Origin: Anaeromyxobacteraceae bacterium
GTDB taxonomy: Bacteria; Myxococcota; Myxococcia; Myxococcales; Anaeromyxobacteraceae
NCBI GenBank assembly: GCA_047602405.1
Contig: JASGHJ010000002.1
Coordinates: 992,001-1,056,000, forward strand
Reading direction: 5' to 3'
Length of the DNA: 64,000 bases
Shown here in pieces: positions 1-64,000 of this stretch. Under the pieces are notes generated by a model, which was given only the letters and a program-made list of their open reading frames with translations, ran no database searches and was not told where the DNA came from. The position numbers were made by a program, and so were the translations under genes. Within the stretch, counting starts at the first letter, position 1. Each line of letters opens with the position of its first letter.

Positions 1-1456
1 CTTCAGCGCGAAGAAGACCATGACGCTCGCGCAGCACCTCTACGAGGGCGTCGACCTCGGCGACGAGGGGCTCGTGGGCCTCGTCTCGTACATGCGGACC
101 GACTCGGTGCGGGTGCCGACCGCGGCGGCGGAGGCGGCGCGCCGCCACGCCGCGGAGCGCTTCGGTGACGGGGCCGTCCCGCCCGTCCCGAACGTCTTCC
201 GGTCGCGCCCCGGGAGCCACGAGGCGCACGAGGCGATCCGCCCGACCTCCATCGAGCGGACGCCGGAGGTGGTGAAGCCGCTCCTCGGCGGCGCGGGCGA
301 GCGCGACCTCTCGCGCCTGTACGCGCTCGTCTGGACCCGCTTCGTCAGCTCGCAGATGACGCCGGCGGTCCTCGAGGACGCGACCGTGGTGCTCTCGGCC
401 GGGCGCTTCGGCCTGCGCGCCGCGGGCGCGGCGGTGCGCACGAAGGGCTGGCTCGCCCTCGCCGGGAAGGACGTCCCCGCGCGCGTGGCCGGCGAGCCGG
501 GGGAGGGCGTTCCGTCGCTCCCGCCGCTGCCGCGGTTCGTGGAAGGCGACGGGCTCGACCTCGTCGACGTCGACGTGGCCGAGCACGTCTCCGCGCCGCC
601 GGAGCGCTACACCGAGGCGTCGCTCGTGCGCGAGATGGAGGAGCGCGGCCTGGGCCGGCCCTCCACCTACGCGGCGGTGCTCGAGACCGTGCAGGAGCGC
701 CACTACGTCGACCGCGACGGCAAGCACCTCGTCCCGACCGAGCTCGGCCGCGAGGTCACGCGGTTCCTCGTCGAGCGCTTCCCGAAGCTCCTCGACGCGG
801 CGTTCACGGCCAGCGTCGAGGCGCGGCTCGACTCGATCGAGGGCGGCGCCGCCGGCTACGAGGAGGTGCTGCGCGAGCTGCACCGGCCCTTCGAGGCGGA
901 GCTCGCGGCGGCGAAGGAGGGCGCGCGCCCGGAGCCGTCGTCGACCGGCGTCCGCTGCCCGCGCTGCAGCCGGCCGATGGTCGTGAAGTCCGGCCGGACC
1001 GGGGAGTTCCTCTCCTGCTCGGGCTACCCGGCCTGCCGCGGCACCCGGAGCTTCCGCCGGGGCCCGCAGGGCGAGATCCAGGTCGAGGAGGAGATCGTCT
1101 CCGACGAGAAGTGCCCCGAGTGCGGCGGCACCATGGCCGTGAAGGGCGGGCGCACGGGGCGCTTCCTGGGCTGCACCCGCTATCCGGCCTGCCGCGGCAC
1201 GCGCGCGCTCTCGATCGGCGTGCCGTGCCCGAAGAGCTGCGGCGGCCAGGTCAGCGAGCGGCGGTCGAAGCAGGGCCGGACCTTCTTCGGCTGCACCACC
1301 TACCCCGCCTGCGACTTCGTCAGCTGGGACCGGCCCCGCGACGAGCCCTGCCCCGAGTGCGGGAACGCCTGGATCGTCGAGAAGCTGTCCCGGACCGGCA
1401 CGCCGATCGTGGCCTGCCCGAACAAGGAATGCGGCTGGCAAAAGCCGCGGGGTTGA
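1..1456 (+). CDS. topA: DNA topoisomerase I, 5'-truncated by the window edge
   Basis: Frame is open from base 2 (FSAKKTMTLAQHLYEG). Has the catalytic motif SYMRTDS, HEAHEAIRPT, GLGRPSTYA and multiple C-terminal Cys4 zinc ribbons. Confidence 0.95.
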   Translation, partial: FSAKKTMTLAQHLYEGVDLGDEGLVGLVSYMRTDSVRVPTAAAEAARRHAAERFGDGAVPPVPNVFRSRPGSHEAHEAIRPTSIERTPEVVKPLLGGAGERDLSRLYALVWTRFVSSQMTPAVLEDATVVLSAGRFGLRAAGAAVRTKGWLALAGKDVPARVAGEPGEGVPSLPPLPRFVEGDGLDLVDVDVAEHVSAPPERYTEASLVREMEERGLGRPSTYAAVLETVQERHYVDRDGKHLVPTELGREVTRFLVERFPKLLDAAFTASVEARLDSIEGGAAGYEEVLRELHRPFEAELAAAKEGARPEPSSTGVRCPRCSRPMVVKSGRTGEFLSCSGYPACRGTRSFRRGPQGEIQVEEEIVSDEKCPECGGTMAVKGGRTGRFLGCTRYPACRGTRALSIGVPCPKSCGGQVSERRSKQGRTFFGCTTYPACDFVSWDRPRDEPCPECGNAWIVEKLSRTGTPIVACPNKECGWQKPRG

Positions 1457-1610
1457 CACCCCGCCAGGCCGCGCGGTAGGAAATTCCCTTGTGTCCACCG
1501 TGCCCTAGCGGCGCGGGCCGACCGGAATCCCGGGAGCGAATCCCCGGAAGCTACAGTCCCGCCACAAGGCTGCCTGACCGCAGCCCCACCCTTGACGAGG
1601 CCGACCGACG

Positions 1611-2267
1611 ATGCACGCGCTCGCTGAGTTCTTCAAGGAAGGTGGACCGTTCATGGTCGTGAACCTGGTGACCAGTGCGGTCGCCATCGCGATCATCGCG
1701 GAGCGCATCATCGCCCTCGCGTTCAAGCTGAACCTGAACGCGGGCCCCTTCATGGAGCAGGTGCAGAAGCTCGTCCTCTCCGGGAACGTCGACCGGGCCG
1801 TGAAGCTCTGCGGCGCCGCGCCGAACGCGGCCCTCTCCAAGGTCATCCGCGCCGGCCTCACCCGCGCGAACCGCGGCGAGCAGGAGGTGGCGCGGGCGCT
1901 CGAGGAGGCGGTGCTGGAGGTGACCCCGTCCCTCGGCAAGCGCATCGGCGCGCTCTGGTCGCTCGCGAACGTCGCGACCCTCGTCGGCCTCATCGGCACC
2001 ATCATCGGCCTCATCGGCACGTTCAAGTCGCTCGAGGCCGCGAGCCCCGAGATGAAGCAGGTCATGCTCTCCCGCGGCATCTCGGAGGCCATGAACAACA
2101 CCGCGTTCGGCCTCTCGATCGCGGTGACCTGCATCGTGGCCCACCTCATGCTGTCCTCGAAGTCGAAGTCGATGATCGAGGACATCGAGTACAACGCCCT
2201 CCGCCTCGAGAACCTGCTGTCGCGGCGCGGCGCGGGCGAGACGAACCCGCTCGAGTCCGCCGGCTAG
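1611..2267 (+). CDS. MotA/TolQ/ExbB proton-channel protein (AglR-like paralogue)
   Basis: Three TM segments, ATLVGLIGTIIGLI and GISEAMNNTAFGL motifs; GAGG upstream. Confidence 0.9.
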   Translation: MHALAEFFKEGGPFMVVNLVTSAVAIAIIAERIIALAFKLNLNAGPFMEQVQKLVLSGNVDRAVKLCGAAPNAALSKVIRAGLTRANRGEQEVARALEEAVLEVTPSLGKRIGALWSLANVATLVGLIGTIIGLIGTFKSLEAASPEMKQVMLSRGISEAMNNTAFGLSIAVTCIVAHLMLSSKSKSMIEDIEYNALRLENLLSRRGAGETNPLESAG

Positions 2268-2291
2268 CGCCTCGCTCGGGAGGGAAGCGCC

Positions 2292-2828
2292 ATGCGGCGT
2301 CGCGTGCACGTCGAGGAGGAGGTGGGCGAGCTCAACATCGTCCCCTACCTCGACATCGTCGTGAACCTCGTCATGTTCATGCTGCTCAGCATGACGGGGC
2401 TCATCAGCCTCGGCGTCCTCAACGTCTCGACGCCCAAGATCGGCGGCGCGGCCTCGGTCACGCAGGCCGACCCGCAGGAGCAGCCGAAGCTCCTCCTCAC
2501 CGTGGCCATCGGCAAGCAGGGCTTCTACGTGGCGGGCGCGGGCGGCGTGCTCGGCGCCGACGCCGCGTCGCCCGACGCGACCCGCCCGCCCACCATCCCG
2601 CTCAAGGGCGGGAAGTACGACTACGAGGCGCTGACCGAGCAGCTCCGGGGCATCAAGGAGAAGTACCCGCAGGAGACCGCGGTGATCCTCTCCGCCGACA
2701 TGGACGTCGTCTACGACATCCTGATCCAGACGATGGACGCCTGCCGCGAGTACACCGCGAAGAAGCCGGACGGCTCCGTCGAGCACAAGGCGATGTTCTA
2801 CGACGTCTCGCTCTCGATGATCGGGTGA
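2292..2828 (+). CDS. ExbD/TolR family protein
   Basis: ELNIVPYLDIVVNLVMFML single TM with the conserved Asp; ILSAD..V.YD motif. Confidence 0.88.
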   Translation: MRRRVHVEEEVGELNIVPYLDIVVNLVMFMLLSMTGLISLGVLNVSTPKIGGAASVTQADPQEQPKLLLTVAIGKQGFYVAGAGGVLGADAASPDATRPPTIPLKGGKYDYEALTEQLRGIKEKYPQETAVILSADMDVVYDILIQTMDACREYTAKKPDGSVEHKAMFYDVSLSMIG

Positions 2829-2834
2829 CCGAGG

Positions 2835-3419
2835 ATGGCCCAGCCCGCCCCCATCTCGAACGAGGAGCAGCTCCGGCGCGACAAGGACGCGCGCAGGTAC
2901 CGGATCGCGCGCCGCAAGGCGCGGGAGGCCGCCGGGGAGATCAAGGAGCTCAACATCACCGCGATGATGGACATGATGACCATCATCCTGGTGTTCCTCC
3001 TGAAGTCCTACTCGGCCTCCGCCATCAACGTGAACATGAGCGACAACCTGGCGATCCCGGTGTCGTCGACCCAGCTCAGCCCGCAGGAGAACATCACCGT
3101 CACCGTCGCCACGAACGAGCTGTCGGTGAACGACAAGGTCGTGCTGCGCGAGGGGATGCAGGGCGGGGTGGTGCCGCCGGCGGCGAAGGAGGGCGGGAAG
3201 GCCGACGCCTTCTACATCGGCGCGCTCTACGACGGGCTGAAGAAGGAAGTCGACAAGCAGAAGTACATCGCCAAGTACAACCGCAACGCGCCGTTCTCCG
3301 GCCGCGTCAACGTGGTCGTCGACAAGAAGGTCCCCTACCGGACGCTCATGGAGGTCCTGTACACGGCGGGCCAGGCCGAGCTCGGCGAGTACAAGTTCAT
3401 GGTGCTGAAGAAGGAGTGA
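2835..3419 (+). CDS. ExbD/TolR family protein (second copy)
   Basis: ELNITAMMDMMTIILVFLLKS TM motif; DKKVPY..LMEVLYTAGQA; GAGGA RBS. Confidence 0.88.
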   Translation: MAQPAPISNEEQLRRDKDARRYRIARRKAREAAGEIKELNITAMMDMMTIILVFLLKSYSASAINVNMSDNLAIPVSSTQLSPQENITVTVATNELSVNDKVVLREGMQGGVVPPAAKEGGKADAFYIGALYDGLKKEVDKQKYIAKYNRNAPFSGRVNVVVDKKVPYRTLMEVLYTAGQAELGEYKFMVLKKE

Positions 3420-3424
3420 CCCGG

Positions 3425-3506
3425 CCGTCCGCCCCGAACGTACCGTCCGCCCCGAGCGTAGCGCCGCCGCAGGCGGCGCGGAGACGAGGGGCGCGGAGAC
3501 GAGGGG
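3425..3506 (+). repeat. REP-like GTAG-hairpin element with duplicated arms (nested copy)
   Basis: CCGTCCGCCCCGA(A/G)CGTA twice, hairpin CGCCGCC-GCA-GGCGGCG, then GGAGACGAGGGG twice. Lies between convergent genes; related copy at 12080-12127. Confidence 0.7.
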
Positions 3507-3512
3507 CCCCCG

Positions 3513-3893
3513 CTACATGGTCGGCGGCTCCGCCGCGGGCGCGAGCGACTGCTCCCGCCGCTCCGCGCACTCGGTGCACAGGAGCGCGTAGGGCAGGGCC
3601 TTCAGCCGCCTGGGATCGATGTCGTTCTCGCAGTCCCGGCACACCCCGTAGTCCCCGGCGTCCACGCGCGTGAGCGCGGCGTCGATCTGCCCGAGCTCCC
3701 GCCGCTGCGCCTCGCCCACGCGCGAGAGCGTGAACGACTCGTGATCGAGCTGCGCGCCCTCCTCGAACTCGGGATCCCGGTCGGCGCTGCGCAGGGCCTC
3801 GATGCCCTCGCCGATGCGGCGGAAGCTCTCGAGGAGCGCGCGGCGGCGATCGCGAAGCACGGTGCGGTGCTGCTCCAGCTGGGTCTCGGTCAC
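3513..3893 (-). CDS. TraR/DksA C4-type zinc finger protein
   Basis: AL.R...[29 protein letters not shown]; start adjusted to GTG at 3893 after a GGAGAGGA RBS. Confidence 0.9.
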
Positions 3894-4117
3894 GTTGCGT
3901 TCCTCTCCGCGGGGAGCTACATGGAGCGCGCCGGTGCCTCCGTCCCGCCTCGCCCATCCCCTGCACCCGGCGCGCCCGTGCAGCAAGCTGCGCACCGCGG
4001 GTCCCCGGGGCACGCGTCCCCCTGCCTCGAGCCCGCTCCGCGGGCCCGGCGCCCGGGACGGGCGGGGCGGGTCGGCCCTGGAAGGCGCGGCGCCGGGTGG
4101 CCCCTGAAAGGAGCGGC

Positions 4118-5467
4118 ATGGAGCGCGTGACGGTCATCGGTGGTGGGCTCGCGGGCAGCGAGGCCGCGTGGCGCCTCGCCACCGCCGGGGTGCCGGTCGA
4201 GCTCGTCGAGATGAAGCCGGCGAGGCGCTCCCCGGCCCACCTGGGGGACGGGCTCGCCGAGCTCGTCTGCTCGAACTCCCTGCGCTCGGACAACCCCCAG
4301 AACGCGGTCGGGCTGCTCCACGAGGAGCTGCGCCGGCTGGGCAGCCTCGTGCTCGAGGCGGCCGACGCCACCCGGGTCCCCGCCGGGGACGCCCTCGCGG
4401 TCGACCGCGAGCGCTTCAGCGCCTTCATCACCGGCCGCCTCGCCGCCCACCCGCTCGTCACCCGCACCGCCCGCGAGGTGACCGCGCTCCCGGCCGGCCC
4501 GGCCCCGGCCATCGTCGCGACCGGCCCGCTCACGGCCGACGCGCTCGCCGCCGAGCTCGCGGCGCTCGCCGGCGGCCGGCTGCACTTCTACGACGCGATC
4601 GCGCCCATCGTCTCCGCCGACTCCATCGACATGGAGATCGCCTACGCGAAGAGCCGCTACGGGAAGGGCTCCGGCGACGACTACCTGAACCTGCCGATGG
4701 ACGAGGCGCAGTACCGTGCGTTCGTCGAGGCGCTGCGCGCGGGCGAGAAGGTCCCCGCCCACGACTTCGAGGAGCCGAGGTACTTCGAGGGCTGCCTGCC
4801 GATCGAGGTGATGGCGGACCGCGGCGACGAGGTGCTCTCGCACGGGCCGATGAAGCCGGTCGGCCTCGAGGACCCGCGCACGGGCCGCCGCCCGCACGCG
4901 GTGGTGCAACTGCGCCGGGAGGACGTCGCCGGCACCGCCTGGAACCTGGTCGGCTTCCAGACCCGGCTCACCTGGACGGAGCAGCGCCGCATCCTCCGCG
5001 CGTTCGTGCCGGGGCTCGCGAACGCCGAGTTCGTCCGGCTCGGGCAAATCCACCGGAACACCTTCGTGGACGCGCCGCGGGTGCTCGCGCCGGACCTCTC
5101 GCTCCGGGAGCGGCCGCACCTGTTCCTGGCCGGGCAGATCACCGGCGTCGAGGGCTACGTCGAGTCCGCCGCGTGCGGGCACGTCGCGGCGCGCGCGGTG
5201 CTCGACCGGCTCGCCGGCCGATCCTTCGCGCCGCCGCCGGCCGCGACCGCGCTCGGGGCGCTGCACCGCCACCTCACCGGCGAGGCGCACCCGCCGGGGC
5301 ACGCCCACCAGCCCTCGAACGTCGTGTTCGCGCTCTTCCCGCCGCTTCAGGGTAAGTTCCGTGGCAAGGAGGCCCGCAAGCTCGCGTACGTCGAGCGGGC
5401 CCGGAGGGAGCTCTCGCCATGGCTCGAGGTTCCGTCACTGGCCGCGCGGCAGCCCGCGCCGGCCTGA
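4118..5467 (+). CDS. trmFO: FADH2/folate-dependent tRNA (uracil-54) methyltransferase TrmFO (Gid)
   Basis: [46 protein letters not shown] motifs; ATG at 4118 with AAGGAG RBS. Confidence 0.95.
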
Positions 5468-7044
5468 TCGCCGCCTTCGCCCTCGCGGGCGCGGCGGCGT
5501 GCACGCGGTCCGAGCCCGGCGGCGCCACGGGCGCGACCGGCGGTGCCGCGTCGCCGGCCGGCCGGCGCGTCGCCGGGACCGACGCGCGCACCCTCGCGGC
5601 CTCGCCCGACGGCGCGTGGCTCGCGTACCGCGAGGGCTGCCGCGAGGCGCGCGGCCAGTTCCTTCCCCCGGGCACCGCGAGCTGCGACCTGAGGGTGGTG
5701 CCCTCGGCCGGCGGCGAGGCGGTGAAGGTCGGCGTCGCGGTCACCACGCTCCCGCACGCGGTCGCCTGGCACCCGGCGGCGCCGCTCCTCGCCTTCCTCG
5801 GCGACTACGACTACGTGGCCGGCACCGGGAAGCTCCAGCTCTCGTCCGCGGGCGCCGGGCCGACCGTGGTGGCCGACGGCGTCGGCTTCTTCGGCTTCGT
5901 GCCGGGCGCGGGCGCGCCGAGGGTCGCCGCGCTCTCCGGCGGCAAGCTCCTCCTCGCGGGCGCGGGCCAGGACGCGGCCGCGGTGCCGGGCGCCGAGGGG
6001 CTCACCTCCTTCGAGCTCAACCCCGGCCCGGGGGCGGAGGGGCCGGGCGTCGCCGCGCTGCTCCGGCGGCCCGCGAGGACCGGCGGCGCGCTCCTCGCGC
6101 AGGGGCGCGACGGCAAGGTGCGCGAGCTCGCCGCGTCCGCCGGCGACTACGCCTTCGCCGCGGGCGGCGGGGCGTACGCCTTCGGCGTCCAGGGCAAGGA
6201 GGGCTACGACCTCCAGGTGGTCGTCGGCGCGGGCGGGCCGAGGCTCGCGGGCCGGGCGGTGCGGAGCTTCGCGTTCTCGCCCGACGGCAAGGCGCTCGCG
6301 TTCGTCGAGGGCGCGCGGCCGGGCAAGCAGGGTGATTCCCGGGCCGGGCCGGTCGGCGGGCCCTGGGAGCTCCTCGGGAAGGACGTCGGCGAGTTCGGCT
6401 GGGCGCGCGGCGCGGAGCGGCTCGCGTGGCTCGAGGCCTACGACGCGCGGGTGCGGTCCGGCACCGCCGCGGCGGGCGGCCCGGGCGCGCCCCGGCGCGC
6501 CTTCGGCAAGTCGGTCACCGACCTCGAGCTCTCGCCCGACGGGCGGTGGGTCGCGTACGTGCAGCACACCAGCCGGGGCGGCTACTCCGTGGATTCGTGG
6601 GTCGCGCCGGTCGACGGCGCGGCCCCCGCCGCGCAGGTCGCGACGGGCGTCTTCGGCTTCTCGTTCTCGCCCGACTCGCGCTGGCTCTACTACCGGACCC
6701 GCTGCGTGCGGAACGCGGAGGCGTGCGACCTCGAGCGGGTCCCGTCCGCCGGGCGCGACGCGGGGAAGGCGCCGGACGTGCTCGCCCAGGGGCTGAAGAG
6801 CTTCGAGTTCGACGCCCGCGATCCCGACCGCCTGCTCCTCGGATGGCAGCGCATGGACCGGGCTGCGCTCGACGTGGGCGTGCTCGAGCACGGCAAGCTC
6901 GTGAGGGTCGACACGCTGGTGCAGCCCGGCACCGCGATGCTGCTCGGCCCGGACTCCCGGCGCCTCGCCTACGTGGTCGTCGACCCGAAGCGCGCCGGCG
7001 TGTGGGTCGCCGACCTCGCGGCCGCCGCCGCGGCGGCGCGGTAG
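5419..7044 (+). CDS. aglU: TolB/PD40 beta-propeller lipoprotein, AglU-like
   Basis: Lipobox-like GAAAC and repeated F/LSPDG motifs. Lies directly downstream of trmFO/gid, as recalled for Myxococcus aglU (synteny-based naming). Confidence 0.6.
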
Positions 7045-7045
7045 G

Positions 7046-7540
7046 TCAGAGCGCGCTCGGCTTGCGCGAGGGTGCCGGCGCGTCCGGCGCGTCCGCGTCC
7101 GGCACCGCGCGCACGAGGCACGGCACCGTCGCGGGGCAGAGCCCCTCGAACTGGCGCGAGGTCCTCACCGGGGCCGGCACGGCCGCGCGGTCCACCCGGC
7201 GCCAGCCGCGCGCCGCGAAGAAGGGCTCGGCGGTCCCGGTGAGGAGGTAGAGGTCGCGCAGGTGCAGCTTGCGCGCGCGCTCGAGGGCGCGCGTGGTGAG
7301 GGCGCTCCCGACGCCCCGCCCCCGCCAGGGCTCCGCGACGGCGAGCGAGCGCAGGAGCGCGTCCTTCCCGTGCCCCTCGAGCGCCACCACGCCGGCGAGC
7401 GTCGCCCCGTCCCAGGCCGCGAGCAACAGCTGCGCCCCGTAGCTCACGTCCTCCGACGGGAGGCCCGAGGCCGCGAGGAGGGCGCGCACGGCGGGCACGT
7501 CGCCGGGCGCGGCGTCGCGGTAGGTGAGGGGGGCGGTCAT
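7046..7540 (-). CDS. arsN2: GNAT acetyltransferase, ArsN2 family
   Basis: LLAASGLP.ED, ALLRSLAV..WRGRGVG, LYLLT.TAE.FF and QF.GLCP motifs; start adjusted to ATG at 7540, overlapping the marR stop. Confidence 0.75.
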   Translation of the reverse strand: MTAPLTYRDAAPGDVPAVRALLAASGLPSEDVSYGAQLLLAAWDGATLAGVVALEGHGKDALLRSLAVAEPWRGRGVGSALTTRALERARKLHLRDLYLLTGTAEPFFAARGWRRVDRAAVPAPVRTSRQFEGLCPATVPCLVRAVPDADAPDAPAPSRKPSAL

Positions 7541-7995
7541 CGGGCGCTCCGGGGCTTCACGGGGTCGGCGCCGGCGCGCAGCGCCCCGGCGAGCGCGCCG
7601 AGGGCGGCGCGGAGGGCGGTGCGGTCGCCGGGCGGGACGCGCCCGAGCACGCGCTCGGCGTGGGCGTCGAGGTCCCGCTCGAGCGCCTCGGCGCGGCGCT
7701 TCCCGGGCGCCGAGAGCGCGAGCACGACCTCCCGCGCGTCCGCGCCGGCCTGCCGCGCGAGGAGCCCCTCCCGGCCCAGCTCCGCGGCGCCCCGGCTCAC
7801 CCAGCCCTTGTGCACGCCGAGGCGCGCGGCGAGGGCCGTGACGGTGGCGGGCCCGTGGCGCAGGAGCTCGGTGAGGAGGTGGCACTGGGCGACGGTGACG
7901 CCCTGGCAGGCGACCGCGTCCCGCTGCGCGCGCGCGTGGAGGCGGACCACCTCGCGGAGGAGCGCGCCGGCCGGTTCGTTGCGAGTCGCAACCAT
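7537..7995 (-). CDS. MarR family transcriptional regulator
   Basis: VTVAQCHLLTEL, wHTH TVTALAARLGVHKGWVSR, DAREVVLALSAPG; start adjusted to ATG at 7995. Confidence 0.88.
   Translation of the reverse strand: MVATRNEPAGALLREVVRLHARAQRDAVACQGVTVAQCHLLTELLRHGPATVTALAARLGVHKGWVSRGAAELGREGLLARQAGADAREVVLALSAPGKRRAEALERDLDAHAERVLGRVPPGDRTALRAALGALAGALRAGADPVKPRSAR
7978..7992. promoter_or_regulatory. Putative MarR operator GTTGC-N5-GCAAC (copy 1)
   Basis: GTTGCGA-G-TCGCAAC inverted repeat immediately inside the marR start. Confidence 0.65.
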
Positions 7996-8031
7996 GTCGC
8001 CAGCCTGCCGGATCCCGGGGCCGGCCGTCAA

Positions 8032-8046
8032 GTTGCGCATGGCAAC
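8032..8046. promoter_or_regulatory. Putative MarR operator GTTGC-N5-GCAAC (copy 2)
   Basis: GTTGCGCATGGCAAC abutting a minus-strand TTGACG -35-like box at 8026-8031. Confidence 0.65.
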
Positions 8047-8077
8047 GAAGGCCGGTTCCGGCTACCTTCCGCCCCGC

Positions 8078-8365
8078 ATGCGCGTCGTCCGCATCCAGGG
8101 CTGCCTGCCCACGCTCCTCGCCGCGCTCGCGGTGGTGGGGCTGCTCGCCTTCGCGTTCACGTTCGGCGCGGTGGTCTTCCTGGCCGCCGCCACCGTCGCG
8201 GTCGTGGGCGGGATCGTCCGCGCCCTGTCCGGCGCGGGCCGGCCCCCCGCTCCTCCGCCCCCTCGCCCGCCCTCGCCGGGCGCCGCCCGCGACATGGTGG
8301 TCGAGGTGGAGGGCGGGACGCGGGCGCCGGCCGGTGGCGAGCCGCCGCGGTTGCCACCGGGGTAG
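8078..8365 (+). CDS. Small membrane protein (two TM segments, Pro-rich tail)
   Basis: MRVVRIQGCLPTLLAALAVVGLLAFAF...; host-like codon usage; start adjusted. Confidence 0.6.
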   Translation: MRVVRIQGCLPTLLAALAVVGLLAFAFTFGAVVFLAAATVAVVGGIVRALSGAGRPPAPPPPRPPSPGAARDMVVEVEGGTRAPAGGEPPRLPPG

Positions 8366-8392
8366 GGGACGTGCGGGCGGGGGAGGGAGGGC

Positions 8393-9091
8393 TCACGCCT
8401 CCGGCTCGTCGTCCTCGCCGCCGGGCCACAGGTCCCGCGCCAGGAAGAAGCCGTACCCGGCCCCGACGTACGCCGCGAACAGCAAGGTGAACGCGATGGC
8501 GCGCGGTGAGGCGAGGGCGGACGCGAGGTCTGCGAGCACCGGCGCGGGCCGGAGCAGCGCGTCCCAGCTGTTCCAGCGCTCGAACCGGCCGAGGTACACG
8601 CCCAGCCCCGCGAGGAGCACCACGCCCGCGACCGCGGTGGCGGCCAGGCGGCGCCCCACGACCGTCACGATCCGCCGGTGCACGCGCGCGAGCGAGTCCC
8701 ACCCGAGCACCGAGCCGGCGAGCCCGAACGTCGAGAAGAGGACCACGTCGTACAGGTGCGGCACGCCGTGGCGATCGCGCAGGTGCACGAGGTCGGTCAC
8801 GAGGTAGGGTGCGTTCGGCAGGAAGAGGAGCCAGAGCCCGCCGGCCGCGAAGGCGAGCAACCGCGAGCGCGCGGAGGTCGCCGCGAGGGACGCGACCCAC
8901 GGCACGAGCGCGAGGAAGAGGTTCCAGGGGAGGAACAGCAGGTCCGGCCCGGCCCGCCACGCGCGCGCCGTCCAGAGCGCCGCGGCGAGGAGCGGCAGGC
9001 CCAGCACCGCGGCCATCCGGACACGCGAGGGCGGGGCCGGGGACACACGGCCGTCCCGCACGAGGCGCAAGTTCGCGGAGGCTCTCATCAT
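8393..9091 (-). CDS. DUF1361 family membrane protein
   Basis: FLPWNLFLALVP, WLLFLPNAPYLVTDLVHL and GVYLGRFERWNSWD motifs. Confidence 0.85.
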   Translation of the reverse strand: MMRASANLRLVRDGRVSPAPPSRVRMAAVLGLPLLAAALWTARAWRAGPDLLFLPWNLFLALVPWVASLAATSARSRLLAFAAGGLWLLFLPNAPYLVTDLVHLRDRHGVPHLYDVVLFSTFGLAGSVLGWDSLARVHRRIVTVVGRRLAATAVAGVVLLAGLGVYLGRFERWNSWDALLRPAPVLADLASALASPRAIAFTLLFAAYVGAGYGFFLARDLWPGGEDDEPEA

Positions 9092-9219
9092 CGCCAGGGT
9101 CGACCTCGAGACTCGAAACGCACCGCATCCAGCACAGCAAGGAGCGTACCCGACCCCCGGACGGGGCGGTCGGACGCGCCCCGCGGCAGGGGCGCCCCCG
9201 TTCCCGCTAGCAACCCACG

Positions 9220-9467
9220 ATGCTCATCCGCGCTTCCCTCGCCGCCATCGCGCTGGCAAGGCGCAGCAGACGGTGACCGACGCCTATCTCGCGGCGCTGC
9301 CCTCGCGCGGAGCGTTCAAGGCGCGGCTCGCCGAGCCGGGGGACTTCGAGAGGTTCGGGCTGCCCGTCCGGCGGGGCGCCCGCACGTTCGCCGAGTACAT
9401 GCCCGGGATCCTGAACCAGGATCTCCTGCGCGTGGAGGACCGCGCGGGCGCGACGGCGCGGCCGCGT
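9220..9467 (+). pseudogene. Fragment of a prolyl oligopeptidase (S9A) gene
   Basis: Signal-like MLIRASLAAIALA joined out of frame to KAQQTVTDAYLAALPSRGAFKARL..DFERFGLPVRRG...GILNQ, which resembles the N-terminus of S9A enzymes. Truncated at the end of the convergent gene. Confidence 0.6.
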
Positions 9468-11009
9468 TCATGGCGCAGGCGCTCGGGCTCGACGGGCCCG
9501 GCGCGGCCGCGCACCGAGCGCGAGGGCCGCGAGCCCGATCGCCGCCGCGAGGGCGCCCGCGTCGCCGCCCGCCCCGCACCCGCCGCCGCCCGCCTTCGGG
9601 GGCGGCGTGGCGGGCCGCTGGCACGTCGAGGTGCAGCTCGCGCCGCCGTCGCACGCCTCGCCGGCGCCCGCGTCGACGATGCCGTCGCCGCAGGTGGAGG
9701 CCGCGCAGACGCCGGCGTGGCAGAGCGCGCGCGTCGCGGGCGCGGACGTGAGGGTGCAGGAGGTCCCGTCGGCGAGCGCGGCGTGGTGCACGCCCCCCGG
9801 GTCGCAGCTGTCGACGGTGCAGGGCTCGGCGTCGTCCACCGGGGTGGGATCCACCCGGCACGCCCCGGCGTCGCAGCGCTCGTTCGAGGTGCACGGGTCC
9901 GCGTCGGCGCAGTCGGCGGTCACGAGGCAGACGAGCTGGCACTGCGCCGAGCAGTGCCCCACCCCCGGCGGCTCGCAGGCCTCGCCCGCGGTGACGACGC
10001 CGTTCCCGCAGCCGGTGGGGGTGCAGTTCGCGTCGCAGCCGTCGCCGGAGGCGAGGTTCCCGTCGTCGCAGGTCTCGCCGGCGGTGACGACGCCGTTCCC
10101 GCAGGCGGTGGGCTTGCAGTTCGCGTCGCAGCCGTCGCCGGAGGCGAGGTTCCCGTCGTCGCAGGCCTCGCCCGCGGTGACGACGCCGTTCCCGCAGGCG
10201 GTGGGCCTGCAGTTCGCGTCGCAGCCGTCCCCGGAGGCCTGGTTGCCGTCGTCGCAGGCCTCGCCGCCGGTCTTCGCGCCGTCGCCGCAGAACTCGGGCT
10301 GGCAGGTCGCGCTGCAGCCGTCGCCGGGGGTGGTGTTGGAGTCGTCGCAGCCCTCGAGCCCGGTGATCGCGCCGTCGCCGCAGGTGGACGCGGGCGCCGT
10401 GCCGGCCTGGCCGGCGTTGTTCATGGGGGCCGGCGCGCCGAGGGTGAAGTCGTGGGCGCAGTCGTTCGTGTCGTCCTGGAAGTCGAGGACGCCGGGCGTG
10501 CCGGCGTCGAGGCGCCGGACCAGGGCGCGGCCCGGCACGAGGCCGCGCGCCGCCGTGCCCGCGGCGGGCGCGGCCGCGGCGTTGAAGGGCGTGCCCACGG
10601 CCGGGTCGGCCGCGGCGTACGTGCCCCACGCCACGCAGTCGATCTCCTCGAAGCAGACCATGCCGCCGGCCGCCTGGAGCACGGGTGTCATGGCGAGGTC
10701 GGCGGTCACGCCGAAGAGCGCCGCCGCCTGCGGCGTCGCGACGAGGACCCGCATCTGGTCCGCGCCGTTCGCGACGTTCGCCGTGAAGGTGAACGAGCCG
10801 AGGACGGCGCCGTCGGGGCCGAACACGGTCACCGCGTGGCCGCCCATGAGGTTCTGGCCCGGGGCGTAGGCCCGGACCACCACGTACTGGGCCTGCGGGT
10901 TCGCGGCCGAGCCGGGGAACACCTCGACGATCTGGGTGATGTGGAAGGTGGCGGCGGCGGGCCGGGCGGCGAGCGCCAGGAGCAGGCAGGCGAGCGGGCG
11001 GAGGCGCAT
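9468..11009 (-). CDS. Secreted Myxococcus cysteine-rich repeat (DUF4215-like) protein with MYXO-CTERM-like tail
   Basis: Signal peptide; tandem CG(N/D)G....GE.CDDGN..SGDGC...C repeats; C-terminal GGGC-hydrophobic-Arg-rich segment; start adjusted to ATG at 11009. Confidence 0.85.
   Translation of the reverse strand: MRLRPLACLLLALAARPAAATFHITQIVEVFPGSAANPQAQYVVVRAYAPGQNLMGGHAVTVFGPDGAVLGSFTFTANVANGADQMRVLVATPQAAALFGVTADLAMTPVLQAAGGMVCFEEIDCVAWGTYAAADPAVGTPFNAAAAPAAGTAARGLVPGRALVRRLDAGTPGVLDFQDDTNDCAHDFTLGAPAPMNNAGQAGTAPASTCGDGAITGLEGCDDSNTTPGDGCSATCQPEFCGDGAKTGGEACDDGNQASGDGCDANCRPTACGNGVVTAGEACDDGNLASGDGCDANCKPTACGNGVVTAGETCDDGNLASGDGCDANCTPTGCGNGVVTAGEACEPPGVGHCSAQCQLVCLVTADCADADPCTSNERCDAGACRVDPTPVDDAEPCTVDSCDPGGVHHAALADGTSCTLTSAPATRALCHAGVCAASTCGDGIVDAGAGEACDGGASCTSTCQRPATPPPKAGGGGCGAGGDAGALAAAIGLAALALGARPRRARRARAPAP
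9980..10385 (-). repeat. Intragenic ~96-bp tandem repeats encoding 32-aa Cys-rich units
   Basis: Near-identical GCGGTGACGACGCCGTTCCCGCAG...GCAGTTCGCGTCGCAGCCGTC units. Confidence 0.85.
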
Positions 11010-11157
11010 CCCGGTGCGGACCCCCGAGGCCGCGGCCGCGGGACAGCCCGGACGGGCGGTGCCGGCCGGCCCCGGCCCTCGGTGCGCGCGCACCTCGAGA
11101 CGCGGGGGCAGGCCGGAAAACTGGTCCCGGGTCCGGGCCGGTGGGACCATCCTCCGC

Positions 11158-12141
11158 GTGACCCCGGCCGAGCCGACCCCGCCTGCGCCGCCCCCGGAGC
11201 TCCTCCGGTTCGCGGCGTACCTCGCGAGCGAGCAGCGCGCGTCGGCCCACACGCAGAAGGCCTACCTGACCGACCTCGGCCAGTACGCCGCCTTCCTCGC
11301 CGGGCAGGGCGCGGCGGTGGTGCCATCCTCGCCGGCGCTCGTCCGCGCCTTCCTCTCGCACGCCGCCGGCGTCTCCGGGCCGGTGACGCTGGGCCGCAAG
11401 CTCTCCGCGCTCCGGACCTTCTACGGTTTTCTCGTGCGGGAGGGGCTCGCCCCCGGGAACCCGGCCCGCAGCGTGAAGGCGCCGCGGCGGCCGAAGCCGT
11501 TGCCGGAGGTGCTGCCGGAGGCGGACGTCGCGACCCTGCTCGAGGCGCCCGCGGGCGCGAAGGATCCGCTCGCGCTCCGGGACCACGCGATGCTCGAGCT
11601 CATGTACGGCGCCGGGCTCCGCGTGGCGGAGCTCGTCGGGCTCGATCTCGACGCGATCGACCTCGGCGCGAGGCTCGTGCGGGTGCTCGGCAAGCGGCGC
11701 AAGGAGCGCATCGTCCCGTTCGGCCGGCCCGCCGCGGAGGCGATCCACCGCTGGCTCGACCTCGGCCGGCCCGCGCTCGCGCTCCAGCCGGGCGCGGCGC
11801 CCGGGCGGGCGCTCTTCCTCAACCGCGACGGCGGCCGCATCTCGGTGCGCTCGGTCGCCCGCCGCCTGGAGCGGCGCGCGCTCGAGGCCGGCCTCCCGCG
11901 CCACGTGCACCCGCACGTGCTCCGCCACTGCTTCGCGACGCACCTCCTCGGGAACGGCGCCGACCTGCGCGGGATCCAGGAGCTGCTCGGCCACGCCTCG
12001 CTCTCGACCACGCAGCGGTACACCCACCTGGACTGGAAGCGGCTCGCGGAGGTCTACGACGCCGCGCACCCGCGGGCATCCCTCGACTCCGGGGCCGCTT
12101 CGCGGCCCCTACGCTCGGGACGTACGGCCGAGAAACCGTGA
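11158..12141 (+). CDS. xerC: Tyrosine recombinase XerC
   Basis: RDHAMLELMYGAGLRVAEL, HPHVLRHCFATHLL, QELLGHASLSTTQRYTH; adjacent to hslV; start adjusted. Confidence 0.92.
   Translation: MTPAEPTPPAPPPELLRFAAYLASEQRASAHTQKAYLTDLGQYAAFLAGQGAAVVPSSPALVRAFLSHAAGVSGPVTLGRKLSALRTFYGFLVREGLAPGNPARSVKAPRRPKPLPEVLPEADVATLLEAPAGAKDPLALRDHAMLELMYGAGLRVAELVGLDLDAIDLGARLVRVLGKRRKERIVPFGRPAAEAIHRWLDLGRPALALQPGAAPGRALFLNRDGGRISVRSVARRLERRALEAGLPRHVHPHVLRHCFATHLLGNGADLRGIQELLGHASLSTTQRYTHLDWKRLAEVYDAAHPRASLDSGAASRPLRSGRTAEKP
12080..12127 (-). repeat. REP-like GTAG-hairpin element
   Basis: Reverse complement reads CCGTACGTCCCGAGCGTA-GGGGCCGC-GAA-GCGGCCCC-GGAGTCGAGGG, the same arms as 3443-3491 with a different stem sequence. 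Confidence 0.7.
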
Positions 12142-12207
12142 CGGTGCGGCAGGGGGACGCGGCCCGGGGTCGTTGCCCCGGGTGCGGTCGCGCGCTACTT
12201 GAGGCGG

Positions 12208-12756
12208 ATGGAGTCCTTCCACGCGACGACGATCCTCTGCGTCCGCAGGGCCGGCCGGGTGGCCATGGCCGGCGACGGGCAGGTCACCCTCGACAAGACC
12301 GTCATGAAGGCGACGGCCCGCAAGGTGCGGCGCCTGGCGGAGGGGCAGGTGCTCGCGGGCTTCGCCGGCGCGACCGCCGACGCGTTCCAGCTCTTCGAGG
12401 CCTTCGAGAAGAAGCTGAAGGAGCACGCGCGGTCGCTCCCGCGCGCCGCCGTCGAGCTCGCGAAGCTCTGGCGCACCGACCGGATGCTGCGCCGGCTCGA
12501 GGCGCTCCTCCTCGTCGCCGACGCGGAGCACCTCCTGCTCCTCTCCGGCTCGGGCGACGTCATCGAGCCCGATCCGGTGCCCGGGGGCGGCGCCGCGGCC
12601 GCCATCGGCTCGGGCGGGCCGTACGCGCTCGCCGCGGCGCGGGCGCTCCTCGCGCACTCGCCGCTCGACGCGCGCCAGGTGGCCGAGGAGTCGATGAAGC
12701 TCGCCGCGGAGATTTGCATCTACACGAACGGCAACCTCGTCGTGGAGGAGCTCTAG
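12208..12756 (+). CDS. hslV: ATP-dependent protease subunit HslV
   Basis: [46 protein letters not shown]. Confidence 0.96.
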
Positions 12757-14164
<1,408 letters not shown>

Positions 14165-14194
14165 TTGGCGGGCCGCGTCTGCTATAAGGCCCGC

Positions 14195-15392
14195 ATGAAC
14201 ACGACCGAGTCCCTGGTTGAGCGCGCCAAGGCCGCCCTCACGCCCAACTACCGGCAGGCGCCGGTGGTGCTGGTGCGAGGGGAGGGCGCGCGCGTGTGGG
14301 ACGCCGAGGGGAAGGAGTACCTCGACTGCATCGCCGGCATCGCCACCGTCTCGCTCGGCCACTGCCACCCGAGGCTGGTGGCGGCGCTCGAGGAGCAGGC
14401 CCGGCAGCTGTGGCACGTCTCGAACCTCTTCTACAACCCGAGGGCGATCGAGCTCGCCGAGCGGCTCGCCCGCTCGACGAGCTGGGCGAAGCGGGTCTTC
14501 CTCTGCAACTCCGGCGCGGAGGCCAACGAGGCCCAGCTGAAGCTCGCGCGGAAGTTCCACGCCGACGCCGGCCACCCGGAGCGGAACGAGATCGTCGCCT
14601 GCACGAACTCCTTCCACGGGCGGACGATGTTCGCGCTCGCCGCGACCGGCCAGCCGAAGTACCACCACGGCTTCGAGCCGCTCGTGCCGGGCGTGAAGCA
14701 CGTGCCCTACGGCGACCTCGCCGCCCTCGAGGCGGCGCTCGGCCCGAGGACCGCGGCGTTCATCGTGGAGCCGATCCAGGGCGAGGCGGGCGTCATGCCG
14801 CCGCCCGCGGGCTACCTCGCGAAGGCCCGCGAGCTCACCAGGAAGGCGGGCGCGCTGCTCCTGCTGGACGAGGTCCAGACCGGCCTCGGCCGCACCGGGA
14901 CCATGTGGGCGCACGAGGCGGAGGGCGTGACCCCCGACCTCATGTCCTCGGCGAAGGCGCTCGCGAACGGCTACCCGATGGGCGCCATGCTCGCGACCGA
15001 GGAGGTCGGCAGCCACCTCACCCCGGGCAGCCACGCCACCACCTTCGGCGGCAACGCGCTCGGCGCCGCGGTGGGCGTCGCGGCGCTCCAGGAGATTCGA
15101 GCGGATCCTGCCCGAGGCCCGCAAGGTCGCCGAGCACCTGCGCGGGAGGCTCGCGAAGGCCGGCCCCCGGGTGACCGAGGTCCGCGGCCGCGGGTTCCTC
15201 CTCGGCGTCGTGCTCCAGGGCGTCGACGCCCCCGCGGTCGTGGGGCTCGCGCGCGAGCGAGGCCTCCTCGTGAACGCCATCGGCGACAAGGTCGTCCGGG
15301 TCGCCCCGCCCATCACCCTCACCGCCGCCGAGGCCGACCTGTGCGCGGAGCGGCTCGGCGCCGCCGTCGCCGCGGCGCCCCAGAAGGCCTGA
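14195..15392 (+). CDS. argD: Acetylornithine aminotransferase, with apparent +1 frameshift at ~15096
   Basis: FLCNSGAEANE, SFHGRT, VEPIQGEAG, DEVQTGLGRTG, SAKALANG, HATTFGGN; removing one T gives EIERILPEARK and continues into EVRGRGFLLG. Confidence 0.92.
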
Positions 15393-15419
15393 AGAGGACC
15401 CCGCGAGATGCCCACCCCG

Positions 15420-16331
15420 ATGAAGCGCGACTTCCTCCGCCTCACCGATTCCGACCGGAGCGGCCTCCTCGAGCTCGTGGAGCGCGCCGCCGAGTGGAAG
15501 CTCCTCGGACGGGACGGCCCGAAGCCGCTCGCGCACCGGACCATCGGCCTCGTCTTCGAGAAGGCCTCGACCCGGACCCGCGTGTCCTTCGAGGTCGCGT
15601 CCTACCAGCTCGGCGGCCAGGCGATGATGCTCTCGCCGCGCGACACCCAGCTCGGCCGCGGCGAGCCCATCCGCGACACCGCCCGCGTGCTCTCGCGCTA
15701 CCTCGACTGCCTCGTGGTCCGCACCTTCGGGCACGAGAAGATCGAGGAGATGGCGAGGTGGGCGACGGTCCCGGTCGTGAACGCGCTCACCGACGCGTCC
15801 CACCCGTGTCAGGTGCTCGCCGACCTCCTCACCATCACCGAGCGCTTCGGGGCCGACGCCCTGTCGAAGGGGGGCCTCTCGGTGGCCTGGATCGGCGACG
15901 GCAACAACATGGCCAACAGCTGGCTCGAGGCCTGCGCGCTCCTCGGCTTCGACCTCCGGCTGGCCTGCCCCGAGGGCTACGACCCCGATCCGGCGCTGGT
16001 CGCGCGGTGCGGAGGCCACGCCAAGGTCGTCCGGACCCCCGGGGAGGCGGCGGAGGGCGCCCACGTCGTGAACACCGACGTGTGGGCCTCCATGGGCCAG
16101 GAGGAAGAGGCCGAGCAGCGCAAGAAGGTCTTCGAGCACTTCATCGTGGACGCCGCGCTCATGGCGCGGGCCCGCAAGAACGCGATCGTCCTGCACTGCC
16201 TGCCGGCCCACCGGGGCGAGGAGATCACCGACGAGGTCCTCGAGGGCCCCCAGTCGGCCGTCTTCGACGAGGCGGAGAACCGCCTACATGCCCAGAAGGC
16301 CCTGCTCGAGGCGCTCCTCGCCGCCCGCTGA
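15420..16331 (+). CDS. argF: Ornithine carbamoyltransferase
   Basis: FEKASTRTR, HPCQVLAD, WASMGQE, HCLPAHRG, DEAENRLH. Confidence 0.96.
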   Translation: MKRDFLRLTDSDRSGLLELVERAAEWKLLGRDGPKPLAHRTIGLVFEKASTRTRVSFEVASYQLGGQAMMLSPRDTQLGRGEPIRDTARVLSRYLDCLVVRTFGHEKIEEMARWATVPVVNALTDASHPCQVLADLLTITERFGADALSKGGLSVAWIGDGNNMANSWLEACALLGFDLRLACPEGYDPDPALVARCGGHAKVVRTPGEAAEGAHVVNTDVWASMGQEEEAEQRKKVFEHFIVDAALMARARKNAIVLHCLPAHRGEEITDEVLEGPQSAVFDEAENRLHAQKALLEALLAAR

Positions 16332-16422
16332 TCCCGGCCCGGCAGGAGGGCCGTCCTCCTCCAGAGCACCGTACGGAAGGTCAAAGGGCGCGTTGACCGG
16401 GGTCCGCCCGGGGCCGTAAGGT

Positions 16423-17408
16423 GTGGGTGGGAGCCCAGATCCCTTCGTGACCACGGACCGTTACAGGGGTTTCACCTTCGATGAGGCCGCCCTGCGGGAG
16501 GACGTCGATCTCGACGCCGACCGCAGGAAGGAGATCCTCTACCTGGAGGCGACCGCGCAGACCGCGACGCACTGGGAGGCGCTCGACCTCCCGTGGAACG
16601 CGCCGGCGGACGCGGCGAAGGCCGCGTACCTCGAGCGCGTGAAGGTCTTCCACCCGGATCGTTACGCCGGCAAGCGGCTCGGCTCGTACCGCGGCCGCCT
16701 CGAGCGGGTGTTCCGGCGGATCACCGAGGCCCGCGACGTGCTCGCCGACGAGGGCCGCCGCGCGGCGTACGCGCGCGTGAGCGCGCCGGCCGATCAGTTC
16801 GCGGCGCTCGAGGCGAGGCGGCTCGAGGACGAGCGGCGGACCGAGGAGCGGCGCGCCCGGCTCGCGCGCTCGAACCCGATCATGGCGCGGGTCGCGCGCG
16901 TGAAGGAGCTCGTCGACCGCGGGCGGACCGCGTTCGAGGAGGGCCGCTTCAGCCAGGCGGCCAACGACCTCCAGATCGCGCTCTCGATGGACCCGTCGAA
17001 CCGCGAGGTCGCGACGCTCGTCGCCGACGCGAGGAGGAAGGCCGCCGCCATGAAGGCCGGCGAGCTGTACGACAAGGGGTGGGCGGCCGAGGTCATCGGG
17101 CGGCCCCACGAGGCGGTCGCGCACTACACGCAGGCGCTCGAGGCCGATCCCGGCCACGTCCGCTCGGCGGCGGCGGCCACCCGCACCGCGCTCGCGCTCG
17201 GAGACGTGGCGCGGGCGCGCGGGTTCGCCGACGCGGCGATGAAGGCGGGGCCGCGCGTCGCGGCCGCGCTCGAGGCGATGGGCATGGTGCTCGAGGCCGA
17301 GGGGCAGAAGAAGGAGGCGCGCCAGATGCTGGAGCGCGCGGTGGACCTGGACCCGAAGCTCGAGAGCGCGAAGGAGCGGCTGAAGAAGCTGCGCTGGAGC
17401 TTCCTCGG

Positions 17409-17412
<4 letters not shown>
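16423..17412 (+). CDS. J-domain (HPD) plus TPR co-chaperone
   Basis: KVFHPDRY J-domain motif followed by TPR-like helices; stop overlaps the Hsp70 start. Exact start uncertain. Confidence 0.8.
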
Positions 17413-19278
<1,866 letters not shown>

Positions 19279-19281
19279 GCC

Positions 19282-20667
19282 GTGGGCGAGGTCGCGGAGC
19301 TCATCGAGCGGGGCGTGCTCGCGTACGTGACCGGGAGGATCCCGGACGCGGTGGCCGTGTTCCAGCGGGTGCTGGAGCTCGACCCCGACAACGCGAAGGC
19401 GCGCGGCTACCTCATCCTCGTCCAGGCCACGCACCCGGACCTCGCCGCGGCGCCCCCGCCGGCCCCGCCGCCCTCGATCTCGGCGCCGCCGCGCCCGCGC
19501 ACGCTGCCGCCCGCGCCGCCTCCTCCTCTTCAGCCCGCGCCCGCCGCGGCGCGCACCGTGGACGTGAGCGCGCCGCGCCCGGCCCCGCCGCCGCCCCCGC
19601 GGCCGGAGCCGAGGACCGAGCCCTTCGTCCCGGCCGCGCCGCCGCAGCCCGCGCCGGTGGCCGGCGCGAAGCTGCGCCTGCCCGCCCCGCCCAGGCCGAA
19701 GAAGCGGTCGCTCCCGTTCGATCTCGACTCCGACGCCTTCGTGGGCCAGCTGACCACGAAGTCGCCGCTCGGGCCGAGGGAGCTCGACGCGCCCGACGCG
19801 GGCACGCCGTCGGGCGGCACCGAGCCCGATCCGTTCGGCGCCGACCCGGTGCCCTCGCCGTTCGCGGTGGAGCCCGGCGCCGTGAAGCCGAACCGGCCGC
19901 TCGAGGAGATCCTCTTCGCGCCCACGCCGGTCCCGGGCGGCGTGCCCGCGGCCGCGCCGCCCCGGCCGTTCCCGGAGCCGTCGCCGTTCCACGCGCCCGC
20001 CCCGTTCCCGGACCCCGCGCCGTTCCCCGAGCCGGTGCCCGACCGCTTCGCCGTGGAGCCGCCGGTGCGCGCCGCCTCGCACCCGACGCCGATGCTCCCG
20101 GTGCCCGCGCACGACGACGCCGAGTACGCCCCCTCGCCATGGGACGACGGCCCGTCCGGCGCGACCATCGTGCTCTCCGACGAGCCGAGCGGCGGCCTCG
20201 ACCTCGCCGCGGTGGCCGAGAAGTCCGACCTCCGCCCGCTCGTGCCGGAGGGCAAGCCCCCCGCGCCGCCGCCTGCGCACGGCCCGCCCACCGACGTGGA
20301 GCTCTGGCTCAAGGCGGCGAAGGAGCTCTTCGCGCTCGGCGACTTCACCGGCTCGCTCGAGCTCATCGAGAAGATCCTCACCGTCGACCCGGACCACGTC
20401 GAGGCCCGCGACTACCTGCGCCAGAACGAGGCCACGCTCGTCTCGATGTACGAGTCGAAGCTCGGCGCCCTGACCGCCGTCCCCCGGCTCGCGATCAAGC
20501 CGGAGGAGGTCATGTGGCTGAACCTCGACCACCGCGCCGGCTTCCTGCTCGCGCAGATCGACGGCACGGTCGACTTCGAGGGCCTCTTCGCACTCTCGGG
20601 CCTGCCCAGGCTCGACACCGCCCGCATCCTCGCGAACCTCATCGCGGACGGGGTGGTGAGGGTCTAG
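19282..20667 (+). CDS. TPR-containing protein with long Pro-rich linker
   Basis: N- and C-terminal TPR-like segments flank a Pro-rich region; operonic with the Hsp70 gene. Confidence 0.7.
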
Positions 20668-21210
20668 ATGCCGCTCCCGCGCTGGAAGAAGCTCTCCTCG
20701 GAGGTCCGGGTCCGGAACTCCTGGTGGACGTACCGCCTCGACCGCTTCGAGCTCCCCGGCGGGAAGCAGGGCGAGTACCACCACGTCCACACCCCCGGCG
20801 CCGCGATGGTCGTGCCGGTGACCGACGAAGGACGGCTGCTCCTCGTGAACCAGTACCGGTACCTCCTCGACCGGGAGAGCCTCGAGTTCCCCGGCGGCGG
20901 CGTGAAGGAGGGCCAGGCCCCCGAGGCCGCCGCCCGCGCCGAGCTCGCGGAGGAGGCGGGGGTGCAGGCCCGCGAGCTCGTCCACCTCGGCAGCTACAAC
21001 CCGTGGAACGGCGTCACCGACGAGATGTGCGAGATCTACCTCGCGCGCGGCCTCGTGCACGATCCGCACGCGCACCCCGAGGAGACCGAGACCATCGAGA
21101 ACGCGCCCCTGACGGTCGCGGACTTCGAGGCGCGCATCGCGAGCGGCGAGATCTGGGACGGCATGACGCTCGCCGCGTGGTGCCTCGCGAGGAAGTTCGT
21201 GGTGGGGTGA
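20668..21210 (+). CDS. NUDIX hydrolase (ADP-ribose pyrophosphatase-like)
   Basis: Nudix box [26 protein letters not shown]. Confidence 0.9.
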
Positions 21211-21250
21211 GGGGCTGGGCGCGGTCGAGCGGGGCGTGCCTCGCTCCCAT

Positions 21251-21273
21251 GCCAACTTGAATTCGGCAGATGT
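21251..21273 (+). repeat. 23-bp hairpin repeat, copy 1
   Basis: GCCAACTTGAATTCGGCAGATGT; identical to 23100-23122. Confidence 0.9.
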
Positions 21274-21455
21274 CCGCCGGCCCGGGGATGTGAGGAGGCG
21301 AGATGCCGTCCGGCAGGCGTGACGGATCGCCAGGAGCGCGAACCGGAAGCGTCGAAGGAGGTGCTCGGGAAGATCGACCCGACGTGCACCGCCGAGGCGG
21401 AGGGCTCCTGGCCGCGCTGGATCGACGAACTGGGCGCAGGGTGACTCGCCGGTGA

Positions 21456-22154
21456 TCACCCGCCCGCGAACGCCGCCGGCGGCACCTCGTCGACGTCCAC
21501 GAGGCCGTGGCGTCGCCAGCCGGTCCTGAGGAGCCATGAGCGCGCCTCGGCGACGAGCCGGGACTCGCCCGTGTCCGCGGCGACGCCGCGCCAGCCGTCG
21601 AACCAGCGGCCGGACGAGCGCGGGTCGATCCAGGTCGGGTCGAGCATGCGGTCCGGGTCCCGCGGTGTGTGCCGGCGGGCGTTCTGGAGCACGTAGACGA
21701 GCGCGTTGCGGACCTCGCGCGGCGTCTTCAGGATGCGGACGTGGTGCCGGTCGGAGAACACCACGCCGCTCCGGTCGAGCGCGGCGTTGAGGCCGAGCGC
21801 GATGCGGATTGAGAGCGCCTGCATCGCGCGGGAGAGCTCGCCGGGCTCCATGGCCTCGACGATCAGGTGCAGGTGGTTCGACTGTACCGAGAAGTGGACC
21901 ACCCGCGCGCCGTCGCGCCCGCGCAGGCCCTCGAGGGCGCGCCCGATCACGGCGAAGGCCGCCGAGGAGCGGAGGTTCGGCAGCCCCGGCACGGTGCGCA
22001 TCGTCACGTGCGCGGGGTGGTGCCGCGTCAGCTTCGGCCTGGCGCAGTGCGGGACCCGGTCCGGGTTCCGCGGCCGGCCGGCCCCGGGCCTCCGGCCGCC
22101 GTGGGAGCGGAAGGGAAGGTCGCGCTGGGCGGGCTTCGCGGGTCGCCTTGCCAT
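21456..22154 (-). mobile_element. Y1/HUH tyrosine transposase, RAYT (TnpA-REP)-like
   Basis: HVTMR strand, HUH motif SVQSNHLHLIVE, VFSDRHH, catalytic YxxxN (VYVLQN), N-terminal HGGRRPGAGRP; ATG at 22154 lies inside repeat copy 2; 232 aa; no tnpB adjacent. Confidence 0.85.
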
Positions 22155-22172
22155 CTTGAATTCGGCAGATGT
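22150..22172 (+). repeat. 23-bp hairpin repeat, copy 2 (overlaps the transposase start codon)
   Basis: GCCATCTTGAATTCGGCAGATGT; the single A>T difference creates the minus-strand ATG. Confidence 0.9.
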
Positions 22173-22206
22173 GTAGCAGGTAGCTCCGACAACGAGACGC
22201 GCACGG

Positions 22207-23097
22207 GTGACGCTTGGCCGGCCCGGCCGGACGTGGTGGACTCCCGCCGTGATCTCCGACTCGAGCTTCGAGCGCCCGGAGGGGTGGGCCGGGGCCGGCT
22301 TCTCCGCGATGACCCCAGGCGGCACGGAACTCGACCGCCCCAGGCCGGGCGGCCTCGAGGTCCTCCGCTGTCTGGAGCGCCGCGACGAGAGGCTGCTCGG
22401 CGTGTGGGAGGGGGCGACGGGCCGGCTCCGGTGTCTGCTGGAGAGGGCCGCGGATGCGCGGTGGACGAACGACGGTGCCGCTCTGGTCACGGTGACGGAG
22501 GAGGTCATGGTCCGCATCCTCGAGTGGCCTGCGCTGAAGGTCCTGAACTCAGCTCGGCTCGACTTCGACACGCGCCGTGGCGTGGCCGGGCTGGACCTTG
22601 TCCTCTCGGCGGCGGGTGACATGGGGATTGTCCGCCTCTGGTCGGGGCAAAGCGAGGAGGGGCTCGCCATCTTTTCCCTGCCCGACCTCCGAACGGTGGC
22701 GTGCCTCGCGTACGTCGTCGGTGAAAGCGCCAGCCTCCCGGTGTTCTCGCCCGATGGCCGGTACGTGGTGCACGTCCTGGAGCCGTTTGCCATCTGGTGG
22801 ATCGGAGATGGCGAGGTGGCGACCGACGAAGAGCCGGCCGTGGGCGGCCGGGTGCAGTGGGCGACGATCCATGTGCACGATCTCCGACAGCCCGTTCGGC
22901 ACGACGAGTACCCCGTCTTCGTGGAGGTGCCGAAAGGATGGCTGCCGTCCGAGGACGTGCGGGGAGCCAGCTGGCCGCGTGCGGTTCGCTTCACCGAGGT
23001 GGGGCGCCTCGCGTTCGACGTCCCCTGGGGAGGGACCTGCGTGACGCCCGTCCCTCCGCTTGGCTCTTGCGACGCGCCGCCCCCGCGGAAACGGTGA
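22207..23097 (+). CDS. Hypothetical cargo protein, possibly beta-propeller-like
   Basis: 296-aa ORF filling the interval between repeats 2 and 3; VFSPDGRYVV motif; more A/T-ending codons than neighbours; start uncertain (no SD). Confidence 0.55.
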   Translation: MTLGRPGRTWWTPAVISDSSFERPEGWAGAGFSAMTPGGTELDRPRPGGLEVLRCLERRDERLLGVWEGATGRLRCLLERAADARWTNDGAALVTVTEEVMVRILEWPALKVLNSARLDFDTRRGVAGLDLVLSAAGDMGIVRLWSGQSEEGLAIFSLPDLRTVACLAYVVGESASLPVFSPDGRYVVHVLEPFAIWWIGDGEVATDEEPAVGGRVQWATIHVHDLRQPVRHDEYPVFVEVPKGWLPSEDVRGASWPRAVRFTEVGRLAFDVPWGGTCVTPVPPLGSCDAPPPRKR

Positions 23098-23099
23098 CC

Positions 23100-23122
23100 G
23101 CCAACTTGAATTCGGCAGATGT
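23100..23122 (+). repeat. 23-bp hairpin repeat, copy 3
   Basis: GCCAACTTGAATTCGGCAGATGT, 2 nt after the TGA of the cargo ORF. Confidence 0.9.
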
Positions 23123-23283
23123 CGCGCGAAGGCCTGCCCGGCACCCCGGAGTGCCCATGGAACCGGAAGTTCACGCAACACGAAGGGCGCAGGAGGGCGC
23201 GACGGGGCCGATCAACAGTCGAACGGCTTGGACCGACCCCTGGAAAAGGCGCATCCGCAACACGGGTACGTCCGACGGCTCCG

Positions 23284-23751
23284 CTAGTTCCGGATGATCG
23301 CCGTCCAGACGCCCTTCACCACGACCCGACCGTGCTGGTTCGTGGTCGTGGTGGTGACTTCCAGCCAGTCGAGCGGACCGCGGTCGCGGATCGAGGTGAT
23401 CTCGCCGGTGGTGTCGAGGACGTCGCCGGGGCGCACGGGCTCGAGGAACTCGAACTCCTGCTCGCCGTGCACGAGGCGGAGCACGTTGATGGCGAGGGCG
23501 GGATCCCCGCAGGCCTTCGCGAAGGGCTCGATGGCGAAGGCGGCGGCGTAGGTGGGCGGGGCGACGACGTCCGCGGCGGCCTCGCCGGGGCCGGGGTAGG
23601 TGGCCGGGTGGTACACGGTCGGCGGGGTCTCGAAGACGTGGCCGGGTACGCCGTCGCCGACGGCGTGTACGAAGTCGCGGACGTGCTCGCGGCTCACGTG
23701 GAACCGGTAGGGACCGTACTTCTTGCCGAGGTGGCGCTTGTCGATCGGCAT
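23284..23751 (-). CDS. MaoC-like hot-dog dehydratase subunit (HadA-like)
   Basis: APPTYA, LVHGEQEFEFLEPVRPGDVL; start adjusted. Confidence 0.8.
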   Translation of the reverse strand: MPIDKRHLGKKYGPYRFHVSREHVRDFVHAVGDGVPGHVFETPPTVYHPATYPGPGEAAADVVAPPTYAAAFAIEPFAKACGDPALAINVLRLVHGEQEFEFLEPVRPGDVLDTTGEITSIRDRGPLDWLEVTTTTTNQHGRVVVKGVWTAIIRN

Positions 23752-23756
23752 CGCGG

Positions 23757-24197
23757 CTACCCGGCTCCGCCGACGGAGACGCGGCCCTCGGCGACGCCGC
23801 TCTTCAGCACCTCGTCGCCGTGCTGGTTCGTGACGGTGAGCTCGATCTTCACGCGGCCGGCCTCGAGCGCCGTGCAGCGGCCGGAGATCGTCAGCGTGTC
23901 GCCCGCGGCGACCGGCTTCGTGAACCGCGCCTTGATCCGCGTGAGCCGCTCGGGCGCGCCCAGGTACGCGACGCACGCGTCGGCGAGCCAGGAGAACGTG
24001 CACATGCCCTGGAGGATCACCCCGCCGTAGCCGGCGGCGCGGCCGACGGCGGCGTCGATGTGGATCGGGTTGAAGTCGCCGGACGCGGCCGCGTAGTAGA
24101 ACGGCCGGTAGGGGTCCACCTCGCGCACGACCTGGAACGTCTGGCCGACGGCGAGGCCCGAGGCAGGCTTCGTCTCCGGAGCGACGGGGGAGGTCAT
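23757..24197 (-). CDS. MaoC family dehydratase (HadB-like)
   Basis: Hydratase motif YAAASGDFNPIHID...GVILQGM; start adjusted. Confidence 0.85.
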   Translation of the reverse strand: MTSPVAPETKPASGLAVGQTFQVVREVDPYRPFYYAAASGDFNPIHIDAAVGRAAGYGGVILQGMCTFSWLADACVAYLGAPERLTRIKARFTKPVAAGDTLTISGRCTALEAGRVKIELTVTNQHGDEVLKSGVAEGRVSVGGAG

Positions 24198-25351
24198 CCC
24201 GCCGCCCCCGGGTCGGACGGCGGCGCGGGGTCGAGCGGGTCGTCGACGTCGAGGGCGGCCTCGTGCTCGCGGCGGCGCGCGAAGGTCGCCTGCACGAACT
24301 CCATGAGCCGGTCGAGGTAGTCGGTGATCGGCGGGCACTGGATGGCGGTGCCCTCGAGCAGCTCGAGCAGGTGGCGGCAGTTGTAGATGGCGAGGTGGTT
24401 CACGTACTCGAGCGCGACCCGGTGGCCGCGGGCGAGCCGCTCGAGGCCCGGCAGCCGCATCACCGCCTCGAACGCGCGGGCCGGGATCGAGACCTCGGGG
24501 ATCTTCTTCCCGGCCCGGGCCGCGATCATCTCGTACACGCGGCGCGCGGAGAGCGGGGAGGGGTCGACGACGTGCACCGTGCGGCCGGCGCCGGCCGGGT
24601 TGCGCGCGATGGAGGTCACCGCGTCGACGACGAAGTCGACCGGGACGACGTTGAGCGGCGCGAGCGCGTCGCCGGGGAGCGGGAGCGGCACGCCCACCGG
24701 GGAGGCGACGAGCAGGATCGCCATCGCGTACGGCCCCTCGAAGCGGTCGATCTCGCCGGTGCGCGAGTCGCCGACCACGATGGAGGGCCGGTAGACGGTG
24801 GCGGGGAGGTCGCCCATCACGCGGCGGACGAGGAGCTCGGCCTGGTACTTCGACTCCTCGTAGGCGTTGTGGAACCGCTGCCCCATCGCGAGCTCGTCCT
24901 CGAGGATGACGCCGACGCGGTCGCCCGAGACGTACGACGAGGAGAAGTGGTTGAGCCGCGAGAGCCGCCGCGCGTGCTGCGCGAGCTCGATGACGTTGCG
25001 GGTGCCCTCGACGTTGACGTGGCGGATTTGGCGGCGGTCGGCCTCGAGGCGCGAGACCGAGGCGAGGTGCCAGAGGTCGGTGACCTCGGCGGCGAGCGAC
25101 TTCCACTCCACGCCGGAGAGCCCGAGGTGCATCTGCTCGACGTCGCCCTCGATGACCTCCACGCGGGCGCCGCCGAGCTCGCCCGCCATGCTCTCCAGGT
25201 CCGCGGCGGCCGCGGCGAGGTGCTTCTTCTGCACGAGCACGAAGATCCGCTCGCGGCCGCGCCCCTGCTCGGCGAGGCGGCGCACGAGCCGCTTCCCGAT
25301 GAAGCCGGGGTAGCCGGTCACGAAGACGACGCGCTCGGGGGTGTCCGCCAC
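24194..25351 (-). CDS. Extended SDR oxidoreductase (fatty acyl/thioester reductase-like)
   Basis: FVTGYPGFIG, NVEGT, YEESK, YRPSIVVGDSRTG. Confidence 0.85.
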   Translation of the reverse strand: MADTPERVVFVTGYPGFIGKRLVRRLAEQGRGRERIFVLVQKKHLAAAAADLESMAGELGGARVEVIEGDVEQMHLGLSGVEWKSLAAEVTDLWHLASVSRLEADRRQIRHVNVEGTRNVIELAQHARRLSRLNHFSSSYVSGDRVGVILEDELAMGQRFHNAYEESKYQAELLVRRVMGDLPATVYRPSIVVGDSRTGEIDRFEGPYAMAILLVASPVGVPLPLPGDALAPLNVVPVDFVVDAVTSIARNPAGAGRTVHVVDPSPLSARRVYEMIAARAGKKIPEVSIPARAFEAVMRLPGLERLARGHRVALEYVNHLAIYNCRHLLELLEGTAIQCPPITDYLDRLMEFVQATFARRREHEAALDVDDPLDPAPPSDPGAAG

Positions 25352-25357
25352 GAACGG

Positions 25358-25993
25358 TCAATAACGCACGGGCGGCGCGTTGGGAAGCCTGCGCCCGAGG
25401 CCGCGGCGGAGGTCGGCGAGGAGCCGCTCCGCCTTGCCCGTGAGGTCACCCACCCCGCCCGTGTTGTCCACGACGAAGTCCGCCCGGGAGGCCTTCTCGT
25501 CGATGGGCCACTGCGCGGCGAGGCGGGCCTGCGCGTCGGCCTCGGTCGCGCCCTCGCGCGCGGCGAGCCGGCTCACCTGCGCGGTGCGCGGCGCGTAGAC
25601 CACCACGACCGAGTCCATGGCCTGGTCGAGCCCGACCTCGAAGAGGAGCGGGGCGTCGTAGAACGCCAGGTCGTGACCCGCTGCGTCGAGGCGGATCGTC
25701 TCGCCGATCATGGCCTCTCGGATGGCCGGGTGGGTGATGGCCTCGAGCTTCCGGCGGGAGAGCGGGTCCGCGAAGATCTTCTGCCCGAGCTTCTTGCGGT
25801 CGAGCGTGCCGTCGGCGCCCACGACCTCCCGGCCGAAGGTGCGCACGATGGCCTCGAGCGCGGGCTTGCCGGGCTCGACCACCTGCCGGGCGAGGACGTC
25901 GGCGTCGACGACCGGGACCCCGAGGGTCCGGAGCGCCGCGGCGAAGGTGCTCTTCCCGGTGGCGATGCCGCCGGTGAGGCCGACCACCCTCAC
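25358..25993 (-). CDS. coaE: Dephospho-CoA kinase
   Basis: VGLTGGIATGKST, DADVLAR, LEAITHP, DAPLLFE; start adjusted. Confidence 0.95.
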   Translation of the reverse strand: MRVVGLTGGIATGKSTFAAALRTLGVPVVDADVLARQVVEPGKPALEAIVRTFGREVVGADGTLDRKKLGQKIFADPLSRRKLEAITHPAIREAMIGETIRLDAAGHDLAFYDAPLLFEVGLDQAMDSVVVVYAPRTAQVSRLAAREGATEADAQARLAAQWPIDEKASRADFVVDNTGGVGDLTGKAERLLADLRRGLGRRLPNAPPVRY

Positions 25994-26511
25994 CGGGCGC
26001 CCGCGTCGGCCGCGTGATCCTGGCGAGGCGCGGACGCCGGCTGCGCGTCCCCGCCCTCCCGCGGCCTCGGCGCCTTGCCGGCCGTGAAGGTCAACGCCTC
26101 GACGCCGCCCTCCTTGCCGAAGTACACGGTCACGCCCGCCTGGGGGTAGATCCAGACCTTCTGGAAGGTGTCCTCGACGAAGGTCTTCTGGGGTGGCCTG
26201 CCGTAGGTGCCCTCGATGGTGTCGGCGTCGAGCTGCGCCGTGATGAAGACGGTGATCTCCTGGATCACCCCGGCCGCGTCGGCGTGGAACTGGGCCTGCT
26301 TCGCGCCCTGGAGCGCGTTGTCGCCGAAGTAGGCGAGGACGGTCTTCCCGGCCCGCTTCGTGCGGGTGGTGGGCTCGCCGAACTTCTGGACGACGTCGGC
26401 GAGCGGGGTGACGCCGGGCTGGATGCCCTGCCAGGGACGGGCGGCGGCCGGCAGGGGGGCGGCGAGCGCCGCCGCGAGCACGAGGAAGAGTCCGGGCTTT
26501 ACGGAAACCAT
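25990..26511 (-). CDS. Hypothetical exported protein
   Basis: Signal peptide; WQGIQPGVT...KFGEP motif; overlaps the coaE start. Confidence 0.65.
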   Translation of the reverse strand: MVSVKPGLFLVLAAALAAPLPAAARPWQGIQPGVTPLADVVQKFGEPTTRTKRAGKTVLAYFGDNALQGAKQAQFHADAAGVIQEITVFITAQLDADTIEGTYGRPPQKTFVEDTFQKVWIYPQAGVTVYFGKEGGVEALTFTAGKAPRPREGGDAQPASAPRQDHAADAGAR

Positions 26512-26533
26512 GCGGCATTATACTCCGTGCCCC

Positions 26534-27031
26534 GTGAGCGTCCGTCCCGAGGTCAACCTGCACGCCGCCGCGGCGGCCCTGGCCGCCCTGGCCCTCCTCG
26601 CCGGGGTCCCGGCGCGGGCGGGTGACACCGTCGGCCCGGAGACCTGCAAGGCCTGCCACCCCGCCGCCTACGAGACCTGGAGGAACGGCCCCCACGCGCG
26701 CGCCCAGGACAGCCTCACCGGGAAGAGCAGGACCGACGCCCGCTGCCTCTCCTGCCACGCCCCGCAGCTCGAGGACGGCCTCGCCGGCGTGACCTGCGAG
26801 GCGTGCCACGGCGCGGGCGGGCGGTACTCCGCGCGCTACGTCATGAAGGACGCGGAGCTCGCGCGTGCGGTGGGGCTCGTCGACCCGAGCGAGAAGACCT
26901 GCCTCTCCTGCCACACCGACTCCACCCCGAGCCTGGTCCGGTTCGAGCACGCGAAGAAGCGCCAGCTCATCAAGCACTGGGACGAGAAGCCCCGCCCGGG
27001 CGGGCCGCCCGCGCCCCGGTCCACGAAGTAA
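26534..27031 (+). CDS. Tetraheme cytochrome c (c554-like)
   Basis: Signal peptide and four CxxCH motifs (CKACH, CLSCH, CEACH, CLSCH); start adjusted. Confidence 0.88.
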   Translation: MSVRPEVNLHAAAAALAALALLAGVPARAGDTVGPETCKACHPAAYETWRNGPHARAQDSLTGKSRTDARCLSCHAPQLEDGLAGVTCEACHGAGGRYSARYVMKDAELARAVGLVDPSEKTCLSCHTDSTPSLVRFEHAKKRQLIKHWDEKPRPGGPPAPRSTK

Positions 27032-27045
27032 GCCTGGAGGCGCCC

Positions 27046-27672
27046 GTGCCCGTCGAGGTCGTCAGCGCGGAGTTCCTCCGCACCGCCACCCGCGGCGAGG
27101 AGTGGCCCCAGGGGCCCGAGCCCGAGTTCGCGTTCGTCGGGCGCTCCAACGTCGGCAAGTCGTCGATGCTCAACGCGCTCACGCGCAAGCGGAAGCTCGC
27201 GCGCGTCTCCACCACGCCGGGCCGCACCCGCGCGCTCCAGTTCTTCGACGTCGCGTACCGCGCCACCGCCGCGGCGCGCCCGCGCCACCTCAAGCTCTGC
27301 GACCTGCCGGGCTACGGCTACGCGAAGGTGTCCCGCGCCGAGCGCGACGTGTGGGCCGCGATGATCGAGGACTACCTGAAGGAGCGCGACGTCCTGCGCG
27401 CGGTCGTGCTCATCGTCGACGCGCGCCACGAGCCCTCGGAGTCCGACGCGGACGCGCTCAGGTTCCTGCGCGGCGCCGGGCGCGCGGTCGTGGTCGCCGC
27501 GACGAAGATGGACAAGCTCTCGAAGAGCGAGCGCACCCCGGCCCTCGCCCGGACGGCGAAGGCGCTCGGGCTCGAGCGCGGCGAGGTGGTGCCGTTCTCG
27601 GCCCTCGAGGGCACCGGCGCCGAGGCGCTCTGGGCGCGCCTCGCCGCCCTCGCCGGTGCCGACGCGCCTTAG
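27046..27672 (+). CDS. engB: Ribosome biogenesis GTPase EngB/YihA/YsxC
   Basis: FVGRSNVGKSS, TPGRT, DLPGYGY, TKMDK; GGAGG RBS; start adjusted. Confidence 0.94.
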   Translation: MPVEVVSAEFLRTATRGEEWPQGPEPEFAFVGRSNVGKSSMLNALTRKRKLARVSTTPGRTRALQFFDVAYRATAAARPRHLKLCDLPGYGYAKVSRAERDVWAAMIEDYLKERDVLRAVVLIVDARHEPSESDADALRFLRGAGRAVVVAATKMDKLSKSERTPALARTAKALGLERGEVVPFSALEGTGAEALWARLAALAGADAP

Positions 27673-27959
27673 GGCGTGCCGGGGTTCCCTGCGATCCCCG
27701 CCTCCGCGCCCAGGTCGCGCTCGAAGTCCTGCGCCATCCGCTGCCCGCGGCGCAGCCGGTCCCCCACCATCTGGCGCATCTCGTCCCCGCGCCGCGGCGC
27801 GAAGAGCAGCCCCAGCCCGGCGCCCACGAGGACGCCCACCGAGAACAGCCCCAGCCCGGTGAAGAAGTCGCCCGTCGGCGTGCGCTCCTCCAGCCCCACG
27901 CGCCGCAAGAGCTCGTCGCGGTCCCACATCGCCTTCATCGCCTTCCAGCTCATCGCCAT
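27669..27959 (-). CDS. YtxH-like small membrane protein
   Basis: GVLVGAGLGLLFAPRRGDEMR motif; GGGGG RBS. Confidence 0.8.
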   Translation of the reverse strand: MAMSWKAMKAMWDRDELLRRVGLEERTPTGDFFTGLGLFSVGVLVGAGLGLLFAPRRGDEMRQMVGDRLRRGQRMAQDFERDLGAEAGIAGNPGTP

Positions 27960-28005
27960 GTGCGGTGCCCCCCGCCGAGAAGGGTGCGCACGCCGGGGCC
28001 CGGGC

Positions 28006-28821
28006 TCAACGAGCCGCGCCGCCCGGGTCGACCCGGTCGCCCGGCGCGCCCTCCGTGCGCAGCTCGGTCCGGACCCCGTCCGCCTCGACGTCGCGCGCCG
28101 GCTCCGGGCGCCGGGCGGCCGCCGACAGCTCGAGCTCCACCACGAGCGGCAGGTGGTCGCTCGCCCGCCGGACGAGCGGCGTCGCCACGACCTCGCACGC
28201 GGTCACCCGCAGCGCGGCGTCCACGTAGCAGCGGTCGAGGCGCAGGAGGGGGAAGCGCGCCGGGAACGTCGGGCCCACGCGCCCGGCCGCGCGCGCCGCG
28301 TCGGTCAGCGAGCGGACGAGCCAGCGCGGCACCGCGGCGCCGGGCCCGAACGCGTTGAAGTCGCCGGCGAGCACGAGCGGGTTCGAGAGGGCGGCGTCGC
28401 GCAGCACGTCGGCGGAGAGCAGCCGGCCGGCCTGGCAGCGGCGCTCCCGGGCGGAGAGCCCGAGGTGCGCGACGAAGAAGTGGAGGGCCGTGCCGGGGAG
28501 CGCCACGTCCGCGCGCAGGCAGCCGCGCGGCTCGCGGCCCGGCACCGAGAGGTCGTAGGTGCGGGTGGCGAGGATGGGGTGGCGCGAGAGCACCGCGTTG
28601 CCGAAGGCCGCCCCGCCGGGCGTCCGGGTCGGGCCGAACGCCGCGTGGCGCCCGGGGAGCCGGTCGGTGAGCGGGCGGAGGGCGTCGGGGCCGCCGGAGG
28701 TGACCTCCTGGAGCCCCGCGAGGTCGAACGCGAGGTCGTCGAGCACGCGCGCGATCCGGTCCGGGTCGCGCCTCCCGTCGGCGCCCACGAGCCCGTGCAC
28801 GTTCCAGGTGACGATCCGCAC
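28006..28821 (-). CDS. Endonuclease/exonuclease/phosphatase family protein
   Basis: TWNVH, LQEV, GNAVLSR, GDFN, RLD, SDHLP. Confidence 0.9.
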   Translation of the reverse strand: MRIVTWNVHGLVGADGRRDPDRIARVLDDLAFDLAGLQEVTSGGPDALRPLTDRLPGRHAAFGPTRTPGGAAFGNAVLSRHPILATRTYDLSVPGREPRGCLRADVALPGTALHFFVAHLGLSARERRCQAGRLLSADVLRDAALSNPLVLAGDFNAFGPGAAVPRWLVRSLTDAARAAGRVGPTFPARFPLLRLDRCYVDAALRVTACEVVATPLVRRASDHLPLVVELELSAAARRPEPARDVEADGVRTELRTEGAPGDRVDPGGAAR

Positions 28822-28868
28822 CGGCCCAGAGCCCCCGGGGCCACGGTGCGGCGCGCGCCCGCGGCGGG

Positions 28869-29357
28869 CTACCCCCCGCCCGGCCGCTCCCAGGTCACCT
28901 CGAGCACCGTGAGCTCGAGGGTGCCCGCCGGCCGCTCGATCCGGACGGTGTCGCCCTCGGCCCGGCCGAGGAGGCCGCGCCCGAGCGGCGCGTCGACGCT
29001 GATGTGCCCCGCCGCGACGTCGAACTCGTCCGGCCCGACGAGCCGGTACAGCCGCTCCTCGCCGTCCTCGTCCTCGACCCGCACCCAGGCGCCGAAGAAG
29101 GCCTTCCCGCCGGGGTGGGGCGCCGGCTTCACGACGGTGAGCGCGTCCATCCGCTCGGACAGCTCCCGCAGGCGCCGGTCGAGCTCGCGCAGCTTCTTCT
29201 TGCCGTAGATGTACTCGGCGTTCTCGCTGCGGTCCCCGAGGGCCGCCGCGGCCTCGACCTCGGCCACGATCCTGGGGCGGTCGACCGTCCAGATCCGCTG
29301 GTGCTCGCGCGCGATGCGGGCGAAGCCTTCCGGCGTGATGTAGCGAGGGCGGGACAT
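28869..29357 (-). CDS. greB: Transcription elongation factor GreB
   Basis: YITPEG, AAALGDRSENAEYIYGKKKLRELDRRLR; start adjusted. Confidence 0.93.
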   Translation of the reverse strand: MSRPRYITPEGFARIAREHQRIWTVDRPRIVAEVEAAAALGDRSENAEYIYGKKKLRELDRRLRELSERMDALTVVKPAPHPGGKAFFGAWVRVEDEDGEERLYRLVGPDEFDVAAGHISVDAPLGRGLLGRAEGDTVRIERPAGTLELTVLEVTWERPGGG

Positions 29358-29393
29358 GGCGCGGGGGCGGCGCCGAGTGTAGTCTCGATCGCC

Positions 29394-30296
29394 GTGAGAA
29401 TCAGCGACATCCTGCGCTTCGCCCGCGAGCGCGGCGACCCGGTCTTCTCGTTCGAGTTCTTCCCGCCGAAGACGGAGGAGGGCACGAAGGCGCTCTTCGA
29501 GACCGTCGAGGCGCTGCGCCCGCTCGCGCCGGCGTACGTGTCCGTGACCTACGGCGCCGGCGGCTCGTCCCGCCAGCTCACCCTCGACCTCGTGAAGCGC
29601 CTGAAGCGCGAGAGCGAGGTGGAGACGATGGCCCACCTCACCTGCGTGGGCTCGTCGAAGGACGAGATCGCCGCCGCCCTCGACGAGCTCGCCGAGGCCG
29701 GCATCCAGAACCTGCTCGCCCTGCGCGGCGATCCGCCGAGGGGCAAGACCGAGTTCGTCCCGCACCCGGACGGCTTCGCCCACGCGAGCGACCTCGTCGC
29801 CTTCATCCGGGCCCACCGCGAGCGCTGGAAGTTCTGCATCGGCGGGGCCGCCTACCCGGAGGGCCACCCCGAGACCCGGGACCTCTCCCGCGACCTCGCA
29901 AACCTGAAGCTCAAGGTCGCCGCGGGGGTCGACTTCCTCGTCACCCAGCTCTTCTTCGAGAACGCCCACTACCTCCGCTTCGTCGAGCGGGCCCGGGCGG
30001 CGGGCATCGAGCTGCCGATCGTGCCGGGCATCATGCCGTTCACGAACGTGGACCAGGTCGAGCGGTTCACCGCGATGTGCGGCGCCCGCATCCCGCCCGC
30101 GCTCCACGCCGCCATGGCCGTGCGCCGGGACGACCCCGACGCCGCGCGCGACCTCGGGGTCGCCCACGCCACGCTGCAGTGCGCCGACCTCCTCCGGCGG
30201 GGCGCCCCGGGCGTGCACTTCTACACGCTCAACCGCTCCACCTCGACCCGGGCCATCCTCGCCGCGCTCCGGGCGAGCGAGCCCTGGCGCGGTTAG
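29394..30296 (+). CDS. metF: 5,10-methylenetetrahydrofolate reductase
   Basis: SFEFFPPKT, SVTYGAGG, AHLTC, LALRGDPP, YPEGH, TQLFF, HFYTLN; start adjusted. Confidence 0.95.
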   Translation: MRISDILRFARERGDPVFSFEFFPPKTEEGTKALFETVEALRPLAPAYVSVTYGAGGSSRQLTLDLVKRLKRESEVETMAHLTCVGSSKDEIAAALDELAEAGIQNLLALRGDPPRGKTEFVPHPDGFAHASDLVAFIRAHRERWKFCIGGAAYPEGHPETRDLSRDLANLKLKVAAGVDFLVTQLFFENAHYLRFVERARAAGIELPIVPGIMPFTNVDQVERFTAMCGARIPPALHAAMAVRRDDPDAARDLGVAHATLQCADLLRRGAPGVHFYTLNRSTSTRAILAALRASEPWRG

Positions 30297-30432
30297 GCCG
30301 GTGAGGGGCCCGGGACCAGGAATGGACCCGGGGTTCGTGCGTTCCGGCGTACAGGCGACCCTGAAATAAGGCCCGCTCCGGGGCGTAGGGCCCCTGAACC
30401 CCTGCTGTTCCCGCGTTCCTCGCGGCGGTACC

Positions 30433-33400
30433 ATGGCCGCCCCGGGAGGTCCATTGGAGCGGTTGCGCCGGTTCTACGACGAGCTGCGACGCAGACGGAT
30501 GTTCCGCGCGCTCGGCGCCTATGGCGTCGGTGCGTTCGCGGTGCTCCAGAGCGCCGAGCCGGTCGTGCACGGCCTCCACCTGCCCGAGTGGGTCATCAGC
30601 GTCGTCGTCATTGGCTGCGCGGCCGGCTTCCCGGTCGCCTTCGTGCTCGCCTGGACGTTCGACCTGACCGCGCGCGGCATCGAGCGCACGCCCGACGCGG
30701 CCCCGGTCACGCCGACCCCGCCCCCCGCACCGGAGAACTCGGCGGTGAGGCCCGGCCAGCTGAGCGCGCTCCTCGAGGAGCTCGCCCGGGCCCCGGAGGT
30801 CGCCCCGCTGGCGCTGCGGCCGCTCCGGCCCGGCGACTCGGTCGGCCGCTTCGAGGTGCTGCGCGAGATCGGCCGCGGCGGGTTCGGGGTCGTCTACGAG
30901 GCGCGCGACGGCGGGCTCGGGCGGCTCGTCGCCCTCAAGACGGTCCAGCCGCGCAAGGGGGTCGACCCGGAGATGCTGCGCGGCGAGGCCGAGGCGGCGG
31001 CCCAGCTGCAGCACCCGAACATCGTCACCGTCCACGACGTCGGGGCCGACCACGGCCACGCCTGGATGGTGCTCGAGCTGCTCCGGGGCGAGACGCTCGA
31101 GGCGCGCCTGCGCCGCGGGCCGCTGCCCCACCGCGAGGCGCTCCGCATCGCCATCCACGTCGCGCGGGGCCTGGCGCACGCGCACCGCGCGGGCATCGTC
31201 CACCGCGACCTCAAGCCCGCGAACGTCTTCCTCTGCGAGGACGGCACCGCCAAGATCCTCGACTTCGGCCTCAGCCGCGTCTTCGGCTCGGGCGGCGCGG
31301 AGGGCGGCACGCCGGGCTACATGGCGCCCGAGCAGAGCCGGGGTGGGGCGCAGGACGCCCGGACGGACGTCTTCGCCGCGGCGGTGATGCTCCACGAGAT
31401 GCTCGCGGGCCGCCGGCCTTACGAGGTGCGCGACGGCCGCTCGTCCGCGCTCGACGCCGTCCGCGCGCCGGCGCTCGAGGTGCGCGCGCCGGGGCCGCTG
31501 CGCAGGCTGCTCGAGGCCGGCCTGCACCCCGATCCGGATCACCGGCCGCGCGACGGCGGGGCCTGGCTCGAGCTCCTCCTGAAGGCCGACGCGGCGGGGG
31601 CCCGCAGCCATGCGCGCGCGGCGCTCGCGGTGGGGGTGGCCGGCAGCGTCCTCGCCGCGATCGCCATGGGGACGCTCGTGTGGCGCGGGATCCGCGCCGG
31701 CGCGGAGGAGGCGGAGCTCGACCCGGCCCTGCGCGTGCCCGTCGCGGTGGCCGACGTGCGGAACGGGACGAGCGACCCCGAGCTCGACGGCCTCTCCGGC
31801 ATGCTCGTGACCTCGCTCGAGCAGTCGCGCCGGCTCCTCGTCCTCACCCGCTCGCGCCTCGTGGACGCGATCCGGCAGCTCGGCAAGGAGCCGCCGGCGG
31901 TCGTCGACGAGCCGCTCGCGCGCGAGGTGGGCCGCAGCCTGGGCGTGAAGGCGCTCCTGCTCGCCACCGTGCACCGCTTCGACGACGTCTACGCGATCGA
32001 GCTGCGCGCGCTCGACCCGGCCACGAACGAGTACCTCTTCACGCTGAAGGAGCAGGCGAGGGGGAAGGCGAGCGTGCCGGAGCTCATCGACCGGCTCGCG
32101 CGGGCGACCCGCGATCGCCTGCGGCCCGGGCCCTCCGAGGCCGAGGGCACGAAGCGCGCGGTGGCCGAGCTCACCACGAGCAACCTCGAGGCCTACGAGC
32201 ACTACTTCAACGCGCGGCGGAACATCGACCTGCGGCAGTTCGACGGCGCCCGCAAGGAGCTCGAGGCGGCGCTCGCCGCCGACCCGTCCTTCGCGCTCGC
32301 CCACTACGCCCGCACGGTGCTCGACTCCTGGACCCACCCGCTCGGCCTCGGCGGCCTCGAGGGCCCCGACGCCGAGGGCGATCGCCAGCGGCTCGAGGCG
32401 GCGGTGCGGCTCGCCGACCGGCTCCCCGAGCGCGAGCGGCTGGGGCTCCTCGCCTGGAAGGCGACCGCCGACGGCCGGAACGACGAGGCCCGGCGCCTGC
32501 GCGACGAGGCCGCCCGCGCGTTCCCGCAGGACAAGGACGCGGTCTTCTGGGCCGGCGATCAGCGCTTCCACGTGGGCGACCCGGCCGGCGCCATCCCGTT
32601 CTTCGAGAAGGCCATCGCGCTCGACCCCGACTACCGGCTCGTGCTCGAGCACCTCGTCGGCGCGAACGCCCAGCTCGGGCGCTCCCAGGAGGTCCTGCGG
32701 TGGTCGAAGCGCTGGGCCGAGGTGGCCGGTACCCCCGAGGCGAAGATGGCCTACGGGCGCGCCCTGCTCGTCGCCGATCACGTCGACGAGGCGCAGCGGC
32801 TCTTCCACGAGGTCGGCGGCCCGGGGTACGACCCGCCGCCGATGATCACCTGGCTGCTCCGCCACGGGCGCGTCGACGAGGCCGAGGCCCGCGCCCGCGC
32901 CGCGCTCAAGGTGCCGATCCCGGCCGGCGTCGCGAGCGACGCCGACAAGGCCTCCCGCGGCCCCTCCGAGGCGCTCGAGGCGGTGTACACGTTCCAGGGC
33001 CGCCTCCGCGAGGCCGAGCGGCTCAGCCGGGAGCGGCTCGCGAGGGCGCCCGCCAAGGACCGCGTGCAGCGCCTCTTCGCGTACGCCCTCATCAGCCGCG
33101 ACCCGGCGCGCGCCGGGGCGCTCCTGACGGAGATCCAGGCGACCGGCATGGACAAGGATCCGGTCGTGGCGGCGCAGGCCGCGATCGCGGTCGGCCTCGC
33201 GGGCGACCGCGGCGGGGCGGAGGGCCGCCGCGCGGCCGTGCTCGCGATGCCGGGGTGGGGGAGGCTCACGCCGGGGGCCCGGAGCTTCTTCGAGGGCGCG
33301 CTCGCGCTCGCGGCCGGGCACCTCGACGAGGCGGAGCGGAGCCTGCGCGGGCCGGCGGAGGGCGCGCCGCCCGATCCGGTCTACGTGAGCCGGGTCACGC

Positions 33401-33702
33401 TCGGCGAGCTCCTCGCGGCGTCCGGCCGCGCCGCCGACGCGATCGCGTACCTCGAGAAGGCGCGGCTCACGCCCCCGGGCCAGGAGGAGGGGAACTACAT
33501 CTCGCTCTACCCGCGCATCCTCCTGCGCCTCGCGGTCGCGCACGAGGCGGCCGGGGATCGCACCCTCGCCCGCGAGCGGCTCTCCGAGCTCCTCGCGCTC
33601 TGGAAGAAGGCGGACCCGGACCTCCCCGGCGTCGTCGAGGCCCGGGCCCTCGAGCGCCGGCTCGGGTCCGCGCGGGTGGCGTCCGGTGCGGCCGCCCCGT
33701 AA
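30433..33702 (+). CDS. Membrane Ser/Thr protein kinase with TolB-N-like and TPR domains
   Basis: N-terminal TM pair; GRGGFG, VALK, HRDLKPAN, DFG, GTPGYMAPE; TM segment, then TPR-like repeats. Confidence 0.9.
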   Translation: MAAPGGPLERLRRFYDELRRRRMFRALGAYGVGAFAVLQSAEPVVHGLHLPEWVISVVVIGCAAGFPVAFVLAWTFDLTARGIERTPDAAPVTPTPPPAPENSAVRPGQLSALLEELARAPEVAPLALRPLRPGDSVGRFEVLREIGRGGFGVVYEARDGGLGRLVALKTVQPRKGVDPEMLRGEAEAAAQLQHPNIVTVHDVGADHGHAWMVLELLRGETLEARLRRGPLPHREALRIAIHVARGLAHAHRAGIVHRDLKPANVFLCEDGTAKILDFGLSRVFGSGGAEGGTPGYMAPEQSRGGAQDARTDVFAAAVMLHEMLAGRRPYEVRDGRSSALDAVRAPALEVRAPGPLRRLLEAGLHPDPDHRPRDGGAWLELLLKADAAGARSHARAALAVGVAGSVLAAIAMGTLVWRGIRAGAEEAELDPALRVPVAVADVRNGTSDPELDGLSGMLVTSLEQSRRLLVLTRSRLVDAIRQLGKEPPAVVDEPLAREVGRSLGVKALLLATVHRFDDVYAIELRALDPATNEYLFTLKEQARGKASVPELIDRLARATRDRLRPGPSEAEGTKRAVAELTTSNLEAYEHYFNARRNIDLRQFDGARKELEAALAADPSFALAHYARTVLDSWTHPLGLGGLEGPDAEGDRQRLEAAVRLADRLPERERLGLLAWKATADGRNDEARRLRDEAARAFPQDKDAVFWAGDQRFHVGDPAGAIPFFEKAIALDPDYRLVLEHLVGANAQLGRSQEVLRWSKRWAEVAGTPEAKMAYGRALLVADHVDEAQRLFHEVGGPGYDPPPMITWLLRHGRVDEAEARARAALKVPIPAGVASDADKASRGPSEALEAVYTFQGRLREAERLSRERLARAPAKDRVQRLFAYALISRDPARAGALLTEIQATGMDKDPVVAAQAAIAVGLAGDRGGAEGRRAAVLAMPGWGRLTPGARSFFEGALALAAGHLDEAERSLRGPAEGAPPDPVYVSRVTLGELLAASGRAADAIAYLEKARLTPPGQEEGNYISLYPRILLRLAVAHEAAGDRTLARERLSELLALWKKADPDLPGVVEARALERRLGSARVASGAAAP

Positions 33703-33711
33703 GCTGGCGGC

Positions 33712-34392
33712 ATGAAGCCGGCCCGCCCGTTGCCCCGTGCCCTGCCGCGCCGTGGCCCGTTGCTCCGGGGGCTCTTGCTCTGCAGCCTGGCGCTCGCGCC
33801 GGCCGCGCGCGCCGACGACAGCATGCGCTGCGAGCGCGGCATCGTGAGCGCCGGCGACCTCACCGTCGACCTCCTCGGCAAGTGCGGCCCGCCGTCGCTG
33901 CGCGACCGGTGGACCGAGGAGCAGGACGCGGTGGCGGTGAACGTGAAGGCGGGGCTCGCCGAGGCGGCCCGCCTCACCGTCGAGCTCGAGCAGTGGACCT
34001 ACGACTTCGGCACGAACAGCTTCCTCATGCTCGTCACCCTCCGCAACGGGCGGATCGTGGGCTTCGCGCGCGGCGGCTACGGCCACGGGCTCCCGCCGGT
34101 GGAGGCGCCCAGGCCGCGCGTCTCGGCGTGCGAGCCGAACTTCCACGAGGGCGACACGAAGGCCGACGTCCTCGCGCGCTGCGGGCAGCCGGCCGACCTG
34201 CACGCGTGGCAGGGCGTGCGCTCGCTGCCGCTCGTCGCGACGGGCACGGGGGCGGTGGGGGTCTCGCGGCGCCCGGTGCGCCACGAGCAGTGGATCTACA
34301 ACCTCGGCCCGAACCAGTTCCTGCGCGTGGTCCTCTTCGAGGACGGGCGGGTGGCGAGCGTCTCGACCGGCGGCTACGGCTACCGGGACTGA
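33712..34392 (+). CDS. Exported protein with two DUF2845-like domains
   Basis: Signal peptide; twice GD....L.(K/R)CG.P...EQW.Y(D/N)(F/L)G.N.F. Confidence 0.8.
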   Translation: MKPARPLPRALPRRGPLLRGLLLCSLALAPAARADDSMRCERGIVSAGDLTVDLLGKCGPPSLRDRWTEEQDAVAVNVKAGLAEAARLTVELEQWTYDFGTNSFLMLVTLRNGRIVGFARGGYGHGLPPVEAPRPRVSACEPNFHEGDTKADVLARCGQPADLHAWQGVRSLPLVATGTGAVGVSRRPVRHEQWIYNLGPNQFLRVVLFEDGRVASVSTGGYGYRD

Positions 34393-34401
34393 GGCCCCGG
34401 G

Positions 34402-36114
34402 CTACCGCGGCCGCGCGCCGCCGACCGCGAGCGCGTGGACGCGCGCGGCCCCGCCCGCCGGCAGGCGCAGCTCGAGGGCGCCGGACGCGGGCACGAGCTC
34501 CACCGCGCCGCCGCGGCCGAACCCCAGCACCTCGCCCGTCGCGACGTCGCGGATCATGGCGACCTCGCCGGGCTCGGCGCTCCAGGTCACGCGGACCGCG
34601 CCACCCGAGGCGGGCTCCACCGACGGCGCGGCGCCGGCGCGGGCCGCGGGGGTGCGCTGCGCGCGCACGATCGCCGGCCCGCCCGCGGCCTCCCAGCGGA
34701 GCGTCGCGAGCTCGGCGGCCTCGGCGGCCTCGAGCGGGACCGTGAAGGCGAAGCCCGCGCCCGGGCCGGACGCGCAGGTGGCGTCGGCGAGCGCGAACGG
34801 CACCGAGAAGAGCGCGCGGCCCTGGGCGTCGAGGCCGGTGAGCCGCTCCGGTCCGGGCGGCGGCGGCCGCGCGGGGACGGGCAGGTGGAACGCCGGCTCG
34901 AGCGTCCGCACGCCGCCCTCCTCGCGCCCCCACACGAGGAGCGACGCCGGGGACGCCGCCCGCGGCGCGTCGGCGGCGGGCGGCGCCGGCTCCTCCGCCG
35001 CGAGGCCGGGCGCGCGGAGCGTCCCGAGGACCTTGCGGTAGTTGTAGTCGGAGACCCAGTTGTTGGAGCAGTAGGCCATCAGGTCGTGCAGGTCGGGCGT
35101 CTTGAGCGCGCCGGTGGCGACGTCGAGGCCGTAGGCGCCGATGACGGCGCCGGCGTAGGGGTAGTTCGGGTCCGGGCCACCCGCGCTGCAGCCGGGCGCG
35201 TGGCTGAGGCCGAAGTTGTGGCCGACCTCGTGGGCGAGCACGCCGCTCGAGGAGGAGCCCTCCGGGTCGCCGGCGCGCATCTTGTCCCAGCCGATCGCGG
35301 CGCGGCCGGGCACGTAGCCGATGCCGGCGACGCCGCCGCCGTAGCTCGTCGCGATGGCGCCGTAGAGGTAGCCGCTCCAGCCGTCGGCGGCGCGCTTCGC
35401 GGACACCTCCGAGAGGATCGTGCTCCAGCCGGTGCCGTCGGCGGCGGCGGAGACCGAGGCCGAGAAGGTGCTCCCGAGGCTCGCGTCCACGGTCGCGACC
35501 GGCCAGGCGCGCTGGAGCAGGGTCGTGTAGTAGGCGAGGTTCGTGGCCGTCGCGTTGCCGGTGAGCCCGTCGGGCGTCTTCACCGGGACGATCCGCATCC
35601 GGACGGGCGGCACCGTCGCGACGTCGAGCGGGCGCGGCGCGCCGGAGGGTGGCCAGGCGTTGTTGGACTCGTCGGTCTCGAGGATCTTCCGGTCGGAGTC
35701 GACGTCGATCCGGATCGAGCGCCCGGGCTGGATCAGCGCGCCGGGGATGGCGCCGTTCCAGGAGGACGCGAGGTCGCCCTCGTCGACGGCCGCCGGCACC
35801 GACGGCCCCGGCGGCGGCACCGCGATCATGCCGACGAGGGTCGCGCCCTCGTAGACGCTGACCCGGACGAGCGGCGCCGCGGTCGCGGGGCCGGTCGCGG
35901 TCACCCAGACGCGCGCGATCGCGTCCTTGCCCGCGACGAGCGGCACGTCGAAGGCCGGGGTCTGCGTGGACTGGACCACGTACGCCGTCGCGATCGCGAG
36001 GTCGGGGCCGCCCGGCGGCGCGGTCCTCACGGGCACGCGCTCCGCCTCGCACGCGACGGCCGCGGCGACGAGGGCGAGGGTGGCCAGGTGGCGGGAGGGC
36101 GCCGGGAGCATCAC
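34402..36114 (-). CDS. Zinc metallopeptidase lipoprotein (M66-like)
   Basis: Lipobox-like AVAC; metzincin motif [11 protein letters not shown] and DLMAYC Met-turn. Confidence 0.8.
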
Positions 36115-36351
36115 CGGCCGTGGATCCTACGCCGGGGGCAGCCGCGTGTCGTGGAGGGCGGGGACGCACCTTTCCGGATTTGCCGGATGCGTCTCCACGG
36201 CGTGGGACAGCGGCCAAACGTCGCGCACTTCCACCCCCAAGAAGGAGGTTGGGTTCAAGACGGCGACCGGTCGGCTCCTGTAGAATCGCCGCGTACACCA
36301 CCCCAGGTGAAAACTGGTACGGCCCACTCCCTGGGCCGGGGGAAGGAACAC

Positions 36352-37806
36352 ATGAGGCCGATCCACTTCATCGCCGCGGCGCTCACGCTCGCGCTCTCGA
36401 GCGGTCCCGCGTACGCGATCAACCTCGGCAAGATCTTCGGGACGAAGTCCACGTCCTCGAGCAGCGGTCACTCGGGCTCGGGCGACGACAAGGACAAGGA
36501 CAAGGGCCACGACGAGGACGAGAACTGCGACGACGGCGGCGGCGACTGGGTGCCGCCGTACGAGAACCCGCCGGAGATCGTGTTCGTCTGCTACCACAAG
36601 CAGAACGGCAAGGCGCGCATCGTGCCGCCGTGGTTCCCCGCGGGCTGCGACCCGACGCTCCTCGGCTACCCGACGTACCCGGGCGCGATCCCGGGCAAGA
36701 TGTGCACGGCGGGCGGCGCGCTCGAGTGCAAGCGCACCGAGTTCTTCATGCAGCTGCCGGTGCAGGGTCCTCCGGGCCCGGCCGGCCCTCCCGGTCCGCA
36801 GGGCGCGGCCGGGCCGCAGGGGCCCGCGGGCCCTGCCGGCCCCGCAGGTCCGAAGGGTGACACCGGCCTGCAGGGCCCGATGGGCCCGGCCGGCGTCGAC
36901 GGGCTCCCCGGTCCGATGGGCCCGATGGGCCCCGCCGGCGCGCAGGGCCCCGCAGGTCCTGCCGGCGCCGCAGGCGCGCAGGGCGCGCAGGGCGCCCAGG
37001 GTCCCGCCGGTCCGACCGGCCCGCAGGGACCGCAGGGCCTGACCGGCCTGCAGGGCCCGATGGGCCCCGCCGGCGTGGACGGCCTCCCCGGCCCGGCCGG
37101 CGCGACCGGCCCCACGGGCCCCGCCGGCGCTGCCGGGCCGACCGGCCCGACCGGCCCGAAGGGTGACGCCGGCGTCGCGGGCCCCGCCGGTCCCACCGGC
37201 CCGACCGGTCCCGCCGGCCCCACGGGCCCGCAGGGTCCTCCGGGCACCGGCGGCGGCGCGGCGACGGCCTACTGGTCGTCCGGCCTGCCCGTGCTGGAGA
37301 ACAAGGGCATCACCCCCGCGCTGACGCTCGAGGCCGGCAAGCGGTACTTCATCACCGCCGTGGCCAACGCGCTCGTCCAGCCGTCGAACTCGGCGCGGAC
37401 GCTGTCGTGCTCGCTCGACAGCCCGACCGGCCGGTACACCCACGTCGAGGCGCTCATCCCGCCGGTCGTCGTCACCGGCGCCAACAACGCGCTCGAGATC
37501 AGCCAGACGCCGGTCTCGGTGGTGGTGACGTTCCAGGCCTACGCGGCCCCGGACGCGGCCAACGTGACGGACGTGTTCCTCAACTGCATCGCCAACGAGA
37601 CCCGCGTGGAGCTCATCAACGACAGCTCGGTCTCGGCGGTCGAGGTGGGCGCGGTCATCACCAACACGCTGCGCGGCACCGAGCCGCCGACGCACCCGGC
37701 GCCGTGCAGCACGAACGGCACCACGTCGCTCCGCGCGGGGACGGGCACGTCGCCCTGCACGATCGACAACTCGCCGCAGGTGAACCGCCGCAGCGGCAGC
37801 TACTGA
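36352..37806 (+). CDS. Secreted collagen-like protein
   Basis: AAGGA RBS, signal peptide, Cys-containing N-domain, about 54 uninterrupted Gly-X-Y triplets (36766-37251), beta-rich C-domain. Confidence 0.88.
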
Positions 37807-37829
37807 GCCCCGCCACGGGGTGTGCGTTC

Positions 37830-37868
37830 GCGGCGCGGGTTCCTCCGGGAGCCCGCGCCGCTCGCTTC
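37830..37868 (+). terminator. Hairpin downstream of the collagen-like gene
   Basis: GCGGCGCGGGTTCC-TCCG-GGAGCCCGCGCCGC followed by TCGCTTCT. Confidence 0.5.
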
Positions 37869-37918
37869 TGGTGGGCAGGGCAGGGCCGGACGCGGGCGAG
37901 CGGCCCGCGTGCCGCCGC

Positions 37919-38158
37919 TCAGTACGCGGGGCGCAGCTCCCAGCTGTAGGACACGAGCTCACGGTCGACGACCACCGGCAGCCGCAGCGGGTCCTGCGAG
38001 AGGACCCGCGCGAGGTCGGGCGCGAGGGCGAGCACGTGGGGGCGGCCGGCCGGGAGCTGGTCGATCGCCTGGAGGATCTCGACGCGATCCCGGTCGCGGG
38101 CGGCGCCGATGAGGACGCCCACGTCGAAGCCCCGGGGATGCTCGAAGAAGTCGCTCAC
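37919..38158 (-). CDS. Hypothetical 79-aa protein
   Basis: Host-like codon usage and globular composition; GAG upstream of GTG. Confidence 0.5.
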   Translation of the reverse strand: MSDFFEHPRGFDVGVLIGAARDRDRVEILQAIDQLPAGRPHVLALAPDLARVLSQDPLRLPVVVDRELVSYSWELRPAY

Positions 38159-38377
38159 GTCGTCTCGCCCGTCCGCCCGGGCGGATCACCCGACTGCGTA
38201 GTCATCCGGTTGACCGGATGTTCGCTCGTGCAGGTCGATCATCCCTTGATCGGGGTCAGGCGATCCCGTCGCAGGACCGAGGGACGTTCGGCTTTTTCCG
38301 TGCGACGCCGGGTGAACTTCGTGGAGCTCTCGACCGCCCGCGCGGGCCCACCTGAGCCCGCGTCTCGGTCGCCGCGG

Positions 38378-39046
38378 TCAGGTCGGGAGCGGCACGAAGG
38401 CCGGGCGGCGCGGCGAGGCGAGGTATGCCGCGATGCGCGGGCGGCGCGCGATCTTCTCGAAGAGCGCCGAGAGCCTCGGAAAGCGCGACAAGGAGGCGCC
38501 GAGGCCGTTGTCGCGCACGATCTCGAGGGCGTACCAGAGCGCGAGGTCGGCGACGGTGAGCACGTCGCAGGCCCCGAAGCCCTCCCGCGAGCCGTTCCGC
38601 TCGATCGTCCGCTCCAGGAAGCCCAGCCAGCGCGGGATCGACGCCGTCGCGAGCTCCTCGCGGACCGCGGCGCGCTTCTCCGGGGCGGCGGTCGGGATCT
38701 TCCGGAGCTCCAGCCGCAGGTCCTCGACCGCGCCCCACAGCTCGTCGCAGCGCGCGTTCTCGAGCGGCGTGCGGCCGAGGAGGCCGTGCGCGCGGCCGAC
38801 GTGGTAGGCGATGGCCGCGCTCTGCGCGAGCCGCAAGCCGTTCGGCTCCTCCCAGACCGGCGCGGCCTCGTAGGGCAGGTCGCCGGTGGCCTTCAGGGCC
38901 GCGAAGTCGGTGGGGCGGCCGCCGAGGGGCGGGGTGCCCTTGCCGATGGGGTGCTCCTGCCACTCGACGCCGGCCTCGGCGAGCGCGAGCCGGATGATCT
39001 CCGCGCGCCCGCGGGCGGCGAAGTAGATGATCGTGGGCTTGTCCAT
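38378..39046 (-). CDS. Glutathione S-transferase (Tyr-type)
   Basis: IIYFAARGRAEIIRL, LAQSAAI, LTVADL, RPRIAAYLAS; start adjusted. Confidence 0.9.
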   Translation of the reverse strand: MDKPTIIYFAARGRAEIIRLALAEAGVEWQEHPIGKGTPPLGGRPTDFAALKATGDLPYEAAPVWEEPNGLRLAQSAAIAYHVGRAHGLLGRTPLENARCDELWGAVEDLRLELRKIPTAAPEKRAAVREELATASIPRWLGFLERTIERNGSREGFGACDVLTVADLALWYALEIVRDNGLGASLSRFPRLSALFEKIARRPRIAAYLASPRRPAFVPLPT

Positions 39047-39065
39047 GGCGCGGGAGTGTAGCGTG

Positions 39066-40775
39066 TCAGGCCCTCGTCCGCCGCGCGTCCCACCGCCCCT
39101 CCGCGCGCAGCCGCTCGACGATGGCCGCGGCCCGCTCGCGGAGCGCGAGGTAGTCCGTCTTCGCCACCCGGTTGAGCGGGATGCCACCCTGCGGCAGCAC
39201 CTCCACGTGCCCGGGCCGGGCGTAGGACGCGATGTCCCCGCACGCCGCGGCGACCTCGTCGGCGGTGAGGTCCGCGCCGGGCGCCGCCTCGACGAACGCC
39301 ACGATGCCCTCCGAGTAGACCGCGTGCTCGGCGCCCACGATCGCCGCCGCGCCCGCGCGGCCGGGCAGCGCCCGGAGGATGTGCTCCTCCACGTCGCCCG
39401 GGAAGACCTGGTAGCCCTTCGGCTTCACCACGAGCCGGGCCCGGCCGGACAGCCGCAGGCCCCCCTCGCGCGTGTACGCGCCGAGGTCGCCCGTGTAGAG
39501 CACGCCGTCCGTCGAGACGGCCCGCCGCGTGGCCTGTGGGTCGCCGAGGTAGCCGAGGAAGAGCTGAGGGCCCGCGAAGCAGAGCTCCCCGACCTCGCCC
39601 GGCGCGAGCTCCGCGCCGGCGGCGCCGTCCTCGCGCATCGGTGCGCGCACCGTGAGCGGGCACCGGGGCTGGTCCCAGCCGATGCCGCGCGCGAGGTCGT
39701 CGCTCGTCGCGCCCACCGCGGTGTACGTGCAGAAGCCGGAGGTCTCGGTGAGCCCGAGCCCGGTGCCGATGGCCGGCGCCATCCCGCGGAGCTGCTCGAG
39801 GAACGCGCGCGGGACGCCCTGGCCACCGTAGATCGCCGCGCGCACGCTCGCGAGGTCGCGGGCGGCGTAGCTCGAGTGGCGCCACTCGAGGTTGAAGAGG
39901 GCGGGGATCTGCCCGAGGATCGTGACCCCGTGGCGCTCGATCGCGTCGAGGCTCTTCCCGGCGTCGAAGACGTGCAGGAGCACCGAGGTGATGCCGCCGT
40001 ACAGCGCGGTCCCGAGGAGCTCCGTCGTGCAGCCGACGTGCGACGGCGGCAGGTTGACGAGGAGCCGGTCGGAGGGCCGCAGGTCGAAGCCCACCGAGAG
40101 CGCCACGTTCTGCACGAGGATGCCCTCGTGGCAGAGGAGGGCGGCCTTCGGGGAGCCCGTGGAGCCGGTCGTGAAGATGACGAGGCACCCGTCGCGCTTC
40201 GCGACGGCCCGGCGCGCCCGCCGGACCGCGCCCGTGAGCCGGGCGCGCACGTACCGGAGCGCGATGCCCTTCACCCAGTCCTTCACCCAGACGGCGCCGG
40301 GCAGGAGGTTGTCCGGCGTCTTCTGGAACTGCACCCAGCGCGCGACGCCGGGGATCGTGCCGACCACCTCGCGGAGCACCGGCATGAGCTGCGGCGCGCC
40401 CGCGTAGAGGTACCCCCGGGGGCGGAGCTTCTCGAGCGCCGCGCGGAGCTCTCCGGCCTGCAGCCTCAGGTCGAGCGGCGCGAGGACCACGCCGACCCGG
40501 TAGCAGGCGAGGAGCAGGAACACGTGCTCCTTGAGGAGGGGCAGGCTCGTGGCGAGGACGTCGCCCTTCCTGAAGCCGTCGTCGAGCAGGCGCGCGGCGA
40601 ACGCGTCGGCGGCGCGGTCGAGGGCGCGCCAGGTGACGGTCTCGCCGGTGTCGTGCTCGATGAGCGCGAGCCCCCCGGGGTCGGTGCGGGCGTGCAGCGC
40701 CACCCGGTCGGCGATGTTGTCCGGGAGCTCCGCCGTGCGGCGCAGGCACTCCTCGTCCTGTCGAGCGGTGAACAC
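39066..40775 (-). CDS. AMP-dependent acyl-CoA synthetase
   Basis: IFTTGSTGSPK, GLTETSG, YTGDLG, GYQVFPGDVE. Confidence 0.9.
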   Translation of the reverse strand: MFTARQDEECLRRTAELPDNIADRVALHARTDPGGLALIEHDTGETVTWRALDRAADAFAARLLDDGFRKGDVLATSLPLLKEHVFLLLACYRVGVVLAPLDLRLQAGELRAALEKLRPRGYLYAGAPQLMPVLREVVGTIPGVARWVQFQKTPDNLLPGAVWVKDWVKGIALRYVRARLTGAVRRARRAVAKRDGCLVIFTTGSTGSPKAALLCHEGILVQNVALSVGFDLRPSDRLLVNLPPSHVGCTTELLGTALYGGITSVLLHVFDAGKSLDAIERHGVTILGQIPALFNLEWRHSSYAARDLASVRAAIYGGQGVPRAFLEQLRGMAPAIGTGLGLTETSGFCTYTAVGATSDDLARGIGWDQPRCPLTVRAPMREDGAAGAELAPGEVGELCFAGPQLFLGYLGDPQATRRAVSTDGVLYTGDLGAYTREGGLRLSGRARLVVKPKGYQVFPGDVEEHILRALPGRAGAAAIVGAEHAVYSEGIVAFVEAAPGADLTADEVAAACGDIASYARPGHVEVLPQGGIPLNRVAKTDYLALRERAAAIVERLRAEGRWDARRTRA

Positions 40776-40937
40776 GTCGGCGCCTCCTCGTCGAGCTTCG
40801 AGCGGGCGCGCATCGTAGCGGTGGAGGGGGCCGGGGAGGTGCGGCGTTCCGCCATCGGCGGAGCGTCAAGTGAAGCGACCCGGGGCGGGGGCTCCCTGGT
40901 TCCCCCGCCCCGGATCCGTCCGGCGACGTCCCGGACG

Positions 40938-41435
40938 TCAGGTGTCCTCGCCCGCGGCCGACGCGACGAGCCGCTCGGCCTCTTCGGGCAGCGGCGGCAC
41001 GAGCACCGGGTGGCCGGCGCCGAGGCGGGCGCTCGACCAGGCGCCGTCGTCCCGGATCACGCGGATCGGCATGCCGACGCCCCAGGTGCCCGGCGCGCCG
41101 AACACGGCGGTGACCTCGGCCTTCTCGACCGGGATGGAGAGCGTGGGGGCGACGGTCTCGAGGAGCGTCACCGCGGCGCCGAGCGCCCGGGTGGCGGCGT
41201 CGTCGGCGAGCGCGGCCTCCCGGTGCGTCGAGGCCACGTAGGTCAGCCGGAGCACCGGCTCGCCGGCCGTCGTGCGGGCGATGGCGGACTCGAGGAGCAC
41301 GAAGGGCCGGCCGCCGTCGGCGACGAGGAGCCGCGGCTCGGAGGGCACGTAGACGACGGCAGGCTCGCCGGCGAACGCCGCGGGGGCGGTGGCGAGGAGC
41401 GCGGTGGCTGCGACGGCGAGGGCAGGGCGGTGCAC
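40938..41435 (-). CDS. Hypothetical exported protein
   Basis: GGAGG RBS before GTG; signal peptide ending AFA; start adjusted. Confidence 0.6.
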   Translation of the reverse strand: MHRPALAVAATALLATAPAAFAGEPAVVYVPSEPRLLVADGGRPFVLLESAIARTTAGEPVLRLTYVASTHREAALADDAATRALGAAVTLLETVAPTLSIPVEKAEVTAVFGAPGTWGVGMPIRVIRDDGAWSSARLGAGHPVLVPPLPEEAERLVASAAGEDT

Positions 41436-41567
41436 GGGGGCCTCCGGACGGGCGATTCGCCCGCGTTCGGAGGGAAAGACGCACGGGCGCCGCCGGGCGT
41501 TCCCGGGCGGACATTCCGTCACGAAGCCGGAGGTTGCCGTCTCCCGGCCTCGCCTGCGGGAGGGCGG

Positions 41568-41852
41568 CTACCGGCGCGCGGCCCGCGCGACGCCCAGGCC
41601 GGCCGTGAAGAGGCCGACGAAGCCGAGCCCGACGGCGATGCGCCGGTTCCGCGCGCGCTCGGCCTCGAGGTCGCGCTGCTCGAACCCCTTGCCCTCGAGG
41701 AGGCCCTTCATCGAGTCGCCGGCGGCCCGGAGCGCCTGCGCGGCGGCCTCGGGCTCGGTGGGATCGTTCTTCACGTAGAGGACGCCGGCGCCGGCCGCGA
41801 GGAGCAGGCCGGCGAGGACGAGGCCGGCGCCGTAGGCGAGGCGGCTCTTCAT
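41568..41852 (-). CDS. Small two-TM membrane protein
   Basis: Hydrophobic N- and C-terminal segments. Confidence 0.6.
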   Translation of the reverse strand: MKSRLAYGAGLVLAGLLLAAGAGVLYVKNDPTEPEAAAQALRAAGDSMKGLLEGKGFEQRDLEAERARNRRIAVGLGFVGLFTAGLGVARAARR

Positions 41853-41917
41853 GGTCCGGGCATCCTAGCGCGCGGGGTGGGCGCGCGCGAGGATGCCCGC
41901 GGAGGGCCGGGACGACC

Positions 41918-44377
41918 TCACTCCTCCACCCAGTAGTTCACGACCACGAAGCGCGCGTTGGCTGCCGTCGGGTACGGGTACGCGAAGAGGCCCGCCGTGT
42001 ACGGCTTCTTCCCGGACGGGATGTTCGGGATCCACCCGGAGATGGTGGTCTTGTCCGTCGACCGGTACGAGTGCGCGTAGCCGTAGTGGAACCCGGCCTT
42101 GCCGCCCACGAGCACGCCGCCGGCCACGTTCTGGAACTCGACCCCGACCTGCAGGTTGAACTCGGAGCCGAAGCCCTTCGAGTAGCCCTGGCTGAGCGAG
42201 ATCCCCTGGCCGCCGCCCGCGTAGCCGGTCGTGATCCGGAACGGATCCGGGGTGCGGAAGCCGCCCTGCGTGACCGAGACCGGGATGACGGACTTGTAGT
42301 CCCCGTACTTCTCGTCGTTCCGGATCGGGCCATCCGAGAAGAGGGCCAGCATGTCGGTGCGCTTCGGATAGCTCCACGGGTCGCCGAAGGCCTGCGGCAG
42401 GGCCGCCGCCGGCACCCGCAGCTCCTCCGGGACGGCCGCGTTGTAGAGGTCGACCTCCATCGGGATGATCTTCGGCGTGCGCGGGATCTGCACGGTCACG
42501 TAGGTGCCGACCTGCGCCGCGACCGGCGACGACACGATCTTGTACCGGTACACGTCGATGGGCGTGCTCACGAAGACGACCTGGTTCTCGCCCGGCGGGC
42601 AGTCGAAGCTGCGCGCGGCGGACTGCTCCCACCCCTGCGAGTAGTTCCAGTCCATCGAGGCGTCGACGGTGACCTTGAACTCCGAGCTGCCCGCGCTGCC
42701 CCAGAACGGCGTCTCGGCGCTGTAGCCGAAGGCGATCCCCGCGTAGAAGCCGTAGGTGTTCTGGGACTCGTCCTCGCTCGACGCCTCCCACTCGAACGAG
42801 GTCACGGCGTCGCCGGTGTCCTGGCCCTGGTAGTAGGGCGGCGAGGCGAGCACCGCGAGGATCTGCGGGTTGGAGTAGAGGAGGCCGTAGTCGTCGGGGC
42901 CGCCCTCGTACTGGAGCACGGTCGAGTCGTCGTCCATGTTCACGCCGGTGAGCGTGGTGTGGTGGGCGTCGGCGTCGATGTCGATGCGCTTCAGCTCGTG
43001 GAAGCTCCCGCTCCCGTAGCCCCAGAGCTGGAGCCACTGGTCGTTCGACACGAACGCGACCTCGTCGCGCGCGTCGCCGTTGAAGTCGCCGGTGATGACC
43101 TTGTCCCAGTAGGCGACCGGGAGGACCAGGCCGGACCACTTGTGCGCGAGGTTCCCGTCGGCGTCGAGGCCGAGGATGTACCGGTACGCGAGGACCTCCT
43201 TCTTCGCCCCACCGCTCGGCCCGTCCGCGTCGAGGACCGCGACGGCGGGGAGCCACTGCGCCTCCCAGTCCCCGCTCGACATCCCGACGCGCAGGGTGGT
43301 GCGGGAGCTCCGGCCCTTCGCCACGGGGTCGTAGCCGATGGCCGTGACCGACATCGTGCTCGTGTACGGGACCGCCTCGCCCGCGAGCACGATCTCGTTC
43401 AGGTGGTCGCCGTCGAGGTCGCCGATGGCGACCCGGGCGTACCCGTAGGACCTGCCGCCCGCGGCGGTCGACTCCTTCGGCGTGAAGCCGGTCCCGCTGC
43501 TCAGCTCCGCGAGCGTGGTGCCGTTCCAGCGGTAGAGGTACATCGTCCCCTCGACGTTTCCGTAGACGCCGTTCATCACCACCAGCTCCGGGAGCGGGTC
43601 GGTGTCGACGTTCCCGATCGCGAGCGTGGTGACCTGCCCGTCCGTCCCGGCCTGGTAATCGTGGGCGAGGACCTTCAGGAACTGATCGGGCGCGTAGCGC
43701 AGCACCACGAGGTGCCCGCCCGCGACGAGCGCGAGCTCGTCCTTGGCGTCCCCGTCGAGGTCGCCGCTCGCGATCATCAGGCCGGAGTACGGGCCGAGCC
43801 GCTGGGAGAAGGTGAGGTTGTCGGCGAGCTCGTACTCGGCCGACTGCTCGTAGCCTGCGCCCACGCGCCGGATGACGCGCAAGAAGGTCTTCATCGGGTT
43901 GACGGCGCGGTTCTGGTAGAGCACCAGCACTTCCTCGCGCCCGTCGCCGTCGAGGTCCGCGGCGCAGGAGGCCGCGTTGTAGCTGGTCCAGGTCTCGTCG
44001 CTCGTGTTGGTGAAGAGCGGGCCGTAGGCGGGGGTCGCCTTCCCGTCGTCGAGCAGGACCTGCCGCCGGCCGAGGTAGGGCGCGAGGAAGTGCGTCGCGT
44101 CGGTGGTCTTCACTCCGGACAGGTAGAGCTCGGTCCGGCGCTGGTAGATCGTGTTCCGCTTCCCGAGCGGATGGACCGTGGCGGCGTCGGTGCGCGGCGG
44201 GAGGTTCGTCGGCACGTTGAGCTTCTCGAGCATGGGGCGGTCGTCGGGCGCCGTCTTCTTCCCGCCACCTCCGCACGCGATGGCGACCGCCGCGAGCAGG
44301 AGGATCCCCAGGAGAGAAAGGGCAGGGCGGATGCCCGCGCTGCCGCTCGACGCCGCTGCGACGCTCCTCGATCCCAT
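41918..44377 (-). CDS. FG-GAP/VCBS repeat lipoprotein
   Basis: GGAGGA RBS; lipobox AIAC; repeated (G/A)DLDGDG.DE motifs; C-terminal beta-rich domain. Confidence 0.85.
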   Translation of the reverse strand: MGSRSVAAASSGSAGIRPALSLLGILLLAAVAIACGGGGKKTAPDDRPMLEKLNVPTNLPPRTDAATVHPLGKRNTIYQRRTELYLSGVKTTDATHFLAPYLGRRQVLLDDGKATPAYGPLFTNTSDETWTSYNAASCAADLDGDGREEVLVLYQNRAVNPMKTFLRVIRRVGAGYEQSAEYELADNLTFSQRLGPYSGLMIASGDLDGDAKDELALVAGGHLVVLRYAPDQFLKVLAHDYQAGTDGQVTTLAIGNVDTDPLPELVVMNGVYGNVEGTMYLYRWNGTTLAELSSGTGFTPKESTAAGGRSYGYARVAIGDLDGDHLNEIVLAGEAVPYTSTMSVTAIGYDPVAKGRSSRTTLRVGMSSGDWEAQWLPAVAVLDADGPSGGAKKEVLAYRYILGLDADGNLAHKWSGLVLPVAYWDKVITGDFNGDARDEVAFVSNDQWLQLWGYGSGSFHELKRIDIDADAHHTTLTGVNMDDDSTVLQYEGGPDDYGLLYSNPQILAVLASPPYYQGQDTGDAVTSFEWEASSEDESQNTYGFYAGIAFGYSAETPFWGSAGSSEFKVTVDASMDWNYSQGWEQSAARSFDCPPGENQVVFVSTPIDVYRYKIVSSPVAAQVGTYVTVQIPRTPKIIPMEVDLYNAAVPEELRVPAAALPQAFGDPWSYPKRTDMLALFSDGPIRNDEKYGDYKSVIPVSVTQGGFRTPDPFRITTGYAGGGQGISLSQGYSKGFGSEFNLQVGVEFQNVAGGVLVGGKAGFHYGYAHSYRSTDKTTISGWIPNIPSGKKPYTAGLFAYPYPTAANARFVVVNYWVEE

Positions 44378-44695
44378 GATGTCCTCCCAGGGGCCCGCGC
44401 GCCGCGGTCGAGACAGGGGTGCCCGGGTCCGGAGCCGGGCGGGGACCGCGCGTCAGGGCCAAGACCTCCTCTTTCACCCCGTGTGAGGCCCCGCAAGCCG
44501 GCGTGGCGGGGCCCCACCGACGTCGGTGGGCGCGTACGCACGGTCCGCGTGTCCGTGAGTGGATTCGCGTGCCTCCGCCGAGGGTGCGCGGGTGACTCCC
44601 GCCTTCGGGGTGCGGCGCGGTGCGCCTGGCGCGGGCGCCGCCGGAATCGCGCGCGGCGCGATGAGTCGCACCCGTCCACGGGGTACACTCCCCAG

Positions 44696-44956
44696 GTGGA
44701 CGCGAGGGAGCGCAAGCAGACCGCGGAGCGAGCAGGGGAGACCCTGCTCGCCGGCGACCGCAAGGGCGCCGTGGCGACGGTGCGGTCGCTCTTCACCCTC
44801 TCCGAGCTGCGCGAGCTCGAGGCCGGGGCCGACGAGGACGCCCGCACCGCGGCGCGCCTCCTCGTGGCGCACTTCATGCCCTCGACCTGGGAGGAGGCGG
44901 AGTTCCTGGTCGCCTTCGCGCTCCGGTGGACGCGCGACCCCGGCCCGGCCCGGTGA
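44696..44956 (+). CDS. Hypothetical 86-aa protein
   Basis: TACACT box 6 nt before GTG; helical composition and host codon usage. Confidence 0.5.
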   Translation: MDARERKQTAERAGETLLAGDRKGAVATVRSLFTLSELRELEAGADEDARTAARLLVAHFMPSTWEEAEFLVAFALRWTRDPGPAR

Positions 44957-44998
44957 CCCGTCCCGGGCCGCCGGCGGCGCCGCACGCGGGCGCCGGGG

Positions 44999-45646
44999 TC
45001 ACCGCGGCTTGCGGAGCACCCACAGCGCGTACGTGACGGCGGCGCCCGCGGCGTGGGTCCAGCCGTGGACGTGCTCGCAGCGGATCGGCTCGAGCGCCGC
45101 GCCGCTGAACGCGGCCTGCATCTCGCCGGGCGTGAAGCGCTGGACGGCGAGGGGCCGCCCCTCGACGTCCGGGGCCGGCAGCTCGAGCGCAGGCGGCTCG
45201 TCGTCGGCCCGCTCCGTGATGCCGAGGAGGAGCGCGCCGCCCGGACGCGCCGCGCCCGCGAGCCGGCCGATCACGCCCGGCAGGTCCTCGCAGAACTCGA
45301 AGGAGCCGATCATGAGGACCGCGTCGAAGGGCGGCGCGAGCGCGGGAGGGAAGGGCCGATGGAACGAGCCCACCTCCCAGGTCCCCGCGGGCCGCGCGCG
45401 CCGGGCGAGCGCGATCATCCGCGGCGAGAGGTCGAGGCCGCTGACCGCGACCGCGCCGTCGAGGTGGGCGGTGAGGTTGCCCGGTCCGCAACCCACGTCG
45501 AGCACCCGTCCACCCGGGCGCGCGTGCGCCTCGAGGAACCGCGCGACGTGCGCCGGGTACCCGGTCCGCGCCGCGGCGAACTCCGCGTAACCGTCCGCAC
45601 GCCCGTCGTAGAGCGCCCGGACCCGCTGCTCGTCGCCTCCGCTCAC
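44999..45646 (-). CDS. Class I SAM-dependent methyltransferase
   Basis: VLDVGCGPG, GLDLSPRMI, FDAV, RPGG. Confidence 0.9.
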   Translation of the reverse strand: MSGGDEQRVRALYDGRADGYAEFAAARTGYPAHVARFLEAHARPGGRVLDVGCGPGNLTAHLDGAVAVSGLDLSPRMIALARRARPAGTWEVGSFHRPFPPALAPPFDAVLMIGSFEFCEDLPGVIGRLAGAARPGGALLLGITERADDEPPALELPAPDVEGRPLAVQRFTPGEMQAAFSGAALEPIRCEHVHGWTHAAGAAVTYALWVLRKPR

Positions 45647-45690
45647 GGGCGCCCTGCCTGGCCGGACGGCTGAACGGCCGGATTGCTGAG

Positions 45691-45763
45691 TGACCCCACG
45701 GGGATTCGAACCCCGGTTACAGCCTTGAAAGGGCCGTGTCCTAGGCCTCTAGACGATGGGGCC
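45691..45763 (-). tRNA. tRNA-Glu (TTC)
   Basis: GGCCCCATCGTCTAGAGGCCTAGGACACGGCC-CTTTCAA-GGCTG...GTTCGAATCCCCGTGGGGTCA cloverleaf; CCA not encoded. Confidence 0.95.
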
Positions 45764-45774
45764 GGGGGGTCGGG

Positions 45775-45803
45775 AACCTAGCCTCCGGGGGATGCGCTGT
45801 AAA
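45775..45803 (-). promoter_or_regulatory. sigma70-type promoter of tRNA-Glu(TTC)
   Basis: TTTACA-17 nt-TAGGTT. Confidence 0.7.
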
Positions 45804-45809
45804 GCCATG

Positions 45810-45842
45810 AAAGAACGCCCGGCTCGTTGCCGAGCCGGGCGT
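45810..45842 (-). terminator. Intrinsic terminator after tRNA-Glu(CTC)
   Basis: 12-bp perfect stem ACGCCCGGCTCG/CGAGCCGGGCGT followed by TCTTT on the minus strand. Confidence 0.75.
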
Positions 45843-45851
45843 CGAATCGTT

Positions 45852-45924
45852 TGACCCCACAGGGATTCGAACCCCGGTTTCCGCCCTGAGGAGGCAGCGT
45901 CCTGGGCCTCTAGACGATGGGGTC
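45852..45924 (-). tRNA. tRNA-Glu (CTC) with atypical anticodon loop
   Basis: GACCCCATCGTCTAGAGGCCCAGGACGCTGCC-TCCTCAG-GGCGG...GTTCGAATCCCTGTGGGGTCA. Confidence 0.85.
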
Positions 45925-45931
45925 GCGGGCG

Positions 45932-45960
45932 TAACTACCCGACCTCGCCGTGGCTGTAAA
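45932..45960 (-). promoter_or_regulatory. sigma70-type promoter of tRNA-Glu(CTC)
   Basis: TTTACA-17 nt-TAGTTA. Confidence 0.65.
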
Positions 45961-46014
45961 GACCCTGACCACCCAGGCGGGCCAAGCGTCGGAGGGCGTT
46001 CGCGAGAGCGAATC

Positions 46015-46731
46015 TCAGCCGCGGCGTGGCGCCGGAGAGGCCTCGGGCGCCGGCGTGCGCGTGGGCACCACGGGCGCGCCGTGGGGTCGCCAGACGGTGC
46101 CCTTCACGAGATCCCACAGCGGCACGGTCACGTTGAAGTTCCAGCGCGCCATGAGGTGCGGCGCGTGGTGGCGCTGGTGGTGCCGGCGCAGGAAGGCGAT
46201 CCCGGGGAGGCGGCCGACCCAGGAGTCCGGGGGCAGGTGGTAGGCGAGGTGCAGCCACTCGTACGCGAGCAGGTAGAGCACCGCCGAGGCGATCCACAGC
46301 AGCCCGAGGTTCCGCTGCCCGAGGGCGGCGAGCGCGATCGCGAGCGGCGCCATGAGGGCGACGAGGCCCGGGAAGGCGAGGGCGGGGAGGAGCACCATCC
46401 GGAGCTCGCGGCGGTCGCGGATGGCGAGGTCCTCGCTCACGAAGACGGCGTGGTGCATCGGGGTGTGGCGCAGGTACAACGTCTCGAGGAAGCGCACCCG
46501 GCGGTGGAGGACCCCGCGGTGCACGTGCCACTCGACGACGTTGCCCACGACGAGGAAGGCGGGGACGAACGCGAGCTGCCAGGCGGTGACGTCCTGGAGC
46601 AGGTGGAGGGCGACCGACGCGACGCCGAGTGCCACCAGGCTGGGGGAGGCGAGGTGGAGCCCGGGCGAGTACCAGCCCGGAATGCCCGCCAGGAGGTGGG
46701 ACCTGAGCTCGCTCCTGCCCGCGCCGGTCAC
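46015..46731 (-). CDS. Fatty acid hydroxylase / sterol desaturase family protein
   Basis: His boxes EWHVHRGVLH, HTPMHH, YEWLHLAYH, RRHHQRHH; NFNVT.PLWD..KGT; start adjusted. Confidence 0.88.
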   Translation of the reverse strand: MTGAGRSELRSHLLAGIPGWYSPGLHLASPSLVALGVASVALHLLQDVTAWQLAFVPAFLVVGNVVEWHVHRGVLHRRVRFLETLYLRHTPMHHAVFVSEDLAIRDRRELRMVLLPALAFPGLVALMAPLAIALAALGQRNLGLLWIASAVLYLLAYEWLHLAYHLPPDSWVGRLPGIAFLRRHHQRHHAPHLMARWNFNVTVPLWDLVKGTVWRPHGAPVVPTRTPAPEASPAPRRG

Positions 46732-46844
46732 GTTTACAGGTAGGCGACGCCGCGCCCCGCGGGCAAGGGGGCGGGGCACGTGAACCTCGGGTGCCCTCCG
46801 CGGTGTGCGGCGCGGGGCCTCGCACGGTCCGTCCGGAAGCGCGC

Positions 46845-47783
46845 CTACGCCGCGGGCGGCGCCTCCTCGAACAGCCAGGTGGACAGGTACCGCTCGCCGG
46901 TGTCGGGCAGCACGACGACGATGAGCTTCCCGGCGTTCTCGGGCCGCCTCGCGACCTCGCGGGCCGCCCAGGCGGCGCCGCCGCAGGAGATGCCCGAGAG
47001 GATGCCCTCCTCCTTGCAGAGGCGGCGCGCCATCTCGCCCGAGTCCTCGTTCGTGACCGCGATGACCTCGTCGAGGACCTTCACGTTCAGGACCTTCGGG
47101 ACGAAGCCGGGGCCCCAGCCCTGGATCTTGTGCTTGCCGGGCTTCCCGCCCGCGATCACCGGGGAGTCCTTGGGCTCGGCGGCGACGATGCGGATGCCGG
47201 GCTTGCGCGCCTTCAGCACCTCGCCGACGCCGGTGATGGTGCCGCCGGTGCCGGTGCCGCCGACGAAGACGTCCACCTTGCCGTCGGTGTCGCGCCAGAT
47301 CTCCTCGGCCGTCGTGCGGCGGTGGATCTCCGGGTTGGCGGGGTTGTCGAACTGCTGCAGCACGAGGTAGCTCGGGTCGCTCTTCGCGAGCTCCTCGGCC
47401 TTGCGGATGGCGCCCGGCATGCCCTCCGCGCCCGGGGTGAGCACGAGCTTCGCGCCGAGCGCCGCGAGGAGCTTGCGGCGCTCGATCGACATCGTGTCGG
47501 GCATCGTGAGGACGATGGGGTAGCCCTTCGCCGCGGCGGCGAACGCGAGCCCGATCCCGGTGTTGCCGGAGGTGGGCTCGAGCAGCACGGTGCCCTTCTT
47601 GATCTTCCCGTCGCGCTCGGCGGCCTCGATCATCGCGACGCCGATGCGGTCCTTCACGCTCGAGAGCGGGTTGAAGCTCTCGAGCTTCGCGACCACCGTG
47701 GCGCGCGCGCCGTCCATCACGCGGTTGAGCCTCACGAGCGGCGTGTTGCCGACGAGCTGGGTGACGTTCTCCGCGATCTTCAT
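46845..47783 (-). CDS. cysK: Cysteine synthase A
   Basis: [51 protein letters not shown]. Confidence 0.96.
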
Positions 47784-47834
47784 GGCGAGCCTCCGTTATG
47801 ACGGAGGCATCCATAGGATTGGAGAACCGTCCTG

Positions 47835-50800
47835 TCAAGCGGACGCGGGCGCCGGCCACACCAGGCGGCGCGCGGGCGCCCGCAGGGCGAGGTACCGCCA
47901 GGTGGCCCAGCCGACGACGGCGGCGGGGGCGAGCGCGAGGAGCGCCCACGCCCAGCCCGGCAGCGCGACGTAGAAGGCGAGCGCGAGGACGAGCGCGAGC
48001 CCGGCCCAGCCCGCCCGCTGCGCGAGGGCGAGCCGCGCGAGCGCCGCCTGGCCGGCGGGGTGGAGCACCGCGAGCCGCTCCCAGAGGATTTGCTCCTGGC
48101 GCCAGTAGGTGTAGACGACCGGGATGATCTCGAGCGTGAGGAAGGCGCTCGTGAGGAGCCCGCCCACCATGGGCGCCGCGATCCGCTTCATCACGTCGGC
48201 GCCGGAGCCGGTGGCCCACAGGAGCGGCAACAGGCCCGCGAGCATCGTCGCGACCGTCATCAGCTTCGGCCGCACCCGCTGCACCGTCCCCTCCATGTGC
48301 GCCCAGATGATGTCGGAGAGGTCGCGGATCTTGCCGGCCGCCCGGCGCCGCTCGTACGCGTGATCGATGTAGACGATCATCACGACGCCGGTCTGCGCGG
48401 CGAGCCCGACGAGCGCGATGATGCCCACCCAGACCGCGGTCGACATCCGGTAGTCGAGCAGCCACAGGAGCCACACGCTGCCCACGAGCGCGAACGGGAT
48501 CGAGAGGAGGACGATCAGCACCTCGGTGAAGTTCCGGAAGTGCAGCCAGAGCAGCACCACCACGAGGAGGAGCGTCAGCGGCACCACGATCCGCATCCGC
48601 GCCTGCATCTCCTCGAGGAGCTCGTACTGGCCGGTCCACTCGAGGACGTAGCCCTCCGGCATGCGCACCGCCCCGGCGTCCTGGGCGGCCCGCACGGCGA
48701 GCTTCGCGTCCCCCACGTACCCGCCCACGTCGCGCGCGACCGGGTCGATGTCGACGTACACGTAGCCCGCGAGGAGGCCGTTCTCGTCGCGGATCATCGG
48801 CGGGCCGGAGACGATGCGGACGTCGGCGAGGAGGCCGAGCGGCACGAAGCGCGGCCCGGTCCGGTCGTTCGGGTCGGGCGCCTCGAGCGCCCTCTGGTCC
48901 GGGCCGACGAGCCCCTCGAGCAGGTTCGGGGCGTCGGACGCGACGGGGGAGGGGCCTGCGCCGGCCGCGCCCGAGCCGCCGCCCATCTGCGCGAGCAGGA
49001 GCGGCGGGAGCGTGCCGCCCATCTTCCCCTTGCCGCCCTTGCCGCCGCCCACCGGGACCATGAGGCCGCGCAGGCGATCGAGGTCGCTGCGGAGGTCCTG
49101 CGGGTACCGCACGTTCACGGTGAAGCGGTTGCGCCCCTCGACCGTGACGCTGATGGGCGTGCCGCCGACCGCCGCCTCGACGATCCGGTTCACGTCCCCG
49201 ACGGTGAGCCCGTAGCGCGCGAGCGCGTCGCGCTTCGGCACGACGTCGAGGTACATGCCGCCGGTGTTGCGGTCGTAGAAGGCGCTGCGGGTGCCGGGCA
49301 CCTTCGCGAGCACGCCCTCGAGCGCGACGCCCACCTTCTCGATCTCGGTGAGGCTGGTGCCGAGGACCTTCACGCCGACCGGCGTGCGCACGCCGGTGGA
49401 GAGCATGTCCACCCGGGCGCGGATGGGCATGGTGTAGGCGTTCGTCCAGCCCGGGAAGCGCATCGCGGCGCCCATCTCGTCGACGAGCTCGTCGAACCCG
49501 ATGCGGCGCTCGTCCGGCCAGAGCGGGCGCAGCACGGGGCCGAGGAACGCCGGGCCGCCGGACCACCAGCGGTCCTGGTGCACCTTCCGCCACGCCTCGC
49601 GCGGGCGGAGCCGGACCGTGGTCTCGACCATCGTGAGCGGGGCGGGGTCGGTCGCGGTCTCGGCGCGCCCGGCCTTCCCGAAGACCGAGGCGACCTCCGG
49701 GAACCCGCGCAGCACCCGGTCCTGCGCCTGGACCTGCCGCTTCGCCTCCTCGATCGAGAGCCCGGGGAAGGTCGTCGGCATGTAGAGCACGTCGCCCTCG
49801 TTGAGGGGCGGCATGAACTCCGAGCCGAGCCGGAGCGCGAGCGGGACCGCCGAGAGCACCGCCAGGAGCCCGATCGCGACCGTGGAGAGGGGCCGGCGCA
49901 GCGCGACGAAGACGAACGGCTGGTAGAGCCGCTGGATGAAGCGGGAGACCGGGTGCTCCGACTCGGGCCGGATCTTGCCGGAGAGGAGGAGGTCGCGGAG
50001 CGCCGGCGCGAAGGTGATGGAGAGCACCGCCGCCGAGAGCATGACGAAGGTCTTCGTCCAGGCGAGCGGGGTGAAGAGCCGGGCCGCCTGGCCGGTGAGC
50101 GTGAACACCGGCAGGAAGGCGACCGCGATGACGAGCAGGGAGAAGAAGAGGGCGGGGGTGACCTCGCGGGCGGCCTCGGCGAGGAGCCGGTGCCGGTCGG
50201 CGCCGGGCGGGGCCCGCTCGAGCTTCTTGTGCGAGGCCTCGATCATCACGATCTCGGCGTCCACCGTGGCCCCGAGCGCGATGGCGATGCCGCCGAGGCT
50301 CATGATGGTGGCCGGGATGTCGAGGAGCGCCATCGGGATGAGGCTCACCGCGACCGCCACCGGGATCGACAGGATGGGCAGCACCGCCGAGCGGACGTGG
50401 AGCAGGAAGAGCAGGATCACCGCGGCGACGACGACGGCCTCCTCGGTGAGCGCCCGGCGGAGCGTCGCGATCGACCGCTCGATGAGCCCGGAGCGGTCGT
50501 AGGCCACCTCGACCCGGACGCCCTCCGGCATCGACGGCTCGAGCTCGTGCAGCTTCTGCTTCACCCGGGAGATGACGTCGAGCGCGTTCTCGCGGTGGCG
50601 CATGACCACGATGCCGCCCACCGCCTCGCCCTCCCCGTTCCAGTCGAGGAGGCCCCGGCGGATGTCCGGGCCGAAGCGGACCGTGCCCACGTCGCGCACC
50701 AGCACCGGCGCGCCGCCCGGGCCGGAGGCCTTCACGGCCACCCGCTCGAGGTCGGGCAGCTCCTGCACGTAGCCGCGCCCGCGCACGTAGTACTCGCGGC

Positions 50801-51476
50801 CGCTCATCTCGACCACCCGGCCGCCCACGTCGTCGTTCGAGTCGCGGACCGCGTCGATGACGTCGGCGAGCGTGACCCCGAAGGCGCGCAGCTTCACCGG
50901 GTCGACCGTCACCTGGTACTGCTTCTGGAAGCCGCCGACGCTCGCCACCTCGGCGACGCCCGGCACGCTGCCGAGCGCGTAGCGCAGGGTGAAGTCCTGG
51001 AAGGTGCGGAGCTCGTCGAGCCCGTGCCGCCCGCTGTCGTCGACGAGCGTGTACTGGAAGGTCCAGCCGATGCCGGTGGCGTCCGGCCCGAGCGTCGGGG
51101 TCACGCCCTGGGGCAGGCGCTGGGAGATCGCGGAGAGGTACTCGAGCACGCGGCTGCGCGCCCAGTACAGGTCGGTGCCCTCCTCGAAGATGACGTACAC
51201 GAACGACATCCCGAACATCGAGTAGCCGCGGACGTCGGTCACCTTCGGCGCGGAGAGCAGCGCCGAGACCACCGGGTAGGTGACCTGGTCCTCGACGAGC
51301 GTCGGGCTGCGCCCCATCCACTCGGAGTAGACGATCACCTGCGGGTCGGAGAGGTCCGGCACCGCGTCGAGCTTGAGGTTCCGCGCCGCCCAGACCGAGC
51401 CCGCCAGCGAGGCGAGCACGCCGAGCAGGACCAGGGCGCGGTTCTTCGCCGAGAACTCGATGACCCGGGAGACCAT
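47835..51476 (-). CDS. cusA: CusA/SilA-type heavy-metal RND efflux permease
   Basis: LDAVPDLSDPQVI, LGPDATG.GW, IMSLGGIAIA, GSEFMPPLNEGD.LYMP, TDPAPLTM.ET, RVRPKLMT, MKRIAAPMVGG. Confidence 0.93.
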   Translation of the reverse strand: MVSRVIEFSAKNRALVLLGVLASLAGSVWAARNLKLDAVPDLSDPQVIVYSEWMGRSPTLVEDQVTYPVVSALLSAPKVTDVRGYSMFGMSFVYVIFEEGTDLYWARSRVLEYLSAISQRLPQGVTPTLGPDATGIGWTFQYTLVDDSGRHGLDELRTFQDFTLRYALGSVPGVAEVASVGGFQKQYQVTVDPVKLRAFGVTLADVIDAVRDSNDDVGGRVVEMSGREYYVRGRGYVQELPDLERVAVKASGPGGAPVLVRDVGTVRFGPDIRRGLLDWNGEGEAVGGIVVMRHRENALDVISRVKQKLHELEPSMPEGVRVEVAYDRSGLIERSIATLRRALTEEAVVVAAVILLFLLHVRSAVLPILSIPVAVAVSLIPMALLDIPATIMSLGGIAIALGATVDAEIVMIEASHKKLERAPPGADRHRLLAEAAREVTPALFFSLLVIAVAFLPVFTLTGQAARLFTPLAWTKTFVMLSAAVLSITFAPALRDLLLSGKIRPESEHPVSRFIQRLYQPFVFVALRRPLSTVAIGLLAVLSAVPLALRLGSEFMPPLNEGDVLYMPTTFPGLSIEEAKRQVQAQDRVLRGFPEVASVFGKAGRAETATDPAPLTMVETTVRLRPREAWRKVHQDRWWSGGPAFLGPVLRPLWPDERRIGFDELVDEMGAAMRFPGWTNAYTMPIRARVDMLSTGVRTPVGVKVLGTSLTEIEKVGVALEGVLAKVPGTRSAFYDRNTGGMYLDVVPKRDALARYGLTVGDVNRIVEAAVGGTPISVTVEGRNRFTVNVRYPQDLRSDLDRLRGLMVPVGGGKGGKGKMGGTLPPLLLAQMGGGSGAAGAGPSPVASDAPNLLEGLVGPDQRALEAPDPNDRTGPRFVPLGLLADVRIVSGPPMIRDENGLLAGYVYVDIDPVARDVGGYVGDAKLAVRAAQDAGAVRMPEGYVLEWTGQYELLEEMQARMRIVVPLTLLLVVVLLWLHFRNFTEVLIVLLSIPFALVGSVWLLWLLDYRMSTAVWVGIIALVGLAAQTGVVMIVYIDHAYERRRAAGKIRDLSDIIWAHMEGTVQRVRPKLMTVATMLAGLLPLLWATGSGADVMKRIAAPMVGGLLTSAFLTLEIIPVVYTYWRQEQILWERLAVLHPAGQAALARLALAQRAGWAGLALVLALAFYVALPGWAWALLALAPAAVVGWATWRYLALRAPARRLVWPAPASA

Positions 51477-51479
51477 CGG

Positions 51480-53000
51480 CTAGTGCCCGCCCGCCGCGGC
51501 GGGGGCGCCGAGGAGCGTCGCCTGCAGGCGGCTCTCCGAGTCGAGGAGGAAGCTCGCGGCGGTGACGACGTGGTCGCCCTCGGCGAGGCCGGAGAGGATC
51601 GCCACCCGGCCGCCGGCCTGCGGGCCGACCCGCACCCGCCGCGGCTCGAAGCGCCCCTTCCCGAGCGAGACGAAGACGTACTGGACGTCGCCGGTGTCGA
51701 CGACGGCCTCGCGCGGGAGCGCGAGGGCCTCGGTCGCCTCGGTCTCGATGGTCACGTCCCCGTACATGCCGGGCTTGAGCTCGAGCTCGCGGTTCGGGAG
51801 CACCACCCGCGCCTGGAGCGCGCGGGTGCCGGTGGAGACCGCCGGGTAGAGGAAGTCCACCTTCCCCTCGAAGGTGCGGCCCGGGTACGCCGCGAGCTGG
51901 AGCGTCGCGCGCTGCCCGGCGCGCACCCGGCCCAGGTCCGCCTCGTAGACGTCGACGAGCACCCAGACCTGCGAGAGATCGGCGATCTGGAAGAGCTCGG
52001 TGCCGGGCTGCACGTAGGCGCCCTGCACGACGCTGCGGCGGGCGACGTGCCCCCGCACCGGGGACCGGATGTTCACGGCGCGCTGGGGCTTGCCGGTCTT
52101 CTGCAGCTCCTGGAAGTCCTGCGGCGCGAACCCGGCGAGCTCGAGCCGCTGGCGCGCGTCGCGCTCGGGGCCGCTCGTCGCGCCGGTGAGCGCGTTCGGG
52201 AGCTCCTGCTTCGCGTTCGACTCGGTCCAGCGGATCGCGTTCAGGAAGACCTGCTGCGCGTTCACCATGTCCGGGCTGTAGAGGGCGGCGAGCACCTGGC
52301 CCGCCCCGACCGGCTGCCCGGTGGCGCGGGCGGGCAGGCTCTCGACCCAGCCCGCGAAGCGGGTGGTGACCGACGCGATCCGCCCCTCGTCGGCGGTGAC
52401 GAACCCGACGGTGTGGACGTGCGCGGCGAGCGGCTGGCGGGCCGCGGCGATGGTGCGCAGGCCCATGAGCTGGATGCGGTCGGCGGAGAGCTCCACCGCG
52501 GCGAGCCCCGGGATGGGCTCCGGCGCGGGCGCCGCGGCCTGCTCGCCGGCGGCGGGGCCGACCGGCACGAGCTTCATGCCGCAGTCCGGGCAGCGCGCCT
52601 TCGGATCGGCCGTCACGAAGGCGAGGTGCATCGGGCAGGTGAACTGCTTCTCCGCGGCGGCGGGCCGTCCCTCGTCTCCGGGCCGCTTCGCGGCCCCATG
52701 TCCGGGAGCGACGGGGTTCGAGGCGGCCGGCGTCGCCGCGCCCGCCTTCACGAGGTCCATGCCGCAGATCGGGCACTCGCCCGGGCGCGCCTGCACGACC
52801 GTCGGGTGCATCGGGCACTGGTAGGTGCGCGCCTCGGTGAGCGCGCCGCCCGACACGGCGTGGTAGGTCCAGGCGCCCGCGGCCGCGAGCGCGACGAGCG
52901 CCACGATGGCCCAGCGCACGACGCCGGCGGTGTGCACGCCCGGCGGCGGACGCTCCTCGCCCTCGGGCATCGCGTCGTGCGCCTGCCTGGTGTCGCTCAT
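51480..53000 (-). CDS. cusB: CusB-type periplasmic adaptor with two heavy-metal-binding domains
   Basis: YQCPMHP...CPICGMDL and FTCPMH...CPDCGMKL; LKPGMY; FLLDSES; start adjusted. Confidence 0.9.
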   Translation of the reverse strand: MSDTRQAHDAMPEGEERPPPGVHTAGVVRWAIVALVALAAAGAWTYHAVSGGALTEARTYQCPMHPTVVQARPGECPICGMDLVKAGAATPAASNPVAPGHGAAKRPGDEGRPAAAEKQFTCPMHLAFVTADPKARCPDCGMKLVPVGPAAGEQAAAPAPEPIPGLAAVELSADRIQLMGLRTIAAARQPLAAHVHTVGFVTADEGRIASVTTRFAGWVESLPARATGQPVGAGQVLAALYSPDMVNAQQVFLNAIRWTESNAKQELPNALTGATSGPERDARQRLELAGFAPQDFQELQKTGKPQRAVNIRSPVRGHVARRSVVQGAYVQPGTELFQIADLSQVWVLVDVYEADLGRVRAGQRATLQLAAYPGRTFEGKVDFLYPAVSTGTRALQARVVLPNRELELKPGMYGDVTIETEATEALALPREAVVDTGDVQYVFVSLGKGRFEPRRVRVGPQAGGRVAILSGLAEGDHVVTAASFLLDSESRLQATLLGAPAAAGGH

Positions 53001-53109
53001 CGCTCCCCCCTCGAGGACCGGACGTCCCGCCCCAGCGGCACGGCCGGCCCTTGCTGTCACCTCGGGCGGCGCCGCGCGGGTGTTCCCGGCGGCGCCGCGG
53101 CGCGGCCCG

Positions 53110-53439
53110 CTACTCGGCGACGATCTCGCCGGCGATCATGTCCATGCCACAGGCGAAGCGGATCTTGCCCGCCTTCTTCGGCGTGATCGTCACGGCCACG
53201 GTCTCGCCGAGCGGCAGCTTCTTGTTCACGTTGTAGTCCTTGATGACAATCTCGGTGGCGCAGGTGGCCTTCACCTTGCGCGTCACCGAGAGCGTCAGCG
53301 GCTCGCCGACCTTGGCCTTCACGGCGGCGGGGGCGAACCCGTCCTCGTTCACGACCATGTCGACCTTCTTGCCGGCGCCGGCGAAGGCGGGCAGGGCGAC
53401 GAGTGCGACGGCGAGTGCGGCGGTGCGGACGACGTTCAT
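53110..53439 (-). CDS. Exported cupredoxin-like protein (CupA-like)
   Basis: Signal peptide; TCATEI and FACGMDM copper-ligand motifs; start adjusted. Confidence 0.85.
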   Translation of the reverse strand: MNVVRTAALAVALVALPAFAGAGKKVDMVVNEDGFAPAAVKAKVGEPLTLSVTRKVKATCATEIVIKDYNVNKKLPLGETVAVTITPKKAGKIRFACGMDMIAGEIVAE

Positions 53440-53671
53440 CGGGAGTCCTCGCGGGTGCGGGTTGGGCGCCGCATTCTCGCCGCTGTGGAAGGCCGGGTAA
53501 ACCCCTCCGGGGTCCTGCGACAGGGTCGCGTGCCGTCCGGGGCGCGCGGCGCGCGCCCGCACGGCCGGCCCGTCCCCTGAACATGGTGCCGGTTCGCCTG
53601 CGGGCGGGGCCGGGGTGGGCTACGATGCCCCTCACCTCCCGCCGCCCGCTTCACCGAAAGGAACACGAGAG

Positions 53672-54388
53672 ATGGCCTCGATCGGCTTCTTCGCCCGCCT
53701 CGGCAACCTCTGGAAGGGCTTCCTCTCCCTCTGGGTCTCCGACGCGGAGAAGGCCCACCCGGAGATCGCCTACGAGAACGCGATCAACGCGATGGTCGAG
53801 AAGTACGCCGGCCTGAAGCGCGCCACCGCCGGCCTCATCCGCCGCCGCGAGGAGATCGAGGCGCGCTTCGCGACGCAGACGCGGGAGCTCGCGCAGGTGA
53901 CCGCCGACCTCGACACCGCCGTCGCGACCAGCCAGGACGACCTCGCGCTCGTGCTCATCCAGAAGAAGCAGCAGCTCGAGCAGGAAATCGCGACCCTGAA
54001 GGGCGAGCTCGAGATCTCGGTGAAGGAGGCCGACTCCGCGAAGGCCTCCATCCTCTCCGTCCAGGGCGAGATCAAGAAGCTCAAGGCCGAGAAGGACCAG
54101 ATGCTCGCCCGGCTCCGCTCGGCGGAGGCGAAGCTGCGCATCCAGCAGCAGCTCGAGGGGCTCTCGGTCGAGGCCGACGTGAAGGCCCTCGAGAACGTGC
54201 GCGAGCACGTGAAGAACGTGGTCGCCGAGGCGAACCTCAACCAGGAGCTCTCCGGCTCCGACCTCGACAACCGGCTCGCGGCGCTCCGCGCCCAGACCGG
54301 CGACGTGACGGCCCGCTCCGAGCTCGAGCGGCTCAAGGCCGCCCGCGCCGCCGCCCAGGCCAACCCGCAGCAGAAGAAGACGCTCTAG
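53672..54388 (+). CDS. pspA: PspA/IM30 (ESCRT-III superfamily) protein
   Basis: Amphipathic N-terminus [18 protein letters not shown], long coiled coil, DDLA...I.KK; AAGGA RBS. Confidence 0.82.
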
Positions 54389-56119
<1,731 letters not shown>

Positions 56120-56138
56120 GCTTGCAGGGCCCCGGGGG

Positions 56139-57098
56139 ATGACCTCCCCCCGCCTCGCAACCCTCGGGATCCTCGCGCTCCTCGCCTGCGCCCCCGCGCC
56201 GGGCCCGTCCGCGCCGCGGCCCGGAGGTCCGCCGCGCGTCCGGATCGCGACCTGGAACGTGCACGACCTCTTCGACGCCGAGGACCAGCGCTGGCCGCCC
56301 GGCGCCGCCGACGAGGTGCTCACGCCCGGGGAGGCCGAGGCGAAGCTCGCCGCGGTGGCCGAGGGCCTCCTCGCGCTCGACGCCGACGCGGTGCTCCTCG
56401 AGGAGGTCGAGAACGCCGGCGTCCTCGCCGCGCTCGCGGCGCGCGCCGGCTACCCGGAGGCCCGGCTCGTGGAGGGCAACGACCCGCGTGGCATCGACGT
56501 GGCGCTCCTCTCGCGCCTCCCGGTGCGGCGCTACGAGAGCCACCGGGACGCGCGCGGGCCGGACGGCAGCCTGCTCTGGTCGCGCGACGCGGTGGTGGCG
56601 GAGCTGGACGCCGGCGGCGCCGGGCCGCCGCTCGTCCTCGTGGGCTCCCACCTCGTCTCGCGCCTCTCCGACGACGGCACCCGGCGCGCGGCCCAGGCCG
56701 CCGGGCTCCGCGCGCTCGCCGACGCGGAGGCCGCGCGCGGCGCCGCCGTCCTCGCCGGCGGCGATCTCAACGACGGCGCCGGGGACCCGGGCCTCGCGCC
56801 GCTCCTCGGGGATGGCGCGTGGCGCTCCCTCGCGCCCGGCCCGCCGAGCTGGACCGACGGGGCGCGCAGCGCGCGCCTCGACCACTGGGCCGCGCCGGCG
56901 GACGGGCTCGGCGGCGTGGCGGCGGCGTGGGTGGAGGAGGGCGCGCCGTGGGCGAGCGCCTCGGACCACCGGCCGGTCGTCGTCGAGCTCGCCCTCCCTC
57001 AGGGCGCGGGCGGCGTGGTCGCCGCGAGCGCCGCCGCGTCGGCGAGCGCCCCGGCCACCCTGGCGCGCTCGGCGGGGGAGGGCGGGTCCCCGCCCTGA
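56139..57098 (+). CDS. EEP family nuclease/phosphatase lipoprotein
   Basis: Lipobox LLAC; ATWNVH, EEVEN, GNDPRGIDVA, GDLN, LDH, SDHRP. Confidence 0.85.
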   Translation: MTSPRLATLGILALLACAPAPGPSAPRPGGPPRVRIATWNVHDLFDAEDQRWPPGAADEVLTPGEAEAKLAAVAEGLLALDADAVLLEEVENAGVLAALAARAGYPEARLVEGNDPRGIDVALLSRLPVRRYESHRDARGPDGSLLWSRDAVVAELDAGGAGPPLVLVGSHLVSRLSDDGTRRAAQAAGLRALADAEAARGAAVLAGGDLNDGAGDPGLAPLLGDGAWRSLAPGPPSWTDGARSARLDHWAAPADGLGGVAAAWVEEGAPWASASDHRPVVVELALPQGAGGVVAASAAASASAPATLARSAGEGGSPP

Positions 57099-58327
57099 TC
57101 ACACAGGCACGCGGGGCGGGCGCACGCCGGCCACGCCGCGGCAGCGCCCGGTGAGGTGGGCGCCGCCCGGCGGAGGGCCTCGAGCCGGGCCTCCCAGGCG
57201 GCGGGTGCCGCGGGGTGCGCCCGCTGCACCTCGCAGAACACGAGCCCGCGCAGGGAGGGCACGAGCGACCGCGCGAGCGCGGAGCGCTCGTCGACGCGCT
57301 CGAGCTCCGCCTGGACCAGCGCGGGCACGAGGAGGAGCGCGAGGCCGTCGCGGCCCACCTCGCGGAGCGGGTCGGGGCCTCGCGCGAGCCCGGCGGCGTC
57401 GGCGCGCTCGAGCGCGGCCGGGAGGAGGCTCGCGGCGTACTCCACGTAGGCGTCGTCGCGCCGGGCGCGGAGCTGGCCGCGCAGGTACCGGGAGGCCTCG
57501 TGGTGGACCTCCTCCACGAGGAGGTCGAGCTCCCGCCCGCGGTCCGGCACGCGCCCGACGGTCCGGACGCGCAGCGTGAAGGGGCCGGGGTCGAAGCGGG
57601 TGAGGTTGGTCGCGAGCACGGCGGGGCGCCCGCCGATCTCGACCGCGAGGAGCTGCCCCAGGAACGTGCGCTTCTCGGCGACCCGGGCGACGGCCTCGGG
57701 GTGGTCGTCGCGCGAGAGCGCGCGCCGCACCACGCCCCGCGCGACCCAGGCGCCCTCGAGGGACCGGTCCGCGTCGGCGAGCTTCGCGGCGAGCTCGCGC
57801 GCCTTCTCGCGCAGGGGGTCGTAGGTCACGTGCGCGCCGCGCGCGGTGAGGAGCTTCACGATCTCCCGCCGGCCGAAGCGCGCCGCCTCGTCGCCGGGCG
57901 TGGTGCCGCTGCAGGGCTGCTCGGGCTCGGCGCCGCGGTCGAGGAGCAGGGTCGCGAGCTCCACGTTCCCGCGCACGGCCGCGGCGAAGAGCGGCGAGAG
58001 CGCGCCGGGCGCGGGCGAGCCCGTGCAGCCGCGCAGCGACGCGCCCGCCTCGAGGAGCGCCACCGCCACCTCGCGGGAGCCCCCGTCCACCGCCGCGACG
58101 AGCGGCGTGCGGCCGAGGTTGTCGGGCGCCTCGACGTCGGCGCCGGCGCGGAGGAAGCGCCGGACGGTGGGGAGGTCTCCCCGCTGGGCGGCCTCGACGA
58201 GCGCCGCCGCCGTGAACGGCACGCCCGCCCGGAGGAGCTCCTCCCGCGGGTCGGGCGCGCGCCCGCGGCACGCGACGAGCGCGAGCGCGGCGGCGAACGG
58301 GGCGAGCGAGCGCGGGCGGGGCCGCAT
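56999..58327 (-). CDS. Ankyrin repeat lipoprotein
   Basis: Lipobox LVAC; GRTPL..A..GG...V...LLEAGA and SPLFAAA..GN....LLLDRGA repeats. Confidence 0.8.
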   Translation of the reverse strand: MRPRPRSLAPFAAALALVACRGRAPDPREELLRAGVPFTAAALVEAAQRGDLPTVRRFLRAGADVEAPDNLGRTPLVAAVDGGSREVAVALLEAGASLRGCTGSPAPGALSPLFAAAVRGNVELATLLLDRGAEPEQPCSGTTPGDEAARFGRREIVKLLTARGAHVTYDPLREKARELAAKLADADRSLEGAWVARGVVRRALSRDDHPEAVARVAEKRTFLGQLLAVEIGGRPAVLATNLTRFDPGPFTLRVRTVGRVPDRGRELDLLVEEVHHEASRYLRGQLRARRDDAYVEYAASLLPAALERADAAGLARGPDPLREVGRDGLALLLVPALVQAELERVDERSALARSLVPSLRGLVFCEVQRAHPAAPAAWEARLEALRRAAPTSPGAAAAWPACARPACLCDQGGDPPSPAERARVAGALADAAALAATTPPAP

Positions 58328-58343
58328 CCCGCGACGATATCAG

Positions 58344-58416
58344 TGGGCCGCCAGGGATTCGAACCCTGAACAACACCGCTTAAAAGGCGGGTACGCTGCC
58401 ATTGCGTCAGCGGCCC
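58344..58416 (-). tRNA. tRNA-Lys (TTT)
   Basis: GGGCCGC acceptor stem, CCGC-CTTTTAA-GCGG anticodon arm, CAGGG-TTCGAAT-CCCTG T arm. Confidence 0.9.
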
Positions 58417-58471
58417 TCGGCGAGGAGAGGTAGCGCCGAGGGCCTGCCCCGCGCAAGGTACAATGTTCGAG

Positions 58472-59251
58472 ATGTCAGGCCCGGCCGGCGCAGGTGGTGA
58501 AGGCGAGCTCCGCTTCGAGACCCCGGAGCGCGTCGCGCTGTCGCTCGAGGTCGCGGGCCTGGGAGACCGGGCCTTCGCCTGGCTCGTGGACCTGCTCTGC
58601 ATCTTCCTCGGCTGGATCCTGGCGCTCCTCCTCTACTCCATCTCCGGCGACCTCCTCCGCGAGTGGCAGGGCCTCTCCGCCGTCGGGCAGGTCCTCGCCG
58701 TCGCCGCGGTCTTCCTCTCGGGCTGGGGCTGGGACGTCGCGTGGGAGACGTTCGGCGGGGGCCGCACGCCGGGGAAGCGCGCGCTGGGGCTCAGGGTCGT
58801 GCGGAGCGACGGCGCGCCGGTCGGGCTCGCGGAGTCGCTCGCGCGGAACGTGCTCCGGGCGCTCGAGCTGCCGTTCGGCTACGCGCCGGGCGTGCTCATG
58901 GTGGCGCTCGGGCAGCGCCGGCAGCGGCTCGGCGACCTCGTGGCGGGCACGCTCGTCGTCCGCGATCGCCGGTACGACCTCTCCCGCTACGGCGCCGAGC
59001 CCTCCGGGGATCCGCGCTGGGCCGTGCTCCGCACCCGCGCCCCGGTCGCGCTCGACGCCGCGGGGTACGAGCAGCTCGTCGACTTCCTCGCCCGGCGGCA
59101 CGCGCTCGAGCCGGACGCCCGGGCCCGCATCGCGGCGCTCGCGGCGGACGGCCTCGCGGCGCGGGCCGGCGTCCCGGCGCCCGGCCCGGCCGACCGCGAG
59201 CCCTTCCTCGAGGCGTTCGCCGCCGCGCATGCGGGGGCGGGCGCGCCGTGA
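58472..59251 (+). CDS. RDD family membrane protein
   Basis: FETPE...AGLGDRAFAWLVD, GRTPGK..LGLRVV, QRLGDLVAGT; start adjusted to ATG at 58472. Confidence 0.88.
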   Translation: MSGPAGAGGEGELRFETPERVALSLEVAGLGDRAFAWLVDLLCIFLGWILALLLYSISGDLLREWQGLSAVGQVLAVAAVFLSGWGWDVAWETFGGGRTPGKRALGLRVVRSDGAPVGLAESLARNVLRALELPFGYAPGVLMVALGQRRQRLGDLVAGTLVVRDRRYDLSRYGAEPSGDPRWAVLRTRAPVALDAAGYEQLVDFLARRHALEPDARARIAALAADGLAARAGVPAPGPADREPFLEAFAAAHAGAGAP

Positions 59252-60240
59252 GCCGCCCGCGCACCGTCGGCGCCTTCGTGCGGGCGCGGCGGGCGGCGTG
59301 GGACCGGCTCGACGCCCTCGCGGCGCGCGCCGCGAAGGGGCGGCTGCCGCTCGCCGAGGTGGAGGAGCTCGATCGCCTCTACCGGCGCGCCGCCGGCGAC
59401 CTCGCCTTCGCCCGGGTGGCGTTCCCCGGCTCGGACGCGGAGGGCCACCTCGCCCAGGTGACGGCGCGCGCGTACGGCACGCTCTACCGCCCGGAGCGGG
59501 CGGGCCTCGCGTCCGCCTGGCGGCTCTACGCCGTCGAGGCGCCCGCCGCCTTCCGGCGGAACCTCCGCGCGTTCGGGCTCGCCGCCGCGCTGCTCGCGGC
59601 CGGCCTCGCGGGCGGCGCGCTCGCGGTCCTCGCCGATCCCGGCGCCGCCGAGGTGCTCGTGCCGCGGGGCGTGCGCGACGCCGTGGCGGCGGGCCGGCTC
59701 TGGACGGACGACCTCCTCACCGCGGCGCCCGGCTTCACGGGCTCGGTCATCGCCCGCAACAACGTGGCGGTCGCCGCGCTCGCGTTCGGGCTCGGGCTCA
59801 CCGCGGGCGTCGGCACCGCGCTCCTCGTGGTCGCGAACGGGCTCGTCCTCGGCGCGGTCTTCGCGCACCTCGCCCGCCACGGCATGGTGGGCGGGCTCGC
59901 CGGCTTCGTGGCGGCGCACGGCCCGGCGGAGCTCTCGGCGCTGCTCCTCGCCGCGCAGGCGGGGTTCGTGCTCGCCTCGGCGCTCGTCGATCCCGGCGAG
60001 TCGCCCCGGGGGCTCGCGCTCGCGGCGCGGGGGCGGGAGGCGGTGCGGCTCGTCGCGGTGGTGATCCCGGTGCTCCTGCTCGTCGGGCTCGTCGAGGGCG
60101 GGGTGTCGCCCGGCGCGCGGTTCCCGGCGGCGGCGAAGGCGGCGCTCGGCCTCGCCCTCGCGGGCGGGCTGTTTGTCTACCTCTCGCTCGCGGGGGAACG
60201 GCGGGGGCACGCTACGCGCGGCGCCGGCGGGACGGCCTGA
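59248..60240 (+). CDS. SpoIIM (DUF95) family membrane protein
   Basis: LYRRAAGDLA, IARNN..VA...F..G, NG..LG, HGPAEL, GLVEG; start adjusted. Confidence 0.85.
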   Translation: MSRPRTVGAFVRARRAAWDRLDALAARAAKGRLPLAEVEELDRLYRRAAGDLAFARVAFPGSDAEGHLAQVTARAYGTLYRPERAGLASAWRLYAVEAPAAFRRNLRAFGLAAALLAAGLAGGALAVLADPGAAEVLVPRGVRDAVAAGRLWTDDLLTAAPGFTGSVIARNNVAVAALAFGLGLTAGVGTALLVVANGLVLGAVFAHLARHGMVGGLAGFVAAHGPAELSALLLAAQAGFVLASALVDPGESPRGLALAARGREAVRLVAVVIPVLLLVGLVEGGVSPGARFPAAAKAALGLALAGGLFVYLSLAGERRGHATRGAGGTA

Positions 60241-60604
60241 CCAGCACGACGTCGCGGGGGTCGGCCTCCGGCACGTCCGCGAGGCGCTCCGCGCGCGGCG
60301 TGGGTCGCCGCGGCGCGTTCCGGGCCTCGTCGGCCTCGAGCTTCGCGAACCACCGCGTGGCCTGCGACTTCACCCGCGCCCAGCGCGCGTCCTCCGCCGT
60401 CGCCATCGGCACGGCCTTCGGGGACGCCGGCCGCACGGGCGCGTCGAGGATGCGGGCGCCGGCGCGCCGCCGGAAGACCTCGCCGTAGAGCGAGGAGTGC
60501 GTGCGGGCGCAGAACGGGCACTGCCAGTAACGGATCGGGCTGCCGGGCGCGGACCAGCTCGTCATGACGACGTGGCAGTGGGTGCACTCGACGGCGGCTT
60601 CCAT
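60212..60604 (-). CDS. Small zinc-ribbon protein
   Basis: VECTHC...YWQCPFC CxxC pairs; start adjusted. Confidence 0.7.
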   Translation of the reverse strand: MEAAVECTHCHVVMTSWSAPGSPIRYWQCPFCARTHSSLYGEVFRRRAGARILDAPVRPASPKAVPMATAEDARWARVKSQATRWFAKLEADEARNAPRRPTPRAERLADVPEADPRDVVLVRPSRRRRA

Positions 60605-60703
60605 CGAAGATCGAGATATCACCCGATCCGATCGGGTCAAGAATTCCGCTCTGATCTCGTCCACATGACGCAGAATGAGGGGTGGGGGTGGGGGAGGGTC
60701 CCG

Positions 60704-61621
60704 ATGGCCGCCGCGGTGAACCTGGATGGTGTCGTCGTCCCGCCGGCCGCGGCGCGGGTCTCGGTCTTCGACCGGGGCTTCCTGTACGCCGACTCGGTCT
60801 ACGAGGTCGTCCGCACCTACGGCGGGCGGCCGTTCGAGCTGCCCGCGCACCTCGGGCGGCTCGCCCGCTCCGCCGCCCGCGCCGCGCTGCCGCTCCGCTG
60901 GGACGCGGCGCGCACCACGGCCGAGGTCGCGCGGACGCTCGAGGCGGCCCGCGGCGGCGACGCCCCGGATCCCGCCGCCGCGCCGTGGAACGTGGGCGAG
61001 CGCTCCGTGCGGATCGTCATGACCCGCGGCTCCGGCGAGCTCGGCCTCGACCCGTCGCTCGCGGCCCACCCGCTCGCGGTGATCATCGCGCAGCCGCTCG
61101 CGGCGCCGCCCGCGCGCGCGTACCGGGAGGGCGTGAAGGCGCTCCTCGTGGGCGACCCGCGGCCGTCGACCGCCGATCCCGCGGCGAAGACCGGGGCCCA
61201 CCTTCCCCACGTGCTCGCCGTGGCCGAGGCGCGCGCGGCCGGCGCCCACGAGGCGCTGCTCGTCGGCCCCGACGGCGGCGTCACCGAGGGGGCCTCGTCC
61301 AACCTCTTCGTCGTCTCCGGCGGGCGCCTCGTCACGCCGCCCGTCGCGGCCGGGATCCTGGAGGGGGTCACGCGGGGCGTCGTCCTCGCCCTCGCGCGCG
61401 CGGAGGGGGTGCCCGTCGAGGAGCGCCGCCTCGCGCCGGACGCGCTCGAGCGTGCGGACGAGGTCTTCATCACCTCGACGGCCCGCGAGATCCTGCCCGT
61501 GACGCGCCTCGGCGAGCGCGCCGTCGGGGCGGGGTGTCCCGGACCGGTCACCTTCGCGCTCCACCGCGCCTTCCGGCGGCTCGCAGGAGGACCCGAGGGC
61601 GTCGGCGCGGCGTACCTGTAG
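60704..61621 (+). CDS. Class IV aminotransferase (D-amino acid / branched-chain / PabC family)
   Basis: VFDRGFLYADSVYE, H..RL, AKT, TEGASSNLF, ILEGVTR, DEVFITST; start adjusted. Confidence 0.9.
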   Translation: MAAAVNLDGVVVPPAAARVSVFDRGFLYADSVYEVVRTYGGRPFELPAHLGRLARSAARAALPLRWDAARTTAEVARTLEAARGGDAPDPAAAPWNVGERSVRIVMTRGSGELGLDPSLAAHPLAVIIAQPLAAPPARAYREGVKALLVGDPRPSTADPAAKTGAHLPHVLAVAEARAAGAHEALLVGPDGGVTEGASSNLFVVSGGRLVTPPVAAGILEGVTRGVVLALARAEGVPVEERRLAPDALERADEVFITSTAREILPVTRLGERAVGAGCPGPVTFALHRAFRRLAGGPEGVGAAYL

Positions 61622-61704
61622 GCGGTCGAGCGCCGAGGTGAGACGCCGCGCGGACCCTCGGTTCGCCTCGCCCGCCGGCTCGCCTCCTTGCTAGACTGCC
61701 GGGC

Positions 61705-62460
61705 GTGAAGCGTCTCGCCGTCGCGGCCTTGCTCGGGACCCTCGCGGTCGCGCTCGCCGCCGACATGGTCGAGACGGCCATCGCCGCGCTGCGGAGCGAT
61801 CCCTCGCTGAAGGTCCGCACCCAGGCCGCGCTCATCCTCGGCTCGCGCAAGGCCACCCAGGCCGTCCCCGCGCTGTCCGAGGCGGTCGAGCGCGACGACT
61901 CCGCGGCCGTCCGCATCGCCGCCGCGAGCGCGCTCGGCAAGATCAAGGACCCCGGCGGCCGCGGCGCCCTCGAGCACGCCCGCGACAAGGACCCCGACGC
62001 CTCCGTCCGGACCGCCGCCGCGAAGGCCCTCGAGGCGCTCGCGCCCGCGCCGGTGCCGGCCCCCCCGCCGACCGCGCCCGGCGCGACGGCGTTCTCGATC
62101 GAGGAGCCCGTCGGCGCCGCCGGCGGGCCGTCCGAGCGCCGCGCGCTGCGCGAGGCGCTCACGAAGTACCTGACCGACCGGGGCTACGCCGTCGTCCCCC
62201 AGGGCGGCATGACGCTCAAGCCCTCCGTCGTCGCGCTCGACGTGAAGCAGCAGGAGGGGAAGACGGTCATCTCGGTGCGCGCAGGGCTGCTCGCCGTCGA
62301 GGGGAGCGGCCGCATGGCGGCCATGCTCGACGCCGGCGCGAAGCTCTCGGCCACCGGCAAGGTCCCGGACGGGAAGCTCGCCGCCTACTCCGCGAAGGCG
62401 CTCGACGCCGCCGCGCGCACGCTCTGCGACGATCTCGCGTCCAGGCTCTCGGAACGGTAG
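61705..62460 (+). CDS. Exported HEAT-repeat protein
   Basis: Signal peptide; three D....VR..AA..L repeats. Confidence 0.8.
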   Translation: MKRLAVAALLGTLAVALAADMVETAIAALRSDPSLKVRTQAALILGSRKATQAVPALSEAVERDDSAAVRIAAASALGKIKDPGGRGALEHARDKDPDASVRTAAAKALEALAPAPVPAPPPTAPGATAFSIEEPVGAAGGPSERRALREALTKYLTDRGYAVVPQGGMTLKPSVVALDVKQQEGKTVISVRAGLLAVEGSGRMAAMLDAGAKLSATGKVPDGKLAAYSAKALDAAARTLCDDLASRLSER

Positions 62461-62472
62461 AAAGGACTGCGC

Positions 62473-63117
62473 ATGTCCACCGCCCCCGCCCCCGCCGGCC
62501 CCTTGCCCGAGCCCGTGGCGGTCGTGCCTCCGCCGCCCGCGAAGACCGGCGCCTCGAACCGCAGGCTCCGCAACTACCTCCTCGACACGGGCCTGCAGCT
62601 GAGGCTCGCGAGCTACCTCATCGGCGTCGCGGTGCTGCTCTCGGTGTTCCTGGGGTTCAAGCTCTACGAGGCGTGGCGCGAGACGAGCAAGGTCATCGCC
62701 CTCTCGGATCCCGAGACCGGCGACTCGCTCGCCGCCGCGCTCGCCGCCGAGGATCGCGGCCGCATCGTGCTCGTCTCCGCGGCGCTCGTCTTCATCCTCC
62801 TCCTGCTGCTCGCGTCCGCCATCGTCATCACCCACCGCATCGCCGGGCCCGCCTTCGCGCTCGGCCGGACCTGCCACCGGGTCGCGGAGGGGAACCTGAC
62901 CCGCCCCTGGCCGCTCCGCCGCGGCGACCTCCTCGTGGACCTCGCGGGCGAGGTGTCGCACATGGTCGACGCCCTCCGGGATCGAGAGACCGCCGAGCGC
63001 GAGTTCCTCGAGGAGCACGCGGCCCGCCTGCGCGGCCTCGGCGGCGAGGCCGCCTCGGTCGCCGGGAAGCTCGAGGCGCTCGCGAAGGAGAAGGCCGGCC
63101 GGCTCGGGAAGTCGTGA
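62473..63117 (+). CDS. Two-TM HAMP-domain membrane protein
   Basis: RRLRNYLLD..LQL, ITHRIAGP.....GNL....LRRGD.L.DLA; AAGGA RBS. Confidence 0.78.
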   Translation: MSTAPAPAGPLPEPVAVVPPPPAKTGASNRRLRNYLLDTGLQLRLASYLIGVAVLLSVFLGFKLYEAWRETSKVIALSDPETGDSLAAALAAEDRGRIVLVSAALVFILLLLLASAIVITHRIAGPAFALGRTCHRVAEGNLTRPWPLRRGDLLVDLAGEVSHMVDALRDRETAEREFLEEHAARLRGLGGEAASVAGKLEALAKEKAGRLGKS

Positions 63118-64000
63118 CCTGCTCCCGGAGGCTGCTCCTCGCCGCCGCGCTGTCCCTCTGCGCCGCCTGCGCCACCGGGCGCCGCGCGGCGACCCCGCCG
63201 CCCGTCCCGCCGCCCCCGCCGCCGCTGCCGGCCCCGCTGCCGCCGCCGGTCGTGACGCCCGCGCTCCCGTCGGTGGAGGACCCCTCCGACGTGCTGTGGG
63301 ACCACCGGCTCGACTTCGCGCGCGGAGGCGAGCCGCTCGTGACCATCCGGCTCATGGAGGGGCAGGAGGAGATCGCGCTCCGCGTCCGCGGCGCCGCGCA
63401 CGTGCGCCTGCGGGGCGGGGGCCTCGTGGAGGTCCCCGCCGGCGCGCGCCTGACGGTCCGGGTGCGCGGCGCGCGGCCGGCGAAGGTGGGCTGGTATCCG
63501 CTCATCCTCGACGCCCCGGCGGCCGACCGGGTCCGCCTCGACGACGCGCGGCGCCTCTACGAGGACCGGGGCGTGCGGCTCCGCACGCGGCGCATCGGGA
63601 ACGTGCACGGCATCGCCGGCCGGGTGGTCGACAACCGCCGGGAGCTCCTCCTCGCCGCGACCGACGGCACCGAGGAGGCGGCCCGCGCCGAGATCGAGCG
63701 GCTGCGGTCGCGGTTCGGCGCCCGCGCCGCGCTCGTGCAGGAGGTGGTGGAGCGCCCGGGCGGCACGCTCGTGCTGTCGTCCGAGGCCGGCGCGCCGCTC
63801 GGCGAGGCCGACGGCGTGCTCGTGATGGAGCCCGACGGCGACGACGACTTCCTCGTCGAGGGCGTGCAGCACGACCTCGGCAAGGTCGCCGGCGCGCGCG
63901 AGGACCGCACCTACCGGGGCCGGCTGTACGTGGCGGTCGACGCGCGCGGGACGCTCGCGGCGGTGCACGGCGTCCCGCTCGAGGAGCTCCTCCGGGGCCT
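63114..64000 (+). CDS. SpoIID/LytB domain lipoprotein, 3'-truncated by the window edge
   Basis: Open frame from GTG 63114 with lipobox-like CAAC; ends in RTYRGRLYVAVDARGTLAAVHGVPLEELLRG, the start of a SpoIID domain. Confidence 0.78.
   Translation, partial: MTCSRRLLLAAALSLCAACATGRRAATPPPVPPPPPPLPAPLPPPVVTPALPSVEDPSDVLWDHRLDFARGGEPLVTIRLMEGQEEIALRVRGAAHVRLRGGGLVEVPAGARLTVRVRGARPAKVGWYPLILDAPAADRVRLDDARRLYEDRGVRLRTRRIGNVHGIAGRVVDNRRELLLAATDGTEEAARAEIERLRSRFGARAALVQEVVERPGGTLVLSSEAGAPLGEADGVLVMEPDGDDDFLVEGVQHDLGKVAGAREDRTYRGRLYVAVDARGTLAAVHGVPLEELLRG

Follow-up and report, generated by a model that had tools for sequence, protein, structure and literature searches.

The closest described systems to the locus analyzed here are REPtrons, in which a TnpA-REP or RAYT protein of the Y1 HUH fold (Escherichia coli 4ER8; class 2, PMC6006769; also PMC8266576) is flanked by a short, dispersed repeat. 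According to 10.1101/2021.07.10.451892, RAYTs occupy fixed chromosomal loci, have diverged paralogues, and are absent from plasmids and phages. The family described below shares with REPtrons the fold, the flanking dispersed repeat, enzyme-specific repeat variants, a fixed chromosomal locus, and absence from plasmids and phages, but differs in lacking a GTAG foot and a conserved stem, in having YVLQN rather than Y---NP, in a repeat that lies over the start codon, in a PafBC-type promoter box, and in exchangeable passengers. Further, the locus in our window (the whole 64,000-nt stretch of DNA that was analyzed) has no inverted doublets, and its genome holds 14 repeat copies, not hundreds. When compared with RAYT classes 2.2, 2.4, 2.5, 2.7, and 2.8, we likewise found a repeat dispersed in intergenic gaps and a low-copy, fixed-locus gene off plasmids, but neither Y---NP nor a palindromic REP with a 5' GT[AG]G foot.

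TIRtrons, whose TIRYT enzymes form TnpA-Y1 subclass 2.1 (PMC3733652), have in common with the family an inverted framing (seen at one paralogue), an SS motif after the core, and single or clustered dispersed repeats, whereas the window locus has direct copies and no GGGGWSAS, C-terminal HTH/DnaA_C domain, or NP. TnpA-Y1 class 3 (PMC6006769) shares an extended N-terminus, multiple paralogues, weak atypical repeats, and hosts of the PVC/Acidobacteria/Myxococcota type, but, judged by the signature in Table 1 of that paper, YV[VI][AENY]EQ, W[TA], and a CnGA 5' foot are absent here. IS200/IS605 enzymes (IS608 and ISDra2) have the same fold as the window HUH protein, whose family lacks YxxxQ, tnpB, subterminal hairpins, precise ends, and identical copies. 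The GAAT and TCAA of the repeat recall what we take to be the guide and cleavage words of the IS608 right end. Integrons (intI/attI/attC), in which intI is under SOS control, resemble the locus in having a recombinase-like gene beside direct sites on both sides of a variable foreign gene, and in the probable damage-type promoter; here, in contrast, the enzyme is an HUH protein and not a tyrosine recombinase, the sites do not resemble attC, junctions do not appear site-specific, and arrays are rare and short. No description of this HUH family or of HUH-run cassette arrays was found in the literature text searched; the proteins may be present, unnamed, in published data sets beyond that text.

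Results

A sequence-only reading of the window had described three direct repeats, seen nowhere else in it, around a Y1 HUH nuclease gene and a divergent 296-aa gene whose stop codon lies 2 nt before the third repeat, with no tnpB, and this description was borne out with amendments. The three copies (minus strand; copy 1, 21251–21273; copy 2, 22150–22172; copy 3, 23100–23122) are exact, no further copy with three or fewer mismatches lies in the 64,000-nt window, and the outcome in shuffles was 0/100. The unit (21251..23273, no strand assigned) runs from the start of copy 1 to the gap before a MaoC/HadA-like dehydratase gene (23284..23751, minus strand), which is a fixed flank, as is the NUDIX hydrolase gene on the other side (20668..21210, plus strand), kept both in the genome under study (G000) and in its closest relative (G010), which are ~93% alike, a degree of likeness that blurs insert edges. 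Copy 1 lies ~180 nt past the HUH stop codon, and between the two is a 41-codon ORF (21319..21444, plus strand; GC3 0.86), convergent with the HUH gene, which has no matches elsewhere in the genome or in the fetched loci and is a possible gene remnant. The HUH gene (22154–21456, minus strand; 232 aa) encodes NHLHL and YVLQN (H94-L-H96 and Y154), and its ATG (22154–22152) is part of copy 2, where the minus strand reads TTCAAG and then ATG; copy 2 also overlaps the predicted transcription start. Next to it are the PafBC-type promoter box (TGTCGG-N10-TACACA; 22170..22191, minus strand) and the passenger gene (22207..23097, plus strand), which reads as 296 aa from the GTG at 22207, although a likelier start at 22249 gives 282 aa. 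No tnpB-like ORF was seen between the NUDIX and MaoC genes. In 11/28 other members of the genus, the MaoC gene lies within 175 nt of a TPR gene, which represents the state without NUDIX and HUH.

The HUH protein has an N-terminal GGxRxGAGRP segment and C-terminal SS and WLLxxGWRR motifs. His-94, His-96, and Tyr-154 are invariant in 34/34 aligned homologues, in which YVLxN is followed by Ala, Ser, Thr, Tyr, His, Phe, Val, Trp, etc., and never by Pro. PF01797 was matched by 34/34 members (below the cut-off for the window protein itself) and was the sole domain found in them, with no HTH tail; NF047646 was also matched by 34/34, below its cut-off. An NF047646 score of 24.9 was recorded against the cut-off of 80. 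In a structure comparison, the fold matched ISDra2, IS608, and 4ER8, and the best TM score of the window protein was with E. coli TnpA-REP 4ER8. With its HUH motif, one catalytic Tyr, and TnpA fold, the protein is a member of the Y1 HUH (TnpA-Y1) group, and these data support its assignment to the RAYT/TnpA fold. The family comprises 4119 related proteins, with up to 20 paralogues per genome (in G038). Paralogues have diverged (75% and 49%), HUH genes keep fixed chromosomal places in sister species, and no homologue was found among 72,556 plasmid and 50,697 phage records. Two more RAYT-like genes in the genome, near 3.486 and 3.727 Mb of contig C2, belong to another family and gave no tblastn match.

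The repeat is not confined to this locus: its 15-nt core occurs in the genome in 11 exact copies, and in 14 with up to two mismatches, at 10 loci, all on contig C2. A second HUH paralogue is also bracketed by the repeat, and a sister repeat, present as inverted copies of which some overlap the ORF end, flanks a third (paralogue 3); this sister repeat is, further, amplified six-fold in tandem. Among homologues, where the motif had been expected to recur beside the nuclease, variants of the repeat were found upstream of the HUH gene at 33/57 loci, and our search pattern found no motif at 24/57. Within the genus, the core is present in 2/37 genomes, which are the two with the closest HUH proteins, and a sub-variant of the repeat's 5' foot is specific to each HUH gene. 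When 80 new metagenome loci were searched, the pattern derived from the genome loci gave 67 matches and its reverse gave 0; 25 of the 67 lay within 200 nt upstream, in the direction of the gene. These counts support a link between the repeat and this family of enzymes. Replication-strand bias was uninformative, with both strands represented among the copies on each side of the skew turn. Matches to a 16-mer in viral contigs (13, mostly AT-rich, with no HUH gene within 2 kb) were treated as chance, and Rfam gave no match in seven loci.

The repeat had been described as an ACATCT foot plus an imperfect hairpin, but the hairpin did not withstand analysis. At −1.5 kcal/mol and z = −0.32, the structure is marginal, and its 3' arm lacks conservation from copy to copy. 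Across 82 copies, pairing of the arms exceeded that of shuffled arms (0/200) and only marginally that of arms swapped between copies (9/200); in the 27 copies of the window's own sub-family, it was not above that of swapped arms (58/200). The hairpin was rejected as a recognition element because of its weak fold and unconserved pairing. A separate, Ssn-type hairpin lies within 70 nt 3' of 5/14 repeat copies, in one orientation only; the three other layouts of repeat and hairpin were never seen, and the background is 1.6%. Some solo copies form repeat-plus-hairpin units of 135–190 bp whose site is empty in the sister species.

The passenger gene has foreign codon use, and its product is predicted to be WD40/beta-propeller-like. 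It was found in 3/400 other genomes, two of the matches being weak, and the homologue in G133 has neither the repeat nor an HUH gene nearby. The expectation that the gene between the copies would vary while the flanks stay fixed was confirmed in G010, in which copies 2 and 3 at the same MaoC/NUDIX locus enclose an unrelated, oppositely oriented gene; this gene was found in 1/92 family genomes, namely G010 itself. G010 lacks copy 1 and has a STAS gene at the corresponding position; copy 3 is present, and the two genomes share ~70 nt next to it, toward MaoC. The PafBC-type box is kept though the passenger differs; ~25–30 nt, including the HUH promoter, separate copy 2 from the end of the swapped segment and stay in place. 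The G010 layout was also seen in four DNA sequencing runs, which contain only a relative and no precise copy-to-copy joint; no RNA run was among those listed. Elsewhere, G001 has, in order, an HUH gene, a broken small gene, a repeat, a class A beta-lactamase gene, and a repeat, and at locus L120 direct copies enclose a gene for 472 aa, and promoter-plus-start blocks are duplicated. Overall, passengers are small, orphan, or immunity-like.

Such arrangements could be those of an HUH-run integron analogue, as had been proposed, with the repeats as att sites, copy 2 as an attI-like entry, and gene-plus-repeat cassettes that are cut out as ssDNA circles and reinserted elsewhere. The exchange at a fixed locus, the genes held between repeats in G001 and L120, the nature of the passengers, and a DNA-damage promoter that parallels SOS control of intI are all consistent with this view. 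However, a swapped segment that ends short of copy 2 and leaves the HUH promoter behind does not look like a gene-plus-repeat unit. Further, passengers are found on either side of the repeat, with no fixed junction at the scattered sites, solo ones included; direct copies surround a gene at only 5/57 homologous loci, in arrays of at most one or two genes; solo copies are not enriched beside atypical genes (3/14 versus 99/400 random gaps); and no second place was found at which the repeat accompanies the same passenger. Considered together with the unconserved hairpin, these findings make an integron-like gene-capture system unlikely.

At 12/12 repeat loci compared between the genome under study and G010, the surroundings differ, and inserts that carry the repeat have their edges 11 to >100 nt away from it, to one side or the other. 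Neither precise ends nor a target duplication was consistent across these 12 loci and those of G015, G007, and G003. PMC8266576 describes TnpA-REP as cleaving both 5' and 3' of REPs. We also considered an autonomous element of IS200/IS605 or TIRtron type, in which the HUH gene and its end repeats would move as a unit with the passenger as cargo. In line with this, direct copies flank the HUH gene in the two close paralogues of the genome under study and in G019, inverted copies of the sister repeat surround paralogue 3, a 1382-bp HUH insert in G015 is absent at the G007 site, and a single genome can hold as many paralogues as noted above. In two records, homologues of the HUH protein (79%) and the passenger (60%) occur on contigs that match in length (5702 and 4012 nt), and, given this match, they probably travel together. 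But G010 has no copy 1, the G015 insert ends off the repeat and its ends differ in G003, no near-identical copies occur within a genome and none on plasmids or phages, and the HUH gene is bracketed at only 5/57 loci (three direct and two inverted), so that movement as a unit appears doubtful.

Genes often turn over where no repeat is present: between the two genomes, 44 gaps of at least 250 bp were found in 380 kb, and 41/44 had no repeat, so the passenger swap could be independent of the repeat. This is in line with a third alternative, in which the repeat serves only as an operator, bound by the HUH protein or by a regulator of the host, and has spread by local duplication, and the swap is ordinary turnover at a convergent intergenic gap. 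The repeat overlaps a promoter or start at 14/57 loci and forms no stable hairpin, and L120 has the duplicated blocks noted above. Conversely, solo copies lie in species-specific inserts far from HUH genes, some of them as the repeat-plus-hairpin units with an empty sister site, the sister repeat has undergone tandem amplification, and the catalytic His, His, and Tyr residues are invariant; we regard an operator role alone as improbable.

The PafBC box has the consensus tGTCgg(N10)tA(N3)T (PMC8635444). A box of this type lies upstream of 28/109 HUH genes, compared with 1–7 for other spacings, and the −10 element at the window locus has A as its last base where the consensus has T. In this genome, ssb-, radA-, and uvrD-like genes (names read from sequence) are preceded by the box as well, and a pafB/pafC-like pair is present; a sigma-70 scan gave no site. 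It is likely, judging from these promoter sequences, that the HUH gene is switched on by DNA damage.

Discussion

We consider that the locus represents a REPtron/TIRtron-like family not described before, whose cognate site is non-palindromic and whose passengers can be exchanged. It would work like a RAYT, but it falls outside the REP-associated RAYTs, IS200/IS605, TIRYTs, class 3, and integrons as these are defined. Our preferred reading, to which we assign a probability of roughly 55%, is that a RAYT-like HUH enzyme, induced by DNA damage, acts near the scattered non-palindromic repeat and loosens the adjacent DNA. A PafBC-type activator would turn the HUH gene on as ssDNA accumulates. The protein may recognize the ~20-nt site, perhaps through its Arg/Gly-rich N-terminus, which we take to be AT-hook-like (it has no Pfam match), on the AATT core, and, when bound at copy 2, might damp its own transcription. 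It likely binds and nicks ssDNA near the repeat; cuts at flexible 5' or 3' positions, like those of TnpA-REP, followed by strand transfer, would leave ragged insert edges. Products would often land beside Ssn-type hairpins, a possible source of ssDNA ends or structure. In this way, the repeat would be copied to new gaps, and adjoining passengers would be acquired, exchanged, or lost, with no precise cassette boundaries.

We note that known Y1 enzymes need a hairpin, which is not conserved here, and that 14 repeat copies are far below the number in typical REP families. A bolder reading, to which we give little chance, is a damage-inducible gene-capture platform in which a PafBC-driven Y1 enzyme with a non-hairpin 20-nt site would use Ssn hairpins as landing pads and exchange passengers via ssDNA, an integron analogue extending over thousands of Myxococcota/PVC-type proteins. 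The passengers named for such a platform are immunity-like genes, a beta-lactamase, and toxin-antitoxin pairs.

Two separate leads are the occurrence of a PafBC-type box in a myxobacterium and the association with Ssn hairpins. For the host role of RAYT-like domesticated transposases, this HUH family offers a testable case, with a defined, non-hairpin cognate site, a likely DNA-damage promoter, and a locus at which the adjacent gene is exchanged. If the enzyme recognizes a linear site, Y1 HUH chemistry would extend beyond hairpin recognition, and, if it drives gene exchange, it would represent stress-induced gene capture outside integrons.

Three repeat copies frame an HUH nuclease and an exchangeable passenger

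The window contains three exact copies of a 23-nt repeat (copies 1-3, at 21251, 22150 and 23100), compared with none in 100 shuffles, which surround a Y1 HUH nuclease gene and a divergent passenger, as the sequence-only reading had it. The HUH gene (22154-21456, minus strand, with NHLHL and YVLQN motifs) lies between copies 1 and 2. Its ATG at 22154 falls inside copy 2, where the repeat on the gene's strand reads ...ACATCTGCCGAATTCAAG|ATG, and the protein is therefore 232 aa long. The gap from copy 1 to the HUH stop holds a 41-codon ORF of possible coding status. The passenger ORF (22207-23097; likelier start at 22249, giving 282 aa) stops 2 nt short of copy 3, again as described earlier. The host genome, G000, is 74% GC and Anaeromyxobacter-like.

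The expectation that the gene between the copies would vary while the NUDIX and MaoC flanks stayed fixed was borne out in the closest relative, G010. G010 shares these flanks along with copies 2 and 3 and the HUH gene, but has a STAS gene at the position of copy 1 and, between copies 2 and 3, an unrelated gene (about 280-320 aa) oriented opposite to the window's passenger. Inserts with the lengths found in G010 recur in contigs from four sequencing runs, so this layout is not a misassembly. We conclude that the passenger is exchangeable. Both passengers have few relatives and foreign codon use (scores of 0.04 and 0.07 versus a genome median of 0.38). The window's passenger is a predicted WD40/beta-propeller-like protein, one of whose homologues is fused to a DMP19-like domain. 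Of 28 further members of the genus, 11 have MaoC directly adjoining the TPR gene, so NUDIX, HUH gene and passenger arrived on the G000/G010 lineage. Separately, the argD-like (15170-15392) and dnaK-like (17990-18115) genes of the window appear to be split by frameshifts, possibly sequencing errors, and are intact in G010.

Other loci also enclose genes: a class A beta-lactamase gene in genome G001 (L101:5389-6650) and a 472-aa gene at locus L120 each lie between direct repeat copies, and a HicA-containing stretch (L102; G038:C3:400300-402750) is enclosed by tandem HUH genes, each with its own repeat, in a genome with 20 family members. We also note a gene resembling the G001 beta-lactamase in sequence upstream of an HUH gene in G102 (L288).

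The repeat as a site of the HUH family

The repeat is not local to the window: copies of its 15-nt core, 11 exact and 14 near, lie at 10 loci in G000. A second G000 paralogue (75% identical) is bracketed by two core copies, and here too the ATG directly follows TTCAAG. Among 37 genomes of the genus, just two have the exact core, namely G000 and G010, the latter encoding the closest enzyme (87%); a 14-mer search added G019 (5 copies, three near copies being around its HUH gene) and 1-2 matches in 8 further genomes of 363. A looser pattern, derived from genome loci and then applied to 80 new metagenome loci, gave 67 matches, versus 0 when reversed. Of 149 HUH genes collected, 57 distinct ones had 1.5 kb of flank or more; among these, the motif lies within 350 nt upstream in 33, abuts the start codon in the gene's direction in 14, and is present at least twice at 14, counts that lean high because the pattern was tuned on the same loci. 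On these sequence comparisons, we conclude that the repeat is the cognate site of the HUH enzyme family.

An imperfect hairpin, earlier described in the repeat, was rejected as its conserved feature. The 23-mer folds weakly (-1.5 kcal/mol, z = -0.32), conservation stops two to three bases past TCAA, a few copies have a perfect stem but most lack one, and arm pairing in the window's sub-family is no better than that of arms swapped between copies (58/200). Metagenome contig L143 carries eight direct family-repeat copies around one HUH gene, several of which place TCAAG in the loop of a CCC(A/G)A / T(T/C)GGG stem.

A third G000 paralogue (49%; G000:C2:1324900-1326100, L082:3900-5100) adjoins polA and has a 33-nt sister repeat on either side, in inverted orientation; the two copies also enclose a DUF2019-like passenger absent from G010. 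G001 likewise has a family member adjoining polA. The sister repeat has 12-13 copies, six of them in an array (G000:C2:3676145-3676945) of 157-bp units in tandem; in each unit, an Ssn-type hairpin comes after a sister repeat. This hairpin is a separate repeat with 216 copies, and it flanks a 102-aa GIY-YIG gene (G000:C1:1892790-1893100, L277:1417-1725) just as hairpin repeats flank Ssn nuclease genes in the available text of PMC11893778, suggesting an Ssn-like system. It comes no more than 70 nt after the HUH repeat, in a single orientation, at 5/14 copies (background, 1.6%), at 4/7 copies in G010 (two orthologous to G000 sites), and after 7/12 sister copies (six in the one array; 2/6 loci). 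The three other layouts within 70 nt never occur among these copies, and the three window copies lack the association.

An HUH family with a candidate damage-responsive promoter

In profile searches, the HUH protein matched Pfam Y1_Tnp and NCBIfam RAYT, both below cut-off, and all 34 aligned homologues matched both profiles (NCBIfam RAYT below cut-off). In this alignment, His-94, His-96 and Tyr-154 are invariant, and the Tyr motif is YVLxN, never of the NP or xxxQ type. The structure model (pLDDT 83.5) matches ISDra2, IS200 and IS608 TnpA and, with the longest alignment, E. coli TnpA-REP. The Arg/Gly-rich N terminus of the family (GGxRxGAGRP), which we take to be AT-hook-like, is modeled with low confidence and has no Pfam match; the C-terminal tail is WLLxxGWRR, and an HTH is absent. 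The family comprises 4119 proteins at E <= 0.001 and occurs in 73/368 genomes of the class; no homologues were found in plasmid or phage records.

Overlapping copy 2 is a candidate PafBC-type box (22191-22170, TGTCGG-N10-TACACA) that fits, except at the last base, the consensus tGTCgg(N10)tA(N3)T as given in the accessible part of PMC8635444. Such boxes precede 28/109 HUH genes, compared with 1-7 at other spacings, and G000 has 17 boxes of the strict TA..T form at spacing 10, compared with 0-2 at others. Boxes in G000 also precede ssb-, radA- and uvrD-like genes (named from sequence) and several repeated genes of about 600 aa. Further, tandem pairs of WYL genes lie at two places in G000 (C1:2006840-2008900, L214, and C1:232500-234500, L216), and one pair includes HTH_PafC. 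Boxes and WYL pairs together make it likely that this myxobacterium has a PafBC regulon. The ssb gene and its promoter occur twice near the C1 start (C1:5847 and C1:20445) in opposite orientation, possibly an assembly overlap or inverted duplication.

A proposed REPtron-like unit with flexible nicking fits best

The sequence-only reading had proposed an integron-like gene-capture system run by the HUH enzyme. The swapped passenger between fixed flanks holds, but the exchanged piece appears not to be a gene-plus-site unit, because about 25-30 nt of the HUH promoter remain beside copy 2, between it and the passenger. A comparison of G000 with G010 at 12 repeat loci (4 shared, 6 G000-only, 2 G010-only) shows different surroundings in every case; inserts end 11 to >100 nt away from the repeat, with passengers on its 5' side, its 3' side or both, although the edges are blurred because the two genomes are about 93% alike. 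Further, an element in G015 (empty site in G007) ends away from the repeat, with different ends in G003; a non-HUH gene lies between direct copies at just 5/57 loci; and the G133 homologue of the passenger (48%) lies near no repeat and no HUH gene. Background turnover is high, with 44 gaps of at least 250 bp, 3 containing the repeat, in 380 kb of G010 stretches partly chosen for its presence, and atypical genes lie beside 3/14 repeat copies versus 99/400 random gaps. We therefore consider an integron analogue unlikely. That the repeat is a passive operator amid ordinary gene turnover seems improbable. An autonomous element carrying cargo is doubtful as well, although the contigs that carry a 79% HUH homologue and a 60% passenger homologue match in length in two records, which favors joint travel; the word "cargo" is absent from the available portions of PMC3337134 and 10.1101/2021.07.10.451892.

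The best fit, at a probability of roughly 0.55, is a REPtron-like unit with flexible nicking, for which we infer all enzymatic steps. The Y1 enzyme would be mostly sedentary, likely induced by DNA damage, and would bind its own site, thereby damping its own promoter. It would nick and strand-transfer at a flexible distance from the site, as does TnpA-REP, which acts 5' and 3' of REPs (PMC8266576, in part). Flexible nicking would spread the site, leaving its flanks ragged, and destabilize adjacent DNA, so that passengers could be gained or replaced.

The unit would work like a RAYT/REPtron or TIRtron yet lacks the features that define them. Compared with the accessible descriptions, it differs from REP-associated RAYTs (NP is absent, and the repeat lacks both a GTAG foot and a stem; PMC6006769), from TIRtrons/TIRYTs (no HTH; no GGGGWSAS in the repeat; PMC3733652), and from TnpA-Y1 class 3, whose signature is absent (PMC6006769). 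The literature searched, with figures and subscription papers out of reach, yielded no published account of this family. Together with its repeat, the HUH family would represent a variant, new to that literature, within the REPtron/TIRtron-like kind.
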